NCBI GenBank assembly: GCA_035574255.1
Contig: DATLYZ010000079.1
Location: 35,390-99,389, forward strand
Source: Gemmatimonadales bacterium
Lineage (GTDB): Bacteria > Gemmatimonadota > Gemmatimonadetes > Gemmatimonadales > GWC2-71-9
Reading direction: 5' to 3'
DNA: 64,000 bases
Shown: in pieces, positions 1 to 64,000 of the stretch
Layout: each line of letters starts with the position of its first letter
Position numbering within the stretch: position 1 is the stretch's first letter
Program-made: the position numbers and the translations under genes
Notes under the pieces: model-generated
What the model was told of the DNA's origin: nothing
The model's input: only the letters and a program-made list of their open reading frames with translations
Database searches by the model: none

Positions 1-20
1 CCCGTTCCAGGCGCCAGGGG

Positions 21-58
21 TTGACGGCCTGATTGTTCGATGATTATCGATATATCAT
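21..58 (+). promoter_or_regulatory. arsR promoter/operator candidate
   Basis: TTGACG at 21-26, then the only AT-rich patch nearby (TGATTATCGATATATCA, 41-57). This is an imperfect inverted repeat centred on ATCGAT that ends on the ATG at 57, the expected position for an ArsR/SmtB autoregulatory operator. Confidence 0.35.
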
Positions 59-365
59 GGCCACCTCCAGCGCCCGGCACCTCCTGGACCCGGCCGAGTT
101 CGAGCGGGTCGCCAAGGCGCTTGCGGATCCGCGCCGCTTCGAGATCCTGGAGGCGATTGCTGGCGCGGGAGAACTCTCCTGCAAGGCCCTGGTGGACCGC
201 TTCCCGATCGCCCAGGCCACCGTGTCCCACCATCTGAAGGAACTCCTGGTCGCCGGGCTGGTGGATGTGCGCCAGGTAGGCCAGTGCCGGTACTACCGGG
301 TCCGGCTAGGCACGCTGGAACAGTACCTGGACGAGGTGAGAAGCCGGGTGGCCGGGAACCCATAG
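57..365 (+). CDS. ArsR/SmtB family transcriptional regulator
   Basis: ORF 33..365. Winged-HTH pattern LADPRRFEILEAI...QATVSHHLKELLVAGLV is typical of ArsR. The ATG at 57 is preferred over the TTG at 33. Confidence 0.85.
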   Translation: MATSSARHLLDPAEFERVAKALADPRRFEILEAIAGAGELSCKALVDRFPIAQATVSHHLKELLVAGLVDVRQVGQCRYYRVRLGTLEQYLDEVRSRVAGNP

Positions 366-392
366 TTGGGCCCTGGCGTTGAAGGAGTTGAT

Positions 393-417
393 CCCGCCCG
401 GGTGGCGGGTATTTTCG
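393..417 (+). terminator. intrinsic terminator after arsR
   Basis: CCCGCC-cgggt-GGCGGG hairpin followed by TATTTTCG. Confidence 0.6.
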
Positions 418-660
418 TGGGACCTTTCATAGATGGTTGTCTATTGGCCAATGGAAGGCGTTTCTGGGTCGAGCGGGTCCGCCTCGGTTCAGCCGGCGAT
501 GCCGGTTCCGGAGTCGGCGGTAGTGAGAGGGCCAGCGGGCTAAGGGCAGGGGTGGCGAAGGAACGGTGACAGGGTCTGGCCGGTGTCACCCGATGGACGA
601 CCAGCCGGCCAGGTAGCGTGGACGGCGGTGCTACCGCCCAAGCACAACGAGGAGAATCGA

Positions 661-1011
661 GTGTTGAAGCATGAGACCGCGACCGTCCAGGTGACGGACG
701 CAACCTTCGAGTCGGAGATCGAGCGCCACGACGGTATTGCCCTGGTGGACTTCTGGGCCGCGTGGTGCGGGCCCTGCCTGGCCGTGGCGCCGGTCGTGGA
801 TCAACTCGCGCGCGAGTGGCAGGGCCGGGTGAAGGTGGCCAAGCTGGATGTGGACCAGAACCCGGCGACGACCGCGCGTTTCGGCATTCGTTCCATTCCG
901 GCCATCCTGCTCTTCCAGAACGGCCGCCACGTGGACACCGTGATCGGTGCGGACCCCCGGCTTCCGGCCATGCTCCAGGACAAGGTGAAGCGGCTGGGGG
1001 CTGGGGTGTAG
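661..1011 (+). CDS. trxA: thioredoxin
   Basis: WCGPC active site and DFWAAWCGPC...VAKLDVDQNP...GIRSIPAILLF. The GTG at 661 is preceded by GAGGAG. The ORF-track start at 583 looks like an upstream extension. Confidence 0.9.
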   Translation: MLKHETATVQVTDATFESEIERHDGIALVDFWAAWCGPCLAVAPVVDQLAREWQGRVKVAKLDVDQNPATTARFGIRSIPAILLFQNGRHVDTVIGADPRLPAMLQDKVKRLGAGV

Positions 1012-1017
1012 CCGTTC

Positions 1018-2316
<1,299 letters not shown>

Positions 2317-2342
2317 CGGGAGGCGAGAAAAAGAGCCGAAGC

Positions 2343-2801
2343 TTACATCCGGGGAAGGAGCTTGGGTACCCGGCGGCGATATGCCGCGTAGCCGGGGAAC
2401 CGCTGGAGCAGTAGCCGCTCCTCGGCGGTCGCCTTTCGGTCGAACCACACGAGTGCGGCGGCCCCGGACACGAGCCCGCTCCACCAGGTTCCCCAGATCA
2501 GCCCCCATCCCGCCAGGGCCAGGATGACGCCGAGATAGATGGGATGGCGCACCACGCGGTACGGCCCGCGCTCCACCAGCTCGCCGCCTTCGACCGGCAC
2601 GACGCTCGGGGTCAGGCTCCGGCCCAGGGCGTGGGCCGCAGCCCCCACCACGGCAGCGCCGGTGATCAGGAGCACGAGACCCACGGCTCGGTGGGGGCCG
2701 GGCCGGCTGCCCACCAGGAGCGGAACCCCGGCACCGATCGCCCCGATCAGCATCATCTGACCCCAGACCCAGGGGTCCCGCACCGCCTGGCGAAGCTCCA
2801 T
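2343..2801 (-). CDS. isoprenylcysteine carboxyl / phospholipid methyltransferase family membrane protein
   Basis: Multi-TM 152 aa protein with GPYRVVRHPIYLG and a C-terminal EERLLLQRFPGYAAY pattern. Confidence 0.75.
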   Translation of the reverse strand: MELRQAVRDPWVWGQMMLIGAIGAGVPLLVGSRPGPHRAVGLVLLITGAAVVGAAAHALGRSLTPSVVPVEGGELVERGPYRVVRHPIYLGVILALAGWGLIWGTWWSGLVSGAAALVWFDRKATAEERLLLQRFPGYAAYRRRVPKLLPRM

Positions 2802-2850
2802 CCGCCCTCCGAAGCCGGGGTTATATTCTCCCGTCCCGCGCTACCGAACG

Positions 2851-4521
2851 ATGACGACTCCATCCACCGGTCCCATCCTGCCCCGGCGGCACCAGCGCGA
2901 CCTGCCGCTCGACCAGTTGATTCTCGAGACCGCCCCCGGTCCCGAGGCGATCGAGCTCGACGTGCTCTTCGTCGGCGCGGGTCCCGCCGGGCTGGCCGGG
3001 GCCATCGAGCTGGCCCGGCTGGCCCGGCGAGACGGCGAGGCCGGCGGCAGCATGGCCGGGCTGAGCATCGGCGTGCTGGAGAAGGCCGGCAGCTTGGGCG
3101 AGCACAGCCTGTCCGGCGCCGTCGTCAATCCCCGCGCGCTCCGCGAACTCTTCCCGGAGCTCCGCGATACGGACTTCCCCTTCCGCCAGCCGGTCGGCGC
3201 GGAAGCCGTCTATCTCCTCACGCCCCGGGGTTCGTTCAAGGTGCCCACGCCCCCCACCATGCACAATCGCGGCTTTTACACCGCCTCGATCTGCGAGCTG
3301 GTGCGCTGGCTGGGCTCCAGGGCCGAAGAGCTGGGTGTGAACCTCTTCGCCGGATTCCCGGCCCACGCCTTGCTGGTCGAGGGCCGCGCCGTCCGAGGGG
3401 TGCGAACCACACCCACGGGCCTCGATCGGGAAGGCCGCCCCACGGCGAGCTATCAGGACCCCACCGACCTCACCGCCAGGGTGACCGTCCTGAGCGACGG
3501 CACCCGAGGGCACCTGGGCCAGGCCTGGCGCCAATGGCAGGGTGTGGATTCGGTGAATCCCCAGATCTTCGCCCTGGGTGTCAAGGAGGTGTGGAAGGTC
3601 CGCCGCCCGCTCGACCGGGTGGTTCACACCCTCGGCTGGCCCCTCCCGCCCACCGCCTTCGGCGGGAGCTTCGTGTACCCCCTGGGGGCGGAGCAGATCG
3701 CCCTGGGCCTGGTGGTCGGGCTCGACTACCGCGAGGCCACGCTCGATGTCCACGTCCTGCTCCAGCGCCTCAAGGAACATCCGCTGATCCGGCCGTGGCT
3801 CGAGGGTGGGGAACTCCTCGAATGGGGTGCCAAGACCATCCCCGAGGGCGGTTATTACGCCCTCCCGAGCCGCCGGTCGGGCGACGGGGTTCTCCTCGTG
3901 GGCGACAGCGCCGGCTTCGTGGACGTGCCTTCGCTCAAGGGAATCCATTACGCGATGCAGTCCGGTATCTACGCCGCCCGCGCGGCGTTCGCGGCGCTCA
4001 AGGCGGGCGACTGCTCGGCGGCACGGCTGGCCGAGTTCGACCGGATGGTGGACGCGAGCTACATCGTCCAGGACCTCTACCGGACCCGGAACATGCGGCT
4101 TGCTTTCAAGCACGGACTGTGGACGGGGGCGATCCAGGCCGGTCTCATGACCCTGACCGGCGGGCGGTTTCCCGGCGGCCGGATCGCCATGCATGCGGAC
4201 GCGGACCGGCCCCGGGAGCCGGCGACCGAGGCGCCGTTCGCGCCTGACGGCCGGCTCACGTTCAGCAAGCTCGATGCAGTCTTCAAGTCGGGGAACGCCA
4301 CCCGCGATACGATTCCCCAGCACCTCCTGGTCGGTCCCGACATCACCCCGGAGGTGGCGGACTTCTACGCGCATCTCTGCCCGGCCGGCGTGTACGAGCG
4401 GGTGGGCGAGGTGCTCCGGGTCAACGCCCCCAACTGTGTGGACTGCAAGGCCACCGACGTGCTGGGGCCACGCTGGACGCCGCGGGAAGGCGGGAGCGGG
4501 CCTCGGTATCGCCTGATGTAA
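2851..4521 (+). CDS. electron-transfer flavoprotein:ubiquinone oxidoreductase
   Basis: FAD dinucleotide motif DVLFVGAGPAGLAGA and a C-terminal 4Fe-4S region CPAGVYE...NAPNCVDCKATD. At 556 aa the length fits ETF-QO. Confidence 0.9.
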   Translation: MTTPSTGPILPRRHQRDLPLDQLILETAPGPEAIELDVLFVGAGPAGLAGAIELARLARRDGEAGGSMAGLSIGVLEKAGSLGEHSLSGAVVNPRALRELFPELRDTDFPFRQPVGAEAVYLLTPRGSFKVPTPPTMHNRGFYTASICELVRWLGSRAEELGVNLFAGFPAHALLVEGRAVRGVRTTPTGLDREGRPTASYQDPTDLTARVTVLSDGTRGHLGQAWRQWQGVDSVNPQIFALGVKEVWKVRRPLDRVVHTLGWPLPPTAFGGSFVYPLGAEQIALGLVVGLDYREATLDVHVLLQRLKEHPLIRPWLEGGELLEWGAKTIPEGGYYALPSRRSGDGVLLVGDSAGFVDVPSLKGIHYAMQSGIYAARAAFAALKAGDCSAARLAEFDRMVDASYIVQDLYRTRNMRLAFKHGLWTGAIQAGLMTLTGGRFPGGRIAMHADADRPREPATEAPFAPDGRLTFSKLDAVFKSGNATRDTIPQHLLVGPDITPEVADFYAHLCPAGVYERVGEVLRVNAPNCVDCKATDVLGPRWTPREGGSGPRYRLM

Positions 4522-4672
4522 GCGGTTCTGCCGGCCGCGTGTCGGCGGCGGGTGACGGGAGGCGGGCGATCGGCGGGGCCTCCCCGTCCTGCGCCGCAGG
4601 ACGCCTCGCCGCGGAACCGGTCCTTCATCCCCTGACGCCCGGTTACACGCTCGCACGCGCTTTCTTCGCCCA

Positions 4673-5917
4673 ATGACCGATCAGCCCTACCGCCACTCCC
4701 GCCGCCGCTCCCGGGCCATCAGCCTGCCCTCCTTGTTGCCGCAGGCGGGGGACCTCCCGTGGTGGAAGCGGGCGCTGGTCCGGCCCGAGCCGCTCCATGT
4801 GGATGCCGGCGCGCACGGCGAGCTCCTGGTGGCGCGAATTCGGATCGTCCTGCTGGTCCTGCTGCTCCCGATCCCGGTGGCCAACCTCATCGTGTCGCGG
4901 GAAGCGACCGAGTCGCTGGTCGGGTTGTTGACCCTGCTCGTGGCCCTGGGATGCGCCATCGGGCTCGCCCTCCTGCTCCAGCGCGACGTCTATCGGCCGT
5001 GGCTCGGCATGGCGAGCAGCCTGATTGACGTGAGCGCGGTGAGCTCGGCCCTCGGCGTGTTCCTGCTCCTCGATGCGCCGCTCACCACGGTCAACAGCCG
5101 CCCCACGTTCGAGTGCTACTTCCTCGCGATCGGCGCCACGGCCTTGCGGTACGATCCCCGGGTCTGCCTGCTGGCGGGCCTGGCGGCCATCGTGCAGTAC
5201 CTGGGGCTCGTGGTCTACGCCGATCGCCACTGGGACCTGGCCCGACTGGCCGCCCAGGACAACAGCTACGGCCGGTTCGACTGGGCCACCCAGATCTCGC
5301 GCCTCATCCTGCTCGGGGTGGCGGCGCTCCTCGCGGCGGCCATCGTGCTCCGCAGTCAGGCGCTCCGCCGCCAGTCCCGGAGCGACCGGCTGACGGGCCT
5401 CCCCAACCGCTCCTACTTCGACGAGCAGATGGACGCGGTGCTCGCCCGCACCTCGCGGCTCGGGACCTCCCTTGCGGTGGCGATGATAGACGTGGATCAC
5501 TTCAAGCGGTACAACGACAGCTACGGCCACGCGGCGGGCGACGTGGCCCTCCGCGCCGTGGCACTCTGTATTCAGCACGCGGTACGGGAGGGTGACTTGG
5601 TAGTCCGCTACGGCGGAGAGGAGTTCGTCGCGGTGCTCCCCGGCATGGGGGCGGAAGCCGCCCACGCGCGGCTCGAGGAAATCCGCCGGGCGGTCGAAGA
5701 CCTGGCGATCCCCCTGCCGCGCCAGAGCGGCGCCGCCCGCATCACCATCAGTGCGGGCATCGCCGCGTACGGGGCCGACGGAACCCAGGCGGAAGACCTG
5801 CTGGACCGGGCCGATGCAAGACTCTTCGAGGCCAAGCAGCGGGGCCGCAACCGGGTGGTCTCCGTTTCCGGTGGCGAGGGACGGACCTGGAACCCGAGGC
5901 CGGGGGCGGTGAGCTGA
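4673..5917 (+). CDS. membrane-bound diguanylate cyclase (GGDEF)
   Basis: Polytopic N-terminal half. The C-terminal half has LTGLPNR...DVDHFKRYNDSYGHAAGD...REGDLVVRYGGEEF, with an RxxD I-site at the same spacing as in PleD. Confidence 0.85.
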   Translation: MTDQPYRHSRRRSRAISLPSLLPQAGDLPWWKRALVRPEPLHVDAGAHGELLVARIRIVLLVLLLPIPVANLIVSREATESLVGLLTLLVALGCAIGLALLLQRDVYRPWLGMASSLIDVSAVSSALGVFLLLDAPLTTVNSRPTFECYFLAIGATALRYDPRVCLLAGLAAIVQYLGLVVYADRHWDLARLAAQDNSYGRFDWATQISRLILLGVAALLAAAIVLRSQALRRQSRSDRLTGLPNRSYFDEQMDAVLARTSRLGTSLAVAMIDVDHFKRYNDSYGHAAGDVALRAVALCIQHAVREGDLVVRYGGEEFVAVLPGMGAEAAHARLEEIRRAVEDLAIPLPRQSGAARITISAGIAAYGADGTQAEDLLDRADARLFEAKQRGRNRVVSVSGGEGRTWNPRPGAVS

Positions 5918-6244
5918 CGCCAACCCGTTGTCGGGCCGGACGTTGGAGCCGAACCCTGCCGGCCCGAGCCTCCGGTCCGCGCCGCTTTTGGGCTTGGGCC
6001 ACGGCGGGCGCGGGATGTGACAACTCCCTCGCGCGGGGTGGTCGTGGTACTCTCGAGGGGCGTTTCGAGCCGGTTGCCTCGGGTGCCGCTGGCGCCGCAG
6101 CAGGTGGCCCAAGTCCGGCGCGGCCCCCCTCCCCCCCCGGCTCGGCCCGCGTGGCAGATTGATCTTGCCGGCGGGTGGCGCCGCCGGAGCGCCAACCGGA
6201 ACGCTGGCGGCGGCAGGCAGTCGCGTCGTCTGAACGGGAGACCT

Positions 6245-7090
6245 ATGCCGGCGCTGTCGCTGTTCGGGATCCCCAGGGCGGAGTGGCTCACGTCACCGGT
6301 GCAGATCCTGCTGGCGGCGCTCCTGGCTCTGGGCGGCGCCTGGGGCTGGGCGGCGCTGCGGCGGCATCGGGCCACCGCTCCGCTCCGCACGCTTCTCGGC
6401 CGCCTCGCCGCGGGGTCCTCTCCGGTGAGCATCCAGGTGCGGGCCCTGTTCGTCCCGAGCGGCGAACTCTTCTCCCGCGCGCCCGAGTATCCGCCCAGTG
6501 TCACCGCCGGCCTCACGGTCCACAAATGGACCAACATCCCCGAGGTCCATAGCGCAGCCGACGTGCGGGCCGCGGTGGAGGTGCTGCACCTCCTCCTCGC
6601 GGCCAACCGCAACGTGACGGCGGTGCTTCGGCCGACCGAGTCGGCGACCCGAGGCTGGACCGAGGACGTGATCGCGATCGGGCCCCACTTCAAGTCCTGG
6701 CAGATCCTCGACCACTGCGAGCCGCGGCTGATGGCGCTCCGGAACCCCGCGGCCTTCCGCAGCCTGGTATCCCAGGAAGTGTTCGAAGCACGGGGGACAC
6801 TCGACTACGGGCTCGTCTACAAGGGCTCCCACCCCTCCACCCGTCGCGCCTTCTGGGTCATCATGGGCCTGAGCGATGCGGGCACCGAGGCCGCCGCCTG
6901 GTTCCTCCGCCGCCACGCGGCGGCGCTGGGCCACCTCACGGGCGGGGCTCCCTTCGCGGCGGTGGTCGCGGTGGACACTGGGCGGGGTCGCGAGAGTGCG
7001 GCCTTCCGCTCGCTCCAGCCCCGGCCGAGCTGGTGGCGGCGGCTGGTCTATCGGAATGCCTGGCAGCAGGTGGCGGGCCTCAGGGACTGA
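6245..7090 (+). CDS. hypothetical membrane-anchored protein (one N-terminal TM helix plus a soluble alpha/beta-looking domain)
   Basis: ORF 6017..7090. The ATG at 6245 is preceded by GGGAGA. A TM helix (VQILLAALLALGGAWGWAAL) is present. I recognise no family. Confidence 0.55.
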   Translation: MPALSLFGIPRAEWLTSPVQILLAALLALGGAWGWAALRRHRATAPLRTLLGRLAAGSSPVSIQVRALFVPSGELFSRAPEYPPSVTAGLTVHKWTNIPEVHSAADVRAAVEVLHLLLAANRNVTAVLRPTESATRGWTEDVIAIGPHFKSWQILDHCEPRLMALRNPAAFRSLVSQEVFEARGTLDYGLVYKGSHPSTRRAFWVIMGLSDAGTEAAAWFLRRHAAALGHLTGGAPFAAVVAVDTGRGRESAAFRSLQPRPSWWRRLVYRNAWQQVAGLRD

Positions 7091-7173
7091 GGGTTGCGGG
7101 CCGTGGGGCGACCGGGAGCGTGAGGGGCGTCCGGTGCTGGTTCGCCACCCCTCCGGCGCGGACCGTTGGGCCC

Positions 7174-7208
7174 GCCGCCGGCCGCCGGCCGCCGGCCGCC
7201 GGCCGCCG
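7174..7208. repeat. perfect heptanucleotide tandem repeat (GCCGCCG)x5
   Basis: Five exact tandem copies read directly, lying in the convergent intergenic gap between 7090 and 7223. Confidence 0.95.
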
Positions 7209-7222
7209 CGGGCCCGGAGGGA

Positions 7223-8386
7223 TCAGTACCGCGGTACCGTCGGATCCACCTCTTCGCTCCAGCGGATGATGCCCCCGGCCAGGTTCCAGACCCGCTGGAA
7301 GCCGGCCGCCTGGAGCTGGAGCGCGGCGCGGGCGCTCCGGTTGCCGCTCTTGCAGTACACCACGATGTCCCGGTCGGGGTCGAGCTCGGCCAGCGCGTCT
7401 CCAAGGGAGCCTAACGGAACGAGCCGAGCTCCCGGAATCCGGCCGATCTCCCACTCGTGCGGCTCCCGTACGTCCAGCAGGTCGAAATCCTCTCCGCGCC
7501 CGAGCCGCGCGGCGAGTTCGAGGGGGGTGAGCGCGGCGACTCCGTTGCCCCCCACCGGCTCGGGGCTCAAGCCGCAGAATTGCTCGTAATCCACGAGCTC
7601 GGTGATCTCCCGGGTGCCGCAGGCCGGGCATTCAGGGTCTTTCCGGAGCCGCACGGTGCGGAAGCGCATCTCGAGGGCGTCCACCAGGAGGAGCCGCCCG
7701 ATCAGCGGGGTCCCCGCCCCGGTGATCAGCTTGATCGCCTCCGTCGCCTGGATGGTCCCGATGAGTCCCGGCAGCACGCCCAGCACACCGCCCTCGGCGC
7801 AGCTCGGCACCAGCCCCGGCGGAGGCGGCTCGCGATAGAGGCAGCGGTAGCAGGGTCCGTCCGGAGTCGCCAGCACCGACGCCTGGCCGTCGAACCGGAA
7901 GATGCTCCCGTACACATTGGGCTTGCCCAGCAGGACGCACGCGTCGTTGACCAGGTAGCGGGTGGGGAAGTTGTCGGTCCCGTCAATGACGATGTCGTAG
8001 TCCTGGAGGATCTCCAGGGCATTGGCCGAACTGAGCCGGGTCTCGTAGGTCTCCACCTGCACGTGGGGGTTGAGGTCCGCGATCCGCTCCCGCGCCGAGA
8101 CGAGCTTGGGGCGTCCCACCTGCGAGGTGCCGTGCAGCACCTGGCGCTGCAGGTTGGTGAGATCCACGCGGTCGAAATCCACGAGCCCGAGGCGGCCCAC
8201 CCCGGCCGCCGCGAGGTAGAGGGCGAGCGGCGAGCCCAGTCCGCCGGCGCCGACCAGCAGCACGCTCGCCGCCTTGAGTCGCCGCTGGCCTTCCAGGCCG
8301 ACTTCCGGCAGAATCAGGTGGCGGCTGTACCGGAGAATCTCGCTCTGATCGAGCGCCGGGAGCCCGGTCGCGGACGCGGTGGTCAT
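7223..8386 (-). CDS. moeZ: MoeZ/MoeB-type sulfur-carrier adenylyltransferase with C-terminal rhodanese domain
   Basis: ThiF/MoeB motif RYSRHLILPEVG...LLVGAGGLGSP, a CxxC pair (CYRC, CPAC), and rhodanese VVYCKSGNRSARAA. Confidence 0.9.
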   Translation of the reverse strand: MTTASATGLPALDQSEILRYSRHLILPEVGLEGQRRLKAASVLLVGAGGLGSPLALYLAAAGVGRLGLVDFDRVDLTNLQRQVLHGTSQVGRPKLVSARERIADLNPHVQVETYETRLSSANALEILQDYDIVIDGTDNFPTRYLVNDACVLLGKPNVYGSIFRFDGQASVLATPDGPCYRCLYREPPPPGLVPSCAEGGVLGVLPGLIGTIQATEAIKLITGAGTPLIGRLLLVDALEMRFRTVRLRKDPECPACGTREITELVDYEQFCGLSPEPVGGNGVAALTPLELAARLGRGEDFDLLDVREPHEWEIGRIPGARLVPLGSLGDALAELDPDRDIVVYCKSGNRSARAALQLQAAGFQRVWNLAGGIIRWSEEVDPTVPRY

Positions 8387-8388
8387 GC

Positions 8389-8664
8389 TCAGCCTCCCGC
8401 GATGGCGGGAACCACGGTGACCTCGTCACCGTCCCGCACGGGGGTGTCGAATCCGCCGGTGAGGCGGATGTCCTGGTCGTTAAGATAAAACGTCACAAAG
8501 GGATAGGGTTTCCCGTCTCCGTCCCGGAGCCGCGGGGCGAGGCCCGGGTATCGCTCGGCGACCTGCGCCACGACCTCGCCCACGGTGGTCCCTTCCACGG
8601 GAATCACCTTCGCGCCGTCGGCGAGCTTGGCGAGCACGGAGGGGAGACTGATCGTCACTGGCAT
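8389..8664 (-). CDS. CysO/MoaD/ThiS-family sulfur carrier protein (91 aa, C-terminal GG)
   Basis: Internal ATG at 8664 within ORF 8389..9336. The protein ends ...DGDEVTVVPAIAGG. The C-terminal half resembles mycobacterial CysO (VNDEDVRFSGG...DGDSVTILPAVAGG), quoted from memory. Confidence 0.85.
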   Translation of the reverse strand: MPVTISLPSVLAKLADGAKVIPVEGTTVGEVVAQVAERYPGLAPRLRDGDGKPYPFVTFYLNDQDIRLTGGFDTPVRDGDEVTVVPAIAGG

Positions 8665-8687
8665 GGGGCGTCCTCGGTTGGGCTGGT

Positions 8688-9962
8688 TCAGGGTGCGGCC
8701 TGCTCGACGAGCGCGGCCACCTCGCGGAGCCGCGGCGCCACCAGCGGGGCGTCCGGCAGGGCGCCCGCCAGGGCTTCCACGGTCTTGAGGCCGTTGCCGG
8801 TAATGGCGAGGACCATCTCGTCGTCCGGCCGGAATCGCCCGGCCCGGGCCAGGGCGAGCGCGGCGGCCACGGTGACCCCGCCGGCGGTTTCGGTGAAGAT
8901 CCCGGCCTCCCGCGCGAGGAGCCGGATCCCCTCGACCAGCTCGGCGTCGCTCACGGCGGCGGCCCAGCCGCCGGTTTCCCGGATGGCGCGGGCGGCGTAG
9001 ACCCCATCGGCCGGGTTGCCGATCGCAATCGAGCGGGCGATGGTCCTGGGGATCTCGGGCACGACCTGGCCCTCCCCCCCCCGCTCGACCAGCCTCACGA
9101 TCGGCGCACACCCGTCCGCCTGCGCCCCGTAGAGACGCGGCGGCGGGCCGCTGGCGAGTCCCGCCGCGGTGAATTCCGCGAAGCCCTTCCGGAGCTTGGT
9201 CACGAGGGAGCCGCCCGCCATCGGCGCCACCACCGCGGTGGGGAGCCGCCAGCCGAGCTGCTCGACGATCTCGAAGGCGACGGTCTTGGAGCCCTCGCCG
9301 TAATAGCCCCGCAAGTTGACGTTGACGATCCCCCACCCGAAGCGATCCGCCACCTGGGCGCAGAGCCGATTCACGTCGTCATAGGTTCCGCGGATGCGGA
9401 CCAGGCGCGGCCCGTACACCGCGGTGCCCACGACCTTACCCAGCTCCAGATCCTCCGGCACGAAGATCCAGGCCGCGAGCCCGGCCCGGGCGGCGTGGGC
9501 GGCGACCGCGTTGGCCAGGTTGCCGGTGGAGGCACAGCCGACGGTGTCGAGCCCGAAGGCGCGGGCGGCGTTGATCGCCGTGGCGACGACGCGGTCCTTG
9601 AACGAGAGCGACGGGTGGCAGACCGCGTCATTCTTGATCCAGACCCGCGCGACACCGAGCCGGCGGGCCAGGGCCGGCGCCTCGACGAGCGGGGTGAACC
9701 CGCTGTCGGCCGACAGCGCCGGTGCCCCGTCGAGCGGCAGCCACTCCCGGTAGCGCCACAGGGACGGGGGCCGGCGCTCGATCTCGGCGCGGCTCGGCAG
9801 TGGGCGGGAGTCGGCGTACACCGGATCCAGGGGCCCCAGGCACTCCTCGCAAATCGCCACCGGCGCCGGATCATGCGCCAGGCCGCAATGGCGACATCGG
9901 AGCGGGAGGGCGCGGGGCGGTACCGCGCCGACGGCGGGCTCGGTGGCGAGCGCTGGGGTCAT
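8688..9962 (-). CDS. threonine-synthase-family PLP enzyme with N-terminal zinc ribbon (possible thiocarboxylate-dependent homocysteine/cysteine synthase)
   Basis: ORF 8688..10421. The homologous part starts at MTPALATE (ATG at 9962). It has CRHCG...CEEC and the PLP-lysine motif SLSFKDR. It lies 23 nt upstream of the carrier gene. Confidence 0.85.
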   Translation of the reverse strand: MTPALATEPAVGAVPPRALPLRCRHCGLAHDPAPVAICEECLGPLDPVYADSRPLPSRAEIERRPPSLWRYREWLPLDGAPALSADSGFTPLVEAPALARRLGVARVWIKNDAVCHPSLSFKDRVVATAINAARAFGLDTVGCASTGNLANAVAAHAARAGLAAWIFVPEDLELGKVVGTAVYGPRLVRIRGTYDDVNRLCAQVADRFGWGIVNVNLRGYYGEGSKTVAFEIVEQLGWRLPTAVVAPMAGGSLVTKLRKGFAEFTAAGLASGPPPRLYGAQADGCAPIVRLVERGGEGQVVPEIPRTIARSIAIGNPADGVYAARAIRETGGWAAAVSDAELVEGIRLLAREAGIFTETAGGVTVAAALALARAGRFRPDDEMVLAITGNGLKTVEALAGALPDAPLVAPRLREVAALVEQAAP

Positions 9963-10000
9963 GGGTCGGTCCTTCGGTTCGGGTAATCGGTCGCCGAGCA

Positions 10001-10037
10001 GCAAAACGAAACCGGCCGCTCGCGGGGAGCGGCCGGT
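10001..10037 (-). terminator. intrinsic terminator inside the 5' leader
   Basis: RNA ACCGGCCGCUC-cccgc-GAGCGGCCGGU (11 bp stem) followed by UUCGUUUUGC. It lies 39 nt upstream of the start codon. Confidence 0.7.
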
Positions 10038-10062
10038 CTGGACGATCAACGGCGCCAGGCTG

Positions 10063-10158
10063 TCAGGCGGCGCGCGTGGACCTCCCCGGTCGCTCCCCCA
10101 ACGGAGGACAGGGACAGAGGGCCATCGCGATAATTCGCGCCCGCACGAGACCGGCCAC
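10063..10158 (-). CDS. candidate leader peptide MAGLVRARIIAMALCPCPPLGERPGRSTRAA
   Basis: GTG start 9 nt after AAGGAGG. Two UGU Cys codons and a PP pair lie just before the codons that form the anti-terminator strand. UGA stop is at 10063-10065. Confidence 0.35.
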   Translation of the reverse strand: MAGLVRARIIAMALCPCPPLGERPGRSTRAA

Positions 10159-10227
10159 CGGGATGAGCCTCCTTGCCAGCAGACGTCAAGATCAAAACGC
10201 CCGGGCGACCACGCCGCGGGCACTCGC

Positions 10228-10256
10228 TTTTTAGCATTTGTTTTACGTGGCTGCAA
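10228..10256 (-). promoter_or_regulatory. sigma-70-like promoter candidate
   Basis: Minus strand TTGCAG, 17 nt spacer, TAAAAA, in an AT-rich patch downstream of the yjbQ stop. Assignment is uncertain. Confidence 0.3.
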
Positions 10257-10321
10257 TACGCGGCAAATCACCACGGACTCGGTTGTCGTGCCCTGGACGC
10301 TAGGGGCTGGGCGGGCGATTG

Positions 10322-10789
10322 TCAAGCCTCCGCGCTCGCCGGGCTTTCCCTCCGGGCCGGGCTCCGGCCCTCCTCCCCCATCACCTTGATGATGACCCGC
10401 TTCCTCCGCTGGCCGTCCCATTCGCCGTAGAAGACCCGCTGCCAGGGGCCGAGGTCGAGGGCTCCCCGAGTGACGGGCACGATCACCTCGTGCCCGATGG
10501 TGAGGCTGCGCAAGTGCGCGGCGGCGTTGTCTTCCCCGGTGTCGTTGTGCCGGTAGCGAGCGGGATCCCAGGGCGCGATGGTGTGCTCCAGCCAGTGCAG
10601 GATGTCATGCCAGAGGCCGCTTTCGTGGTCGTTCACGAACACCGACGCCGTGATGTGCATCGCCGACACGAGGACGAAGCCCTCCGCGACGCCGCTCTCG
10701 CGAACCTGGGCCTGAACCTCGTCGGTAATGTCAATGATCTCCTGCCGGCGTTTGGTGTGGAACCAGAGATAGTGGGTATGAGTCGCCAT
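10322..10789 (-). CDS. YjbQ/UPF0047 family protein (secondary thiamine-phosphate synthase family)
   Basis: ITDEV...[24 protein letters not shown]......P....Y.HN......NAAAHLRS is characteristic of YjbQ. Confidence 0.85.
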
Positions 10790-11102
10790 GGTCGGGAATC
10801 GGAGTACGGGTGCCGGGGATGGAATCGGGCGCCGGGAACGGACCCTCTGTCAGGTGCGGCTCGCCAGGCCCTCAAGCTATGGCGAAGGGCGGGGTGCCGG
10901 GAGGCGGCGTGGATGCGGCCCGACCCCGAGGAGCCCGCGGTGGCGGCCCTGGCCCGGGGGGCCGGATCCCGGACCGGCAGGCGGCCCGGCGGCGCCGCCG
11001 GCGGGTCGCGCGGATTCGGTACGCGGGCGGGTCGCGCTCAAATGGCCTGGTGCCGCGTAATCCCGGGTACGCCGCGCGCCGGGGGAGCGGTATCGTGGTA
11101 CC

Positions 11103-11501
11103 ATGCCGGCGACCCGCCACTCCACCCCACCCCATGAGCGGCTCGAAGCCTGGCGCGCCTGCCACGAGCTGCTCCTCGTGATCTACCGTGCCACGCGCAA
11201 GTGGGAGGCGGACGGAGCCCACGTCCTCATCCCCAGGGTCCACGACGCTGCCCTCGCCGCGGCCACCGCGCTCCGCCAGTTCCCCACCGCATCCGGGCCC
11301 CGGGATCGCGGACGCCTGTTGAGCGAGGCCGCGGGGGCATTGGGGTGCCTGGATTGCCTGCTCCTCGTGGGCCGGGACCTCCGCATCATTGACCCCGAGG
11401 AGGGCCGGCTCCTCGACGGATTCGTGACCCGGGCCACGCAACTGATCGGCGGGCTCCGGCGATCATGGCGCCGGCGCGGGGAGCGCGCCGGCGCGGGCTA
11501 G
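11103..11501 (+). CDS. four-helix-bundle protein (23S rRNA intervening-sequence protein family)
   Basis: RLEAWRACHELLLVIYRATRKW... and the overall helical pattern resemble TIGR02436-type proteins. This is a weak by-eye match. Confidence 0.55.
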   Translation: MPATRHSTPPHERLEAWRACHELLLVIYRATRKWEADGAHVLIPRVHDAALAAATALRQFPTASGPRDRGRLLSEAAGALGCLDCLLLVGRDLRIIDPEEGRLLDGFVTRATQLIGGLRRSWRRRGERAGAG

Positions 11502-11712
11502 CGGGAACTCGGAGCCCTCCGGTCCCCGGGCAGTCACCCGGCGCTCACCTCCCCACGGCCGGGTCGCCCCGATGCCCCAGCCTCTCCCGCCGGCGCCGGA
11601 GGCTGGCAGCCTGCCCGGTCGCCATCGCCTGTTACCCGCCTGCGGGATTTACGTGTAGATTGTTCGGACATCCCAGGATTGGGGGACCGGTGCCCTCCCG
11701 AGGGCTTCCCAG

Positions 11713-12138
11713 GTGAGCCAGATTCTTCCGCCGGCCACGGCGGATACGGTGGCAGCCGCCAGGGCGAGCTATGCCCGCTGCCTTGCGACCGCCGGCTTCC
11801 TCGAGGACTTCTACCGGGACTTTTTCCGGCGCTGCCCTCAGGCGGAGCCGCTGTTCGCCAAGACGGATTTCTCTCGCCAGGTCCGGCTGTTGCAGCACGC
11901 CATCGGGCTCCTCCTCTCCTATCCCGGGCGGGCTGGCAGCACGCCCCAGTTACTCGAACGGGTGGCCGAGCGACATAGCCGGCGCGACCTCGACATCGCG
12001 CCCGAGCTGTACGAGCCGTTCGTCACGAGCCTGGTGGCGACCGTGGGCCGCCACGATCCGGAGTTCACCCCCGAGCTGGGTGCGGCCTGGCGGGCGAGCC
12101 TCGCTCCCGGCGTCGCCTACATGCAGTCGAGGTACTGA
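11713..12138 (+). CDS. single-domain sensor-type globin
   Basis: FLEDFYRDFFRRCPQAEPLFAKTDFSRQVRLLQHAI...VAERHSRRDLDIAPELYEPF shows a globin E/F-helix pattern with a candidate proximal His. GTG start. The stop is 8 nt before the kinase start. Confidence 0.65.
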   Translation: MSQILPPATADTVAAARASYARCLATAGFLEDFYRDFFRRCPQAEPLFAKTDFSRQVRLLQHAIGLLLSYPGRAGSTPQLLERVAERHSRRDLDIAPELYEPFVTSLVATVGRHDPEFTPELGAAWRASLAPGVAYMQSRY

Positions 12139-12145
12139 GCCAGGG

Positions 12146-14824
12146 ATGGTCACGGAAGCGGCCTGTCATCGCTGCGGGCACCCGGTGCCCTCGGGCGCCC
12201 GGTTCTGCCAGAACTGCGGAGCCGACGTCTCGGCGGAGCAGGGGCTGGCCCCCACGTCGGCGGTCCCGGCGGCAGGGCGTTACGCCCCCCACGAGATGAT
12301 CCTGGAAATGCTCCGGGAGGAGACCCTCGGGGAGTACGAGATCCTGGGCGAGCTTGGCCGGGGCGGCATGGCGACGGTGTATCTGGCGCACGACATCGCC
12401 CTGGACCGCCAGGTCGCCATCAAGGTCATGTCCTCCGCCATCCTCGACGAAGGGCTGGCGGAGCGATTCCGGCGCGAAGCCCGCACCGCCGCGTCGCTCA
12501 ATCACCCGCACATCATTCCGATCTACTCGGTGCGGGAGCGCTATCCGCTGCTGTTCTTCGTCATGAAGTACATCCCCGGCCAGTCGCTCGATCCGGTGGT
12601 CAAGCAATCGGGGCCGCTGCCCGTTCCGGTGGTGCAGACGATCCTGAGTCAGGCGGGGAGCGCGCTCGCCTACGCCCACCGCCGGGGCGTCATCCACCGC
12701 GACGTCAAGCCGGCGAACATCATGATCGACGACGAGGGCTGGGTCGTCGTGACCGACTTCGGCATTGCCAAGGTCTCCTCGTCCACCGGTCTCACGATCA
12801 CCGGCATCGCGGTGGGGACGCCGGCCTACATGAGTCCGGAGCAGTGCCTGGCCCAGGAGGTGAGCGGTGCCTCCGACCAGTACTCCCTCGGCGTCGTGGC
12901 GTACGAACTGCTGGCCGGCCAGCCCGCCTTTCGCGGCGATTCGGCGATGGCCGTGATGTACGCGCACCTGAACGACACCCCGACGCCGCTGCTCGACCTG
13001 CGGCCCGATTGCCCTCCCGAACTGGCCGGGGCGGTGATGCGCATGATCGAGAAGAACCCGGCCAGCCGCTGGCCCTCCATGGATGAGGCCATCGCCGCCG
13101 TGGGGGCTCCGCCGGCCACCCAGGACACGGCCGCCCGGAAGCAGATGATCGCGCTCGCCGCGAGCGGCGCCCAGAACCGGCTCACGGCCCGGTTGAGCGT
13201 ACCCACCAGCCCCGTCCCGCGGCGGGTCGCCACACCGGCGCGCGGCACCACGCCGCAGGAGGGAGGGACGCCGACTACGGCGCCGACCCTTCCGCTCTCG
13301 GCAACCCCCCCGTCCTCGCCCCCGGTGGTGGCGGAACCCGCGGACACCGCTCCACCCAGGCGCGAACCGGTACGGGCCGTTCCGCGCCCGGCGACCGCAG
13401 TCCCGGGTCCGCTCCCCGCACGGCGGCCCTGGCTGCCGTGGCTGGCGGGATCGGCGGCGGTCGTGGCGGTGGCGGTGATGCTGGTGCGACTCGGTGGGGG
13501 CGGGTCGGGCGCTCGCGAGCCTCAGCCGGTGGTCTCCACTCCGCCCCAGGCGGTCCAGCCGAATGCCGACACCGGGAGGGTGCCACCTCGGGCTACACCC
13601 CCTGCCGCCGACTCCCAGCCGCCCGCCGTCACGGCTCAGCCGGCGCCTGCCCCGCCGCCCGCACCGGGCGTCGCCCGGATCGAGCTCGGGCCGGGGCAGG
13701 TGAGGCTCAAGCCGGGGGAAACGGTGCCGTTGAGCGCGGTGCCGAGATCCGCAGACGGGAGCCCGATTCGGGGCCAGGCCATCCGGTGGTCGAGTTCGGC
13801 GCCCGGCGTCGCGACGGTGGGTGCCGGCGGCACGGTACGGGGGGTGAAACCCGGCCGCGCGACGGTGACGGCGAGTCTCGACGGGAAGACCGCCAGCGTG
13901 CTCGTCGAGGTCGTGGCACCAGCGCCGCCCGTGGACGCGGCCGAATCGGTCGCCTCGGTGGCGGTGACTCCCGAAACCGCTTCGGTGCCAGTCGGTGCAG
14001 TGGTTCGGCTCTCGGCGACCGTAGTCGGCAGCCGGGGCACCCGCCTCGATCGCCCAGTGCGGTGGTCGGCGAGTTCGTCGGCGGCAGCCGTCTCCCAGGC
14101 CGGGGAGGTTCAGGGGCTGGCGCCGGGAACGGCGATCATCACGGCCTCGAGCGAGGGCCGGGCCGGCACGGCCACGGTCCGGGTGACACCGGTTCCGGTG
14201 ACCTCGTTGAGTGTCGAGCCCGCCGCGGCGCAGCTCAAGGTCGGGGACAGCCTCCGCCTGGTCGCGACGCCGCGGGATGCCCGGGGCGGAGCGCTCGCCG
14301 AGCGCGCCGTGAAATGGGAGTCGAGCGACCCGGCCGTGGCGTCGGTCGGGGGGGGCCTGGTGGTGGCGCGCGGCGCTGGCCTGGCCACGATCACGGCGAG
14401 CGCTGAAGGGCGCTCCGGGACGAGCCGGATCACCGTGACGGCCCCGGCCCCTCCGGCCCGCCCGGATACCGTGGTTGACCGGGCGGCGGCAGCGGCTGCG
14501 GTAGACCGCCTGGTCCGCAGCTTCGCGCAGGCGATCGAGAGCCGCGACATGGCGCAGGTGCGTCGAGCGTATCCCGGGATGTCTTCCGGCGAAGAGGCCG
14601 ACTGGCGGGCGTTGCTGGAGGAACCGAATCTCACCCGACTCCAGGTGGCGCTCGAGGATCTGTCGCCCGCCCGGATCGAGGGAACCAGCGCCGAAGCCCA
14701 GTTCCGGCTCCAGCTCACGCTGCGCTTCCGGGGCCGGCCGGACAGCAAGCAGGATCTGCGTTACCGGGCCAGCTTCGATCGAAGCGGCGGCGAATGGCGC
14801 CTGGTTCGGCTCACGCCGCGTTAG
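12146..14824 (+). CDS. Hanks-type Ser/Thr protein kinase: zinc ribbon, kinase, TM helix, 3x Big_2, NTF2-like C-terminus
   Basis: ATG at 12146 within ORF 11771..14824. Motifs: CHRCGHPVPSGARFCQNCG; GRGGMATVYLA...AIKVM; HRDVKPANIMI; DFGIAK; GTPAYMSPEQ. A Pro-rich linker and a TM helix follow, then three repeats of the type V.P....L..G....L.A........I.W.SS.P.VA.V...G.V.G...G.A.ITA. Confidence 0.9.
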   Translation: MVTEAACHRCGHPVPSGARFCQNCGADVSAEQGLAPTSAVPAAGRYAPHEMILEMLREETLGEYEILGELGRGGMATVYLAHDIALDRQVAIKVMSSAILDEGLAERFRREARTAASLNHPHIIPIYSVRERYPLLFFVMKYIPGQSLDPVVKQSGPLPVPVVQTILSQAGSALAYAHRRGVIHRDVKPANIMIDDEGWVVVTDFGIAKVSSSTGLTITGIAVGTPAYMSPEQCLAQEVSGASDQYSLGVVAYELLAGQPAFRGDSAMAVMYAHLNDTPTPLLDLRPDCPPELAGAVMRMIEKNPASRWPSMDEAIAAVGAPPATQDTAARKQMIALAASGAQNRLTARLSVPTSPVPRRVATPARGTTPQEGGTPTTAPTLPLSATPPSSPPVVAEPADTAPPRREPVRAVPRPATAVPGPLPARRPWLPWLAGSAAVVAVAVMLVRLGGGGSGAREPQPVVSTPPQAVQPNADTGRVPPRATPPAADSQPPAVTAQPAPAPPPAPGVARIELGPGQVRLKPGETVPLSAVPRSADGSPIRGQAIRWSSSAPGVATVGAGGTVRGVKPGRATVTASLDGKTASVLVEVVAPAPPVDAAESVASVAVTPETASVPVGAVVRLSATVVGSRGTRLDRPVRWSASSSAAAVSQAGEVQGLAPGTAIITASSEGRAGTATVRVTPVPVTSLSVEPAAAQLKVGDSLRLVATPRDARGGALAERAVKWESSDPAVASVGGGLVVARGAGLATITASAEGRSGTSRITVTAPAPPARPDTVVDRAAAAAAVDRLVRSFAQAIESRDMAQVRRAYPGMSSGEEADWRALLEEPNLTRLQVALEDLSPARIEGTSAEAQFRLQLTLRFRGRPDSKQDLRYRASFDRSGGEWRLVRLTPR

Positions 14825-14856
14825 GGCGCCTGGGCAGGCTCTCGAATCCCCGATCT

Positions 14857-14881
14857 GGGCCAGGCTTTTCGACCCTGGCCC
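14857..14881 (+). terminator. hairpin downstream of the kinase gene (no clear U tract)
   Basis: GGGCCAGG-cttttcgac-CCTGGCCC. Confidence 0.35.
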
Positions 14882-15432
14882 GCTGGCCTGGCCGCTCGTT
14901 TCTGGTCATACGCTGGGTGAGCTCGTTCCACGCGTGCAGGCTGTTGACTGATCGGGCCATGTCGGCCGGCGGGCCGGTGGGGCACTCCGCGCGCTGGGAT
15001 CGCGCCGCGGCCCATGCCGGGCCCTGGGTCTCGACGCGGCGCTTCACCAACGCGCGCTCCGGGCCCCCACCGGCCCGCCGGCTCCGGTGTCGGTGGAGAT
15101 GCGCCAGGAATCGGGGCGCGCTGTTGTCCGGAGGGGTTTCCAGCATGCCGGCCGCCCCGCACCCGAGATAAAGGGTGTATGTCAGGCGCCCCGCCGGACT
15201 CGGCGACCTGGATCCGGCGGGCACGCCAGCCGGTGCAGGGTCGCCGAAGGCCCGTGGGAAGACACCGCTCGGAACGCGCCGCGGCTCCGGAACCGGCCGA
15301 TCCCGGCGCCGCCCAGCCGACGCGGGTGGGGCCCCTGGCTTCCGGGCCCCCAGGCCCGCGAGCTCACCGAGGCGGTTTGACAACCGCCCGATGGGGCCTA
15401 CATTGGCTGCCAGCTACCTTTGGGGATCCTCC

Positions 15433-16074
15433 ATGCGAACCCGCCTGTCGCAGCTAGCGGTGGCCGCCTCGGCCGCCGCGTTCGGGGGCTGGTCCTGTAG
15501 CAATGAGTGTCCGAACTGCCCGGGATCCCCCGCCGCCGTGCAGGTCTCCCCGGGCACTGCCTCCGTGCTTCCCGCGCGCAGCGTGCAGCTTGCGGCCCTG
15601 GTGTACGATGGCGAGGGCAATCTGCTGAACGGTCACCGGGTCACGTGGTCCTCGAACGATCAGTCCGTGGCGACCGTGGACACGGCGGGACTCGTGACCG
15701 GCGTGGCGGTGGGCTCGGCCACCATCACCGCCTCGGTGGCGGGCCTCAATGCGAACGGGGTCGTGAACGTCGTCACGACGTCCACCCTTTCGGGACAGGT
15801 GCAGCCGATTCTCCAGACCTCCTGCGCCACGGCGTTCTGCCACGTGTCCCCCGGTCCCTCGCCCACCATGACCAGTGCTGCCGTTTCCTACAACTCGCTG
15901 GTGGCGAGCGGGACGACGTACATCACGCCCGGGGACACCACGGTCGGCCTGCTGCTCCAGCGGCTCAAGAGCACCACGGCTCCGATGCCGCCCGGTGCCC
16001 CGTTCGCCCAGCTCCAGCCCGGGAACTACGACCTCATCGCCCTCTGGATTGCCCAGGGCGCGCAGAACAACTGA
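15433..16074 (+). CDS. lipoprotein with a Big_2 domain and a planctomycete-cytochrome-c-like (PSCyt1-like) domain carrying CX4CH
   Basis: ATG at 15433 within ORF 15175..16074. Signal/lipobox-like AAAFGGWSCS. A Big_2 repeat is present. The C-terminus QPILQTSCATAFCHV...ITPGD...LLLQRL...MPPG...LIALWIAQGA follows the PSCyt1 pattern, but with 4 residues between the cysteines. Confidence 0.7.
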   Translation: MRTRLSQLAVAASAAAFGGWSCSNECPNCPGSPAAVQVSPGTASVLPARSVQLAALVYDGEGNLLNGHRVTWSSNDQSVATVDTAGLVTGVAVGSATITASVAGLNANGVVNVVTTSTLSGQVQPILQTSCATAFCHVSPGPSPTMTSAAVSYNSLVASGTTYITPGDTTVGLLLQRLKSTTAPMPPGAPFAQLQPGNYDLIALWIAQGAQNN

Positions 16075-16078
16075 AGCG

Positions 16079-17428
16079 CTAGAAGGCGTACTCCGCTCCC
16101 AGCGTTCCCGCCCAGTCTCCGCGCATGCCCCCGTCGTTCAGGGGGATCAGGGCGTTGGTCACCAGGGTCAGGCCGCGGCCGGTCAGGAACTTGAACCCCA
16201 GGGAGGCGTCCACGATGTGGTCGCGGCGGTTCGGGATGCTGGTCGGCCGGACCCGCCGGAGCGTGGGTGCGGTGAAGGTGACGGGTCCTGGCAGCACCAG
16301 CGGGTTGTCCCCGACCTCCCACTGCGAAATAAAATCCACGGCGAGCGTGACCGACGGCGAGACCAGTTGATCGAACCCGGCGGTCGCCAGCACGGCGTCG
16401 GTGAGCGAGTTGCCGGCCCGGTAGAGGTACCCGCCGTTCAGGTGCGGGGAGAAGCTGCCGAAGCGGCCCGACAGGATGGCGAGGCCGCGCACGGCGAACT
16501 CGCCGGTGCCGAGGAAGTCGTCTTCGTTGCCGGTGGGGAAGCGCACGTCGGCCAGGAAACCGAACGCGCCGCGGTCGGTCCCGCCCAGGTTGACCTTGAG
16601 CCGGGCCGCGACGTCGCCGATGCCGGTGGCGTTGTCGTCGATCGAGGAGGCCGAGGCGAGCGAGGGGTTGGCGGCGGTCCCGAAGAAGTGGGGGGTGGGG
16701 AAGCTGAATGGGACCACGCGGGCGATGCTGCCGCCCCGGAGGTCGACCCGGACCAGGGGGACGGCAACGCCCAGGTCCACCCGGTCGAGCAGGCCGAAGG
16801 TGAGGAAGAGCGAGGCGACCTGGAGGTCGAAGTCGATCGAGGTGTTGACCTCGATCACGTCGTTTTCGAAGCTCGGGCTTCCGAGCGCGGTGTCGGCGGC
16901 GGCGAAGCCCGGGCAGGGGGTCCCGGGCACCCAGGCGGGGTTGGTGCGGCACACGTTCTGGTGGGTGAACGTGAACGCGAGGTTCTCGAGCGGCACCCCG
17001 CGCACGGCCTGGAACGTGGTTGCCGTGAGGTTCACCCCGGCGAGGAACCGCCCGCGCCCCAGAGTCTGGACTCGCTCGCCGAAGATCGGTCCGGCCGACA
17101 CCGCGGTACGCACCGGGCGCCCGCCCTCGAAGCGGAAGGCCACCCCGCTCGTGGCGGCGCTGATCGGCACGTTGGCGACCGCGACCGCGATCGCGCCCGA
17201 GAGGAAGCCGAGCAGGTTGTCGGTCCCGGCCACGGTGGACCCGATGTAGTGGTCGCCGTGTCCGGTGGCGGAGCTCACGCTGGCGTTGAGGCAGAGAGGT
17301 TCCGGGCAGTCGCCGAAGCGGAACAGGTCGGGAATGCGCGACTTGAGTCCCGAGCCCTCCTGGGCGGCGAGCGGCGCGGCGGCGAGGTAGACGGCCAGGG
17401 CGGCCGGCGCGAGGCGGGACGGACGCAT
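16079..17428 (-). CDS. outer-membrane beta-barrel protein (MetA-pathway/transporter-like)
   Basis: ATG at 17428 within ORF 16079..17497. Signal peptide ...AAAPLAAQ. Alternating beta-strand pattern, DVRFPTGNEDDFLGTG, and a C-terminal ...GAEYAF. Confidence 0.75.
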   Translation of the reverse strand: MRPSRLAPAALAVYLAAAPLAAQEGSGLKSRIPDLFRFGDCPEPLCLNASVSSATGHGDHYIGSTVAGTDNLLGFLSGAIAVAVANVPISAATSGVAFRFEGGRPVRTAVSAGPIFGERVQTLGRGRFLAGVNLTATTFQAVRGVPLENLAFTFTHQNVCRTNPAWVPGTPCPGFAAADTALGSPSFENDVIEVNTSIDFDLQVASLFLTFGLLDRVDLGVAVPLVRVDLRGGSIARVVPFSFPTPHFFGTAANPSLASASSIDDNATGIGDVAARLKVNLGGTDRGAFGFLADVRFPTGNEDDFLGTGEFAVRGLAILSGRFGSFSPHLNGGYLYRAGNSLTDAVLATAGFDQLVSPSVTLAVDFISQWEVGDNPLVLPGPVTFTAPTLRRVRPTSIPNRRDHIVDASLGFKFLTGRGLTLVTNALIPLNDGGMRGDWAGTLGAEYAF

Positions 17429-17512
17429 GGGAACTCCCTGAAGGGAATAGGAAGGCGCGACTATCATACCGGCCGCCCAGGGGCGGCGCAATGCCACCCG
17501 CCCCGCCCGGCC

Positions 17513-18349
17513 CTACCGCAACAGGTCCTCCAGTTGCACACTCAGGTCCGTCTTCTCGTCCCGGTACTTGACGATGACGGGCGCGTAGAGGCCGATGCCG
17601 CGCTCGCGGCCCGGCCCCCGACTCACCGGACGAGTGCCGGGCACGACCACGGCGCCGGCGGGGATTTCGAGCGGCCGATCGCCCTCGCGGCGGTAGGTGC
17701 GGTCGCGGACCAGGTCCACCACGACGGTCCCCCCGCTCAGAATGGTGCCGGGGGCGAGCACCGCGCCGGCTCGCACGATCGTGCCCTCGTACACCCCGGC
17801 GCCTCCGCCCACCAGCACGTCGTCCTCGATGATGACCGGGAGGGCGCCCGGGGGCTCGAGGACCCCGCCGATCTGCGCGGCGGCGGAGAGGTGCACCCGC
17901 TTCCCGATCTGGGCGCAGGAACCCACGAGGGCGTGCGAGTCGATCATGGTGCCCTCGTCCACGTAGGCGCCGACGTTGACGAACATCGGCGGCATGCAGA
18001 TCACGCCGCGCGCGAGGTAACACCCGTCCCGGATCGAGGATCCGCCCGGCACCACCCGGATCCCGTCCTCCAGGGCGAGCGGGCGGAGGGGGTAGGTGTC
18101 CTTGTCGAAGAAGGGGAACGGCCCCTCCGCCACCCGCTGGAGCGTGCCTAACTTGAAGCCGAGCAGGATGCCCTGCTTCACCCAGTGATTGACGTGCCAG
18201 GCGCCGCGCGCGTCCCGCTCGGCGACGCGGACCCGCCCGCTGTTCAGCTCCGCCTTGAGCGTCTCGAACGCGGCCCGGGCCCAGCCCTCCTCCCCGGCCG
18301 GGACCTCCCGGGCGAAGCGCTCGATCTCCTGCCGCAGGGTCTCGATCAC
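17513..18349 (-). CDS. dapD: 2,3,4,5-tetrahydropyridine-2,6-dicarboxylate N-succinyltransferase
   Basis: Hexapeptide-repeat region MFVNVGAYVDEGTMIDSHALVGSCAQIGKRVHLSAAAQIGGVLEP. The GTG at 18349 overlaps the dapA stop (GTGA). Confidence 0.9.
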   Translation of the reverse strand: MIETLRQEIERFAREVPAGEEGWARAAFETLKAELNSGRVRVAERDARGAWHVNHWVKQGILLGFKLGTLQRVAEGPFPFFDKDTYPLRPLALEDGIRVVPGGSSIRDGCYLARGVICMPPMFVNVGAYVDEGTMIDSHALVGSCAQIGKRVHLSAAAQIGGVLEPPGALPVIIEDDVLVGGGAGVYEGTIVRAGAVLAPGTILSGGTVVVDLVRDRTYRREGDRPLEIPAGAVVVPGTRPVSRGPGRERGIGLYAPVIVKYRDEKTDLSVQLEDLLR

Positions 18350-19251
18350 GAGGCGCTCGCGGCGGCCAGGGGCTCCACCCCGGCCTCCCGGAGCGCGGCG
18401 AGCAGCGGGCCGCGCCGACTCTCGGAGAGCGGGACCAGCGGGAGCCGGAGCACGTTGCGGATCCGCCCCATGGCCGCGAGCGCCGCCTTGACCGGGCCGG
18501 GATTGGTCTCGATGAAATTGGCCTCGAGCAGGGGGAGGACCCGGTAGAGAATCTCGCGCGCTTCCGCCAGGCGTCCCAGCCGGGCAAACCGGACCAGCCG
18601 GGTCATGTCGCGGGGGATCTCGTTCGCCGCCACCGAGATCAGGCCGTCGCCGCCGGCCGCGATGATCGCGAGCGTCATCCAGTCCTCGCCGGACAGGACC
18701 GCGAAGCCGGCGGGCCGCCCCAGGAGCAGATGTTGCACCTGGGCCAGATCGCCCGACGACTCCTTGATCCCGGCGATGTTGGGGTGGGCGGCGAGCCGGA
18801 GCACGGTGTCCGGCTTCAGGTTCACGGCGGTGCGGCCGGGCACGTTGTAGAGGCAGACCGGCACCCGGGATGCCTCCGCCACGGCGCGGAAGTGCCGGTA
18901 GAGCCCTTCCGGGGTCGGCTTGTTGTAATAGGGGGTCGCGGAGAGGATCCAGGTGACGCCCAGCGCGCTGATGCGCCGGGCCTCGTCCGCCGCCTGGGCC
19001 GTGTCGTTGTGAGTGGCCCCGGCCATCACCGGCACCCGGCCGGCCGCCACCTCGACCACCGTCGCCACGACCTTCTCCCGCTCCGCCGCGCTCAGGGTCT
19101 GGGCCTCGCCCGTGCTGCCGCACGGGACCAGGAAATCGATCCCCTCGCTGATCTGCCATTCCACCAGCTCGCGCAGCGCGGGGTAATCCACCGCACCGCC
19201 ATCCGAGAACGGCGTGACCAGCGCCGTCCCGCATCCGCCCAGTGTCGTCAT
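18346..19251 (-). CDS. dapA: 4-hydroxy-tetrahydrodipicolinate synthase
   Basis: GTALVTPF...GIDFLVPCGSTGE...YNKP...LYNVPGRT. The ATG at 19251 abuts the dapB stop. Confidence 0.9.
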   Translation of the reverse strand: MTTLGGCGTALVTPFSDGGAVDYPALRELVEWQISEGIDFLVPCGSTGEAQTLSAAEREKVVATVVEVAAGRVPVMAGATHNDTAQAADEARRISALGVTWILSATPYYNKPTPEGLYRHFRAVAEASRVPVCLYNVPGRTAVNLKPDTVLRLAAHPNIAGIKESSGDLAQVQHLLLGRPAGFAVLSGEDWMTLAIIAAGGDGLISVAANEIPRDMTRLVRFARLGRLAEAREILYRVLPLLEANFIETNPGPVKAALAAMGRIRNVLRLPLVPLSESRRGPLLAALREAGVEPLAAASAS

Positions 19252-19946
19252 AGCTCGTCTCCGAAGAGCATCTGCTCGAAGGTGAACACTCCCCTGCGCC
19301 CCCGAATCCATTCAGCCGCCGCCAGCGCACCCGCGGCGAATGCCTCCCGGCCCCGGGCCTCATGGCTCAGCCGGATGGTCTCGTGCGGGGCATCGTACCC
19401 GATCATGTGCGTCCCTGGGAGATACCCGGCGCGGATGGACGTGATGGGGAATGCCCGCGCCGGGTCCGACTTTCGGAGCCCCTCCTGCAGGCGCCTGGCC
19501 GTCCCGCTCGGCGCGTCCGCCTTGGCGGCATGGTGCGCTTCGGTGATCCACGCGTCGAACTCGGCGCGGCCCGCCAACCGCGCAGCGAGATCGCGCGCGG
19601 CGCGGAGGAAGAGCTGGACACCGAGGGAGAAGTTGGGACTGTGGAGGAGGGCACTGTGGTGGGCGGTCACGGCGGCGACGACGAGCGGCAGCTCGGACAG
19701 CCATCCGGTCGTCCCGGTGACCGCAGGGATGCCGAGCTCAGCCAATCGGAGCAGGTTGGCCACGGCGGCTCGGGGCCCGGTGAATTCCAGGGCCACTTCG
19801 GCTCCGCTCAGCCGCTCGGGCGTGATCGCCCGCCCCCCCGGGTTCTCCGCGCCGGTCACCACGGCCACGACCTCGTGCCCGCGCTCGGCCGCCAGCGCCT
19901 CGAGCGCGCGTCCCATCTTCCCGTGACCGATCAGCGCCAGGCGCAT
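19248..19946 (-). CDS. dapB: 4-hydroxy-tetrahydrodipicolinate reductase
   Basis: MRLALIGHGKMG...FTGP...TGTTG...SPNFSLGV...EAHHAAKADAPSGTA. Confidence 0.9.
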   Translation of the reverse strand: MRLALIGHGKMGRALEALAAERGHEVVAVVTGAENPGGRAITPERLSGAEVALEFTGPRAAVANLLRLAELGIPAVTGTTGWLSELPLVVAAVTAHHSALLHSPNFSLGVQLFLRAARDLAARLAGRAEFDAWITEAHHAAKADAPSGTARRLQEGLRKSDPARAFPITSIRAGYLPGTHMIGYDAPHETIRLSHEARGREAFAAGALAAAEWIRGRRGVFTFEQMLFGDEL

Positions 19947-19962
19947 GGCGGGTCGGACCTCG

Positions 19963-21015
19963 TCAATCGAGCCAGCCGCGGGCCACCAGGAGCTCCGCGT
20001 TCTGGATCGCGGCCCCCGCGGCCCCGCGGACGGTGTTGTGGCTCAGGAGCACCATCCGGACGTCGAGCAGCGGGCAGGGGCGAATCCGCCCGACCGTCAC
20101 CGCCATCCCGCGCCCGCGGTCCAGGTCGAGCCGGGTCTGCGGCCGGTCGGGGCGAGGGTCCACCTCGACGGGCCGCTCCGGGGTGGAGGGCAACGCCGCC
20201 ACCTCCGGAGGCGGGCGGAAGTCCGCCAGCACGGTCTCGACCTCGGCGGGCTCCACCCGGCGGGCAAAACCCAGCGACACGACTTCGAGGTGGCCGTCCA
20301 GGGTGGGGACCCGGTTCGCGTGGACGCTGGCGGCGACCGCGGCGTCGCTCACCCCGGTTCCCGTCAGTCGCCCCAGAATCTTCCGGGTCTCCCGTTCGAT
20401 TTTCTCTTCCTCCCCGGCAATGTGGGGAATCACGTTGCCCAGGATATCGAGCGAGGGAACCCCCGGGTAGCCGGCTCCGGAGACGGCCTGCATGGTCGCC
20501 ACGAACATGCGCTCGAGACCGAAGGTCCGGTGGAGCGGGGCGGCCGCCAGGACCAGGCCCGCCGTGGAGCAGTTCGGGTTCGCCACGATCCCGCCGGACC
20601 ATCCGCGTCGCCGGCGTTGCTCGCGCAGGAGCTCGAGGTGGTCCGGATTCACCTCGGGGACGAGGAGCGGCACGTCGGGCTCCATCCGGTGGGTGCGGGT
20701 GTTGGTCACCACGAACATGCCCCGAGCGGCGAACGCCTGCTCCAGGGGGCCGGCCACGTCGGCGTCGAGAGCCGAGAACGCGATCCGTCCCGGGAGGCCC
20801 GGTTCCGTGCGCCGCACCGGCAGCGCGGCCACCTCGGGGGAAAGCCGCGTGGGTTCGCGCCAGCGTACCACCTCGCCGTAAGGCCGGCCGGCACTCTGAT
20901 CCGACGCGGCCACGGCGGCGATCTCGAACCAGGGATGGTCCGCCAGCAACCGGACCAGCTTCTGGCCCACGGTTCCGGTTGCGCCGAGGATGGCGACGGG
21001 GACTCGGCTCGGCAT
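19963..21015 (-). CDS. asd: aspartate-semialdehyde dehydrogenase
   Basis: VAILGATGTVGQ...NPNCSTAGL (active-site Cys). The 350 aa length fits. Confidence 0.9.
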   Translation of the reverse strand: MPSRVPVAILGATGTVGQKLVRLLADHPWFEIAAVAASDQSAGRPYGEVVRWREPTRLSPEVAALPVRRTEPGLPGRIAFSALDADVAGPLEQAFAARGMFVVTNTRTHRMEPDVPLLVPEVNPDHLELLREQRRRRGWSGGIVANPNCSTAGLVLAAAPLHRTFGLERMFVATMQAVSGAGYPGVPSLDILGNVIPHIAGEEEKIERETRKILGRLTGTGVSDAAVAASVHANRVPTLDGHLEVVSLGFARRVEPAEVETVLADFRPPPEVAALPSTPERPVEVDPRPDRPQTRLDLDRGRGMAVTVGRIRPCPLLDVRMVLLSHNTVRGAAGAAIQNAELLVARGWLD

Positions 21016-21037
21016 CGGCCTCTCAGGTCAGGGGTGG

Positions 21038-21074
21038 AAAAAACGAAAACCCCGCCGCAGGTCACGCGGCGGGG
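21038..21074 (-). terminator. strong intrinsic terminator 22 nt upstream of the asd start codon
   Basis: RNA CCCCGCCGC-gugaccu-GCGGCGGGG followed by UUUUCGUUUUUU. Confidence 0.75.
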
Positions 21075-21099
21075 TCAGGTTCACGGCACGGACACGCGC

Positions 21100-21153
21100 C
21101 TAGGACCGTCGCTCGCCGCGGCGGGGGAGAGACTTGGTCGTACGCTTGCCCAT
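21100..21153 (-). CDS. candidate short ORF MGKRTTKSLPRRGERRS (leader peptide or small basic protein)
   Basis: ATG...TAG read by hand, ending 25 nt before the terminator. No obvious SD. An in-frame upstream ATG would give 29 aa. Confidence 0.2.
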   Translation of the reverse strand: MGKRTTKSLPRRGERRS

Positions 21154-21362
21154 GATGTACGGGCTTGCGGGGCGTCGCAGGGATACCATGGAAAGTCAAT
21201 TTAGGCGAGGATGGTCCGGGAGACAAGGGAGGCTTCGCCCTCCCCGCGCCGTGACAGGGGCGCGTGACGGCGCGCCCGGGCCGGGCCTTCCCGTCACCCG
21301 CTTGCCCCCCGTCATCCTGCGCCCTCGTCAGCCGCTTGGGCCCCGTGCGCCCGCGGCTCCGT

Positions 21363-21468
21363 CCCCCCCGCGCCCCCTGTCACCCAGCGCTCACTGTCAC
21401 CCCTGCGCCCCCTGTCCCCCCCGCGCCCCCCGTCACCCAGCGCTCACGGTCACCCCCGCGCCCCTCTA
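21363..21468. repeat. two about 49 bp direct repeats (53 bp period) made of unpaired GTCACCC half-sites
   Basis: CCCCCCCGCGCCCCCTGTCACCCAGCGCTCACTGTCACCCCTGCGCCCC versus CCCCCCCGCGCCCCCCGTCACCCAGCGCTCACGGTCACCCCCGCGCCCC. Confidence 0.8.
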
Positions 21469-21513
21469 GTCACCCCCGCGAAAGCGGGGGTCCACGCCTG
21501 CCGCGGCAGGTGG
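21469..21513 (+). repeat. REP-like palindromic element, variant copy
   Basis: GTCACCCCCGCGAAAGCGGGGGTCCACGCCTGCCGCGGCAGGTGG. It has two hairpins and the same layout as the copies at 49.7 and 49.97 kb. Confidence 0.7.
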
Positions 21514-21524
21514 ACGGCGCCGCG

Positions 21525-21690
21525 TCCTGGATGCCCGCTTGCGCGGGCATGACTCGGCGGGGGGGCATCCTGGATGCCCGCTTTCGCAGGCATGACTCGT
21601 GGGGGGGGGGCGTTCTGGATGCCCGCTTGCGCAGGCGTGACTCGGCGGGGGGCTGCGTTCTCGATGCCCGGTTGCGCGGGCATGACAGCG
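21525..21690 (-). repeat. tandem array of four REP-like palindromic units (43-45 bp period)
   Basis: Hairpin cores ATGCCCGCTTGCGCGGGCAT at 21531-21550, with variants at 21574-21593, 21619-21638 and 21664-21683. The reverse complement reads GTCATGCCCGCGCAAGCGGGCATCCAGGA. Confidence 0.85.
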
Positions 21691-21711
21691 TGGAGCGCGA
21701 CGGCGCCCCCG

Positions 21712-22737
21712 TCACGCCCGGTGCGACTGCTGCTCCAGCAGGTGGCGCGTGAGCCGCACGTAGAGCTCCACCCCTCGCAGCAACTCCCGCTTGGCGACTC
21801 GCTCTTCGGCCGTGTGCGCCACCAGGATGCTGCCGGGACCTAGCTGATAACCCGCCCCCCAGGCGCCGAGGAACACCAGGTCGCTCGCGAAGCTCACGAC
21901 CGTCGTCTCCCAGCCGGGCGGCGGAGGAACGGGGTTCCGGTAGGCCGGTAGCTCGGCGCCGAACCGGATCTCCACGCCGGGACCGGCACAGCCCGCGATC
22001 CGGGTACGGAGCTCGTCCGAGGGCCCGACCAGCCGGAACAACAGTTCCGCGCGGGCGCTGGGAGCCAGCACATTGGGGGCGACGCCTCCCTCGACGATCC
22101 CGATATTGAGCGTGCCGAGACCGAGCAGCGGATCCTCGGGGAGCGGGAGGCGGCGCAGCCGGTCCAGGGTATCGAGGAGCGCGTGAACCGCGGAGCGACC
22201 CTGTTCCGGGTAGCCCGAGTGCGCGGCCCGCCCGGCGGCCTCGACGATCACCTTGAGCGACCCCTTCTGACCCAGGCTCAGGCGGTTGTCGGTGGGCTCG
22301 CCGTTGATGAGAAACCGGCCCTTCGGCTCGAGCTCCTGGGCTCGCCGGGCTCCATCCGAGCCGTTTTCCTCGCCGACCAGGAAGAGCAGCCCGACACGCC
22401 GCTCCCCCTCGGCGGCCAGGCGCTCGGCCGCGGCCACCATCGCGGCGGCGATGCCCTTGGCGTCCGAGCTGCCGCGGCCGTACAGCCACTCGTCGTCCTC
22501 GCGCAAGGGGACGTAGGGCGGCACGCAGTCGAGGTGAGTGGAGAGCACGACCCCGGGGGCCTCGCGCCAGGCGTAGAGATTGTCGCGCCCGGGCGTTACC
22601 GGCTGGCGGATGACACGATACCCCCGCTTCTCGAGGAGCCCCGCCAGCAGGTCAACGGCGGGCCCCTCGGCGAAGGTCGGCGTTTCGAGTTTCACCAGCT
22701 CGCGCGTGAGCGCCAGGGGGTCAATCGTCACGTCCAT
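21712..22737 (-). CDS. M20 family metallopeptidase (ArgE/DapE-like deacylase)
   Basis: LSTHLDCVP...GRGSSDAKG...LFLVGEENGSDGA...AAHSGYPEQGRSA. Confidence 0.85.
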   Translation of the reverse strand: MDVTIDPLALTRELVKLETPTFAEGPAVDLLAGLLEKRGYRVIRQPVTPGRDNLYAWREAPGVVLSTHLDCVPPYVPLREDDEWLYGRGSSDAKGIAAAMVAAAERLAAEGERRVGLLFLVGEENGSDGARRAQELEPKGRFLINGEPTDNRLSLGQKGSLKVIVEAAGRAAHSGYPEQGRSAVHALLDTLDRLRRLPLPEDPLLGLGTLNIGIVEGGVAPNVLAPSARAELLFRLVGPSDELRTRIAGCAGPGVEIRFGAELPAYRNPVPPPPGWETTVVSFASDLVFLGAWGAGYQLGPGSILVAHTAEERVAKRELLRGVELYVRLTRHLLEQQSHRA

Positions 22738-22989
22738 CTCCCGCCATCCCGGCCATACCTGACCTTCCCTCGTGCCTTGCCTGGTGGCTTGCCCGGTCCA
22801 CTTGGCCCCGGCTCATCGCGGGGTGACCGGACCAGATCGAACAGCACCGTCCGGCCGGCGACAGGCGGTGGCCACTTCCCTGATACCCTGCCACGGTGCG
22901 CCTGGCACCCCGCCGCGGTCCGTCCGTTGCCGCGCGGGCGTAAGTCTCCTGCTTCCGCAAAGGTCACCGGGGGGCGCCGGCCTCGCCCT

Positions 22990-23014
22990 GTCATGCCTGC
23001 GAAAGGCCGCATCC
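22990..23014 (+). repeat. degenerate REP-like element copy
   Basis: GTCATGCCTGCGAAAGGCCGCATCC. The 3' arm has decayed. It sits immediately beside the 3' end of the MFS gene. Confidence 0.4.
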
Positions 23015-23020
23015 GGACGA

Positions 23021-24343
<1,323 letters not shown>

Positions 24344-24380
24344 CGGGGCGGCCCTCCAGGCGGCGGCGCTCGGCTCCCGC

Positions 24381-24429
24381 CGGTCAGCGGTGAACGGTCA
24401 AGGGTGAACGGTACCCGGCCAACGGTGCC
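24381..24429. repeat. seven tandem heptads CGGTNAN (minus strand NTNACCG)
   Basis: CGGTCAG CGGTGAA CGGTCAA GGGTGAA CGGTACC CGGCCAA CGGTGCC, lying 38 nt upstream of the MFS start codon. Confidence 0.8.
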
Positions 24430-24615
24430 ATGCCGCGGTCCCGGATCCCTCGCGGTGCGAGTCCCGGGGCGGGGACCGGGCCGTGACAACGATAGCCATC
24501 AGGCGACGCGCCGGAAGCCCGCCCTGGTCTCGACCGGCCGCCTGACGCCCGGTCCCTGGCGCCGGACCGCGCGGGGCCCGCGGCGCGACCCCGGATCTCG
24601 CCTTCGGGTCGCTGT

Positions 24616-25551
24616 TCAGCGACTGGCGCCCTCGCCCGCCGGCTTGGGTGCCGTGCGGAGCGACGCGGCCACCGCCGTGGCGAGGATGAGCAGGATGACC
24701 ACGAGCGAGAGCGCCGTCGGCACCTTGACCCAGGGGCTCGAGACCATCTTGGCGCCGACGAACACGAGGATGAGCGCCACCCCCGGCTTGAGGTGGCGGA
24801 ACCGGTCCATGGCGCCGGCCAGCACGAAGAACAGGGCGCGCAGGCCCAGAATGGCGAACAGATTGGAACTGTAGACGATGAACGGATCGCGGGTGATCGC
24901 GAAGACGGCGGGGATGCTGTCGATGGCGAAGACGACGTCGCTCCATTCCACCACCAGCACCACGAGGAAGAGCGGCGTTGCCATCCAGCCCCGCCAGGAT
25001 CGCACGAAGAAGCGCTGCCCCTCGTACGCGGGCGTGACGGGGAAGACCCGCCGCGCCAGCCGCACCAGCGGGTTCCGCTCCGGCTCGATCCGCTCCTCGT
25101 GGCCGCGGAACATCCGGAGGCCGGTGAGGAGCAGGATCGCCCCGAACACGTAGACGATCCAGTGGAACCGCTGCAGCAGCAGCACGCCCGCCACGACCAT
25201 GATCAGCCGCATGATCATCGCTCCCAGGATGCCCCACTTGAGCACCCGCGGCTGGAGCGCGGCGGGAACCGCGAAGTACTGGAAGATGATCAGGAAAACG
25301 AAGAGGTTGTCAACGCTGAGGGAGAGCTCGACCAGATAGCCGGCGAAGTATTCGAGGGCCGGCTTGGGCCCCGACTGCCAGAGCAGGAACCCGCCGAAGC
25401 TGAGCGCGAGCAGAACGATCCCGGCGCTCCACGCCAGGGCCTCGCGCGGGGCGAGGACGTGGGACCGGCGATTCAGGATGCCCAGGTCGAGGACCATGAG
25501 GCCCCCGACCAGGGCGCCGAAGGTGATCCAGACCGCCGGCTCGTGGCCCAT
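24616..25551 (-). CDS. terC: TerC/Alx family integral membrane protein
   Basis: YLVELSLSVDNLFVFLIIF and a second ...EWSDVVFAIDSIPAVFAIT repeat. The start abuts the htpX stop (TAAATG). Confidence 0.9.
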   Translation of the reverse strand: MGHEPAVWITFGALVGGLMVLDLGILNRRSHVLAPREALAWSAGIVLLALSFGGFLLWQSGPKPALEYFAGYLVELSLSVDNLFVFLIIFQYFAVPAALQPRVLKWGILGAMIMRLIMVVAGVLLLQRFHWIVYVFGAILLLTGLRMFRGHEERIEPERNPLVRLARRVFPVTPAYEGQRFFVRSWRGWMATPLFLVVLVVEWSDVVFAIDSIPAVFAITRDPFIVYSSNLFAILGLRALFFVLAGAMDRFRHLKPGVALILVFVGAKMVSSPWVKVPTALSLVVILLILATAVAASLRTAPKPAGEGASR

Positions 25552-26388
25552 TTATCGGCCGGCGGCCATTGCCTCCAGCCGGGCCACGCGTTCCGCTGTG
25601 GGCGGGTGGGTGCTGAAGAGCCGCGCGACGGCGCCCTGGTGCGCCGCCAGCGGGTTCACCTGCGCCAGCGGGGCGGCTGCCGGTGCCACGTCCATGGGGA
25701 TCCGCCGGGCGTACGCATCGAGCCGGCTGAGCGCGCTGGCCAGCGACCGGGGGCGTCCCAGGATCTCGGCCCCGACCCGATCGGCCTCGAACTCCCGCTG
25801 GCGCGAGACCGCGAGCTGGATCAGCATGGCGGCGATCGGCGCCAGGACCATGAGCACGAGTTCGGCAAGCGGATGGCGGTCGTCGTCACCCCGCCCCCCC
25901 GCAAAGAGGATGAGCCAGGGCAGGTTGCTGATCATCCCCGCCAGGCCGGCCGCAATGGTGGTGATCAGCATGTCCCGGTTCTTGATGTGGGCCAGCTCGT
26001 GCGCGATCACCGCTTCGATCTCCTCCGCCGGGAGCAGGCGGAGGATCCCCTCGGTGACGCAGACCACCGCTCGGCTCGGGCTCCGCCCGGTCGCGAAGGC
26101 GTTCGGCTGCTCGTGCGGGGCGACCGCCACGACCGGCATCGGAAGGCCGGCTCGCTGGCGCAGCCGGTCCACCATCCGATAGAGGGCTGGCGCGTCCTGC
26201 TCGCTCACCGGCTGGGCCCCGTACATCCGGAGCACCAGTCGGTCCGAATAGAAGTACATGCCGAAGTTCATGGCGAGGCCGAGGATGGAGCCCCAGAGGA
26301 GGCCGCTGGTTCCGCCCAGCACCTGGCCGGCGGCCATCAGCAGGGCCACGAGCCCGGCCATGAGCAGTGCCGTCTTCAAGTTATTCAT
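25552..26388 (-). CDS. htpX: M48 family membrane protease HtpX
   Basis: ATG at 26388 (MNNLKTALLMAG), preceded by AGGAAGAG. HELAHIKNRD zinc motif, plus NAFATG. Confidence 0.9.
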   Translation of the reverse strand: MNNLKTALLMAGLVALLMAAGQVLGGTSGLLWGSILGLAMNFGMYFYSDRLVLRMYGAQPVSEQDAPALYRMVDRLRQRAGLPMPVVAVAPHEQPNAFATGRSPSRAVVCVTEGILRLLPAEEIEAVIAHELAHIKNRDMLITTIAAGLAGMISNLPWLILFAGGRGDDDRHPLAELVLMVLAPIAAMLIQLAVSRQREFEADRVGAEILGRPRSLASALSRLDAYARRIPMDVAPAAAPLAQVNPLAAHQGAVARLFSTHPPTAERVARLEAMAAGR

Positions 26389-26419
26389 CGTCTCTTCCTG
26401 GACAGTCCCGATACAGGTT

Positions 26420-26598
26420 CCCCAAACACATCGGGCGAGACCTCCGGTGCGGGCCGCGATGTCCGCGGCCCGCACCGAAGGTCTCGCCCGAACGATGCCC
26501 ACGCATCATCCCGCCGCACCGTGCGCCGGAGCTTCTCGCCGCGCAGTCCTGACGATGGGGCGGTCCGCCCGAACGGCGGATGAGCTACTCCCCTTCAG
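26420..26598 (-). ncRNA. yybP-ykoY (Mn2+) riboswitch with terminator expression platform
   Basis: The minus-strand RNA contains GAAGGGGAGUAGC (26584-26596), which matches the invariant GGGGAGUAG core. The 3' strand GCGAGACCUUC (26477-26487) closes P1 (GAAGG/CCUUC) after a GAUGC-gugg-GCAUC hairpin, the same layout as the L. lactis aptamer as I recall it. The 3' strand is also part of a 28 bp terminator stem (26431-26491) followed by UGUGUUUGG. A TerC gene lies downstream. Confidence 0.75.
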
Positions 26599-26606
26599 CG
26601 CCGCGT

Positions 26607-26635
26607 ATTCTAGCTGGTCGCTTGGCCTCGGTCAA
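26607..26635 (-). promoter_or_regulatory. sigma-70-type promoter of the riboswitch-htpX-terC unit
   Basis: Minus strand TTGACC, 17 nt spacer, TAGAAT, ending about 10 nt before the aptamer 5' end. Confidence 0.5.
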
Positions 26636-27846
26636 CCGAGCGCCCCGGGGCCCCGCCCCGCCGCGCCGAGCAGCCGCACGGCGATCCCGCCGTGCCTGGT
26701 TCGCATCACTTCCCGGAACACCAGGCCGGAGGCGCTCGATAGGGCGTCGAGCACCGCCGCGGGGGTCGCGACCGGTGCGAGGACGGCCGAGTCCCACCCG
26801 GCGAGTGTCCGGCGGAGCGTGCGGCCGAGCGCGGCGTATGGTCGGGTCAGGCGCCGGCGATCCCCGACCCGGATCCCGTAGGGCGGATTGGTGACGAGCA
26901 GGCCGGGGCCCGGCAGCGGCGCGAGTTCGGCCACGCTCCGGCACGCGAAGGCGATATCGTCCGCCACGCCGGCGCGCTCGGCGTTGGCCCGGGCGGCGCG
27001 GATGGCGCCCGGGTCATGGTCCGAGGCGTGGATCGGGGCCGGAGCAGCCTCGAGGACTTGGCGGCGTGCCTCCGCGCGCGCGTGCTCGATGACGGCGGCA
27101 TCGCTTCCGGGCCACTGCTCGAAAGCGAAGGACCGCCGGAGGCCGGGGGCGATCCGCCGGGCCAGGAGTGCGGCCTCGATCGCGATCGTCCCGGATCCCG
27201 AGAACGGATCGACCAAGGGCCGGCGCCCGTCCCAGCCCATCGCGAGGAGCAGGGCGGCGGCGAGGGTCTCCCGGAGCGGCGCCTTGGCCGTGGCGAGCCG
27301 ATAGCCGCGGCGGTGGAGCAAGGTGCCGCTGGTGTCGGCACTCACCAGGCAGTCGTCCCGGAGAAGTCGGACCACGATCAACTGGCGATCCTCCGGGATC
27401 TCGGTGTCGTCGCCTCCGGTCCCGGCCTCGGGCGGGATGCCGGTCACGGCCTCCAGCGCCCGGCCCACCCGCTCCGCGATGGCGCGCTGGTGATAGAGCC
27501 GCGACTTGCGGCTCGTGACCCGGATCTGGACCGCCCGGCCTGGGGCGAGGAAGCGCTCCCACGGCAGGTGCGCCGCGCGGCGCTCCAGCTCGCCCAGGGC
27601 TCGGGCGTGGAAGCGGCCCACGCGGGCCAGCACGCGGCTCGCCGTTCGCAGCCAGAGATTGGCCCGGGCGAGTTCCGGCAGGCCACCTCGCCACGCCACC
27701 CCGCCGGGTTCGACTCGAAGCTCCGCCACCCCGAGCAAGCCGAGCTCCCGCGCGACGAGCGGTTCCAGGCCGGGAGCGGCCACCGCGAACAGGTCGAACC
27801 GATCGGGGTCGGCGCGGGCCGCCTCAGAAGGGCGGCTCGGCGACAT
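26632..27846 (-). CDS. THUMP-domain class I SAM-dependent RNA methyltransferase (RlmL/COG0116-like)
   Basis: N-terminal THUMP-like region, then LVDPFSGSGTIAIEA and LLVTNPPYG. Confidence 0.85.
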   Translation of the reverse strand: MSPSRPSEAARADPDRFDLFAVAAPGLEPLVARELGLLGVAELRVEPGGVAWRGGLPELARANLWLRTASRVLARVGRFHARALGELERRAAHLPWERFLAPGRAVQIRVTSRKSRLYHQRAIAERVGRALEAVTGIPPEAGTGGDDTEIPEDRQLIVVRLLRDDCLVSADTSGTLLHRRGYRLATAKAPLRETLAAALLLAMGWDGRRPLVDPFSGSGTIAIEAALLARRIAPGLRRSFAFEQWPGSDAAVIEHARAEARRQVLEAAPAPIHASDHDPGAIRAARANAERAGVADDIAFACRSVAELAPLPGPGLLVTNPPYGIRVGDRRRLTRPYAALGRTLRRTLAGWDSAVLAPVATPAAVLDALSSASGLVFREVMRTRHGGIAVRLLGAAGRGPGALG

Positions 27847-29125
27847 GCCCGGGATCGTCGAGCAGGATGGCGCTCACCACCGCTCCGGCCGGTGTCTCGA
27901 ACTGCCCCTCGGGGATAACGAGCAGCGCGTTGGCCTTCGCCATGGAGGTGAGAATGCCCGACCCCTGCGGGCCGGTGAGCCGGGCGCTGGGGAGCGAAGT
28001 GGCGTCGGGGCCGCTGGCAGGTGTCACGACGGCCCTCAGGAAGTGCTCGAGGCGCGGGCCCACCTTGATCGGCTCCGCCAGGCGCACCGGCACGGCCCGG
28101 CGGAAGGGCAGGGCCCGGCCGGTCATCTTGCGGATGGCGGGCCGGACGAAAAGCTCGAAGGTGACCATGGTGCTCACCGGGTTCCCCGGGAGCCCGATCC
28201 AGGGGACCTCACCCAGCAGGCCGAAGCCCACCGGGGCACCGGGCCGCATGCGGAGCTTCCAGAATCGGAGCTCGGCGCCCACGTCCGCGAGCACCTCGCG
28301 GAGATAGTCGTGCTCGCCCACGCTGATGCCGGCGGTGGTGACCAGGAGATCGCACTCCCGGGCCCGGGCGAGATGCGCCCGGACGCTGTCCGGGGTGTCG
28401 CGGGCGATCCCTAGATTCACCGGCTCCCCCCCGGCGCGCCGGATGCTCGCCAGGAGCGTGTGCGTGTTCGAGCTCGCGATCTTCCGGCCGCTCAGGATCT
28501 CGTCCGGCTGGTCCACGTCCACGATCTCGTCGCCGCTCGCCAGAATCGCGACCCGGGGCCGGCGATGGATGACCGGGTGGGAAATGGCGAGCGAGGCCAG
28601 GACGCCGAGCTGGGCGGGTCCCAGCTCCGTCCCGGCCGGGAGAACGACGCTGCCCTTCCGGATGTCCTCGCCGGCCTGACGGATGTTGATGCCCGCGTCG
28701 CGGTCCTTGAGGATCGTGACGACTTCGGCCCCTCCGTCGGTGTCCTCCTGTCGGATGACGCTGTCGGCGCCTTCGGGGAGCGGGGCGCCGGTGAAGATCC
28801 GGGCGCAGGTTCCGGGCTCGATCCTGCGGCTGGGAAACCGCCCGGCCGGAATCGCCTCGATCACGGTGAGCCGGACCGGGGTGGCTTCGCTCGCGCCCCG
28901 GACATCGCTGGCCCGGGCGGCGTACCCGTCCATGGCGGAATTGGTCCAGGGCGGGACGTCGAGCGGGCTCACGACGTCGTCCGCGAGCACGCCGTCCAGG
29001 GCCTCGTCCAGCGGGACCCGGAGGGGGGGCTGGGGCCGGACCGCGGCGAGGATCTGGAGCGCGGCGTCGCGCGGGGTGAGGGGCCCGATCCCGCTCGCCG
29101 CTCGCCGTTCGTGGCCCCCGGTCAT
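27824..29125 (-). CDS. moeA: molybdopterin molybdenumtransferase
   Basis: PPWTNSAMDGYA...SGDE...TTAGISVGEHDY...PGNPVS. The ATG at 29125 overlaps the mobB stop (ATGA). Confidence 0.9.
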   Translation of the reverse strand: MTGGHERRAASGIGPLTPRDAALQILAAVRPQPPLRVPLDEALDGVLADDVVSPLDVPPWTNSAMDGYAARASDVRGASEATPVRLTVIEAIPAGRFPSRRIEPGTCARIFTGAPLPEGADSVIRQEDTDGGAEVVTILKDRDAGINIRQAGEDIRKGSVVLPAGTELGPAQLGVLASLAISHPVIHRRPRVAILASGDEIVDVDQPDEILSGRKIASSNTHTLLASIRRAGGEPVNLGIARDTPDSVRAHLARARECDLLVTTAGISVGEHDYLREVLADVGAELRFWKLRMRPGAPVGFGLLGEVPWIGLPGNPVSTMVTFELFVRPAIRKMTGRALPFRRAVPVRLAEPIKVGPRLEHFLRAVVTPASGPDATSLPSARLTGPQGSGILTSMAKANALLVIPEGQFETPAGAVVSAILLDDPGHVAEPPF

Positions 29126-29649
29126 AGCACCATCGCGTGCTCCCACGCGATGTTGGCCAGGAGCTGGAGCCACATGGTGTCGCGGAAATGGAGGACCGGG
29201 CAAGGAGCGCGGTACTGATCGTCGTCGGTGACGATGGCGATCCACTCTGCCGCGTTCGGGGCGCGCGAGTCGTACAGGGGCGCGGGCCCCACTTCCTTCC
29301 GGAACACCTCGATCTTGGGAAGGGGAAACCGCTTGAATCCCTCGACCAGCACCAGGTCGGCCCCCTCGAAGTAACGACGTGCGAGCGCGACGGGATCGGT
29401 ATCGTCGGGGCTCCGCTCGAACACCGCCCGAAGCCCCGGCGAGGCGAGCAGCACCCGCTCGGCTTTCCCTTCGTGAAAGTGGCGGTAGCTGTCGGTGCCG
29501 GCGCGGTCGAGGTCGGCGGGGTGGGTGGCGTGCTTCATGGTCATCACCCGCCGGCCGCGCCGCACGAATTCCGCGGCCAGCGCCACCGTGAGGGTGGTCT
29601 TCCCCGCGTTCTTCAGCCCGATAATCGAGACGATGCGTGTTGCCGCCAC
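29122..29649 (-). CDS. mobB: molybdopterin-guanine dinucleotide biosynthesis adaptor MobB
   Basis: Walker A IIGLKNAGKTTL, and ...LVLVEGFK. Confidence 0.9.
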   Translation of the reverse strand: MAATRIVSIIGLKNAGKTTLTVALAAEFVRRGRRVMTMKHATHPADLDRAGTDSYRHFHEGKAERVLLASPGLRAVFERSPDDTDPVALARRYFEGADLVLVEGFKRFPLPKIEVFRKEVGPAPLYDSRAPNAAEWIAIVTDDDQYRAPCPVLHFRDTMWLQLLANIAWEHAMVL

Positions 29650-30239
29650 AGGGCCTCGGCCTCGGCGAGCTCGCCGGCGGTGTTCACGTTGAAGAAGAGG
29701 AATTCCGGATCGCCGAATCGGCTGACCTGCTCACCGGGGAGGATACCGACATTGATGGCGTGATGGAAGCCGATGGCGCGCAGGTCGCCGGCCGCGAGCG
29801 CCGTCTCGATCGCCGGCACCGCCGCGGGCCCGTAGGCCGCGCAGAGGGGTTCCAGGCCGCGCCGGCTACCGCTTTCGGGGAGGCAGGCATCCCAGCGTTC
29901 CAGACCCTGGGCCAGGGCGCGGAGCAGGCCCGCCGGGACGAACGGCATGTCCCAGGCGACCAGCACCACGGGAGCAGGGGCCGCAACACAGGCCGTGTAA
30001 ATGCCCCCGAGCGAGCCCAGGCCGGGCCGGAGGTCTGCGACCGTGCGGAGACCAGGGTGCCACTGGGCGGCGTCCGGGGCATTGGCGACCAGGAGGGGAG
30101 GCTCACCAAAGGCCTGCTCGAACGAGGCGACCAGCCGGTCGAGGATCCGCATCCCGCCCACGGTCTCCAGGCCCTTGGGGCGGCCCTGGAACCGGGTGGC
30201 GGCACCACCGGCGAGGATCGCGCCGCGGACGCTCGTCAG
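29613..30239 (-). CDS. mobA: molybdenum cofactor guanylyltransferase MobA (start codon unresolved)
   Basis: GAILAGGAATRFQGRPKGL...LVAWDMPFV. There is no ATG/GTG/TTG between the upstream stop and the GAILAGG motif. The only candidate is the CTG at 30239, which overlaps the upstream TGA. Confidence 0.75.
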   Translation of the reverse strand: MTSVRGAILAGGAATRFQGRPKGLETVGGMRILDRLVASFEQAFGEPPLLVANAPDAAQWHPGLRTVADLRPGLGSLGGIYTACVAAPAPVVLVAWDMPFVPAGLLRALAQGLERWDACLPESGSRRGLEPLCAAYGPAAVPAIETALAAGDLRAIGFHHAINVGILPGEQVSRFGDPEFLFFNVNTAGELAEAEALWRQHASSRLSG

Positions 30240-31048
30240 TACCGCCTCCCCCGCTTTCGCTCCAGCACCACGTCGAACCCGACCGAAAAGCTGAGCAGGT
30301 GTTTCCCGACGGTCGTGCGCCTCGGCTCGAGATTCTGGCGGATGGTGGGTCCTCTTACCGCGGGGACCCGCACGTAGTTGTCCCGCAGCTCGAACCGCAT
30401 CTGGTAACCCCGGGCGATCACGGCGACGATCCCCCCGCCCAGGCCGAGGTACGGGTGCAGCTTGTCGGCACCGGGGTCGTCGTAGAGCGTGAGGTCGGCG
30501 ACCACGGTCGGGTTGTTGGTGTCGGGGACCACTTCGCCGGTCATCTTGAGAAAACTCTGCTGCGTGATGACCATCCCGCCCTGGGCGGTCAGGTAGGGGT
30601 GGACGACATGCCGGCTCCATGCCCGGGCGACCACCCCCACCGAGATCGCGGCGCCGGTCGCCCCGCGTTCCGAGCGGTTGAGGGACCCGCACAGATCCGA
30701 GGTTTCGCGGCTGGGCCCCGCGGCCACGATGCGGCAGGCGTCCCGGGTGCCCAGCCCGATCAGCATCGCCTCGGCCCGGAAGCCCAGGTTCGGGCCGGGA
30801 AAGTAGGTGCCGGAGAAGACCACGTTGAGGCTCCGCCGGAACTGCCGGGAGACGGCCAGGGTATCGGTCTCGCCGTTGGTGAGGAACGGCTGGTTGCCCA
30901 CGCTCCAGAGCGTGCCGCCGCCCGAGTTCATGCCCAGGCCTACGGTGAACATGAGGCGAGCCTGGTCGGCGGTCGCCTGCCCGGCGAGGGGGGGGGGGAC
31001 CGCGCCAGCGGCGAGAGCGAGGATGAAGAGCGGCGACGGTGCGCGCAT
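30236..31048 (-). CDS. hypothetical secreted protein, possibly an outer-membrane beta-barrel
   Basis: ATG at 31048 (TGATG overlap with the upstream stop). Signal peptide MRAPSPLFILALAAGAVPPPLAGQ. Gly/aromatic-rich alternating pattern, ending ...RRY. Confidence 0.6.
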   Translation of the reverse strand: MRAPSPLFILALAAGAVPPPLAGQATADQARLMFTVGLGMNSGGGTLWSVGNQPFLTNGETDTLAVSRQFRRSLNVVFSGTYFPGPNLGFRAEAMLIGLGTRDACRIVAAGPSRETSDLCGSLNRSERGATGAAISVGVVARAWSRHVVHPYLTAQGGMVITQQSFLKMTGEVVPDTNNPTVVADLTLYDDPGADKLHPYLGLGGGIVAVIARGYQMRFELRDNYVRVPAVRGPTIRQNLEPRRTTVGKHLLSFSVGFDVVLERKRGRRY

Positions 31049-31461
31049 CAAGGCCCCCCGAGCGAGCGGTGATCCACCATCAGGCAGCGGTCCATGACGA
31101 CCGGGATGCCGGCGGCCTCGAGCCGCGCCGCCGTTGCAGGGTCGCGCACGCCCACCTGCAGCCACACCAGCCGGGGCCGGAGCGCGAGAAGGTCGTCGGC
31201 CAGTTCGGCGACGGCCTCGGATCGTCTGAAGATGTTGACGATATCGATCGGTCCGGCTGCACCGGCCGCCGCGAGGCTGGGGTAAACCCGCTCGCCCAGA
31301 ATCCGCTGCCCGTCGGGCCGGACGGGGACGACACGGTAGCCCGCGGCTTGAAGATAGGCGGCCACCTGGTGACTCGGCCGCTCGGGCCGCGGGCTCACGC
31401 CCACCACGGCGATCGTCCGGGCCTGCCGGAGGATCGCCGCCAGCTCCGCCGCGGACGGCAT
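31048..31461 (-). CDS. CoA-binding domain protein (YccU-like)
   Basis: ARTIAVVGVSPRPERPSHQVAAYLQAAGYRVVPVRP...IDIVNIFR. Confidence 0.85.
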   Translation of the reverse strand: MPSAAELAAILRQARTIAVVGVSPRPERPSHQVAAYLQAAGYRVVPVRPDGQRILGERVYPSLAAAGAAGPIDIVNIFRRSEAVAELADDLLALRPRLVWLQVGVRDPATAARLEAAGIPVVMDRCLMVDHRSLGGP

Positions 31462-31469
31462 CGGTGGGA

Positions 31470-32180
31470 TCAGACGGCGCCGTGGCGCTGCGGGGTTCCG
31501 CTCACCGCGCGGCCCACGAGGACCATGCCGCTCCGCCGCGCGATCTCCACCGCGAGCGTCGAGGGCACGGAGGGGGTGGCGACGAACACGATCCCCGCCC
31601 GTGCCGCCTTGTAGGCGAGCTCCGCGGAGATGCGCCCGGTGACGAGGAGTCCGAGCCCGGCGAGCCGCCGGCCCGCCAGCACCGCGGCCCCGATCACCTT
31701 GTCCACCGCATTGTGCCGCCCGATATCCTCGGCGTGGTGGAGCAGCGTCTCGCCGTCGGTGAGTGCCGCGGCGTGGATCCCGCCCGTTTCCTTGTAGCGG
31801 TCCCCCTGGCCGAACATGGCCTTGAAGAGCGCCCGGAGCTGCTCCGGCGCGGGGGGCTCCCCTCGCCGGGGCTGGACGGCCACCGCGGCGGGATCGGCGA
31901 GAAACGTGGAGACGGCGCCGCAGCCCGAGGCCAGCACCGGCCGCCGCTGCTCCTCCGCCACCTTGGCTACCCGCTCGGGCGGGACCTCGGCCCAGAATCC
32001 GAGGTCGGTGGCACAGGGACGGAGCCGGACCTCCTCCCGCCCGTCAATGAAGCCTTCGCTGTGGAGCCACCCGATCGCCAGCTCCTCGAGCTGATCCGGG
32101 GTGCACATCCAGGTCACCGCCGGCCGCCCGTTCACCTCCAGCCAGACCGCGACCTCCTCGACGGCCGCATGCTCGGACAT
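31470..32180 (-). CDS. fdhD: formate dehydrogenase accessory sulfurtransferase FdhD
   Basis: GGIHAAAL...EDIGRHNAVDKVIGA...LLVTGRISAELAYKAARAGI. ATG at 32180 within ORF 31470..32375. Confidence 0.9.
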   Translation of the reverse strand: MSEHAAVEEVAVWLEVNGRPAVTWMCTPDQLEELAIGWLHSEGFIDGREEVRLRPCATDLGFWAEVPPERVAKVAEEQRRPVLASGCGAVSTFLADPAAVAVQPRRGEPPAPEQLRALFKAMFGQGDRYKETGGIHAAALTDGETLLHHAEDIGRHNAVDKVIGAAVLAGRRLAGLGLLVTGRISAELAYKAARAGIVFVATPSVPSTLAVEIARRSGMVLVGRAVSGTPQRHGAV

Positions 32181-32211
32181 CCGGCCGCCGCGCTTGGCGG
32201 GCTGGGTCAGG

Positions 32212-32634
32212 TCAGTCGAGTCCGGTGCATTCCGCATACAGCGTAGGGTCCTCCTCGACCCGCACCCGCTCCAGGCGCACCCCGGCGGGGAGCCGCGGCG
32301 CCACCCGGGCGTAGAGATACCCGGCCAGCTCCTCGCACGTGGGAATGGCGCCGCCGTAGGAAAAGTAGGCGACATCCCGGTTCAGATGCCGGCCGTCGAG
32401 CGGCCGGACGATCTCCTCCTCCAGAATCCGGTCGAGCAGGCCCAGGTCCATGATCATCCCGGTATCGCGGCTCAGGGAACCGGTGACGGTCACGGCGCAC
32501 CGGTACTCGTGGACATGGCCGGGGGCGTCCGCGGCCGCGCCGAAGGCGGCCCGGTTCTCCTCCGGCGACCAGTCCGGACGCCAGTAGTGGTGCTCGGCGC
32601 GGAACTGCACCACGCGAGTGAGCGAGCGGGCCAT
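32212..32634 (-). CDS. queD: 6-carboxytetrahydropterin synthase / 6-pyruvoyl-tetrahydropterin synthase family
   Basis: FRAEHHY...HVHEYRCAVTVTG...GMIMDLG...PTCEELA. Confidence 0.9.
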   Translation of the reverse strand: MARSLTRVVQFRAEHHYWRPDWSPEENRAAFGAAADAPGHVHEYRCAVTVTGSLSRDTGMIMDLGLLDRILEEEIVRPLDGRHLNRDVAYFSYGGAIPTCEELAGYLYARVAPRLPAGVRLERVRVEEDPTLYAECTGLD

Positions 32635-32670
32635 GGATTCCGGTTCCGTACCCCCCGACCCCCGTCCCGC

Positions 32671-33375
32671 CTAGAAGGTGAACCCCAGGCCGATCCGCAG
32701 CTCTCGGCCGCCGGTCCACTGGTCTCGTTTCCCGTCCTGGATCACGGCGTTCGAGTCCTGGGGCGGGTTGCTGCCCGGCTGGTCGGCCGGCTCGTCGAGG
32801 TACGATGAAGGGTAATGGAGCTTCCAGAACAGTTGCCTGGCCTCGGCCCGGAGATGGAGCCGGTCGGTGACGAAGAACCGGACCCCGACACCGGGCGCCA
32901 GGTAGAACTTGGAGCCGAACTTGTAGCCGCTGGTGTCGGCCGGGGTCTCCGTGGCGGAGGCGTAGCCCGCCGCGCCGGTGAGGTACGGCGCCAGCCGGTG
33001 CCAGGTCTTCCGGCCGGTGAGGTTGAGCTGGAGCGCCAGCTCGATCATCGTGAGTTCTTGGTCCACGGGGCCCTTCACCCGCGTGGCGACGCTGTCGTCG
33101 GCGTCCACGATCAGGCGTTCCAGGTTGGCCTGCGCGAAACTCACCCCGAGCTGGAGCGGCGCGGAGATTCGAATATCGAAGCGGGCCCCGTAGGCGGGCC
33201 CGTTGTGCGGGCCGATGCCGAGCTTGCCTCCGTCGCCGCCGATGTCGCCGTAGAGGAGGGTGACCGACTTGCCGAAGCGGATGTCGCGATAGGGGGACGC
33301 GCCCGGCGGATGGCCCACCTGGGCGGCGAGAGGCTGAGCGGCGAGCAGGACGGCGGCGAGGCAGGGGAGGCGCAT
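32671..33375 (-). CDS. outer-membrane beta-barrel protein (OmpA-like barrel / porin family 3 style)
   Basis: Signal peptide MRLPCLAAVLLAAQPLAAQ, alternating strands, C-terminal LRIGLGFTF. Confidence 0.7.
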   Translation of the reverse strand: MRLPCLAAVLLAAQPLAAQVGHPPGASPYRDIRFGKSVTLLYGDIGGDGGKLGIGPHNGPAYGARFDIRISAPLQLGVSFAQANLERLIVDADDSVATRVKGPVDQELTMIELALQLNLTGRKTWHRLAPYLTGAAGYASATETPADTSGYKFGSKFYLAPGVGVRFFVTDRLHLRAEARQLFWKLHYPSSYLDEPADQPGSNPPQDSNAVIQDGKRDQWTGGRELRIGLGFTF

Positions 33376-33458
33376 GCGGGCAATCTACCAGGCTGTCGAG
33401 TCGGTGGCGGCTGGTGGGCGAGTGGTCACCGGGGGGCCACCCCGCGAGCCGCGGCGCG

Positions 33459-35006
33459 TCACCCTCTCAAGTCCCGCCCCGTCATCTCCGGCGGCGGTTC
33501 GATGCCGAGGAGACGCAGGACGGTAGGGCCCACGTCACAGAGAGCGCCCGGCCGGAGGGGGCCGTCGCAGCCACGGGCGGCGACGAAGGGGACCGGGTTG
33601 GTGGTGTGGGCGGTGTGAGGCCCGCCGGTCTCGGGGTCGATCATGAGTTCGCAGTTGCCGTGGTCGGCGGTGATGAGCACGGCGGCGTCGGCCGCCTCCG
33701 CCGCCTGCATGATGCGGCCCAGGCACCGATCCACCGTTTCCACCGCCCGGATCACGGCCGGCAGGACGCCGGTGTGTCCCACCATGTCGGCGTTGGCGAA
33801 GTTGCAGAGCAGGAAGTCGTGCTGCCGGGCGCCGATCGCCCGGACCACCACATCGGTGACCCCGGGCGCGCTCATTTCGGGGGCCAAGTCGTAGGTGGCC
33901 ACTTTCTGGGACGGCACCAGCTGGCGTTCCTCGCCCCGGTAGGGCGGTTCGTAGCCGCCGTTGAAGAAGTAGGTGACGTGCGGGTACTTCTCGGTTTCGG
34001 CGGCCCGGAGCTGGGTCTTGCCGTGCTCCGCGAGGACTTCGGCCACGATGCGCGTCAGGCTGAACGGCGGGAACGCGGGGGGGACCGGGAAGGTGCGGTC
34101 GTACTGGGTCATGGTCACGACCTGGAGCCGGGGTCGGTCCTTCACGTCGAAGGCGTCGAACCCCTCGACCACGAGGGCCCGCACGATCTGGCGCATGCGG
34201 TCGCTCCGGTAGTTGAAACAGAGCACCCCGTCGCCGTCCCGGAGGGTGGCGACGGGGCGTTCCCCGTGTCGGATCACGATCGGTTTGACGAACTCGTCGG
34301 TCTCCCCCCGCGCCAGGGCCGCCCGCACCCCCTCGAGCGCGCTCGGGGCGGGAACGCCCACGCCGCGGACCATGGCCTCGTACGCCTGCCGGGTCCGGTC
34401 CCAGCGCCGGTCCCGGTCCATGGCGTAGTAGCGGCCCATGAGGGTGGCGATGGCGGCTCGGCCCGGCGCGATCCGGCGGAGATCTTCTTCGAGCCGGGCC
34501 ACCACCTGGTCGCCGATGGCGGGCAGGGTGTCGCGCCCGTCGAGGAAGCCGTGGATCGCGATGCGGGGGACGTCGTGCCTGACACCGAGCTCGACGCACG
34601 CCAGGAGGTGCCGGTCCAGCGCATGGACGCCGCCCGGCCCGAGCAGCCCCAGGAGGTGCAGCGTGCCGCCGGTGGCGCGAACCCGCGCGCACAGCTCGAC
34701 GAGCGGGGGCAACTGGAAGAACTCGCCGCTCGCGATGCTCTGGGAGATGCGAACCAGATCCTGAGGTACCACCCGCCCCGCGCCCAAGTTCAGGTGGCCG
34801 ACCTCGCTGTTGCCCATCTGTCCCTCGGGGAGGCCCACCGCCAGCCCGCTCGCGGCGAGCAGCGTCCGGGGCCGGCTCGACCAGAGGCCGTGCCAGACCG
34901 GGGTGCTGCCCAACTCGATGGCGTTGCCCTCGCGGGCCTCGCGGTAGCCCCACCCATCCAGCACCACCAGCACCACGGGCCCACCCGGGCGGCGCGTGTT
35001 TGACAT
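33459..35006 (-). CDS. gpmI: 2,3-bisphosphoglycerate-independent phosphoglycerate mutase
   Basis: VVLVVLDGWG...MGNSEVGHLNLGAGR...ITADHGN. Confidence 0.95.
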   Translation of the reverse strand: MSNTRRPGGPVVLVVLDGWGYREAREGNAIELGSTPVWHGLWSSRPRTLLAASGLAVGLPEGQMGNSEVGHLNLGAGRVVPQDLVRISQSIASGEFFQLPPLVELCARVRATGGTLHLLGLLGPGGVHALDRHLLACVELGVRHDVPRIAIHGFLDGRDTLPAIGDQVVARLEEDLRRIAPGRAAIATLMGRYYAMDRDRRWDRTRQAYEAMVRGVGVPAPSALEGVRAALARGETDEFVKPIVIRHGERPVATLRDGDGVLCFNYRSDRMRQIVRALVVEGFDAFDVKDRPRLQVVTMTQYDRTFPVPPAFPPFSLTRIVAEVLAEHGKTQLRAAETEKYPHVTYFFNGGYEPPYRGEERQLVPSQKVATYDLAPEMSAPGVTDVVVRAIGARQHDFLLCNFANADMVGHTGVLPAVIRAVETVDRCLGRIMQAAEAADAAVLITADHGNCELMIDPETGGPHTAHTTNPVPFVAARGCDGPLRPGALCDVGPTVLRLLGIEPPPEMTGRDLRG

Positions 35007-35029
35007 GGCACTCCGGCGTTTCTACAATC

Positions 35030-36019
35030 GTGACCGTGCGGGACGCGCCAGAATCTAGTCCGGCCTTGCGCCGCCTACCAGCCTTGCTCCTGTGGTGCGG
35101 GACGCTCTGGGGCGTTCCGCTTGTCGCACAGGCGGTGGTTCGCCTCCCGAACGACACCCGGGTCTACAAGATGCCCGGTGCCGCCCCGCTCGGCACTCTG
35201 CTCGCCGGCGCCCCGGTGACGCCCGGACGGCGCCAGGGCGGCGCGGTCGAGATCGGCCTCGAAGGGTGGATCGTCACCGGATCGCTCGGCGCCTTCGATC
35301 GCGACGGCTTCGACGCGGTGATCACCCGGCGCCCGCAGGAGAACCTCCGGGACGCTCCCAACGGGACGGTGATCGGCCGGTTCTCCGCCGGCGCGGGCTT
35401 CACGCGGGTGGGGGCCCAGGGCGGATGGACCCGGGTCCGCCGGAACGCCTGGGTGCCCGAGCGGTCGCTCCCCGCGGCCCCCGAGAGGGGCGACGCCGTT
35501 GCGACCACCGGGTCACTCGAGCTGGTCCGGCCCACCCCGCTGGCGCTGGTGCCTGGGGGCGCCGCCATCGGGACCCTCGACTCCGGCGCCCCGGCCCGGA
35601 CCGTGGTGCGGTCCGGGGGCTGGACGCGCGTGCAGCTCGAGGCCTGGGTGCCTGACAGCGTGACCCGGCCCGCCGCCGACGCGGTGCTCCGTGGGGTCAC
35701 GGCCGCGGAGATCCGGGCCGAGCCCGGGCGCTATCTGGGCAAGGTGCTGGAGTGGCGCCTGCAGTTCGTGGCGCTGCAAAAGGCCGACGAGCTCCGGCCC
35801 GAGATCCCGCCGGGCCGCGACTACCTGCTCGCGCGAGGCCCGCTCCCCGAACCGGGCTTCGTCTACGTGGTGCTCGACCCCTCCCAGGTGCGGCGCTTCG
35901 AAGGCCTACCGCCCTTGAAAGAGGTCGTGCTCCGGGGCACGCTGCGCGCGGCCACCACCAAGTACCTGCCCACGCCCGTGCTGGATCTCGTCGCGGTCGT
36001 GGAAGGGTTGGAGTCGTAG
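35030..36019 (+). CDS. secreted protein with three SH3b-like repeats
   Basis: Repeats of the type GW.RV....AWVP. GTG starts at 35030 or 35036 are preferred, because the track start at 35000 would overlap the divergent gpmI start. Confidence 0.6.
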   Translation: MTVRDAPESSPALRRLPALLLWCGTLWGVPLVAQAVVRLPNDTRVYKMPGAAPLGTLLAGAPVTPGRRQGGAVEIGLEGWIVTGSLGAFDRDGFDAVITRRPQENLRDAPNGTVIGRFSAGAGFTRVGAQGGWTRVRRNAWVPERSLPAAPERGDAVATTGSLELVRPTPLALVPGGAAIGTLDSGAPARTVVRSGGWTRVQLEAWVPDSVTRPAADAVLRGVTAAEIRAEPGRYLGKVLEWRLQFVALQKADELRPEIPPGRDYLLARGPLPEPGFVYVVLDPSQVRRFEGLPPLKEVVLRGTLRAATTKYLPTPVLDLVAVVEGLES

Positions 36020-36021
36020 CG

Positions 36022-36375
36022 ATGCACGCGACCTTGAAAGAGCGGATTCTCCGCCGCCTGGAGGCCCTGCCCGACGAGCGCGCCTATCAGGTCCTGGACT
36101 ATATCGAGTTCCTCGCCAGCAAGTACGCCGAGCGGAGCGCCCCCAGCGGCCTCCTCGCGAAGATCACCGAGACGGTGGAAGACACCATGCGCGCGGGCAA
36201 GCTCCCCCTGCAGGCCATCAGCGGCACCATGACCGTCATGGACAGCGCCGCCCGGCTCATGAAGGGCCTCGCCGCCGCCGGTTCGGCGGTGGTGGACGAA
36301 GCCGTGAAGGCGGCGGGCGGGGCGACCCGGGCGAGCGGCCCCGGGCCGCGGTCGGGAAGCGATCCCCGCGCCTAG
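36022..36375 (+). CDS. small protein with a DUF2281-like N-terminus
   Basis: ATG at 36022, 2 nt after the preceding stop. LEALPDERAYQVLDYIEFLASKY resembles DUF2281. Confidence 0.5.
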   Translation: MHATLKERILRRLEALPDERAYQVLDYIEFLASKYAERSAPSGLLAKITETVEDTMRAGKLPLQAISGTMTVMDSAARLMKGLAAAGSAVVDEAVKAAGGATRASGPGPRSGSDPRA

Positions 36376-36420
36376 GTCGCCGCGCCCCCGTCCTGCGCCC
36401 GCCCGCCGGGCCCCTCGCTC

Positions 36421-37899
36421 ATGGTGTCACGTCGGGAAAGGCACTCCGTGGCTCACTCGCCGGCAGCCGGCGGCTTCGTGCAAGGCATCGGTCCCCTCGC
36501 CGCGGTCTCCATGGTGGTGGGCACCGTTATCGGCTCCGGGATCTTCATCGTCTCGGCCGATATCGCCCGCCAGGTGCAGGACTGGGGGCCGGCGGCGCTC
36601 CTCCTGATCTGGCTCGCGACCGGAGCGGTCACGGTGATCGGCGCGCTCACCTACGCCGAGCTGGCAGCGATGATGCCCAACGCCGGCGGGCAGTATGTCT
36701 TTCTGCGGGAAGGACTCTCGCCCCTCCTCGGGTTTCTCTTCGGCTGGACCCTGTTCACCGTGATCCAGACCGGCACGATCGCCGCCGTGGCGGTCGCCTT
36801 CGGCAAGTTCCTGGGGGTGCTCTGGCCCGCTGTGGGACCGGACATCTTTCTCTCCCTGGGACGGGTGGCGATGCCCGGCGGCACGATCGAGCTGGGCCTC
36901 TCGATGCAGCGTCTGGTGGCGCTGGGAGTGGTCCTGGTTCTCACCCTGCTCAACATCCGCGGCGTCCGGCTCGGCGCGCTGGTTCAGACCGTCTTCGCCA
37001 TCGCCAAGGCCGGGGCGCTGGCCCTGGTGGTGATCCTGGGCCTGCTGATCTGCCGCCGGGCCGAGGTGATCCAGGCCAACCTGAGCCAGTTCGTCGGCAC
37101 CGCCTCGTGGTCGCCGCTGCTCATCATCCCGGTCTTCGGGGCGGCGAGCGTCGGCTCGCTCTTCGCCTCCGATGCCTGGAACAACGTCACCTTCGCCGCC
37201 GCCGAGGTCCGGAACCCCCGGCGCAACCTGGCGCTGGCGCTCTTCGTCGGCACCGCCGTCGTGAGCCTGCTCTATCTCCTCACCAATGCCGCGTACCTGA
37301 GCGTGCTGCCGTTCCGCGGCGATCCCAACGGGGCCGACGTGCTGGCCCGGGGGCTGCCGTACGCGACGGAGGACCGGGTCGGCGTCGCGGCGGCTCAAGC
37401 CATGCTCGGGGCGCCCGGGGCGGTGTTCATGGCGCTCGCCGTCCTGCTCTCCACCTTCGGGTGCGTGAACGGTCTGGTGCTGGCGGGCCCCCGGGTCTAC
37501 TACGCGATGGCTCGGGACCGGCTCTTCTTCGCCCGGGCCGGCGAGCTCCATCCCCGGTTTGCCACCCCGGTGTTCGGGCTCGTGGCCCAGGCGATCTGGG
37601 CCATGGTGCTCTGCCTGAGCGGCACCTACAGCAACCTGCTCGACTACGTCATCTTCGCGTCGCTCCTCTTCTACGCCCTCACCACGCTGGCGCTCTTCCG
37701 GCTCCGGGTGGTCCGGCCGGACCTGCCGCGGCCGGTCAAGGCGTTCGGCTATCCGGTGGTGCCGGGGCTCTACATGCTGGGGACCCTCGCCCTCATGGTG
37801 ATCCTCCTCTTCGAGAAGCCGCTCTATACCTGGCCGGGGCTCCTCATCGTGGCGGCGGGGGTGCCGGTGTATCTCGCGTGGCGGCGAGGGCGCGGGTAG
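36421..37899 (+). CDS. APC superfamily amino acid permease
   Basis: 12-TM pattern, GTVIGSGIFIVSADIA..., YAELAAMMPNAGGQYVF. Confidence 0.9.
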   Translation: MVSRRERHSVAHSPAAGGFVQGIGPLAAVSMVVGTVIGSGIFIVSADIARQVQDWGPAALLLIWLATGAVTVIGALTYAELAAMMPNAGGQYVFLREGLSPLLGFLFGWTLFTVIQTGTIAAVAVAFGKFLGVLWPAVGPDIFLSLGRVAMPGGTIELGLSMQRLVALGVVLVLTLLNIRGVRLGALVQTVFAIAKAGALALVVILGLLICRRAEVIQANLSQFVGTASWSPLLIIPVFGAASVGSLFASDAWNNVTFAAAEVRNPRRNLALALFVGTAVVSLLYLLTNAAYLSVLPFRGDPNGADVLARGLPYATEDRVGVAAAQAMLGAPGAVFMALAVLLSTFGCVNGLVLAGPRVYYAMARDRLFFARAGELHPRFATPVFGLVAQAIWAMVLCLSGTYSNLLDYVIFASLLFYALTTLALFRLRVVRPDLPRPVKAFGYPVVPGLYMLGTLALMVILLFEKPLYTWPGLLIVAAGVPVYLAWRRGRG

Positions 37900-39492
<1,593 letters not shown>

Positions 39493-39712
39493 ACGCCAGG
39501 CCGTCTGGCGGGCGAGGCGCGGCGGGGGGATGGCGGCGGGTCACGAGGGGCGAATGACGGGAGCCGGTGCCCCGCGACGCGCGTAACCCGCCACCGGCCC
39601 AGGAGGGGCGATCCGGCACCCAGCGCTTCGCCCGTCGCAGGTCAGGCGCCGCTCGCCGGCGGCGCTCGTACTCCCAGGATCCAGCTCTACCCTCGTACCC
39701 GGAGACTCCGCC

Positions 39713-41194
39713 ATGAGCCTTTTCCGCCGCAAGTCTGTCGCCTCCCTCCAGGAGACCGCTGCCGCGGATCACAGCCTGAAGCGCGCCCTGGGTGCCGGCA
39801 ATCTGGTTCTGCTCGGCATCGGGGCGATCATCGGGGCCGGCATCTTCGTGCTGACGGGCCAACAGGCCGCGCAGAACGCCGGGCCCGGGATCGTCTTCTC
39901 GTTCGTGCTGGCCGGGCTCGGGTGCGCGTTCGCCGGGCTCTGCTACGCCGAATTCGCGGCGATGATCCCCATCGCGGGGTCGGCGTACACCTACGGCTAC
40001 GCCACGCTGGGCGAGTTCTTCGCGTGGGTGATCGGATGGGACCTCATCCTGGAGTACCTCTTTGCGGCGTCCACCGTGGCGGTGGGCTGGTCGGGGTACA
40101 CGGTCTCGCTGCTGCGCGATTTCGGAATCCAGATTCCCGCCGCGTTCACCGCGGCGCCCTTCGACCACGCGGCGCCGCCCGATGTGGGCCTCCAGTTCTG
40201 GCGGCTCTTCACCGAGGGGTGGGTGCGGCATCCGGAGGCGATCATCAACCTGCCCGCCATGTTCATCGTGGGGCTCCTCACGGTCCTGCTGGTGCTGGGC
40301 ATCCGTGAATCGGCCACGGCCAACAACGTGATCGTGTTCGTCAAGGTCGCCGTGGTCCTGGTCTTCATCGTGGCGGGGGTCGCGTTCGTGAGCCGGGAGA
40401 ACTGGACCCCGTTCATTCCGGAGCCCACCCCCGACGGGCGCTTCGGGATCGGCGGCATCACCCGCGCGGCGGCGGTGATCTTCTTCGCCTACATCGGCTT
40501 CGACGCGGTGAGCACCGCGGCGCAGGAGGCGAAGAACCCGCAGCGGGACATGCCCATCGGGATCCTCGGGTCGCTTGCGATCTGCACGGTGCTCTATATC
40601 GCGGTCTCGCTGGTGCTCACCGGCATCGTCAAGTACACCGAGCTCAACGTCCCCGACCCGATCGCCGTGGCGGTGAACGCGGTGCCCGAGCTCACCTGGC
40701 TCCGGCTGCCGGTGAAGCTCGGCGCCATCGCAGGGCTCACCTCGGTCATCCTGGTCATGTTGCTGGGCCAGCCCCGAATCTTCTTCACCATGGCTCGGGA
40801 CGGGCTCCTCCCGCCGGTGTTCTCCGCGGTGCATCCCCGCTTCAAGACCCCCTGGCTCGCAAGCATCCTCACCGGCAGCCTGGCGATGCTCATGGCCGGC
40901 CTCTTCCCCATCGGGCTCCTCGGCGAACTGGTGAGCATCGGGACCCTGCTGGCCTTCGTGATCGTCTGCGCGGGAATCTGGGTGCTGCGCTACACCGACC
41001 CGGACATCCCCCGGCCGTTCCGGACCCCGCTGGTGCCGCTGGTGCCGCTGCTCGGCATCGCTGCGTGCGGCTACATGATGTACCGGCTCCCGCCCGATAC
41101 CTGGGCCCGGCTCATCGTGTGGATGGCGATCGGGCTCGCGATCTATTTCCTCTACGGCCGGAAGCACAGCGCCCTGAATCAGGAAGCTCGGTAG
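39713..41194 (+). CDS. amino acid permease (cationic amino acid transporter-like, APC superfamily)
   Basis: LGIGAIIGAGIFVLTG...CYAEFAAMIPIAGSAYTY. Confidence 0.9.
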   Translation: MSLFRRKSVASLQETAAADHSLKRALGAGNLVLLGIGAIIGAGIFVLTGQQAAQNAGPGIVFSFVLAGLGCAFAGLCYAEFAAMIPIAGSAYTYGYATLGEFFAWVIGWDLILEYLFAASTVAVGWSGYTVSLLRDFGIQIPAAFTAAPFDHAAPPDVGLQFWRLFTEGWVRHPEAIINLPAMFIVGLLTVLLVLGIRESATANNVIVFVKVAVVLVFIVAGVAFVSRENWTPFIPEPTPDGRFGIGGITRAAAVIFFAYIGFDAVSTAAQEAKNPQRDMPIGILGSLAICTVLYIAVSLVLTGIVKYTELNVPDPIAVAVNAVPELTWLRLPVKLGAIAGLTSVILVMLLGQPRIFFTMARDGLLPPVFSAVHPRFKTPWLASILTGSLAMLMAGLFPIGLLGELVSIGTLLAFVIVCAGIWVLRYTDPDIPRPFRTPLVPLVPLLGIAACGYMMYRLPPDTWARLIVWMAIGLAIYFLYGRKHSALNQEAR

Positions 41195-41318
41195 GCGGAC
41201 GGACCGCGCCGGCGAGGGATGGCGGGACGCGCGGAGTGGGTGAGGATCGCTCACCCCTCGCGCGGGCCCGCCACCCGCCGCCGCCTCCCGCCGGGGCCCC
41301 CCGACTATCTTCCGAGCC

Positions 41319-42365
41319 ATGACGGAACTTCCCGCCGAGCGCATCGCCGCCGCGCGCGAGTTTGCCGAGGCCCTTGCGCGCGGTAGCCGGATCTGCCTCA
41401 CGACCCACGTGAACCCCGACGGGGACGGGCTCGGCAGCGAGGCCGGGCTCGCCCACCTGCTCCGGGCGCGCGGCTTCGAAGTGACCGTCACCAACCCCTC
41501 GCCCACTCCGGACCGCTACCGGTTTCTGTTCCGAGACCTGCCCGGCGTGGACCGGACCGTCGAGGCGGTGCGGGAGCTCCGGCGGGCCGACCTCATCGTG
41601 GTGCTCGACATCTCGGACGTGAGCCGGCTCGGCATGCTGAGCCACACCGTGCTGGAGCGGGGCGTGCCGGTCGCGTGCGTGGACCACCACACCGGCCAGG
41701 GCCATCTCCCGCCGGGGCCCCGCTACGTGGATGCCGAGGCCTCCGCCACCGGCGAGCTGGTGTACGAAATCGGCTGCGCCAACGGCTGGGCCCTTTCTCG
41801 GGAGGCGGCCCGGGCGCTGTATGTCGCGATCCTCACCGACACCGGAGGGTTCCGGTTCAGCAACACCCGGCCGAAGGTGCTCCGCGCCGCCGCGGCCCTG
41901 CTCGAGGTGGGACTCGATCCGGAGCAGATCTACCTCGACGTCTATGCCAACGGTTCGGAAGGCCGGGCCCGGCTCCTGGCCGAGACCCTCCAGACCCTGG
42001 TCGTCGAGCCGGAACACGGCCTGGCCTGGGTGACGGTGCCCCCGGGGGCCCTGGAACGGCTCGGGGCAACGACCGACGATCTGGACGGGATCGTGGAGGT
42101 GCCCCGGAGCATCGCCGGGGTGCGGATGGCGCTCCTCTTCCGGGAGATCGCCGCTGGCCGGGTGAAGGTCTCCCTCCGATCGGTGGGGCCCGTGGACGTG
42201 AACGCCTTCGCGAAACCCTTCGGGGGCGGCGGGCACACCAAAGCGTCCGGGCTCTCCATGGAGGGGTCCCTGGCCGAGGTCCAGGCGCGCGTGCTCGAGG
42301 CGGCCCGCGAGTACCTGGCCCGGAACGGGGCCGTTGACCGGGCCGGGGTAGGGGGAGAAGTTTGA
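41319..42365 (+). CDS. DHH/DHHA1 phosphoesterase (NrnA-like oligoribonuclease / pAp phosphatase)
   Basis: HVNPDGDGLGS...VDHH...FGGGGHTKASG. Confidence 0.85.
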   Translation: MTELPAERIAAAREFAEALARGSRICLTTHVNPDGDGLGSEAGLAHLLRARGFEVTVTNPSPTPDRYRFLFRDLPGVDRTVEAVRELRRADLIVVLDISDVSRLGMLSHTVLERGVPVACVDHHTGQGHLPPGPRYVDAEASATGELVYEIGCANGWALSREAARALYVAILTDTGGFRFSNTRPKVLRAAAALLEVGLDPEQIYLDVYANGSEGRARLLAETLQTLVVEPEHGLAWVTVPPGALERLGATTDDLDGIVEVPRSIAGVRMALLFREIAAGRVKVSLRSVGPVDVNAFAKPFGGGGHTKASGLSMEGSLAEVQARVLEAAREYLARNGAVDRAGVGGEV

Positions 42366-42384
42366 GAGGTACTGGAGGGATGCC

Positions 42385-42621
42385 GTGGCAACCGACGTAC
42401 TCGACCGGATCGAACAGTCTCTCGACACCCTGCGCCCGTACATCGCGTCGCACCGGGGCCAGGTGGAGGTGGTGGATTTCGACGAGGGGCAGGGGCTCCT
42501 CCTGCTGCGCCTGGGCGGGACCTGTCACGGCTGCTCGGCGTCTACCATCACGCTCAAGCAAGGCATCGAGGCCCGCCTGCGCCAGATGGTGCCGGAAGTC
42601 CGGCACGTCGAGGCGATCTAG
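42385..42621 (+). CDS. NifU C-terminal-domain Fe-S assembly protein
   Basis: LRPYIASHRGQVEVVDF...LRLGGTCHGCSASTITLK. Confidence 0.85.
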   Translation: MATDVLDRIEQSLDTLRPYIASHRGQVEVVDFDEGQGLLLLRLGGTCHGCSASTITLKQGIEARLRQMVPEVRHVEAI

Positions 42622-42705
42622 CCTCCGGGCCCCAGGGTCGAGGGGCGAGCGTGCGAGCCCGCCTCCGTCCCTCGTCCCTTGCCCCGGAGCCCCACCCGCT
42701 TCCCG

Positions 42706-43839
42706 ATGACCGACTCCCTGCTCGCTCGCGTGACCGCCGCTCTGGCCCGGATCCGGAACCCCCGGCTGGACAGCGACCTCCTGTCCGCCGGAATGATCCG
42801 GGATCTCACCGTGACCGAGGACGGGAAGGTCTCCTTCACCTTCCTGCTCTCGCGCGACGACCCGGCCACGCTGGTGCGCGAGGCGCGCGGCGCCGTTCGG
42901 GCCGTGGAGGGTGTGGATCCGCAGCAGGTCCGGATCAGCGTGGTGGATCCAGGCGGACCAGTTCGTCCTACCCATGGGCCCCCCGGCCAGCCGGCCGAGG
43001 GGCAGACCCAGGGCGCGGCCGGGTTCGCGCCGCCGCCTCCCCAGCCGGTGGAGTTCCCCAACCTCGGCCGGATCGTCGCGGTGTCGTCCGGGAAGGGCGG
43101 GGTCGGGAAGTCCACCGTGGCGGTGAACCTGGCGGTGGCCCTGGCGCAGAAGGGCCTCCGGGTGGGGCTCATGGACGCGGACGTCTACGGCCCCAACGTG
43201 CCGCGGATGTTCGGCGTGTTCGACAAGCCGCCCGTCGTGGGCGGCAAGATCCAGCCGCTCGTCGCCTGGGGCGTCCGGCTCATGTCCCTGGGCTTCCTGG
43301 TGGACCGTGACGCGCCGGCGATCTGGCGGGGGCCCATCATCATGAAGATCGTCCAGCAATTCCTGCGCGACGTGGACTGGGGCGAGCTGGACTACTTCAT
43401 CGTGGACCTGCCGCCCGGGACGGGCGACGCGCAGCTCTCGCTGGTCCAGTCGTGTCACGTGTCCAGCGCCATCATCGTCACCACGCCGCAGGAGATGGCG
43501 GTGGGCGATGCACTCCGAGGCGCACGGATGTTCGAGCGAGTCAGCGTTCCGGTGGCCGGGATCGTGGAAAACATGGGACCCTTCACCGACCCGGCGACCG
43601 GGCGCCGCTACGAGTTTTTCGGCTCGGGGGGCGGCCGCCGCCTGGCCGAGGAGCTAGGAGTGCCCTTTCTGGGCAGCGTGCCGCTGCAGCCCGGCATGAC
43701 CGAGCTGGCCGACCAGGGCCAGCCGATCGTGGTCGCGGACCCTTCGAGCCCGGCCGCCCAGGTCCTGGGCCGGATCGCGGAAGCGCTGCACGAGAAGGTC
43801 GGCGGGCAGTCGCTCGCCCTGCCGATCCTGCGCGGCTAG
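42706..43839 (+). CDS. apbC: Mrp/NBP35/ApbC family Fe-S cluster carrier ATPase
   Basis: ATG at 42706. DUF59-like N-terminus, then VSSGKGGVGKSTVAVNLA. Confidence 0.9.
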   Translation: MTDSLLARVTAALARIRNPRLDSDLLSAGMIRDLTVTEDGKVSFTFLLSRDDPATLVREARGAVRAVEGVDPQQVRISVVDPGGPVRPTHGPPGQPAEGQTQGAAGFAPPPPQPVEFPNLGRIVAVSSGKGGVGKSTVAVNLAVALAQKGLRVGLMDADVYGPNVPRMFGVFDKPPVVGGKIQPLVAWGVRLMSLGFLVDRDAPAIWRGPIIMKIVQQFLRDVDWGELDYFIVDLPPGTGDAQLSLVQSCHVSSAIIVTTPQEMAVGDALRGARMFERVSVPVAGIVENMGPFTDPATGRRYEFFGSGGGRRLAEELGVPFLGSVPLQPGMTELADQGQPIVVADPSSPAAQVLGRIAEALHEKVGGQSLALPILRG

Positions 43840-43919
43840 AAGGCCTCGCTCCGCCGTGGGGGGGCTGCGTTCCTCCGGACTCCGGACCGGCGCCGCCCGC
43901 CGGCCGTACCGCCTGCCGC

Positions 43920-44678
43920 ATGCCGATCATCACCTTGCTGAGTGACTTCGGGCTCCGCGATTCCTACGTGGCGGAGATGAAGGGCGTTCTGCTCTCCCTC
44001 GCGCCCGGCGTGAGCCTGGTGGACATCACCCACGACATTCCGCCCGGCAACATTGCCGCGGGCGCCTATGTGCTCGGCCGCGCCTGGCACCGGTTCCCGG
44101 CCGGCACGGTTCACCTCGCCGTGGTGGACCCCGGGGTCGGAACGGCGCGAGCCGCGCTGGCCCTCCGGGTGGAAGGGCACGGGTTCGTGGGGCCGGACAA
44201 CGGGCTTTTCGCGCGGGTGGTCTTCGGGCGGGCCGCGGAAATCGTGAGCCTGCCGGTTCCCCCGGGCGCGGCCCCCACGTTCCACGGCCGCGACCTCTTC
44301 GCTCCGGCTGCGGCCGCGCTGGCCCGGGGAGTCCCGCTGGGGGAGCTGGGCGAGCCCTATGCGGCGATTCCCCGGCGGGTGAGCGGCGCCCAGCCGCGGG
44401 TGGAGGGCGAGGCGGTGGTGGGGGAAGTGGTGTACGTGGACCGCTTCGGCAACCTGATCACCAATCTCACCGCCGAGGTGCTGCCGCCCCGCCCGATCAT
44501 CGAGGTGGATGCCGTCGAGGTGGGGCCGCTCCGGTCCACCTTCGGCGATGTGCCGACCGGCGGTCTCCTCGCCTATATCGGCTCCGGAGGCGAACTGGAG
44601 GTGGCCGTGCGCGGCGGCTCCGCCGCCCAGGTGCTGGGGTTGGACGTGGGCGGCGAGATTCGGGCCCGGCGCGGCTGA
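43920..44678 (+). CDS. SAM hydroxide adenosyltransferase / DUF62 (fluorinase-chlorinase family)
   Basis: ATG at 43920. IITLLSDFGLRDSYVAEMKGV...VVDPGVGT...GPDNG...TFHGRDLFAP. Confidence 0.85.
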   Translation: MPIITLLSDFGLRDSYVAEMKGVLLSLAPGVSLVDITHDIPPGNIAAGAYVLGRAWHRFPAGTVHLAVVDPGVGTARAALALRVEGHGFVGPDNGLFARVVFGRAAEIVSLPVPPGAAPTFHGRDLFAPAAAALARGVPLGELGEPYAAIPRRVSGAQPRVEGEAVVGEVVYVDRFGNLITNLTAEVLPPRPIIEVDAVEVGPLRSTFGDVPTGGLLAYIGSGGELEVAVRGGSAAQVLGLDVGGEIRARRG

Positions 44679-44791
44679 ACGCGGGGGGGAGGGGGGCGAC
44701 GCACGCGGGTGGGCCAGGCTTCCGGGCGGCGGGGCGGGCGGTCACTCCGGGCCGCCCCGCGGAGTCGGCTGTGTGCGGGCGGGCCGGTTCG

Positions 44792-46387
44792 CTAGTCGGA
44801 CCGCGCGGCGGGCTCCGGGCGCTTCACCGCCTTGACCCCGAACTGCGGGGTGGCCCAGAGGTACTCGTCGGTGAGCGCCTCCTGCGGGATGAGCCGGCCG
44901 GCGAAATGTTCTCGCAGGCCGATCCGGGAGAGGAGCGCCGCGCCGAATCCCACCGTGGCGAGGAGCCAGGTGACGAGAATCGCTGCCGCGAAGATCAACG
45001 ATCCGGCCACCGGCACCCAGCTAAAGACCACCCAGGCATACCAGAGCGCGGCAAGGCTCAGGACTCCGACGGCGACGTAGCGATAGCTGTTGGCATGGCG
45101 GAGGGCGAGCCCCTGGGCGAGCTGACGGCGGGTCACGGTCTCGCCCATCGCGTGGGCGATCGCGAGGAAGCCGCCGAGCAGCGCAGCGACGAACAGCAAC
45201 GCGAAGACGATCGCCACGAACGGCACCAGGAGGATCCCTGCCACGCTCAGCACCAGGCCCACGATGATCGCCCCGAAGGTGGGCAGCACCAGGACCTGCC
45301 CGAGGAGCCCGACCAGGAACGAGCGGCCGAACGAATGGAGGGCGGTGTCGGACATGATCTCGAGGGGGGGGCGCGCGAAGAGGACCAGTCCGAACCCCAC
45401 CAGGAGGAGGGTCACGACCCCCCCGGTCACGCCGGCCCCGTTCAGGAGGAAGCGTTCGCGCGCGCCGGCGCGAGCGGGCTCCACTGGGCCGGGCCGGGTG
45501 GGGGTGGGGGTGAGCGCCAGGGTCTCCACCTCACCCTGAATCTCGCCCCCGAGATCCCGTACTTCACCTGACACGGCAAGCACGTCTCCGGTGACGACCC
45601 CGCCGGGGTGCACCACGATGTTGCCGTCCACCGCGGCTACGTTGCCTTCGACCGTCCCGAACACCTGCGCGTCGCCGTGGAGGACGAGCAGGTGCCCTGC
45701 CAGCCGTTCGCCGGAGCCGACGCCGTAGGGGCCGAGCCGGGCCCGGCCGTTCGGCACGGTCAGCCTGAGTTGCGATCCCCGGAGCTCGGCGGCGCGCCGC
45801 AAGAGCGGCTCCAGGCGGGCGGTGTTCCGGAGATCGTCGAGCGGGATCACCAGCCCGCCGTCCGGGGCGGGCGGGATGACCTGGGCCGCGGCGCCGAGGT
45901 CGCTCGGCGCGCTCACGGCGCCGAGGCGATCGCGAAACGCCGCGATCGCGGCTTGCTCGCCGCGGGAGAGTCCTTCAGGATGCCAGCCCCGCAAGGCATC
46001 GAGCGCGTCGGGAGTGGAAAGGCGGCCCAGCTCCCGGAGCAACTGGTCCCACGCGAGGTCCAGCGCACCGCCCGCGGGGTAGCGTCCCAGCGCCGTGCCC
46101 CCGACCAGGACCTGGCCGTGGTCGAGCGCCAGCGTCAGGCTCCCGCCGTCCTGGAACCGGAACGTGACCCGGCCCCCGTCAGGACCGATGGACACCTCGT
46201 GCGCCTGCGCGACGCGCGACTCGGGTCCGTCGAAGACGAGGCGGAGCCGTTCGAGACGGGAAGAGAAGGCGCCGAGCCGGTCGAACGGATCGGGCGAGGC
46301 GGCGTGGACCGGGGCTAGGCCCCGGAGGCCGAGTGCCAGACCCAGGGCCAGGACCCGGGCCGCTCCCCGGAACTCACTGGACCGCAC
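44792..46387 (-). CDS. exported protein with a bactofilin-like beta-helix repeat region and a polytopic C-terminal membrane domain
   Basis: GTG at 46387 gives the signal-like N-terminus RSSEFRGAARVLALGLALGL. The repeat region is HGDAQVFGTVEGNVAAVDGNIVVHPGGVVTGDVLAVSGEVRDLGGEIQGEV, followed by about 6 TM helices. The upstream part of ORF 44792..46948 overlaps the anti-sigma gene and is not counted. Confidence 0.6.
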   Translation of the reverse strand: MRSSEFRGAARVLALGLALGLRGLAPVHAASPDPFDRLGAFSSRLERLRLVFDGPESRVAQAHEVSIGPDGGRVTFRFQDGGSLTLALDHGQVLVGGTALGRYPAGGALDLAWDQLLRELGRLSTPDALDALRGWHPEGLSRGEQAAIAAFRDRLGAVSAPSDLGAAAQVIPPAPDGGLVIPLDDLRNTARLEPLLRRAAELRGSQLRLTVPNGRARLGPYGVGSGERLAGHLLVLHGDAQVFGTVEGNVAAVDGNIVVHPGGVVTGDVLAVSGEVRDLGGEIQGEVETLALTPTPTRPGPVEPARAGARERFLLNGAGVTGGVVTLLLVGFGLVLFARPPLEIMSDTALHSFGRSFLVGLLGQVLVLPTFGAIIVGLVLSVAGILLVPFVAIVFALLFVAALLGGFLAIAHAMGETVTRRQLAQGLALRHANSYRYVAVGVLSLAALWYAWVVFSWVPVAGSLIFAAAILVTWLLATVGFGAALLSRIGLREHFAGRLIPQEALTDEYLWATPQFGVKAVKRPEPAARSD

Positions 46388-47189
46388 GAGCCACCTGTCC
46401 GGCAGGAAGCGCCAGAAGCTTTCGCAGGAGCGCGATTCCCGCCCCATAGAGACCGGCCGCCAGGATGCCGACGGCCGCAAGCCGGCCGGGGGTGAGCGAG
46501 GTCCTGATCTCGCCGTACCAGGGCTGCCCGGCCAGGAACCGGCCGGCTGCCTCGGCCGCGAGGCGGAAGCTCTGCTGCCCCTGAGCCCAGAGCCCCTGGA
46601 CCAGGCCGGTGATGACCTCCTGATTGCCCGAGGCCCAGGCGACGCTGGCGGCGAGCGACCCGCCCAGCACGAGCGCGATGCCGGAGGCCAGCGCCACCGC
46701 CGTCGGGTGGGTGGCGGTGTGGCGCCGCCAGGCCCGCCACGCGGTGGCAAGCGAGGTGACGGGCAGCTCCACCTGCGCCAGCACCCGGCCTGCAAACCCC
46801 CGGCTCGGCGTAAAGAGCGGAAGCTGTTCGAGACGAAGGACGAGCAGCCGCTCCCGGTCGGCAAGCGCCCGGCACTCGGGACATGCCCTGAGGTGGGCCT
46901 GCCGCTCCGCGGCCAGCGACCGCTCCAGCCAGTCGTCCAGCTCCGCATCCGTGAGATGCGGCCCGGCGAGGCGCTCGCTGGCGAGGCGCGCCAGAACCTG
47001 GTCGCCGAAGCCGGGCCGCGGGCTCACCTTGGGAAGCATGGCGAGCCGGAGCACCACCTCCCGGGTCTCGTCCGCGGCAATGCGGCAGTCGTCACATGTT
47101 TCGAGGTGGGACACGCGGTCCGCGGGCAGCCGACCCTCGAGCCAGAGATCCAGTTCCTCGGGGGTCAGATGCATCCGCTCGTCCTTCAT
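46374..47189 (-). CDS. anti-sigma factor with two tandem zf-HC2 (HxxxCxxC) modules and a TM region
   Basis: SHLETCDDC and AHLRACPEC lie in two 63 aa repeats at a 71 aa period. A hydrophobic segment follows. The gene is immediately downstream of the ECF sigma gene. Confidence 0.75.
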   Translation of the reverse strand: MKDERMHLTPEELDLWLEGRLPADRVSHLETCDDCRIAADETREVVLRLAMLPKVSPRPGFGDQVLARLASERLAGPHLTDAELDDWLERSLAAERQAHLRACPECRALADRERLLVLRLEQLPLFTPSRGFAGRVLAQVELPVTSLATAWRAWRRHTATHPTAVALASGIALVLGGSLAASVAWASGNQEVITGLVQGLWAQGQQSFRLAAEAAGRFLAGQPWYGEIRTSLTPGRLAAVGILAAGLYGAGIALLRKLLALPAGQVARAVQ

Positions 47190-47223
47190 CGGTGGCTCCT
47201 ACGGCCCTGAAAAAGCGCCAGTT

Positions 47224-47826
47224 TCACTCCCGCAGGTGTGCCAGCATGTCGCGCAGTTCATGTCGCGCGCGATGGATGTAGGTCTTCACCGTCCCCAGAG
47301 GCAGATCGAGCAGCTCGGCGATCTCCTCGTAGGCCATGCCCTCGACGTGGCGGAGGAGGATGCAGGCCCGGTACTCGGGGCGGAGCCGGCCGATGGCGCG
47401 CTCGATCGCGGTGCCGAGTTCGCGCGCTTCAAGCTCGGCGAGCGGGCTCTCGCCCCGGTCGCTCACCTGGAGGGCAGTGGCCTCGATATCCTCCTGGGTC
47501 GTCGCGTGAGGCGCACCGTCGAGCGAGAGGGTGTCGAGGTCGCGACGCCGGAGGTAATCAATGGCCGTGTTGTTGGCGATCTTGAAAATCCAGCTCGAGA
47601 ACTTGTATTCGGGCCGGTAGGAGCTGATGGCGTTGAGCGCCTTGACGAACGTCTCCTGCGCCAGGTCCTCGGCGACCTGGCGGTCGCGTACCATGCGGAG
47701 AACCAGGGAGAACACGGGCCGCTCGTACCGCCGGATCAGCTCGCGATAGGCTAGCTCGCGGCCTTCACGGGCGAGGGCCACGATCTCCTGATCGGAGGCG
47801 GCGGCGAGGTCGAGCTTCTCAGCCAC
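47224..47826 (-). CDS. ECF (sigma-70 family, group 4) RNA polymerase sigma factor
   Basis: Region 2 DLAQETFVKALNAISSYRPEYKFSSWIFKIANNTAIDYLRRR and region 4 ILLRHVEGMAYEEIAELLDLPLGTVKTYIHRAR. Confidence 0.9.
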   Translation of the reverse strand: MAEKLDLAAASDQEIVALAREGRELAYRELIRRYERPVFSLVLRMVRDRQVAEDLAQETFVKALNAISSYRPEYKFSSWIFKIANNTAIDYLRRRDLDTLSLDGAPHATTQEDIEATALQVSDRGESPLAELEARELGTAIERAIGRLRPEYRACILLRHVEGMAYEEIAELLDLPLGTVKTYIHRARHELRDMLAHLRE

Positions 47827-47879
47827 GAGCGGGTCCGCGACCTCGACAGCCGTTGAGCCGGGGACTACATTGCGCGCCT

Positions 47880-48644
47880 ATGTTCGCCACGGAGAGGAAG
47901 TTACCGCTCTCGGGCGGCGCTGAGAAGCGGCGCTATGTCCGCGACATGTTCAGCGCCGTGGCACCGACGTACGATCTCATCAACCGCACCATCAGCTTCA
48001 CCCTGGATCGCCGGTGGCGGCGCCGCGCAGTGGACCGGCTGGAGTGGGAACGGGTACCGGCTGGACGCTACCTCGACCTCTGCGCCGGCACCCTCGATCT
48101 GGCCGCCGAGCTGGCCAACCGGCGCGGCTTCGGCGGCATCGTCTTCGGCGCCGACTTCTCCCGGCCGATGCTCCAGCGGGGGCGGGGGAAGGCCGGGCGG
48201 GTCCGGCCGCTCGTGGCGGATGCCCTCGAGCTCCCGTTCCGCGACGCGAGCTTCGATGGCGCGACCGTGGGGTGGGGGGTGCGGAACCTGGCCGACCTCG
48301 ACCAGGGCTTGCGGGAGGCGGCGCGAGTCCTTCGGCCCGGGGCCCGGCTCGTCATTCTGGAGAGCAGCACACCGCCTCGGCAGCCGATCCGGGGATTCTA
48401 TCTCTTCTATTTCCGCCATGTGCTTCCTCGGGTCGGGCGGCTCCTCTCACGACACGAGACCGCCTACTCCTGGCTGCCCGCGTCGGTGGCGGTCTTCGAC
48501 TCGCCGGAGCAGCTCGCGCAACGGATGGAGCGGGTCGGGTTCTCCGAGGTGAGGTTCGAGCGGCTGCTGGGCGGGGTGTGCACGATTCACGTGGGGGTGA
48601 AGGCGGGGCCTCCGCGACCCGAGGTCCCGAGGGCCGGCGCATGA
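47880..48644 (+). CDS. ubiE: demethylmenaquinone / ubiquinone C-methyltransferase
   Basis: V.DMFSAVAPTYDLINRTISF...DLCAGTLD...DAL.LPF. ATG at 47880. Confidence 0.9.
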   Translation: MFATERKLPLSGGAEKRRYVRDMFSAVAPTYDLINRTISFTLDRRWRRRAVDRLEWERVPAGRYLDLCAGTLDLAAELANRRGFGGIVFGADFSRPMLQRGRGKAGRVRPLVADALELPFRDASFDGATVGWGVRNLADLDQGLREAARVLRPGARLVILESSTPPRQPIRGFYLFYFRHVLPRVGRLLSRHETAYSWLPASVAVFDSPEQLAQRMERVGFSEVRFERLLGGVCTIHVGVKAGPPRPEVPRAGA

Positions 48645-48952
48645 TCGGACGCCGAAGGGTCGGGAGCGGGCCACGCCGACCCGGGGGGGGGCGGCCCGGG
48701 GCGGCGACCCGCGGGGGGACGCGGCGGCTCATCGCCGAGCCTGGCGATCCGTGGCGGGTCGAGGAAGGCGGCGCGATGGCGGGGCGGGCGGGTAACCACG
48801 CCATGCGTCGCGGCAGGGAGGGGAGCACCGAGCCGCCCCCTCGGAGGAGCCGGAGGCCGGGCATTCCACCGCCGAAACCGCCCAAGGTGCCGCCGCCTCC
48901 GCCTCCCAAGCACCCGTACCGCTCCCCCACGCCGAATCGGCGAGGCCGTTGA
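48641..48952 (+). CDS. possible Arg/Pro/Gly-rich small protein (low complexity)
   Basis: The ATGA overlaps the ubiE stop, and its own stop lies 2 nt before the ubiX ATG. No homology recognised. It could be a chance ORF in GC-rich spacer. Confidence 0.3.
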   Translation: MIGRRRVGSGPRRPGGGRPGAATRGGTRRLIAEPGDPWRVEEGGAMAGRAGNHAMRRGREGSTEPPPRRSRRPGIPPPKPPKVPPPPPPKHPYRSPTPNRRGR

Positions 48953-48954
48953 GT

Positions 48955-49545
48955 ATGCTGCCGGTCGTGCTGGCCCTGACCGGCGCGTCGGGAGCGCCCT
49001 ACGGGGTGCGCCTGCTCGAGCTCCTGGCCCGGCATCGGGTGCCGGTCTGGCTCATCGTCTCGAGCCACGGCTGGCGCTTGCTCGCCGAAGAATGTGCCAT
49101 TCCCGATCTCCGAGCCCTTCAGGCCGCCACCGGAGGCGACTGGTCCACCGTCACGGTCTTCGCCGACGACGATCGGGGCGCCCGACCCGCGTCAGGCTCG
49201 GCCCGCTCGAACGGGATGGTGATCTGCCCCTGCTCGATGGGAACCGTGTCGGCGATCGCCGCCGGCAGCAGCCGCTCCCTGGTCGAGCGGGCCGCGGACG
49301 TGGCGCTCAAGGAACGGCGCCGCCTGATCCTGGTCCCGCGGGAGACCCCGCTTTCGCTGATTCATCTGCGGAACCTGGTCAAGGTCACCGAGGCGGGCGC
49401 AGTCGTCCTCCCGGCATCGCCCGGCTTCTATCACCGGCCGGCTCGGGTGTCGGACCTCGTGGACTTCATCGTGCAGCGGGTGCTGGACCACCTGGAGCTG
49501 GAGATCGAGGTGGCTCCTCGGTGGGAAGGGAAGTCGGACCGGTAA
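48955..49545 (+). CDS. ubiX: flavin prenyltransferase UbiX
   Basis: LALTGASGAPYG...MVICPCSMGTVSAIAAG...LILVPRETPLS. Confidence 0.9.
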   Translation: MLPVVLALTGASGAPYGVRLLELLARHRVPVWLIVSSHGWRLLAEECAIPDLRALQAATGGDWSTVTVFADDDRGARPASGSARSNGMVICPCSMGTVSAIAAGSSRSLVERAADVALKERRRLILVPRETPLSLIHLRNLVKVTEAGAVVLPASPGFYHRPARVSDLVDFIVQRVLDHLELEIEVAPRWEGKSDR

Positions 49546-49636
49546 CCGATGTCTCGTCATACTGGGGGGGGGGAGGGGGGGAGCTGGTGCCGGGGGGTGC
49601 TCCCGTCCGTCGAGGCCGGCTAGTGCCGGGCTGCCA

Positions 49637-49740
49637 CCGCCCCTCGCTCGAGCGCGGGCCCGGGCGGCCACCGGGAGGCCGGCGAGTCCCCCCGCGTCAT
49701 GCCTGCGCACCGCAGGCATCCACGCCCGGGCGGGCTGGTG
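49637..49740 (+). repeat. 104 bp repeat, copy A, containing a REP-like palindrome
   Basis: CCGCCCCTCGCTCG...GTCATGCCTGCGCACCGCAGGCATCCACGCCCGGGCGGGCTGGTG, with the hairpin core at 49699-49719. Confidence 0.85.
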
Positions 49741-49906
49741 ATCCGGGCGGTGCCTGACTGCGGCTCGTGCGGGGTGATGCGCACGCTCGGCGTTGGTAGC
49801 GGCCCGGGGGTGTGAGCGAGGGGCGGGACCCTCCGGCCGCTGCAGTTCGCGCGGGCAGGGTGGCCCCGGCGTCCCCGGCACCGCTCACTGACGCGGCCTC
49901 CGGGCC

Positions 49907-50009
49907 CCGCCCCTCGCTCGGGCGTGGGCCCGGGCGGCCACCGGGGAGCCGGCGAGTCCCCCCGCGTCATGCCTGCGCACGCAGGCATCCACGCCCGGGC
50001 GGGCTGGTG
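49907..50009 (+). repeat. 104 bp repeat, copy B
   Basis: Near-identical to copy A, with a handful of mismatches and one indel by eye. It lies 270 bp downstream. The hairpin core is at 49969-49988. Confidence 0.85.
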
Positions 50010-50117
50010 GGTGGGGCGCGCGCCGGACTCCGGCCTGCGGCGGGGTGGCGTGCCGTCGCGCTGGGTGATGTCGCAGACCTATCGGGCGCCCCGCGCGGCG
50101 CCGATGAGGATGGACCC

Positions 50118-50621
50118 ATGCGGTTAGGCATCATCGCCGATACCCACGGCCTGCTTCGGCCGGAGGTCTTCGACATCTTCCGGGGGGTGGACCAGATCCT
50201 CCACGCGGGCGACATCGGCCCGCCGGACCTCCTGCTCGAGCTCGAGGCGATTGCGCCGGTGACCGCAGTGTACGGCAACTGCGATGGGTGGGAACTCCGG
50301 AACCGGCTTCCCGCCGTGGTGAGGCGCCGCATCGAAGGGCTCGATTTCGTCCTCACCCATGGGGATCAGTTCGGCACCCCCACGCCGGCAGCGCTTCACC
50401 GGGCCTATCCCGACGCCGAGGTGATCGTCTTCGGCCATACCCACCGGCCGCTGCTCACGACGGTGGATCGCGTCATCACCGTGATGAATCCTGGTGGGGC
50501 CGGCCGCCGCCGCTTCAACCTGCCGGCCTCGGTGGGGATCATGGAGTTGGAGCCGGGGCTGCCGCCCCGCGCGAGACTGGTGCCGCTCGGCGGTGGCACA
50601 GGCGAGTCGACCGACGGGTGA
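50118..50621 (+). CDS. YfcE/MJ0936 family metallophosphoesterase
   Basis: MRLGIIADTHG...HAGDI...GNCD...THGD...GHTH. Confidence 0.85.
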   Translation: MRLGIIADTHGLLRPEVFDIFRGVDQILHAGDIGPPDLLLELEAIAPVTAVYGNCDGWELRNRLPAVVRRRIEGLDFVLTHGDQFGTPTPAALHRAYPDAEVIVFGHTHRPLLTTVDRVITVMNPGGAGRRRFNLPASVGIMELEPGLPPRARLVPLGGGTGESTDG

Positions 50622-50671
50622 CAAGGGCCCCGATCTCCCGGGAGCCGCCCTCGCCGGGTGGAGGACAGGCC

Positions 50672-51307
50672 ATGAGCGGATTGGGTATCGTCCTCTTGCT
50701 GCAGTCAGCCGCAGCACTCGATACGCTTCCGGTGCGCGCTGCGCCGCCGGCCGCGGTGTTCGACGGAGCGGTGGGGAGCGCGGAATGGGGAGTGCCGGAC
50801 CTCAGCATCTCCGCCCCTGGCGGAGGCGCCCGGATCTGGCTGCGCGGGGATTCGACCGCCGTGTACGTCGCGGCGCGGATCAGCGATTCCACCTCGCACT
50901 GGGGCGACGACCTCGTCGTGAGCGTCCACGTGGGCGGTCCGGCGGGATCCGCCCCGGGGCATGACGATTTCCAGTGGGACCTGCGGCGGCTGCTCGATTC
51001 CAGTGTGGTGTACCGCGGCAAGGACGGCCGCTGGCATCCCCCGCGGGACGACCCCGACTGGCGGCTCGGTCCTGCGCGCGAGGGGGCGGGATGGGAGGTC
51101 CGGTCGGAGAGCGGAACGGACGGATGGTCGCTCGAACTCCGGCTCGACCGCGCCTATCTCGCGGGCCGCGAGGGGGGGCCGGCGCGCATCGCGTTCCGGA
51201 TCTTCGACAACGCCCCGAGGGGGTGGCACGCCTGGCCGGGGCGGTGGCGGCGGCAGCCCACCGAGGTCGAGGACCGGCCCGAACTCTGGGCGGTGGTGAC
51301 CGACTAG
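50672..51307 (+). CDS. hypothetical secreted protein (possibly CBM9/DOMON-like)
   Basis: ATG at 50672 with a signal-like N-terminus. Family assignment is a weak guess. Confidence 0.5.
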   Translation: MSGLGIVLLLQSAAALDTLPVRAAPPAAVFDGAVGSAEWGVPDLSISAPGGGARIWLRGDSTAVYVAARISDSTSHWGDDLVVSVHVGGPAGSAPGHDDFQWDLRRLLDSSVVYRGKDGRWHPPRDDPDWRLGPAREGAGWEVRSESGTDGWSLELRLDRAYLAGREGGPARIAFRIFDNAPRGWHAWPGRWRRQPTEVEDRPELWAVVTD

Positions 51308-51311
51308 ACGA

Positions 51312-53363
51312 TCAGTCGGGCACGTTCCGCCGCAGCTCTTCCAGCCAGACGTCGGCGCCTGCGTCGCTCGGGGCCCGCCAGTCCCCGCGCGGCGAGAGCG
51401 ATCCGCCCGACCCCACCTTGGGGGCGTTCGGCATCGCGGACCGCTTGAACTGGCTCTGCTGGAAGAACCGAACCAGGAACACCTCGAGCCACCGCCGGAT
51501 GGTCGCCAGATCGTAGGCGCGGCGCTCCGATTCAGGGATGAAATCGGGCCAGATGCCGCGGGAGGCATCGCCCCAGGCCTGCCAGGCGAGGTAGGCCACC
51601 TTGCTGGGCCGGAACCCGAACCGGGTGGTGAAGTAGAGATTGAAGTCCTGGAGCTCGAACGGGCCGATCACGTCTTCCGTGCGCTGGGTGGGTTGCGCGG
51701 CGCCGCCGGGGGGGACCAGCTCGGGCGACACCGGGGTGGCGAGAATGTCGGCCAGCACGGCGGCTGTCTCGGCATCCACCCGCCGGGCGGCGATCAGCCA
51801 GCGGATCAGATGCCTGATGAGCGTCTTGGGCACTGACGCGTTGACGTTGTAGTGCGACATCTGGTCGCCCACGCCGTAGGTGCACCAGCCGAGCGCGAGC
51901 TCGCTCAGGTCGCCGGTGCCGACCACGAGCGCGCCGTGCCGGTTGGCGAGCCGGAAGAGGTGCGAGGTACGCTCGCCCGCCTGCACGTTTTCGAACGTCA
52001 CGTCGTACAGCGGGTGCCCCTCGGCGAAGGGGTGGCCGATATCGCGGAGCATCTGGAGGCACGAGGGACGGATGTCGATCTCGCCGCTCTTCACACCGAG
52101 CGCCCGCATGAGCCGGCGGGCATTGGCGAGGGTGCGCTCCGAGGTGGCGAACCCCGGCATGGTGTAGGCCAGCACGTGGTCGCGGGAGCGGCCGAGCAGA
52201 TCCATCGCCCCGACGGTGACCAGCAGGGCCTGGGTGGAGTCGAGCCCGCCCGAGATACCGATCACCGCGCGCTCGATGCCCGTGGCCCGGAGCCGCTGGG
52301 CCAGCCCCTGCACCTGGATGCTGTAGGCCTCGTAGCAGCGCTGGTCGCGAGTGGCCGGATCGGCCGGGACGAACGGGAACCGCGGCACCGCGCGCAGCAG
52401 GCGGTCGGCGGCGGCCGGGATCTCCAGCTGGAGGGGGATCCGGCGGAGGGCGGCGAGCCGGTCGCGGTGGTCGAGGGCGGCGTCGTGGAAGCTGGAAAGG
52501 CGCATCCGGTCTTGCCGCAACCGGTCCAGGTCCACGTCCGCCAGGAGCACCTGGGGCCTGACGGCGAATCGCTCGGATTCCTGCAGCAGCTCGCCGTTCT
52601 CGTAGATCAGCGCGTGGCCGTCCCAGGCGAGATCGGTGGAGGACTCGCCCGGTCCGGCGGCGGTGTAGAGATAGGCGGCGACGCACTTGGCCGACTGGCC
52701 GGCGCAGAGGCTCTTCCGGTACTCGGCCTTCCCGATGGTGATGTTGCTGGCCGAGAGGTTGGCGAGCACGGTGGCCCCGGCCAGGGCGGCCCAGGTGCTG
52801 GGCGGCACCGGGACCCACAGGTCTTCGCACACCTCCACGTGGAGGGCGAAGCCGTCCAGGTTCGCGGCCTCGAAGACGAGGTCGTTGCCGAACGGCGCCC
52901 GCTGGCCGGCCAGCCAGATCTCGCGCCCGAGGGCGTGGCGCGCGGAGGCGTACTGGCGTTTCTCGTAGAACTCGCGGTAGTTAGGGAGATAGGTCTTGGG
53001 AGCGACGCCGAGCACGCGGCCCCGATGGAGGACCACGGCGCAGTTGAAGAGTTTCCCCTCGAAGCGGAGCGGGGCCCCCACCACCAGGACCGGTGCGAGG
53101 TCTCGGCCGTCGGCGAGGAGCCTGGCCAGCGCCCGTTCCACGCCGTCGAGCAGGGCATCCTGCTGCGCGAGGTCGTCCAGGCTGTACGCCGAGAGGCCCA
53201 GCTCGGGGAAGACGGCGAGCACGGCGCCGCGCCGGGCCGCATCGCTCGCCAGCTCGAGCGTGTGGCTCGCGTTCGCGGCCGGATCGGCGATCCGCACTTC
53301 GGGCACACAGGCCGCAACCCGGACGAACCCGTGCCGGTAGATGGAGGCGAAGGACAGGCTCAT
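51312..53363 (-). CDS. nadE: glutamine-dependent NAD+ synthetase (long form: nitrilase domain plus synthetase domain)
   Basis: ATG at 53363 ([18 protein letters not shown]) within ORF 51312..54224. [15 protein letters not shown], and GISGGLDST (PP-loop). 683 aa. Confidence 0.9.
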
Positions 53364-55519
53364 CGGGGACCTCGGGGAGCCAGCACGGTGAAGGTCCGGC
53401 GAGCGATCGCCCGGCGCGTGCCGCTTGCGATCTCCACGTCGAGGGTGTGCCGGCCTGGGCGGAGCCCGATCAGGCTCAGGGTCCGCGTGACCCGCACGAC
53501 CGAATCGGCCGCCTCGCCCTCGGTGGCGGTGGTGCTCACCCGGCTCCGCCCCCGGCGGATGGTGAGCCGGGTGCGATAGGGCTCCCCCGGCGCGAGGCCG
53601 TACACCTCGTAATAGAGCTCGACGGGCTCCTCCGCCCGGAAGCTCGGGGCGGGTGCGAGAAACGCGGTGTCGCCCGGAGCGGGCGACCAGATCGCGCTTC
53701 GGCTCCGCACCCCTAACGCGAGGTCGCTCAGGGCTGGGCCGGCGCCCGATCCCGGCACCCGCAGGTCCTCGAGCGGCAGGACCCGGCCGGCGGAATCCCC
53801 GACCTGGAGCGCCACCCGGTAGCGGTACGCCCCGGGGAGCACGGGGAGGGACACCCGGCCCGTCGCGTCGAGCCGATCCGCTTCGGGCGGGGGAAGCACC
53901 ACCCGGGTGGTGCTGTCGGCCGCCGCAACCGCCCGGCCCGCCGAGTCGAAGATGCCGACTCTCGCCCGGAGAGCAAGCCGGAGTCCCGCGCCGGGCGGGG
54001 CGCCCGCGGGCGGTTCCACGGGGACGGCGTACACCACATGGACGAGGGGCTTTCCCTCCGCCCGCCCGATCGCGTAGGCGGTCACGGTCGCGCCGATGGT
54101 CCGCGGGAACCGGAGTTCGAATCCCTCCGAGTTGGCGGCGACCGACGCGCTGGCGGCGACCAGTTCCCGTTCCTCGCGGGCGAGCCGCGCGGCGCCGTGG
54201 GGTCCCCAGTGCAGGATCTTGCAATACCCGTCGTACAGCGGGCAGCGGGCGTTCACGCCGAGGTCGAGGGCGGTTTCGCTCTCGAAGGGGAGGGCGAAGA
54301 CGCTCGGCTTGAGGCGGTAATCCTGGAGGTCGCCCCCGCCGCCCTTCCGGCTGCCGAAGTGGAGCAGCAGATCGCCGTCCGCCCGCTGGTAGCGCCAGCT
54401 CTCGTTGGGCCCGGCGCCGAAGGTGGCGGTGGACACCCGGAGCTGGGGCTCCCCGAAGCGGACGTAGACGAGACCCCGGTCGTCGAAGCGGGTCGTCCGG
54501 GTGGGCAGGAGATCGGTCCAGTGGTCGCGCCGCCGGTTGGTGAGCAGCGGGAAGTGGCGGTCGGCGTATGTCAGGCGCCGGTAGTGCTCCCGGAGCCGTG
54601 CGCCGTCCTCCCGGAGGTCCCAGCGATCCCGGCCGGACCAGAACTGCCGGAGGAAGGCTGCGCGCGCGCCGCCGCGGGTGGTGTCGAAGGCGGCGAGCTC
54701 CGGGTCGGTCGCGATGAGGGCCAGGTCGGCGCGATAGGCGGCGACGGTGGCCGAGTCGTCGAACGCGGCGCCGGCGTAGTAGTCGGCGTCGCCCCCGGCG
54801 TCCCCGGCTACGAACCGGCTCCAGGCCCGCTCGTAGAGGCCGCGGGCCGAGTCGGCCGACCGTTCGAGATAGCGGCTGGCGGCGCGAACGGAGGAATCGG
54901 GATCGCCCACCAGCCGTTCGAGGCGGGCGCGCGCCAGCTCGACGGCCGGGTGGAGTGTCGCGCGGCCAGCGGCGCGGAGAACCGGGAGGACCCGGGTGGC
55001 GAGGAGCGCCGTGTCGCGGAGCGTTTCGGCCACCTCGGCCAGGGCGACGATCGCCGGTGTCGAGCCGGCGTCCAGTTCCGCCGCCCGCGCCAGGCAGGCG
55101 ACCGCCTCGGCGAGCGACCCCATCCCGACCCGGGTCCCCAGGTTGGACGGGGTGGCCGCCAGCCAGCGGGCCTCGTGCTGCTTGGCGAGCCCCTTGGCGT
55201 ACCAGGCCCAGGCCCAGCCTGGCGCGAGGGCGATGACCGCATCGAAGTCGCCGTTCGCCCGCCGGAACGCCCAGCCGTCACCCAGTTCGCCCAACCTGAG
55301 CCGTACCAGCCCCCGGAACATCCGGCGGCGAAGCTCCTGGGCCCCTTCGGCGTCGCGGCGGCCCAGTGCGGCCTCGCGCGCTCGAAGGGCCGCGGCGTCG
55401 CGGAGGGCTGCGAGGGTTGCGACGAACCGCTCGAGCTCCGCGCGGTCCACCGGGGCCGCGGGTGGCGCGGCCAGGGCCAGTTGCAGGAGCAGCGCCGCTC
55501 CCGCGATCATGCGGCCCAC
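53360..55519 (-). CDS. secreted protein with a GWxTD-like motif region
   Basis: Signal-like [18 protein letters not shown]...[13 protein letters not shown]...ESWRY partly resembles the GWxTD domain pattern. The stop overlaps the nadE start (ATGA). Confidence 0.65.
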
Positions 55520-56607
55520 TCCGCGAGCGGCGTGGTGCGGCGGAGGGCCTCCGGGTGGCGCCGGAACCAGGACATGACGAGCAGCACCTCGTCGAGGTGC
55601 GGGAAGGGGAGGGGAGCCGGGGTCGGCGCGGGTCGGCTCAGCTCGTCCCGCACGACGGCCCGGAACGCCTCCCGCTCGATCGGGGTGGCGGGCCAGGGGT
55701 AGGCGGCCCGCACGATGCCGTGGCGGATGAGATAGGCACGGTCATCGCCGAACGCGCCGGGATCCCGGTAGACGAACGTGAGGGCCTCGACCGCGATGCG
55801 AGCGCGGGCGACGGCGGCGAGCAGCCATTCGAGGTACTCGAACCGCTCTCGCCACCTCACGGCCCGTTCGAACTCGGCGGCCTTCGAGGCCCGCTGCATC
55901 TCGGCGACCACCCGGTCCATCGGCTGGATGGTTCGCCCCTCCAGGAACGCCGTCGCCGTCTCGACCCGCCGGCGGTATTCCGCCTCGGTCACCAGCCCGG
56001 CGCAGGGCCCGGCGCACAACCCGAAATCGTACCGGGGGCAGGCCGCGCGGAGGGGCGCGGCAAAGAGATCGAGCTGCTCCGCGAAGACGATCGGCATGGC
56101 GGGGGCGCAGTCGCGGAGGCCGAGCAGATCGTTCAGCACCCGCACCGCGTCGCGCACCCGGCTCGTCCCGGTAAACGGCCCGTAGCAGCGGCTCGCGTCG
56201 CGCTCCCGGGGGCCGATCCCGCCGATCAGGAGCCGCGGGGCCGGGCCGTCCAGGACCCGGATGAACGCGGTCCGGCGGGCCCGGTTCATGGCGCGGTTGA
56301 ACGGCGGTCGAAACCGGCTGATCTGCCGCAGCTCGCCCAGGTGGGCGGCGAATTCGCTCGGGACGTAGTCCCAGGCGATATCCGCGGCGGCGTGCAGGAT
56401 TCTGGCGGCCTTGTCCGCCGGGTAGCGGGCCCGAAAGTATGACAGCAGCCGATTCCGGAGCCGCCGGGCCTTGCCCACGTAGAGTACACGGCCCTGGTGG
56501 TCGAGCATTCGGTAGACCGCAGGCCGTTGTTCGGCCAGGCGGCGTACCCGGCGTTCGAGCGCCGCGAGGTCGCTGGCGGGGAGGGCGAGGTGGAGGGTGG
56601 CCCTCAT
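55507..56607 (-). CDS. UvrC-N-terminal-like GIY-YIG nuclease with UVR motif, lacking the UvrC C-terminal endonuclease/HhH half (Cho-like)
   Basis: VYRMLDHQGRVLYVGKARRLRNRLLSYF closely matches the UvrC GIY-YIG motif. A UVR-like AAEFERAVRWRERFEYLE is present. Only 366 aa. Confidence 0.8.
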   Translation of the reverse strand: MRATLHLALPASDLAALERRVRRLAEQRPAVYRMLDHQGRVLYVGKARRLRNRLLSYFRARYPADKAARILHAAADIAWDYVPSEFAAHLGELRQISRFRPPFNRAMNRARRTAFIRVLDGPAPRLLIGGIGPRERDASRCYGPFTGTSRVRDAVRVLNDLLGLRDCAPAMPIVFAEQLDLFAAPLRAACPRYDFGLCAGPCAGLVTEAEYRRRVETATAFLEGRTIQPMDRVVAEMQRASKAAEFERAVRWRERFEYLEWLLAAVARARIAVEALTFVYRDPGAFGDDRAYLIRHGIVRAAYPWPATPIEREAFRAVVRDELSRPAPTPAPLPFPHLDEVLLVMSWFRRHPEALRRTTPLAEWAA

Positions 56608-56681
56608 GGGACGGAAAGTACTTGGAGGATTGGCGGTTAGCTATGAGGTCGGAGGCAGGCGGTCGTCGCCCGTCCTCTTCC

Positions 56682-57506
56682 TCACCGCTGGCAGCGGTAG
56701 CAGAACACCGTGATCCGCTGATCTATCGCGTGGGTCGCCGCCAGGCGGGCGCCGCAGCGGCGGCAGGGTTCCCCGGCGCGATCGTACACCTGGAGCGCGA
56801 GCTGGAAGTTGCCGGGCTGGCCGGTTCCGGTCACATAGTCGCGGAAGGTCGTGCCCTCGGACTCGATCGCGGCGGCGAGGATGCGCCGCACCGCGTGATA
56901 CAGCCGGGCGAGCTCGGCTTCGGCGAGCGAGTGGGCCGGCCTCGAGGGATCGATCCCCGCCTCGAAGAGGGCCTCGTTGGCGTAGATGTTCCCCACTCCG
57001 GCGAGGAGGCGCTGGTCCATGAGCGCCTTCTTCACGGCTTGCCGGGTTCGGGAGAGGGCGGCGCGAAACCGGGCCGCGTCGAAGGCCGGATCGAGCGGCT
57101 CGGGGCCGAGCGATGCGTCGTACTCGGCCCACTCGCGGTCATCGAGCAGCAGCAACGTGCCGAGCCGGCGGATGTCCCGGTAGACGAGGACGGCCCGGTT
57201 GTCGAGGCGAGCGCGGAGCACCGCATAGCGTCCTTCGTCCGGCCGGAGGGGGCGGCGGTGGACGAGGAGGGCGCCAGTCATACCCGGCTGCACCACGAGC
57301 CGGTAGCGGTCGAACCGGAGTATGGCGTGCTTGGCCCGGCGCGTGACCTCCCGAACCACCGCCCCTCGGAGGGTGGCCAGCAGGCGGCGCCTGGACACTC
57401 CGCGCAGGACGTCGCTGTGCGACAGGGCCGCGTCCACGATCCGGCGGCCGACCAGCCGGGGACGGATGTCGCGCACGATGGTTTCGACTTCGGGAAGTTC
57501 GGGCAC
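56682..57506 (-). CDS. mutM: formamidopyrimidine-DNA glycosylase
   Basis: (M)PELPEVETI N-terminus with a GTG start. C-terminal zinc finger CRRCG...CYRCQ. Confidence 0.9.
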   Translation of the reverse strand: MPELPEVETIVRDIRPRLVGRRIVDAALSHSDVLRGVSRRRLLATLRGAVVREVTRRAKHAILRFDRYRLVVQPGMTGALLVHRRPLRPDEGRYAVLRARLDNRAVLVYRDIRRLGTLLLLDDREWAEYDASLGPEPLDPAFDAARFRAALSRTRQAVKKALMDQRLLAGVGNIYANEALFEAGIDPSRPAHSLAEAELARLYHAVRRILAAAIESEGTTFRDYVTGTGQPGNFQLALQVYDRAGEPCRRCGARLAATHAIDQRITVFCYRCQR

Positions 57507-58063
57507 GGGTGGCGGTGAGCGGTGAACGGTAAACGGTAAACGGGCCGGAGGTCCGGCTGGAAGGCCGAACGCCGGTCCCGCTCGCCGCCGACCGTGCGCT
57601 CCTGTGCCACCAGGGCTTCGCTCGCCGCGCCGCCCGCTCCGACGATCCCCCGCTCCCGCGCCACCTCGAACAGCCGCTGCTGGAGGATGCGCCGCGCACG
57701 GTGAAGCCGCGAGCGCACCGTGCCTATCGGACAGCTCAGGATCCGGGCGATATCCTGGTACGTCAGGTCCCCGGCGAAGTAGAGCAGGGCCACCTGACGG
57801 TACCCGTCGGGCAGCGAAGCGAGCGCGGCCGCGATCGCCGCGGCGTCGAGCACATGGACGAGGGTCTCCTCCGGGTCGCCGGGCGCGCCGGGCGGGGCCG
57901 CCAGCCGATCACCGAACGCCACGCCGCCGTCACCCGGCTCCTCCAAGGAATGGCTGATACGCGCCCGCTTGATCCGCCGATGCCGGGAGAGGCACAGGTT
58001 GGTCACGATGCGAAGGAACCAGGCCCCGGCACGTTCTGCCGGAGGCGAGCTCCGGCGTGGCAC
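57278..58063 (-). pseudogene. N-terminally truncated ECF sigma factor remnant
   Basis: The ORF begins (GTG) inside region 2.3/2.4 (AWFLRIVTNLCLSRHRR) and has an intact region 4 (LPDGYRQVALLYFAGDLTYQDIARILSCPIGTVRSRLHRARR). Regions 2.1-2.2 are absent, and only 39 nt separate it from the purD stop. Its tail runs 229 nt into fpg. Confidence 0.5.
57513..57547. repeat. tandem heptads CGGTGAG CGGTGAA CGGTAAA CGGTAAA (CGGGCCG)
   Basis: Read directly. The array starts 7 nt upstream of the fpg GTG. It shares 17/18 nt (CGGTSAGCGGTGAACGGT) with the array at 24381. Confidence 0.8.
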
Positions 58064-58102
58064 CGATCCGCGCCGAGGACCCCTCGGCGAACCCTGGACC
58101 GC

Positions 58103-59392
58103 CTAGGCGCTCCCCGCGCTCCGGCGGGCCGCCTCGCGCCAGCCGATGTCGCGCCGGAACACCTTGCCCTCGAAGGCGATGGCCTCGGCGGCCTCGACGC
58201 TCCGGGTCCGGGCGGCGGCGAAGGACGGGGCCACGGCCGTCACGCTGAGCACCCTGCCGCCGCTGACCCGGAGGGTGCCCGTGGCGTCCAGGGTGGTGCC
58301 GGCGTGGAACACGGTGACGCCTTCGGGGAGCGTCGCTGGCAGGCGAATGGCGGCTCCCTGCTCGGGGCGGTCGGGATAGCCGCGGCTCGCGAGCACCGTG
58401 GTCACCGCATAGCGACCCGCGGCCACGTCGAGGCGCGACGGGCGTTCGCCCCGTGCCACCCGCGCCAGGCACTCGAGGAGGCCGTCCTGCACCAGCGGGA
58501 GCACGGCCTGGGCCTCGGGGTCGCCCAGCCGGCAGTTGAACTCCACGACCCGCGGCTCCCCATCCGGCCCGATCATGAGGCCCGCGTAGAGGACGCCGGT
58601 GTACGGCGCGCCGCGGCGCGCCAGTTCGGTCAGGGTGGGCGCCAGGATCCGCTCCCGCACCCGATCGAGCAGCGCCGGCGTGGCCAGCGCCACGGGGGCG
58701 TAGGCGCCCATGCCCCCGGTGTTAGGCCCGGTGTCTCCCTCGCCTAGCCGCTTGTGGTCCTGCGCGGCCGGGAGCAGCTCGAGCGCCCGCCCGTCGGTGA
58801 TCGCGAAGACCGAAAGCTCTTCGCCCTCGAGGAACTCCTCGATCACCACCAGCGACCCGGCCTCGCCGAGCCGTCCCTCGCCCAGCATGGCCCGCACCGC
58901 CTCCCGCGCCTCGGCCCGGGTGGCGCAGACCACCGCCCCCTTGCCGCCGGCGAGCCCCGAGGCCTTCACCACGAGGGGCGCCGGGTGCCGCTCCACCCAG
59001 GCCAGCGCCTCGTCCAGCCGGGCGAAGGCCCGATGCGGGGCTGTGGGGACGCCGGCCCGCGCCATGACCTCCTTGGCGAACGCCTTGGAGGCCTCGATCC
59101 GGGCCGCCGCCCGGCCGGGTCCCACGACCCCGATCCCCCGGTCGCGGAGGCGGTCGGCGAGACCCAGGGCCAGCGGGACCTCGGGGCCCACGACGACCAG
59201 CTCGACGTGACGGGCACGGGCCGCGTCCACCAAGCCGTCGAGGTCGGTGGCGGCGATGGAGAGATTGGTGGCGAGGAGCGCGGTGCCCGGGTTGCCCGGC
59301 GCGCAATAGAGGTCGGTTCCGGGAGCTTCGCGGCGGAGGGCCCAGGCGAGCGCGTGTTCGCGCCCTCCGCCACCCACCACCAGCACCTTCAC
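58103..59392 (-). CDS. purD: phosphoribosylamine-glycine ligase
   Basis: The GTG at 59392 (VKVLVVGGGGREHALAW) overlaps the upstream stop (GTGA). ATP-grasp motifs present. 429 aa. Confidence 0.9.
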   Translation of the reverse strand: MKVLVVGGGGREHALAWALRREAPGTDLYCAPGNPGTALLATNLSIAATDLDGLVDAARARHVELVVVGPEVPLALGLADRLRDRGIGVVGPGRAAARIEASKAFAKEVMARAGVPTAPHRAFARLDEALAWVERHPAPLVVKASGLAGGKGAVVCATRAEAREAVRAMLGEGRLGEAGSLVVIEEFLEGEELSVFAITDGRALELLPAAQDHKRLGEGDTGPNTGGMGAYAPVALATPALLDRVRERILAPTLTELARRGAPYTGVLYAGLMIGPDGEPRVVEFNCRLGDPEAQAVLPLVQDGLLECLARVARGERPSRLDVAAGRYAVTTVLASRGYPDRPEQGAAIRLPATLPEGVTVFHAGTTLDATGTLRVSGGRVLSVTAVAPSFAAARTRSVEAAEAIAFEGKVFRRDIGWREAARRSAGSA

Positions 59393-60468
59393 GACTGCCG
59401 GGCCTTGCGAAAGGCGTCCCTGGCACGCTCCGCGGCCTTCCGCGCGGCGTCCACGACGTGACCGAGGGCCTCGCTGGCCTCCCGGCGGTAGTACGCGGCC
59501 GCCTCGTCGAGGTGCTCGCGGTACGGCCGGGCCTCCTCGGTGCCGCGCCGGGTGTACTCGCCGTTCAGAATCCGGTCGTAGGCGCCGTCCCGCACCCATT
59601 GCTGGAGCTCCGCGGCCCGCACGGTGTGCATCGGGTGGGTGAGGGCCAGGGTATTGAGGAGCTTGTAGACCACGTCGAGTCCCTCCCGGGCTTCGACGTA
59701 CTGGTGCGCCTGATGCACGAAGGCATCCACGTTCATCGCGTCGGCGGTGAGGCCGCTCCGGACTCCGCCAGCCAGCTTCATGAAGAGCCGCTGCGAGGCG
59801 ATGGGGTCCTGGCCCCCCAGGAGGCCCGCCCGATCGGCCGAGAGCTCCGATTTCCGGTACCACTCGAGGAACGCCAGCCGGATCGGGAGGAGCGCCATGC
59901 CGGCGAGAAACGGCAACGATCCCAGGCTCACCAGGAGGAGGATCTCCGCAATCGTCCGATAGAGCGCGTGACCGCTCATCACGTGGCCGAGCTCGTGGGC
60001 CAGGAGCGCTCGGAGCTCCGCCTCGTCCAGGATCTCCAGCGCGGCGGAGTGGAGGACGATGAACGGGTCGTCCACGCCGAAGGCGCCGGCATTGAAGATC
60101 GGCGTCTGCGAGACATAGAGTTCCGGCACCCGCGGCCAGTCGAACGTGGTGCACCCCTCCACGTGGAGCGCGTACAGCCGGGGGAACTGATCCGGTCCGG
60201 CCCGCACGGCGTTCGCCTGGAACAGGAGCCGGATCCCGCGCTCGCCGCCCAGGAGGGCGATCACCTTCTTCACCACGTCTTCGAAACCCGGCGCGGCCCG
60301 GAGCGCCTGGAGCGCTGCCCGGTCCGCGGGGTGCTCCCAGGAGACGGCGGCGATCCCAGGCAGGGTCCGGCGGGGTCGAATCGCGGGCGTGGTCATGGTC
60401 GGCTCGGGGGCGGGGGCGGGGTCAGCATCGCTACGGACCGGGGACGTCCGAGTTTCAGGTTGGGACAC
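59389..60468 (-). CDS. M48 family zinc metallopeptidase
   Basis: HELGHVMSGH...SELSADRAG. The start could instead be the ATG at 60396. Confidence 0.85.
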   Translation of the reverse strand: MSQPETRTSPVRSDADPAPAPEPTMTTPAIRPRRTLPGIAAVSWEHPADRAALQALRAAPGFEDVVKKVIALLGGERGIRLLFQANAVRAGPDQFPRLYALHVEGCTTFDWPRVPELYVSQTPIFNAGAFGVDDPFIVLHSAALEILDEAELRALLAHELGHVMSGHALYRTIAEILLLVSLGSLPFLAGMALLPIRLAFLEWYRKSELSADRAGLLGGQDPIASQRLFMKLAGGVRSGLTADAMNVDAFVHQAHQYVEAREGLDVVYKLLNTLALTHPMHTVRAAELQQWVRDGAYDRILNGEYTRRGTEEARPYREHLDEAAAYYRREASEALGHVVDAARKAAERARDAFRKARQS

Positions 60469-60534
60469 AGGCCGCCCGCCCGGGGTCGCGGCAGCCGGAG
60501 CGCCGCGCTCCCGGCCGGCTCCCCCGCCGCCGGT

Positions 60535-61704
60535 CTAGTCATCGGCCAGGGCCTGGTCCAGGTCGGCGATCAGGTCCTCGGCGTCCTCAATCCCGCAGGA
60601 CAATCTGACGAGACTGTCAGTCAGGCCCATCGCTTGGCGCATGTGGAGAGGGACCGAGGCGTGGGTCATGCTGGCCGGGTGGCCGACCAGGCTCTCGACG
60701 CCGCCCAGCGATTCGGCCAGCAGGAAGATCCGGGTGCGCTCGACGAGGCGCCGGGCCCGGGCCGGGTCGCCCAGCTCGACGGAGATCATGCCGCCGAATC
60801 CGCTCATCTGGCGCCTGGCGAGCGCGTGCTGCGGATGCGAGGGCAGGCCGGGGTAGTACACCCGCGTCACCCGGGGATGGCGGGTGAGCCACTCGGCCAC
60901 GGTGCGCCCGTTGAGATCGTGCTGGCGCATGCGGAGCGGGAGGGTCTTCACGCCGCGGAGGGCGAGCCAGCAATCCATCGGCCCCGGGACGGCCCCCGAG
61001 GCGTTCTGGATGAAGCCCAGGCGCTCGGCGAGGTCCTCCCGCCGGGTGACGAGCAGCCCCCCGACCATGTCCGAATGGCCGTTCAGGTACTTGGTCGTGG
61101 AGTGGAGCACCAGGTCGGCCCCGAACTCCAGCGGTCGCTGGAAGCAGGGCGTGGCGAAGGTATTGTCCACTACCAGGAGCAGCCCGCGCGCCTGGGCCAG
61201 GTCGCCCAGCGCCGCGAGGTCGGCCAGGAACATCATCGGGTTGGTCGGGGTCTCGCAGTAGATCAGGCGAGTGGCCGGGGTGATGGCCCGGGCCACCTGG
61301 TCGGGATCTCGCATGTCCACGAAGGTGAACCGGAGCCCGAGCGGCGCGAAGACTTGTTCCATCAGGCGATGACTGCCGCCGTAGATGTTGTCGCCGGAGA
61401 CCACGTGATCGCCGGCGCTCAGGAGCTTGAGCACCGCGTCGAGCGCCGCGAGGCCCGAGCTGAAGGCGAAGCCGTACTCTCCGCCTTCCAGCGCTGCGAC
61501 GCATCGCTCCAGCGCCTCGCGGGTGGGGTTCTGGGTCCGCGCGTATTCGTACCCCTTGTGCCGGCCCAGGCCTTCCTGGACGTAGGTGGAGGTCTGGTAG
61601 ATGGGGGTCATGACCGCGCCGGCCAGCGGGTCGGGGCGCTGGCCGGCGTGCACGGCCCGGGTGCCGAAGCCGTGGGCGCGGTCGGTGTCGAAAATGCGGG
61701 TCAT
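60535..61704 (-). CDS. Cys/Met-metabolism PLP enzyme (cystathionine gamma-synthase / beta- or gamma-lyase)
   Basis: YARTQNPT...HSTTKYLNGHSD (PLP lysine)...LAESLGGVESL. Confidence 0.9.
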   Translation of the reverse strand: MTRIFDTDRAHGFGTRAVHAGQRPDPLAGAVMTPIYQTSTYVQEGLGRHKGYEYARTQNPTREALERCVAALEGGEYGFAFSSGLAALDAVLKLLSAGDHVVSGDNIYGGSHRLMEQVFAPLGLRFTFVDMRDPDQVARAITPATRLIYCETPTNPMMFLADLAALGDLAQARGLLLVVDNTFATPCFQRPLEFGADLVLHSTTKYLNGHSDMVGGLLVTRREDLAERLGFIQNASGAVPGPMDCWLALRGVKTLPLRMRQHDLNGRTVAEWLTRHPRVTRVYYPGLPSHPQHALARRQMSGFGGMISVELGDPARARRLVERTRIFLLAESLGGVESLVGHPASMTHASVPLHMRQAMGLTDSLVRLSCGIEDAEDLIADLDQALADD

Positions 61705-61784
61705 GGGGGCGGGCTCGAGGTGGCGGAACGTACATCGGGCGGACCAGGGGCGGCAAGGCGAACCTGGCCCCGGAAAGCGAAGCG

Positions 61785-62852
61785 GTGATGCTATCTGATT
61801 GGCGGGCTGAACCGCCGGAACGCGAGCCCCTGTCGCCGCGCGCGCTGGTGGTGGACGACGACGACGACGCCCGGCGGGGGGTGGCGCGCATCGTCCAGTT
61901 GCTGGGACTCGCGACGGCCGAAGCCGCCAGCGGGGAGGCGGGGCTCGAGTACCTGGCGCGCGAGGGCGAAGTGCCGCTCATCATCAGCGACGTCCGGATG
62001 CCGGGTCTGGACGGCCTGGGCTTCCTCGAGGAGGTCCTGCGCCGTTACCCGGACACGGCAGTCCTCATGCTGAGCGGTGTCGCCGACGTGGGGACGGCGG
62101 TCGCCTGCCTCGAGAAGGGGGCGCTCGACTACATCGCGAAGCCGGCCCTGGTGGAGGAGGTCCGGGTGCGGGTCACCCGGGCCCTGGAGAAACGCGAGCT
62201 CCTGCTCCAGAAGCGGTTCTACCAGCAGCAGCTCGAGCGCCGGGTCCGCGCCCAGGCGACCCGCATCAAGGAGCTGTTCCTCCAAGGGGTGCAGACCCTG
62301 GCGCATGCCCTGGAAGCCAAGGACGCCTACACCAGCGGGCACTCCATGCGGGTGAGCCGCTACGCGGTCAAGACCGCCGTCCGGTTGGGTTTCACCGGCG
62401 AGCGGCTCGAGGAGATCCGGCTCGGGGCCGAGCTCCACGACATCGGGAAGATCGGGACCCGGGAGTCGGTCCTCCACAAACCCGGCCCGCTCACCCCCGA
62501 CGAGTGGGCCCACATCATGGAGCACGTCGTCCTGGGCGAACGCATCCTCGAGCCGCTGGCCAGGGAGACGCCGGGCGTGCTGCGCATCGTGCGGCACCAC
62601 CACGAGCGGATGGACGGGCGGGGGTTCCCCGACGGTCTGGCGGGTGACCGGATCCCGATCGAGGCCCGCATCGTCTGCGTCGCGGACGCCTTCGACGCCA
62701 TGACCACGAGCCGCGCCTACCGCGAGCCCCGTGTCCCGGCCGAGGCTTGCCGGGAGCTCCTGGCGGGCGCCGGGAGCCAGTTCGATCCCCAGGTGGTCGA
62801 AGCGTTTCTGGCGGCCTTTCCCGATCCCACGGCACTCCCGGTGCGGCTCTAG
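61785..62852 (+). CDS. response regulator with HD-GYP phosphodiesterase output (RpfG-like)
   Basis: REC domain: VVDDDDD...ISDVRMPGLDG...KP. HD-GYP domain: HDIGKIG...HHERMDGRGFPDGL. Confidence 0.9.
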   Translation: MMLSDWRAEPPEREPLSPRALVVDDDDDARRGVARIVQLLGLATAEAASGEAGLEYLAREGEVPLIISDVRMPGLDGLGFLEEVLRRYPDTAVLMLSGVADVGTAVACLEKGALDYIAKPALVEEVRVRVTRALEKRELLLQKRFYQQQLERRVRAQATRIKELFLQGVQTLAHALEAKDAYTSGHSMRVSRYAVKTAVRLGFTGERLEEIRLGAELHDIGKIGTRESVLHKPGPLTPDEWAHIMEHVVLGERILEPLARETPGVLRIVRHHHERMDGRGFPDGLAGDRIPIEARIVCVADAFDAMTTSRAYREPRVPAEACRELLAGAGSQFDPQVVEAFLAAFPDPTALPVRL

Positions 62853-63116
62853 GGCACCCCCCCCTCCGCGCGGGGGGCGGGACCGGCTGCCGCCTTCGCG
62901 TCGCGCGGCCGAGGTCGGACGCTGGTCCCGATGGCGGTCCCCCGCGAAGGCGCCGTGACCCCGGTCACGGCCCGCGCCAACGGGAGTCCCCATATCACGG
63001 GGAGCGCACACACCGTTCTGACCGCCGTCAGCCCAGGGGGACGGCCCGCCGTGACCAGCGATCCAACCGGGCGGCGCCGCCCTCCGCGACCGCCTGTGCC
63101 CTCCTACCATCTGGGG

Positions 63117-64000
63117 ATGCCGCCGGACTCCAAGCAGGCCGGGGTTCATTGCCTGGTCGTGGACGACGACGCCGAAGTGCGCCGCGCCATTCGGCGGGTC
63201 CTCGATCGTCTCGGGCTCGTGGCCCTCGAAGCGGGCGGCGGCGAAGAAGCCCTGCGCCTGCTCGAGGACACAGGCGAGATCCCGCTGGTAGTGGCCGACG
63301 TCGCCATGCCCGGGCTGGACGGCCTCGGGCTGCTCCGGGAGATCCACCGCCGCCACCCTGATACCGCCGTCGTGATGCTGTCCGGCGTCCGCGAGGCGGA
63401 CACGGCGGTCGCCTGCCTGCAGGCGGGCGCGCTGGACTACATCACCAAGCCGGCCCTGGTCGGGGAGATCGGCTCCCGGGTCACCCGGGCCCTGGAGAAG
63501 CGCGACCTGCTGATCCAGAACCGGTTCTACCAGCGACACCTGGAGCAGCTGGTGCGCGAGCAGGCCGACCGGCTGCGGGAGACCTTCCTGGAAGGGGTGC
63601 AAGCCCTCGCCCGCGCGCTCGACGCGAGGGATCCCTACACGCGCGGGCATTCGCGGCGGGTAGCCCAGTACGCCGTCGCGGTCGCGGCCCAGTTAGGCTA
63701 TGCCAGCCAGGCGCTGGAGGACGTTCGCCTGGGCGGCGACCTGCACGATATCGGCAAGCTGGGGGTTCCGGAAGCGGTGCTGCACAAACCGGGGCCGCTC
63801 TCGGAGGAGGAGTTCGCCTCGATCACCGAGCACCCCGTGCTGGGCGAGCGGATTCTGGCGCCGATCGCGCGGGACAATCCCGTGGTGTTGAGCGTGGTCC
63901 GCTCCCACCACGAACGCCTCGACGGCTGCGGCTTCCCGGACGGCCTCCAGGGCGACCGGATCCCCTGGGCGGCCCGGGTGGTCGCCGTGGCCGACGCCTT
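63117..64000 (+). CDS. second REC-HD-GYP response regulator (paralogue, truncated by the window end)
   Basis: Hand translation from the ATG at 63117: MPPDSKQAGVHCLVVDDDAEVRR...ADVAMPGLDG...HDIGKLG...HHERLDGCGFPDGL. No stop before 64000. Confidence 0.85.
   Translation, partial: MPPDSKQAGVHCLVVDDDAEVRRAIRRVLDRLGLVALEAGGGEEALRLLEDTGEIPLVVADVAMPGLDGLGLLREIHRRHPDTAVVMLSGVREADTAVACLQAGALDYITKPALVGEIGSRVTRALEKRDLLIQNRFYQRHLEQLVREQADRLRETFLEGVQALARALDARDPYTRGHSRRVAQYAVAVAAQLGYASQALEDVRLGGDLHDIGKLGVPEAVLHKPGPLSEEEFASITEHPVLGERILAPIARDNPVVLSVVRSHHERLDGCGFPDGLQGDRIPWAARVVAVADA

Follow-up and report, generated by a model that had tools for sequence, protein, structure and literature searches.

Candidate cysteine/methionine attenuator downstream of a predicted SAM-II riboswitch in the leader of a probable metM-type operon of Gemmatimonadota

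The window, a 64 000-nucleotide stretch of a contig from a Gemmatimonadales bacterium (DATLYZ010000079.1), sets the numbering used here: all positions below are counted from its first letter. The locus under study consists of three genes on the minus strand, a long leader and a putative promoter, of which the genes and the promoter are as follows.

7223 to 8386, minus strand: MoeZ-type adenylyltransferase/sulfurtransferase with ThiF and rhodanese domains (PF00899, PF00581; NF005902 at 518 bits)
8389 to 8664, minus strand: ThiS/MoaD-family sulfur-carrier protein, MetO-like (PF02597; the translation ends ...VVPAIAGG, a GG end)
8688 to 9962, minus strand: ThrC-family PLP enzyme (PF00291 and TIGR00260 matches)
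10297 to 10325, minus strand: putative sigma-70-type promoter, read from the sequence (-35 TTGACA at 10325-10320, 17-nt spacer, -10 TAGCGT at 10302-10297)

The ThrC-like protein carries an N-terminal Cys4 ribbon, and solved threonine synthases align with it only from residue 61 or later. The order of the ThrC, ThiS and MoeZ genes is also kept in relatives L081, L082, L097 and L168-L169. In the MetM/MetO pathway of Hasebe et al. 2024, as cited by 10.1101/2024.10.14.618325 and by PMC12172450, a ThrC homolog, a ThiS/MoaD-type carrier and MoeZ stand under SAM control, O-phosphohomoserine and the carrier thiocarboxylate give homocysteine, and Streptomyces metM is likewise under a SAM riboswitch. 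The window holds the same set, namely a ThrC homolog, a ThiS/MoaD carrier and MoeZ with SAM-II upstream. Judged from the neighbouring ThiS and MoeZ genes, the SAM riboswitch and this literature, the ThrC-like product is probably a MetM-type homocysteine synthase and the operon probably serves the MetM/MetO/MoeZ thiocarboxylate route to homocysteine; the first-pass annotation had predicted an operon that makes a sulfur amino acid, and the domains and synteny fit this route. ThrC-like homologs that are 79-82% identical also adjoin panB, and one of these also adjoins a GHMP kinase gene; of the panB-type loci, L170 has no ThiS gene after the ThrC-like gene and L171 is too short to tell. A role as a true threonine synthase is possible, because close homologs sit next to panB (in L170 without ThiS). 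The leader carries an open frame from end to end, so that automatic start calls for the ThrC-like gene tend to over-extend.

The -35 hexamer of the putative promoter shares bases with the stop codon of YjbQ, the next gene upstream. Its hexamer positions recur in relatives, with TTGACA or TTGCGC, 17 nt, and TAACGT, TAGCAT or TAACAT. A consensus promoter scan missed 10297 to 10325, since the scan calls for an A at position 2, which the -10 hexamer lacks.

Two elements occupy the 5' part of the predicted transcript.

10210 to 10284, minus strand: SAM-II riboswitch aptamer (Rfam RF00521, SAM_alpha; 42.9 bits where the gathering score is 36, at E 9.8e-8 over the full model, 1-79)
10190 to 10221, minus strand: terminator T1, the riboswitch expression platform (stem GCCCGCGGCG-UGGU-CGCCCGGGC at 10221-10199, tail GUUUUGAUC at 10198-10190; -17.0 kcal/mol)

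RF00521 was the sole Rfam match in the whole window at gathering thresholds. The aptamer exceeded its gathering score at 16 of the 20 nearest loci, lying directly upstream of the orthologous gene in 14 and ~1 kb upstream, with another gene between, in the remaining 2; at the other long-leader loci described below it scored 27.6-46.9 bits. The P1 stem was paired in the Rfam alignment of the window aptamer, and a pseudoknot was followed by eye only, loop GCGGC going with tail AAAGCC and loop GCCGC with tail AAAGCG among relatives. In the ligand-free minimum free energy (MFE) structure the 5' half of the aptamer paired with the T1 region, excluding T1, and T1 itself is homologous to the hairpin and U-tract found directly before the Shine-Dalgarno sequence (SD) and ATG in the short-leader relatives L164-L166. 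By sequence, the leader holds a SAM-II riboswitch, for which SAM binding is predicted, with its own terminator directly after the aptamer, upstream of a methionine-pathway-type operon and of the short open reading frame (sORF) described below.

The first-pass annotation, whose leader region started inside the aptamer, had matched it to none of the SAM-I, SAM-IV, TPP and lysine riboswitch cores; the SAM-II aptamer and T1 had been missed, and the leader does hold a known riboswitch. The Rfam search proposed with it, run over 9000-11500 at E up to 10 and over the whole window at gathering thresholds, returned the SAM-II match, whereas the sORF and T2 part gave no family bar a chance-level miRNA match. 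The match covers only the 5' 75 nt and leaves the rest of the leader to be explained otherwise; the refuting result named by the first-pass annotation, a match that accounts for the entire leader, was thus not obtained. The features of this second part are listed here.

10168 to 10174, minus strand: Shine-Dalgarno AAGGAGG of the sORF, 9 nt before its GTG (10158-10156)
10063 to 10158, minus strand: leader sORF of 31 codons plus TGA (10065-10063), (M)AGLVRARIIAMALCPCPPLGERPGRSTRAA
10108 to 10125, minus strand: putative regulatory codons, Met AUG (10125-10123), Cys UGU (10116-10114) and Cys UGU (10110-10108)
10103 to 10128, minus strand: strand 1, the 5' side of the 1:2 hairpin, overlapping the Met/Cys/Pro codons; its core GUCCUCC (10109-10103) pairs with GGAG-GAC of strand 2
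10086 to 10098, minus strand: strand 2, the anti-terminator strand, GGGGAGCGACCGG, a copy of the T2 3' arm except for one A
10052 to 10073, minus strand: middle hairpin in the spacer between strands 2 and 3, from the MFE structure, including the sORF stop codon (10065-10063)
10002 to 10038, minus strand: terminator T2, from a consensus scan (strand 3 GACCGGCCGCUC at 10038-10027, loop, strand 4 GAGCGGCCGGUU at 10021-10010, tail UCGUUUUG)

The SD, the GTG 9 nt on, the 31-codon sORF and its two Cys codons were found on the minus strand exactly where the earlier reading had placed them. Its pairing of an sORF strand with the terminator 5' arm and loop was reproduced, GGGGAGCGACCGG and the complement of CCGGCCGCUCCCC (the T2 5' arm with its loop) agreeing at 12 of 13 positions, the exception being an A.C mismatch. 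The terminator stem and U tract were likewise recovered; 12 pairs were counted in the stem at 10038-10010 (-24.4 kcal/mol), and the tail ends 39 nt before the ATG at 9962. Counted from the inferred transcription start, the sORF would begin ~130 nt downstream, beyond the aptamer and T1; because the SAM-II riboswitch with T1 lies upstream, the sORF module would be the second of two switches in series. No similar arrangement of a terminator and a Cys/Met ORF was found in the rest of the window.

The leader was compared with those of related loci. Most Gemmatimonadota relatives have the SD and ATG straight after the aptamer and T1, ~40-75 nt on, with no sORF module; L164-L166 have the riboswitch and T1, and neither sORF nor T2. 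In L163 very little sequence separates the aptamer from a T2 homolog, and there is a T1 remnant and no sORF. Long leaders, with ~175 nt of extra sequence, were found in the window and seven relatives (L081, L082, L083, L103 and L167-L169), a set of about four lineages with ThrC-like proteins 64-91% identical. Among further candidates, P0018, P0020 and P0100 gave short leaders, and P0036 and P0024 had another context, with panB upstream. Conservation had been named by the first-pass annotation as a check: the ORF frame, the Cys/Met cluster, the 2:3 complementarity and T2 are kept in the eight long leaders, but most relatives lack the module entirely and the window copy, the weakest example among the long leaders, is not significant alone. 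Taken by themselves, the signals of the window do not exceed chance; it is the comparison of relatives that supports an attenuator.

All eight long leaders had an ORF that occupied the same place and kept the same phase with respect to strand 2. The predicted peptides varied in length (26-48 aa) and in the number and spacing of Cys residues, and their N-terminal parts were unconserved. The SD was good in four leaders, those of L081, L083 and L103 being comparable to that of the window, and weak or absent in the L082 clade. Within the 16 codons before strand 2, the sORF frame held 3-6 Cys and Met codons in 8/8 leaders, and the other two frames held 1-2 and 0-1; the baseline for these codons, taken from four neighbouring genes, was 2.4%. 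Shuffling gave p <=0.001 for the cluster in L083, L103 and L169, and in the window alone its 3 Cys and Met codons in 10 codons were reached in 607 of 2000 dinucleotide shuffles, which is not significant. The distance from the last Cys codon to the strand 2 core was exactly 12 nt in six of the eight leaders, and 18 of the 19 internal ATGs were in frame. Two relatives have 1 Cys codon together with 3-4 Met codons, and the frame of L169 is altered by a 1-nt deletion only beyond the Cys/Met cluster.

Consecutive Cys codons occurred in none of the eight leaders, the window having C-P-C and the relatives having Cys interspersed with Met, Ala, Arg, Gly or Ile. Coupling of read-through to Cys-tRNA charging, as first suggested, keeps the observation that Cys codons lie just 5' of the anti-terminator strand and loses its restriction to cysteine, the codons being a mix of Cys and Met. 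The preference of TGY for the sORF frame was modest within the sORF body (18 of 32) and absent over the whole inter-terminator region (18 in frame, 18 in frame +1 and 2 in the third); dinucleotide shuffles of the short sORF body keep the AT and TG counts and are therefore uninformative on the abundance of ATG and TGY. In-frame ATGs may be alternative start codons and not sensed Met codons, and Met starvation would lower initiator tRNA charging, hence sORF initiation, which argues against Met sensing. When other loci were searched for Cys/Met sORFs upstream of a ThrC-like gene, only L104 was obtained, a doubtful case, and most matches were the Cys4 N-terminus of the enzyme.

T2 was present as a hairpin with a U-rich tail in 8/8 long leaders (-18.5 to -28.9 kcal/mol), as was T1 with its own U-rich tail. 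Strand 2 and T2 are separated by a spacer of 47-51 nt in every long leader, and the sORF stop codon always falls within it. In seven of the eight leaders, no upstream sequence complements the T2 5' arm better than the strand after the Cys/Met cluster; the window has a second, better complement of strand 3 at the sORF start, a point against the attenuator. When the complement was allowed at any upstream site, equal strength was reached in 541 of 1000 shuffles for the window, which has a GC-rich arm, and this any-site test did not reach significance for any leader taken singly. In its place a test at the fixed position was used, where 2:3 complementarity gave p = 0.035 for the window and 0.0007-0.011 for the relatives, with a Fisher combination of 1.2e-5 over four lineages.

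The 2:3 helix closed the MFE structure in 8/8 leaders (-31 to -40 kcal/mol) when strand 4 was left out. The RNAalifold consensus contained a compensatory change from G-C to A-U in this helix, and the strand 3 base concerned also co-varies with strand 4 (GCUC/GAGC against GCCC/GGGC). In L103 the arms are wholly different and both pairings, 2:3 and 3:4, are kept; MAFFT misplaced this leader, and the pairings were therefore examined on its sequence alone. The 2:3 cells were paired in 87% of cases against 24-49% with the partners slid, and the covariation score exceeded all 500 shuffles; three of the roughly four lineages share most of the strand 2, 3 and 4 sequence, and the covariation consists of one base pair plus the divergent L103. 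The 1:2 hairpin had a local MFE of -29.0 kcal/mol in the window and -27 in L081 and was also present in L103, and its equivalents in the L082 clade and L083 were weaker local hairpins of 4-5 bp that differ in sequence. The trp-type 1:2, 2:3 and 3:4 topology claimed at first reading is borne out for 2:3 and T2, found in all eight leaders with a compensatory change, but 1:2 is strong only in the window, L081 and L103. The MFE structure of the window attenuator (10130-9998) consisted of the 1:2 hairpin, the middle hairpin and T2 (z = -2.2). Folding energy of the whole leader was not unusual (z = -0.69), so global stability is not evidence, and in the window no pairing with the SD of the ThrC-like gene was seen.

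The best reading of the observed sequence features, their conservation and the alternative pairings is probably a classical ribosome-mediated attenuator, which would sense the charging of Cys-tRNA and probably Met-tRNA, in series with the SAM-II riboswitch. It is unlikely that the segment between T1 and T2 works as RNA alone, that is, as a second aptamer or a protein or sRNA site choosing between 2:3 and 3:4, with the ORF untranslated or irrelevant. Conserved alternative pairings and a conserved long hairpin closed by 2:3 would suit such a switch, as would the weak SDs of the L082 clade, and ORFs of ~30 codons are common in 72% G+C DNA; however, the stretch preceding strand 2 shows little conservation from one lineage to another, as would not be expected of a ligand pocket, and still keeps in-frame clusters of ATG and TGY. 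The constant placing of the stop codon in the 2-3 spacer also argues against it, as does the result that 10200-10000 matched no Rfam family at E up to 10 apart from the single chance-level miRNA.

The fixed distance and compensatory change of strand 2, and a Cys/Met cluster that lies 12 nt upstream of it in frame with a start codon, would both be left unexplained if T2 were a second terminator with no sensor (fail-safe, sRNA-generating, or controlled at a distance by SAM-II) and the sORF with its codons incidental. T1, moreover, keeps its own U-tract in 8/8 leaders. L163, in which the aptamer is joined almost directly to the T2 homolog with no sORF, speaks for such an arrangement, as does the terminator without a known sensor that limits expression after the SAM-II riboswitch of S. 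meliloti metA (PMC9373788); we regard it as improbable too, if anything slightly more so. A functional Cys-rich micro-protein (for example metal- or sulfur-binding), with T2 as its plain terminator, would account for the good SD in the window and the retained Cys residues, but length, N-terminal sequence and Cys number and spacing all vary, two members have a single Cys and the C-terminal part changes frame in L169, and this explanation appears very improbable.

Under the preferred reading, that of a riboswitch followed by a ribosome-mediated attenuator, the promoter, sORF translation, ribosome stalling, the identity of the sensed amino acids and the enzymatic function of the operon are all predicted from the sequence. 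On its way to the MetM-like gene, a transcript starting near 10290 on the minus strand would have to pass two premature terminators, one after the other. When SAM is bound, the pseudoknot would hold the 5' half of the aptamer, T1 would form and transcription would stop; with no SAM, the 5' half would pair with the T1 region and RNA polymerase would read on. A ribosome would then load at AAGGAGG/GTG and translate the 31-codon sORF. Were Cys-tRNA, and probably elongator Met-tRNA, well charged, it would reach the stop codon between strands 2 and 3, strand 1 with its Met/Cys/Pro codons would capture strand 2, and 3:4 would form T2, giving termination 39 nt before the gene. Under poor charging the ribosome would stall on AUG/UGU/UGU and cover strand 1; strand 2, which starts at the front of the ribosome, 12 nt past the last Cys codon, would be freed to pair with strand 3, T2 would be blocked and the MetM-like/MetO-like/MoeZ operon would be transcribed. 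Expression would require low SAM and poor Cys/Met-tRNA charging together.

More tentatively, and at less than even confidence, the leader may represent a two-input device in which a SAM riboswitch and a leader peptide that reads both sulfur amino acids act in series through two intrinsic terminators as separable modules, and may be the first attenuator known to use Met codons. Riboswitches and leader-peptide attenuation are usually described as alternatives used in different lineages for the same pathways, and here both seem to work on a single transcript, in a phylum that is poorly studied and known mostly from metagenomes. The methionine pathway to which the operon probably belongs was described only in 2024, and the arrangement is a testable prediction of its regulation outside Streptomyces. 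It suggests that attenuators with Met (and Cys) codons exist despite the expected conflict with initiator tRNA charging. The riboswitch-only, fused, and riboswitch-plus-attenuator leaders of close relatives offer a natural series for dissecting how signal-integrating leaders are assembled.

Classical attenuators (E. coli trp, his, leu, thr and ilvGMEDA; actinobacterial trp and ilvB, PMC1262725) share with the window an SD-led short ORF and clustered codons for the relevant amino acids. They also have in common the 2:3 and 3:4 pairings, a 1:2 pairing that is strong here only in the window, L081 and L103, an intrinsic terminator shortly ahead of the first gene, and termination as the outcome of the default fold; the window differs in its Cys and Met codons, in its occurrence in Gemmatimonadota and in its place downstream of a complete riboswitch with its own terminator. 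The thr leader mixes Thr and Ile codons and the ilv leaders mix Leu, Val and Ile codons, and the mix of two amino acids here recalls these. The literature searched yielded no account of an attenuator with Met codons or of one that controls a met operon.

The polycysteine sORF attenuators of mycobacteria (Canestrari et al. 2020, 10.1101/834739), predicted by Seliverstov et al. 2005 (PMC1262725), resemble the window in that Cys codons of a short ORF couple ribosome pausing to downstream sulfur-metabolism genes. The mycobacterial sORFs are leaderless and carry runs of consecutive Cys codons, and Ms5788A, the example examined most closely, acts on translation by unmasking a downstream ribosome-binding site (RBS), no terminators having been found (10.1101/834739), whereas the sORF here is SD-led, lies ~130 nt into the transcript, has Cys interspersed with Met and Pro and would act on an intrinsic terminator. 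Membership of the mycobacterial polycysteine leaderless sORF class was rejected on these grounds: not leaderless, no consecutive Cys codons, and a terminator in place of RBS unmasking.

The SAM-II riboswitches of S. meliloti metZ and metA (PMC9373788), like that of the window, lie upstream of a methionine-pathway gene and are followed by a terminator. In contrast to known SAM-II examples, the present one belongs to Gemmatimonadota and not to Alphaproteobacteria, would regulate a MetM-like gene and is followed by a second candidate sensor module; no paper naming a Gemmatimonad together with SAM-II was found in the literature searched. Tandem SAM and AdoCbl riboswitches on metE bring two signals to one leader, and where two terminators lie in series, both signals must be permissive. 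Salmonella mgtA, with its Mg2+ riboswitch and the Pro-codon sORF mgtL, is a further case in which one 5' leader reads two signals. The mgtA sORF is located within the fold of the riboswitch, and termination there depends on Rho, whereas here the modules appear separable, each with an intrinsic terminator, and relatives without the sORF module exist, with T1 intact (L164-L166) or not intact (L163).

The leader preceding the ThrC-like gene had been interpreted in the first-pass annotation, from sequence alone, as a Cys-codon leader-peptide attenuator. All the leader features listed there were found on the minus strand at the positions given. A SAM-II riboswitch aptamer (RF00521; gathering score 36), inside which the annotated region begins, had been missed and was identified by an Rfam search. 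SAM-II was the only Rfam family matched in the 64-kb window.

Leader features in the window (promoter, Shine-Dalgarno, sORF and strand 2 from sequence)
10325-10297 (-), promoter-like site, TTGACA-17-TAGCGT
10284-10210 (-), SAM-II aptamer, Rfam search, 42.9 bits
10221-10190 (-), T1, the riboswitch terminator, GCCCGCGGCG-UGGU-CGCCCGGGC plus GUUUUGAUC, directly 3' of the aptamer, -17 kcal/mol
10174-10168 (-), Shine-Dalgarno of the sORF, AAGGAGG
10158-10156 (-), GTG start of the sORF
10158-10063 (-), leader sORF of 31 codons, stop TGA at 10065-10063
10116-10114 and 10110-10108 (-), Cys codons of the sORF, UGU
10098-10086 (-), strand 2, the anti-terminator strand, GGGGAGCGACCGG
10038-10010 (-), T2, the second terminator, 12 pairs then UCGUUUUG, tail ending 39 nt upstream of the gene's ATG (9962)

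In the ligand-free minimum free energy (MFE) structure the T1 region was paired with the 5' half of the aptamer, an alternative that excludes the T1 hairpin. A consensus scan returned T2 as the sole terminator in 9500-10800, and the fold energy of the whole leader was not unusual (z = -0.69). The YjbQ-family gene upstream (10322-10789, -) has its stop codon overlapping the putative -35 hexamer (10320-10325), so that the two transcription units are tightly packed.

Relatives were retrieved by the ThrC-like protein and not by the leader. The aptamer exceeded the cut-off in 16 of the 20 nearest genome loci and lay directly upstream of the ThrC-like gene in 14 of these, its 3' end being 37-77 nt from the ATG in 13/14. 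The order in such short leaders is aptamer, single hairpin with U-tract, Shine-Dalgarno and ATG, and T1 of the window is the homolog of their terminator (compare GCCCGCGGCAUUUGUCGCCCGGGCUUUUUUU in L164-L166). The corresponding distance in the window is 247 nt; the sORF and T2 thus occupy ~175 nt of extra leader. This long form was present in seven relatives (L081, L082, L083, L103, L167, L168 and L169), and long-form ThrC-like proteins, 64-91% identical to that of the window, represent about four lineages. At L163 (1016-1200) a T2 homolog follows almost immediately on the aptamer and a remaining piece of the T1 5' arm, with no sORF in between; this resembles a naturally deleted or fused form of the leader. 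The long, short and L163 forms together indicate that the module is gained or lost as a unit.

Two further leaders differed. L104 (1290-1460) has a TTG-initiated frame that opens with LTCCSMRCRS between aptamer/T1 and gene, with three Cys and one Met in eight codons. A second terminator is not clear there, and the leader may hold a decayed or divergent variant of the module. The 127-nt leader of L004 (2838-2990) has a second hairpin and U-tract without a Cys/Met ORF, and its GCUCAUCC is complementary to the Shine-Dalgarno region GGAUGAG of the gene, pointing to an add-on of another kind that acts on translation.

Both hairpins, T1 and T2, were present with U-rich tails in 8/8 long leaders (T2, -18.5 to -28.9 kcal/mol), and the end of strand 2 was always 47-51 nt from T2. 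In 7/8 no upstream stretch complemented the T2 5' arm (strand 3) better than the strand following the Cys/Met cluster. Complements as strong as strand 2 were common at any position in GC-rich shuffles; at the fixed position the complementarity gave p = 0.0007-0.035 in the individual leaders and 1.2e-5 when four lineages were combined. When the T2 3' arm (strand 4) was omitted, strands 2 and 3 and the sequence between them formed a long hairpin with the 2:3 helix at its base in 8/8 (-31 to -40 kcal/mol). RNAalifold retrieved this helix, with one pair being G-C in four sequences and A-U in three, and the strand-3 base of that pair also co-varies with strand 4 (GCUC/GAGC versus GCCC/GGGC). The arms of L103 are unrelated to those of the other leaders (GCCCCGGCU/GGCCGGGGU, strand 2 GGCCGGGGG). 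Overall, 87% of cells were paired, against 24-49% with slid partners, and the covariation score exceeded all 500 shuffles. Pairing of strand 1, the Met/Cys/Pro codon stretch, with strand 2 was convincing in some members only. The MFE structure of the full window attenuator comprised the 1:2 hairpin, a middle hairpin and T2 (z = -2.2), indicating that termination is the default state.

The sORF peptides around the Cys/Met cluster are as follows.

Leader peptides, cluster and strand 2 part
Window, ..IIAMALCPCPPLG-ERPG..
L081, ..IIAMAWCPCPPIW-ERPG..
L082, ..NACAAMCRCPLAH-GRPD
L167, ..NCMAICPLAP-GRPD..
L168, ..NCMAMRRPPAP-GRPD..
L169, ..MKMISIMAMCPLAP-..
L083, ..TCIGICMCGCPIAI-ERPG..
L103, ..VCACMGMCMPRSLREQAGG..

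The N-terminal parts showed no conservation among the eight long leaders, and ERPG/GRPD corresponds to strand 2, kept as RNA; a 1-nt deletion there in L169 changes the reading frame only after the cluster. Over the 16 codons preceding strand 2 the sORFs contain 3, 3, 5, 5, 6, 4, 4 and 5 Cys plus Met codons in frame, against 0-2 in other frames and a frequency of 2.4% in four neighbouring genes. Shuffle tests gave p <= 0.001 for L083, L103 and L169 and p = 0.016-0.044 for L082, L167 and L168; the window and L081 were not significant. Internal ATGs were in frame in 18/19 cases and TGY triplets in 18/32. The last Cys codon lies exactly 12 nt from the strand 2 core in 6/8 leaders, approximately the reach of a ribosome holding that codon in its A site, and the stop codon is always within the 2-3 spacer. 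Cys codons precede strand 2 as annotated, but sensing of Cys plus Met is likelier than of Cys alone, since Cys drops to one codon where Met reaches three or four. Alternatively, the ATGs in frame may serve as additional translation starts. The annotated interpretation is partly supported: relatives back the sORF/terminator switch, and the leader also contains a riboswitch.

Several local observations accompany the sORF. Both window Cys codons are the rarer UGU (3 UGU versus 13 UGC in neighbouring genes). C-P-C-P-P is encoded in the window (10103-10116, -) and L081, and R-R-P-P-A-P in L168; such Pro-Pro motifs can cause stalling when EF-P is absent, which would place another type of pause at this site. 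A feature peculiar to the window is GUGGCCGGUCU at the sORF start (10148-10158, -), which complements the T2 5' arm better than strand 2 does (-22.5 kcal/mol); this complement is missing in L081, the closest relative, and may be chance or an extra link of sORF initiation to T2. An in-phase stop-free frame spans the whole leader and the ThrC-like gene (8688-10421, -; a mechanical ORF of 577 aa), and the lengths of 446-451 aa given for several database homologs probably reflect start codons placed too far 5', within leaders. Aptamers of the L082 clade scored just below the cut-off of 36, at 27.6-35.3 bits (L082 2675-2748; L167 903-976; L168 901-973; L169 909-983), and the riboswitch may be drifting in this clade, in which the sORFs have the most Met codons.

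The operon downstream consists of three genes.

8688-9962 (-), ThrC-family PLP enzyme carrying an additional Cys4 ribbon at its N terminus
8389-8664 (-), ThiS/MoaD-type carrier with C-terminal GG
7223-8386 (-), MoeZ-type ThiF-rhodanese protein

The same three kinds of gene make up the thiocarboxylate route (MetM, MetO, MoeZ) by which Streptomyces albulus converts O-phosphohomoserine to homocysteine (Hasebe et al. 2024, as cited in 10.1101/2024.10.14.618325, PMC12172450), where, according to the citing papers, metM is also under a SAM riboswitch. Synteny and regulation suggest that the operon encodes this route. ThrC-like homologs 79-82% identical follow panB in L170 and L171, and in L170 a GHMP kinase gene, not ThiS, comes after. 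The gene between aptamer and ThrC-like gene is panB in L097 (470-4230), where riboswitch control would be unexpected, and homoserine dehydrogenase in L018 (1813-3000).

Taken together, the MetM-like operon is probably preceded by a SAM-II riboswitch and a leader-peptide attenuator with Cys/Met codons, arranged in tandem. We infer that the sORF is translated, with stalling that responds to amino acids. T1 would be governed by SAM through the aptamer and T2, next in series, by the ribosome on the sORF in the classical manner. A ribosome stalled at the Met/Cys codons would cover strand 1 and leave strand 2 free for strand 3, and unimpeded translation up to the stop codon would allow 1:2 and 3:4 to form. 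Expression would then require both low SAM and poor Cys/Met-tRNA charging.

As far as a literature search showed, no attenuator with Met codons or for a met operon has been described, and no paper linking Gemmatimonadota with SAM-II was found. The mycobacterial polycysteine class of leaderless sORFs was ruled out, as the sORF here is not leaderless and has no consecutive Cys codons, and an intrinsic terminator takes the place of ribosome binding site masking. The window leader has the sequence-level characters of the trp, his, thr and ilv attenuators and would share their mode of working. In S. meliloti metA an unexplained terminator is already known downstream of a SAM-II riboswitch, and mgtA/mgtL is a known leader joining a riboswitch with a sensing sORF.
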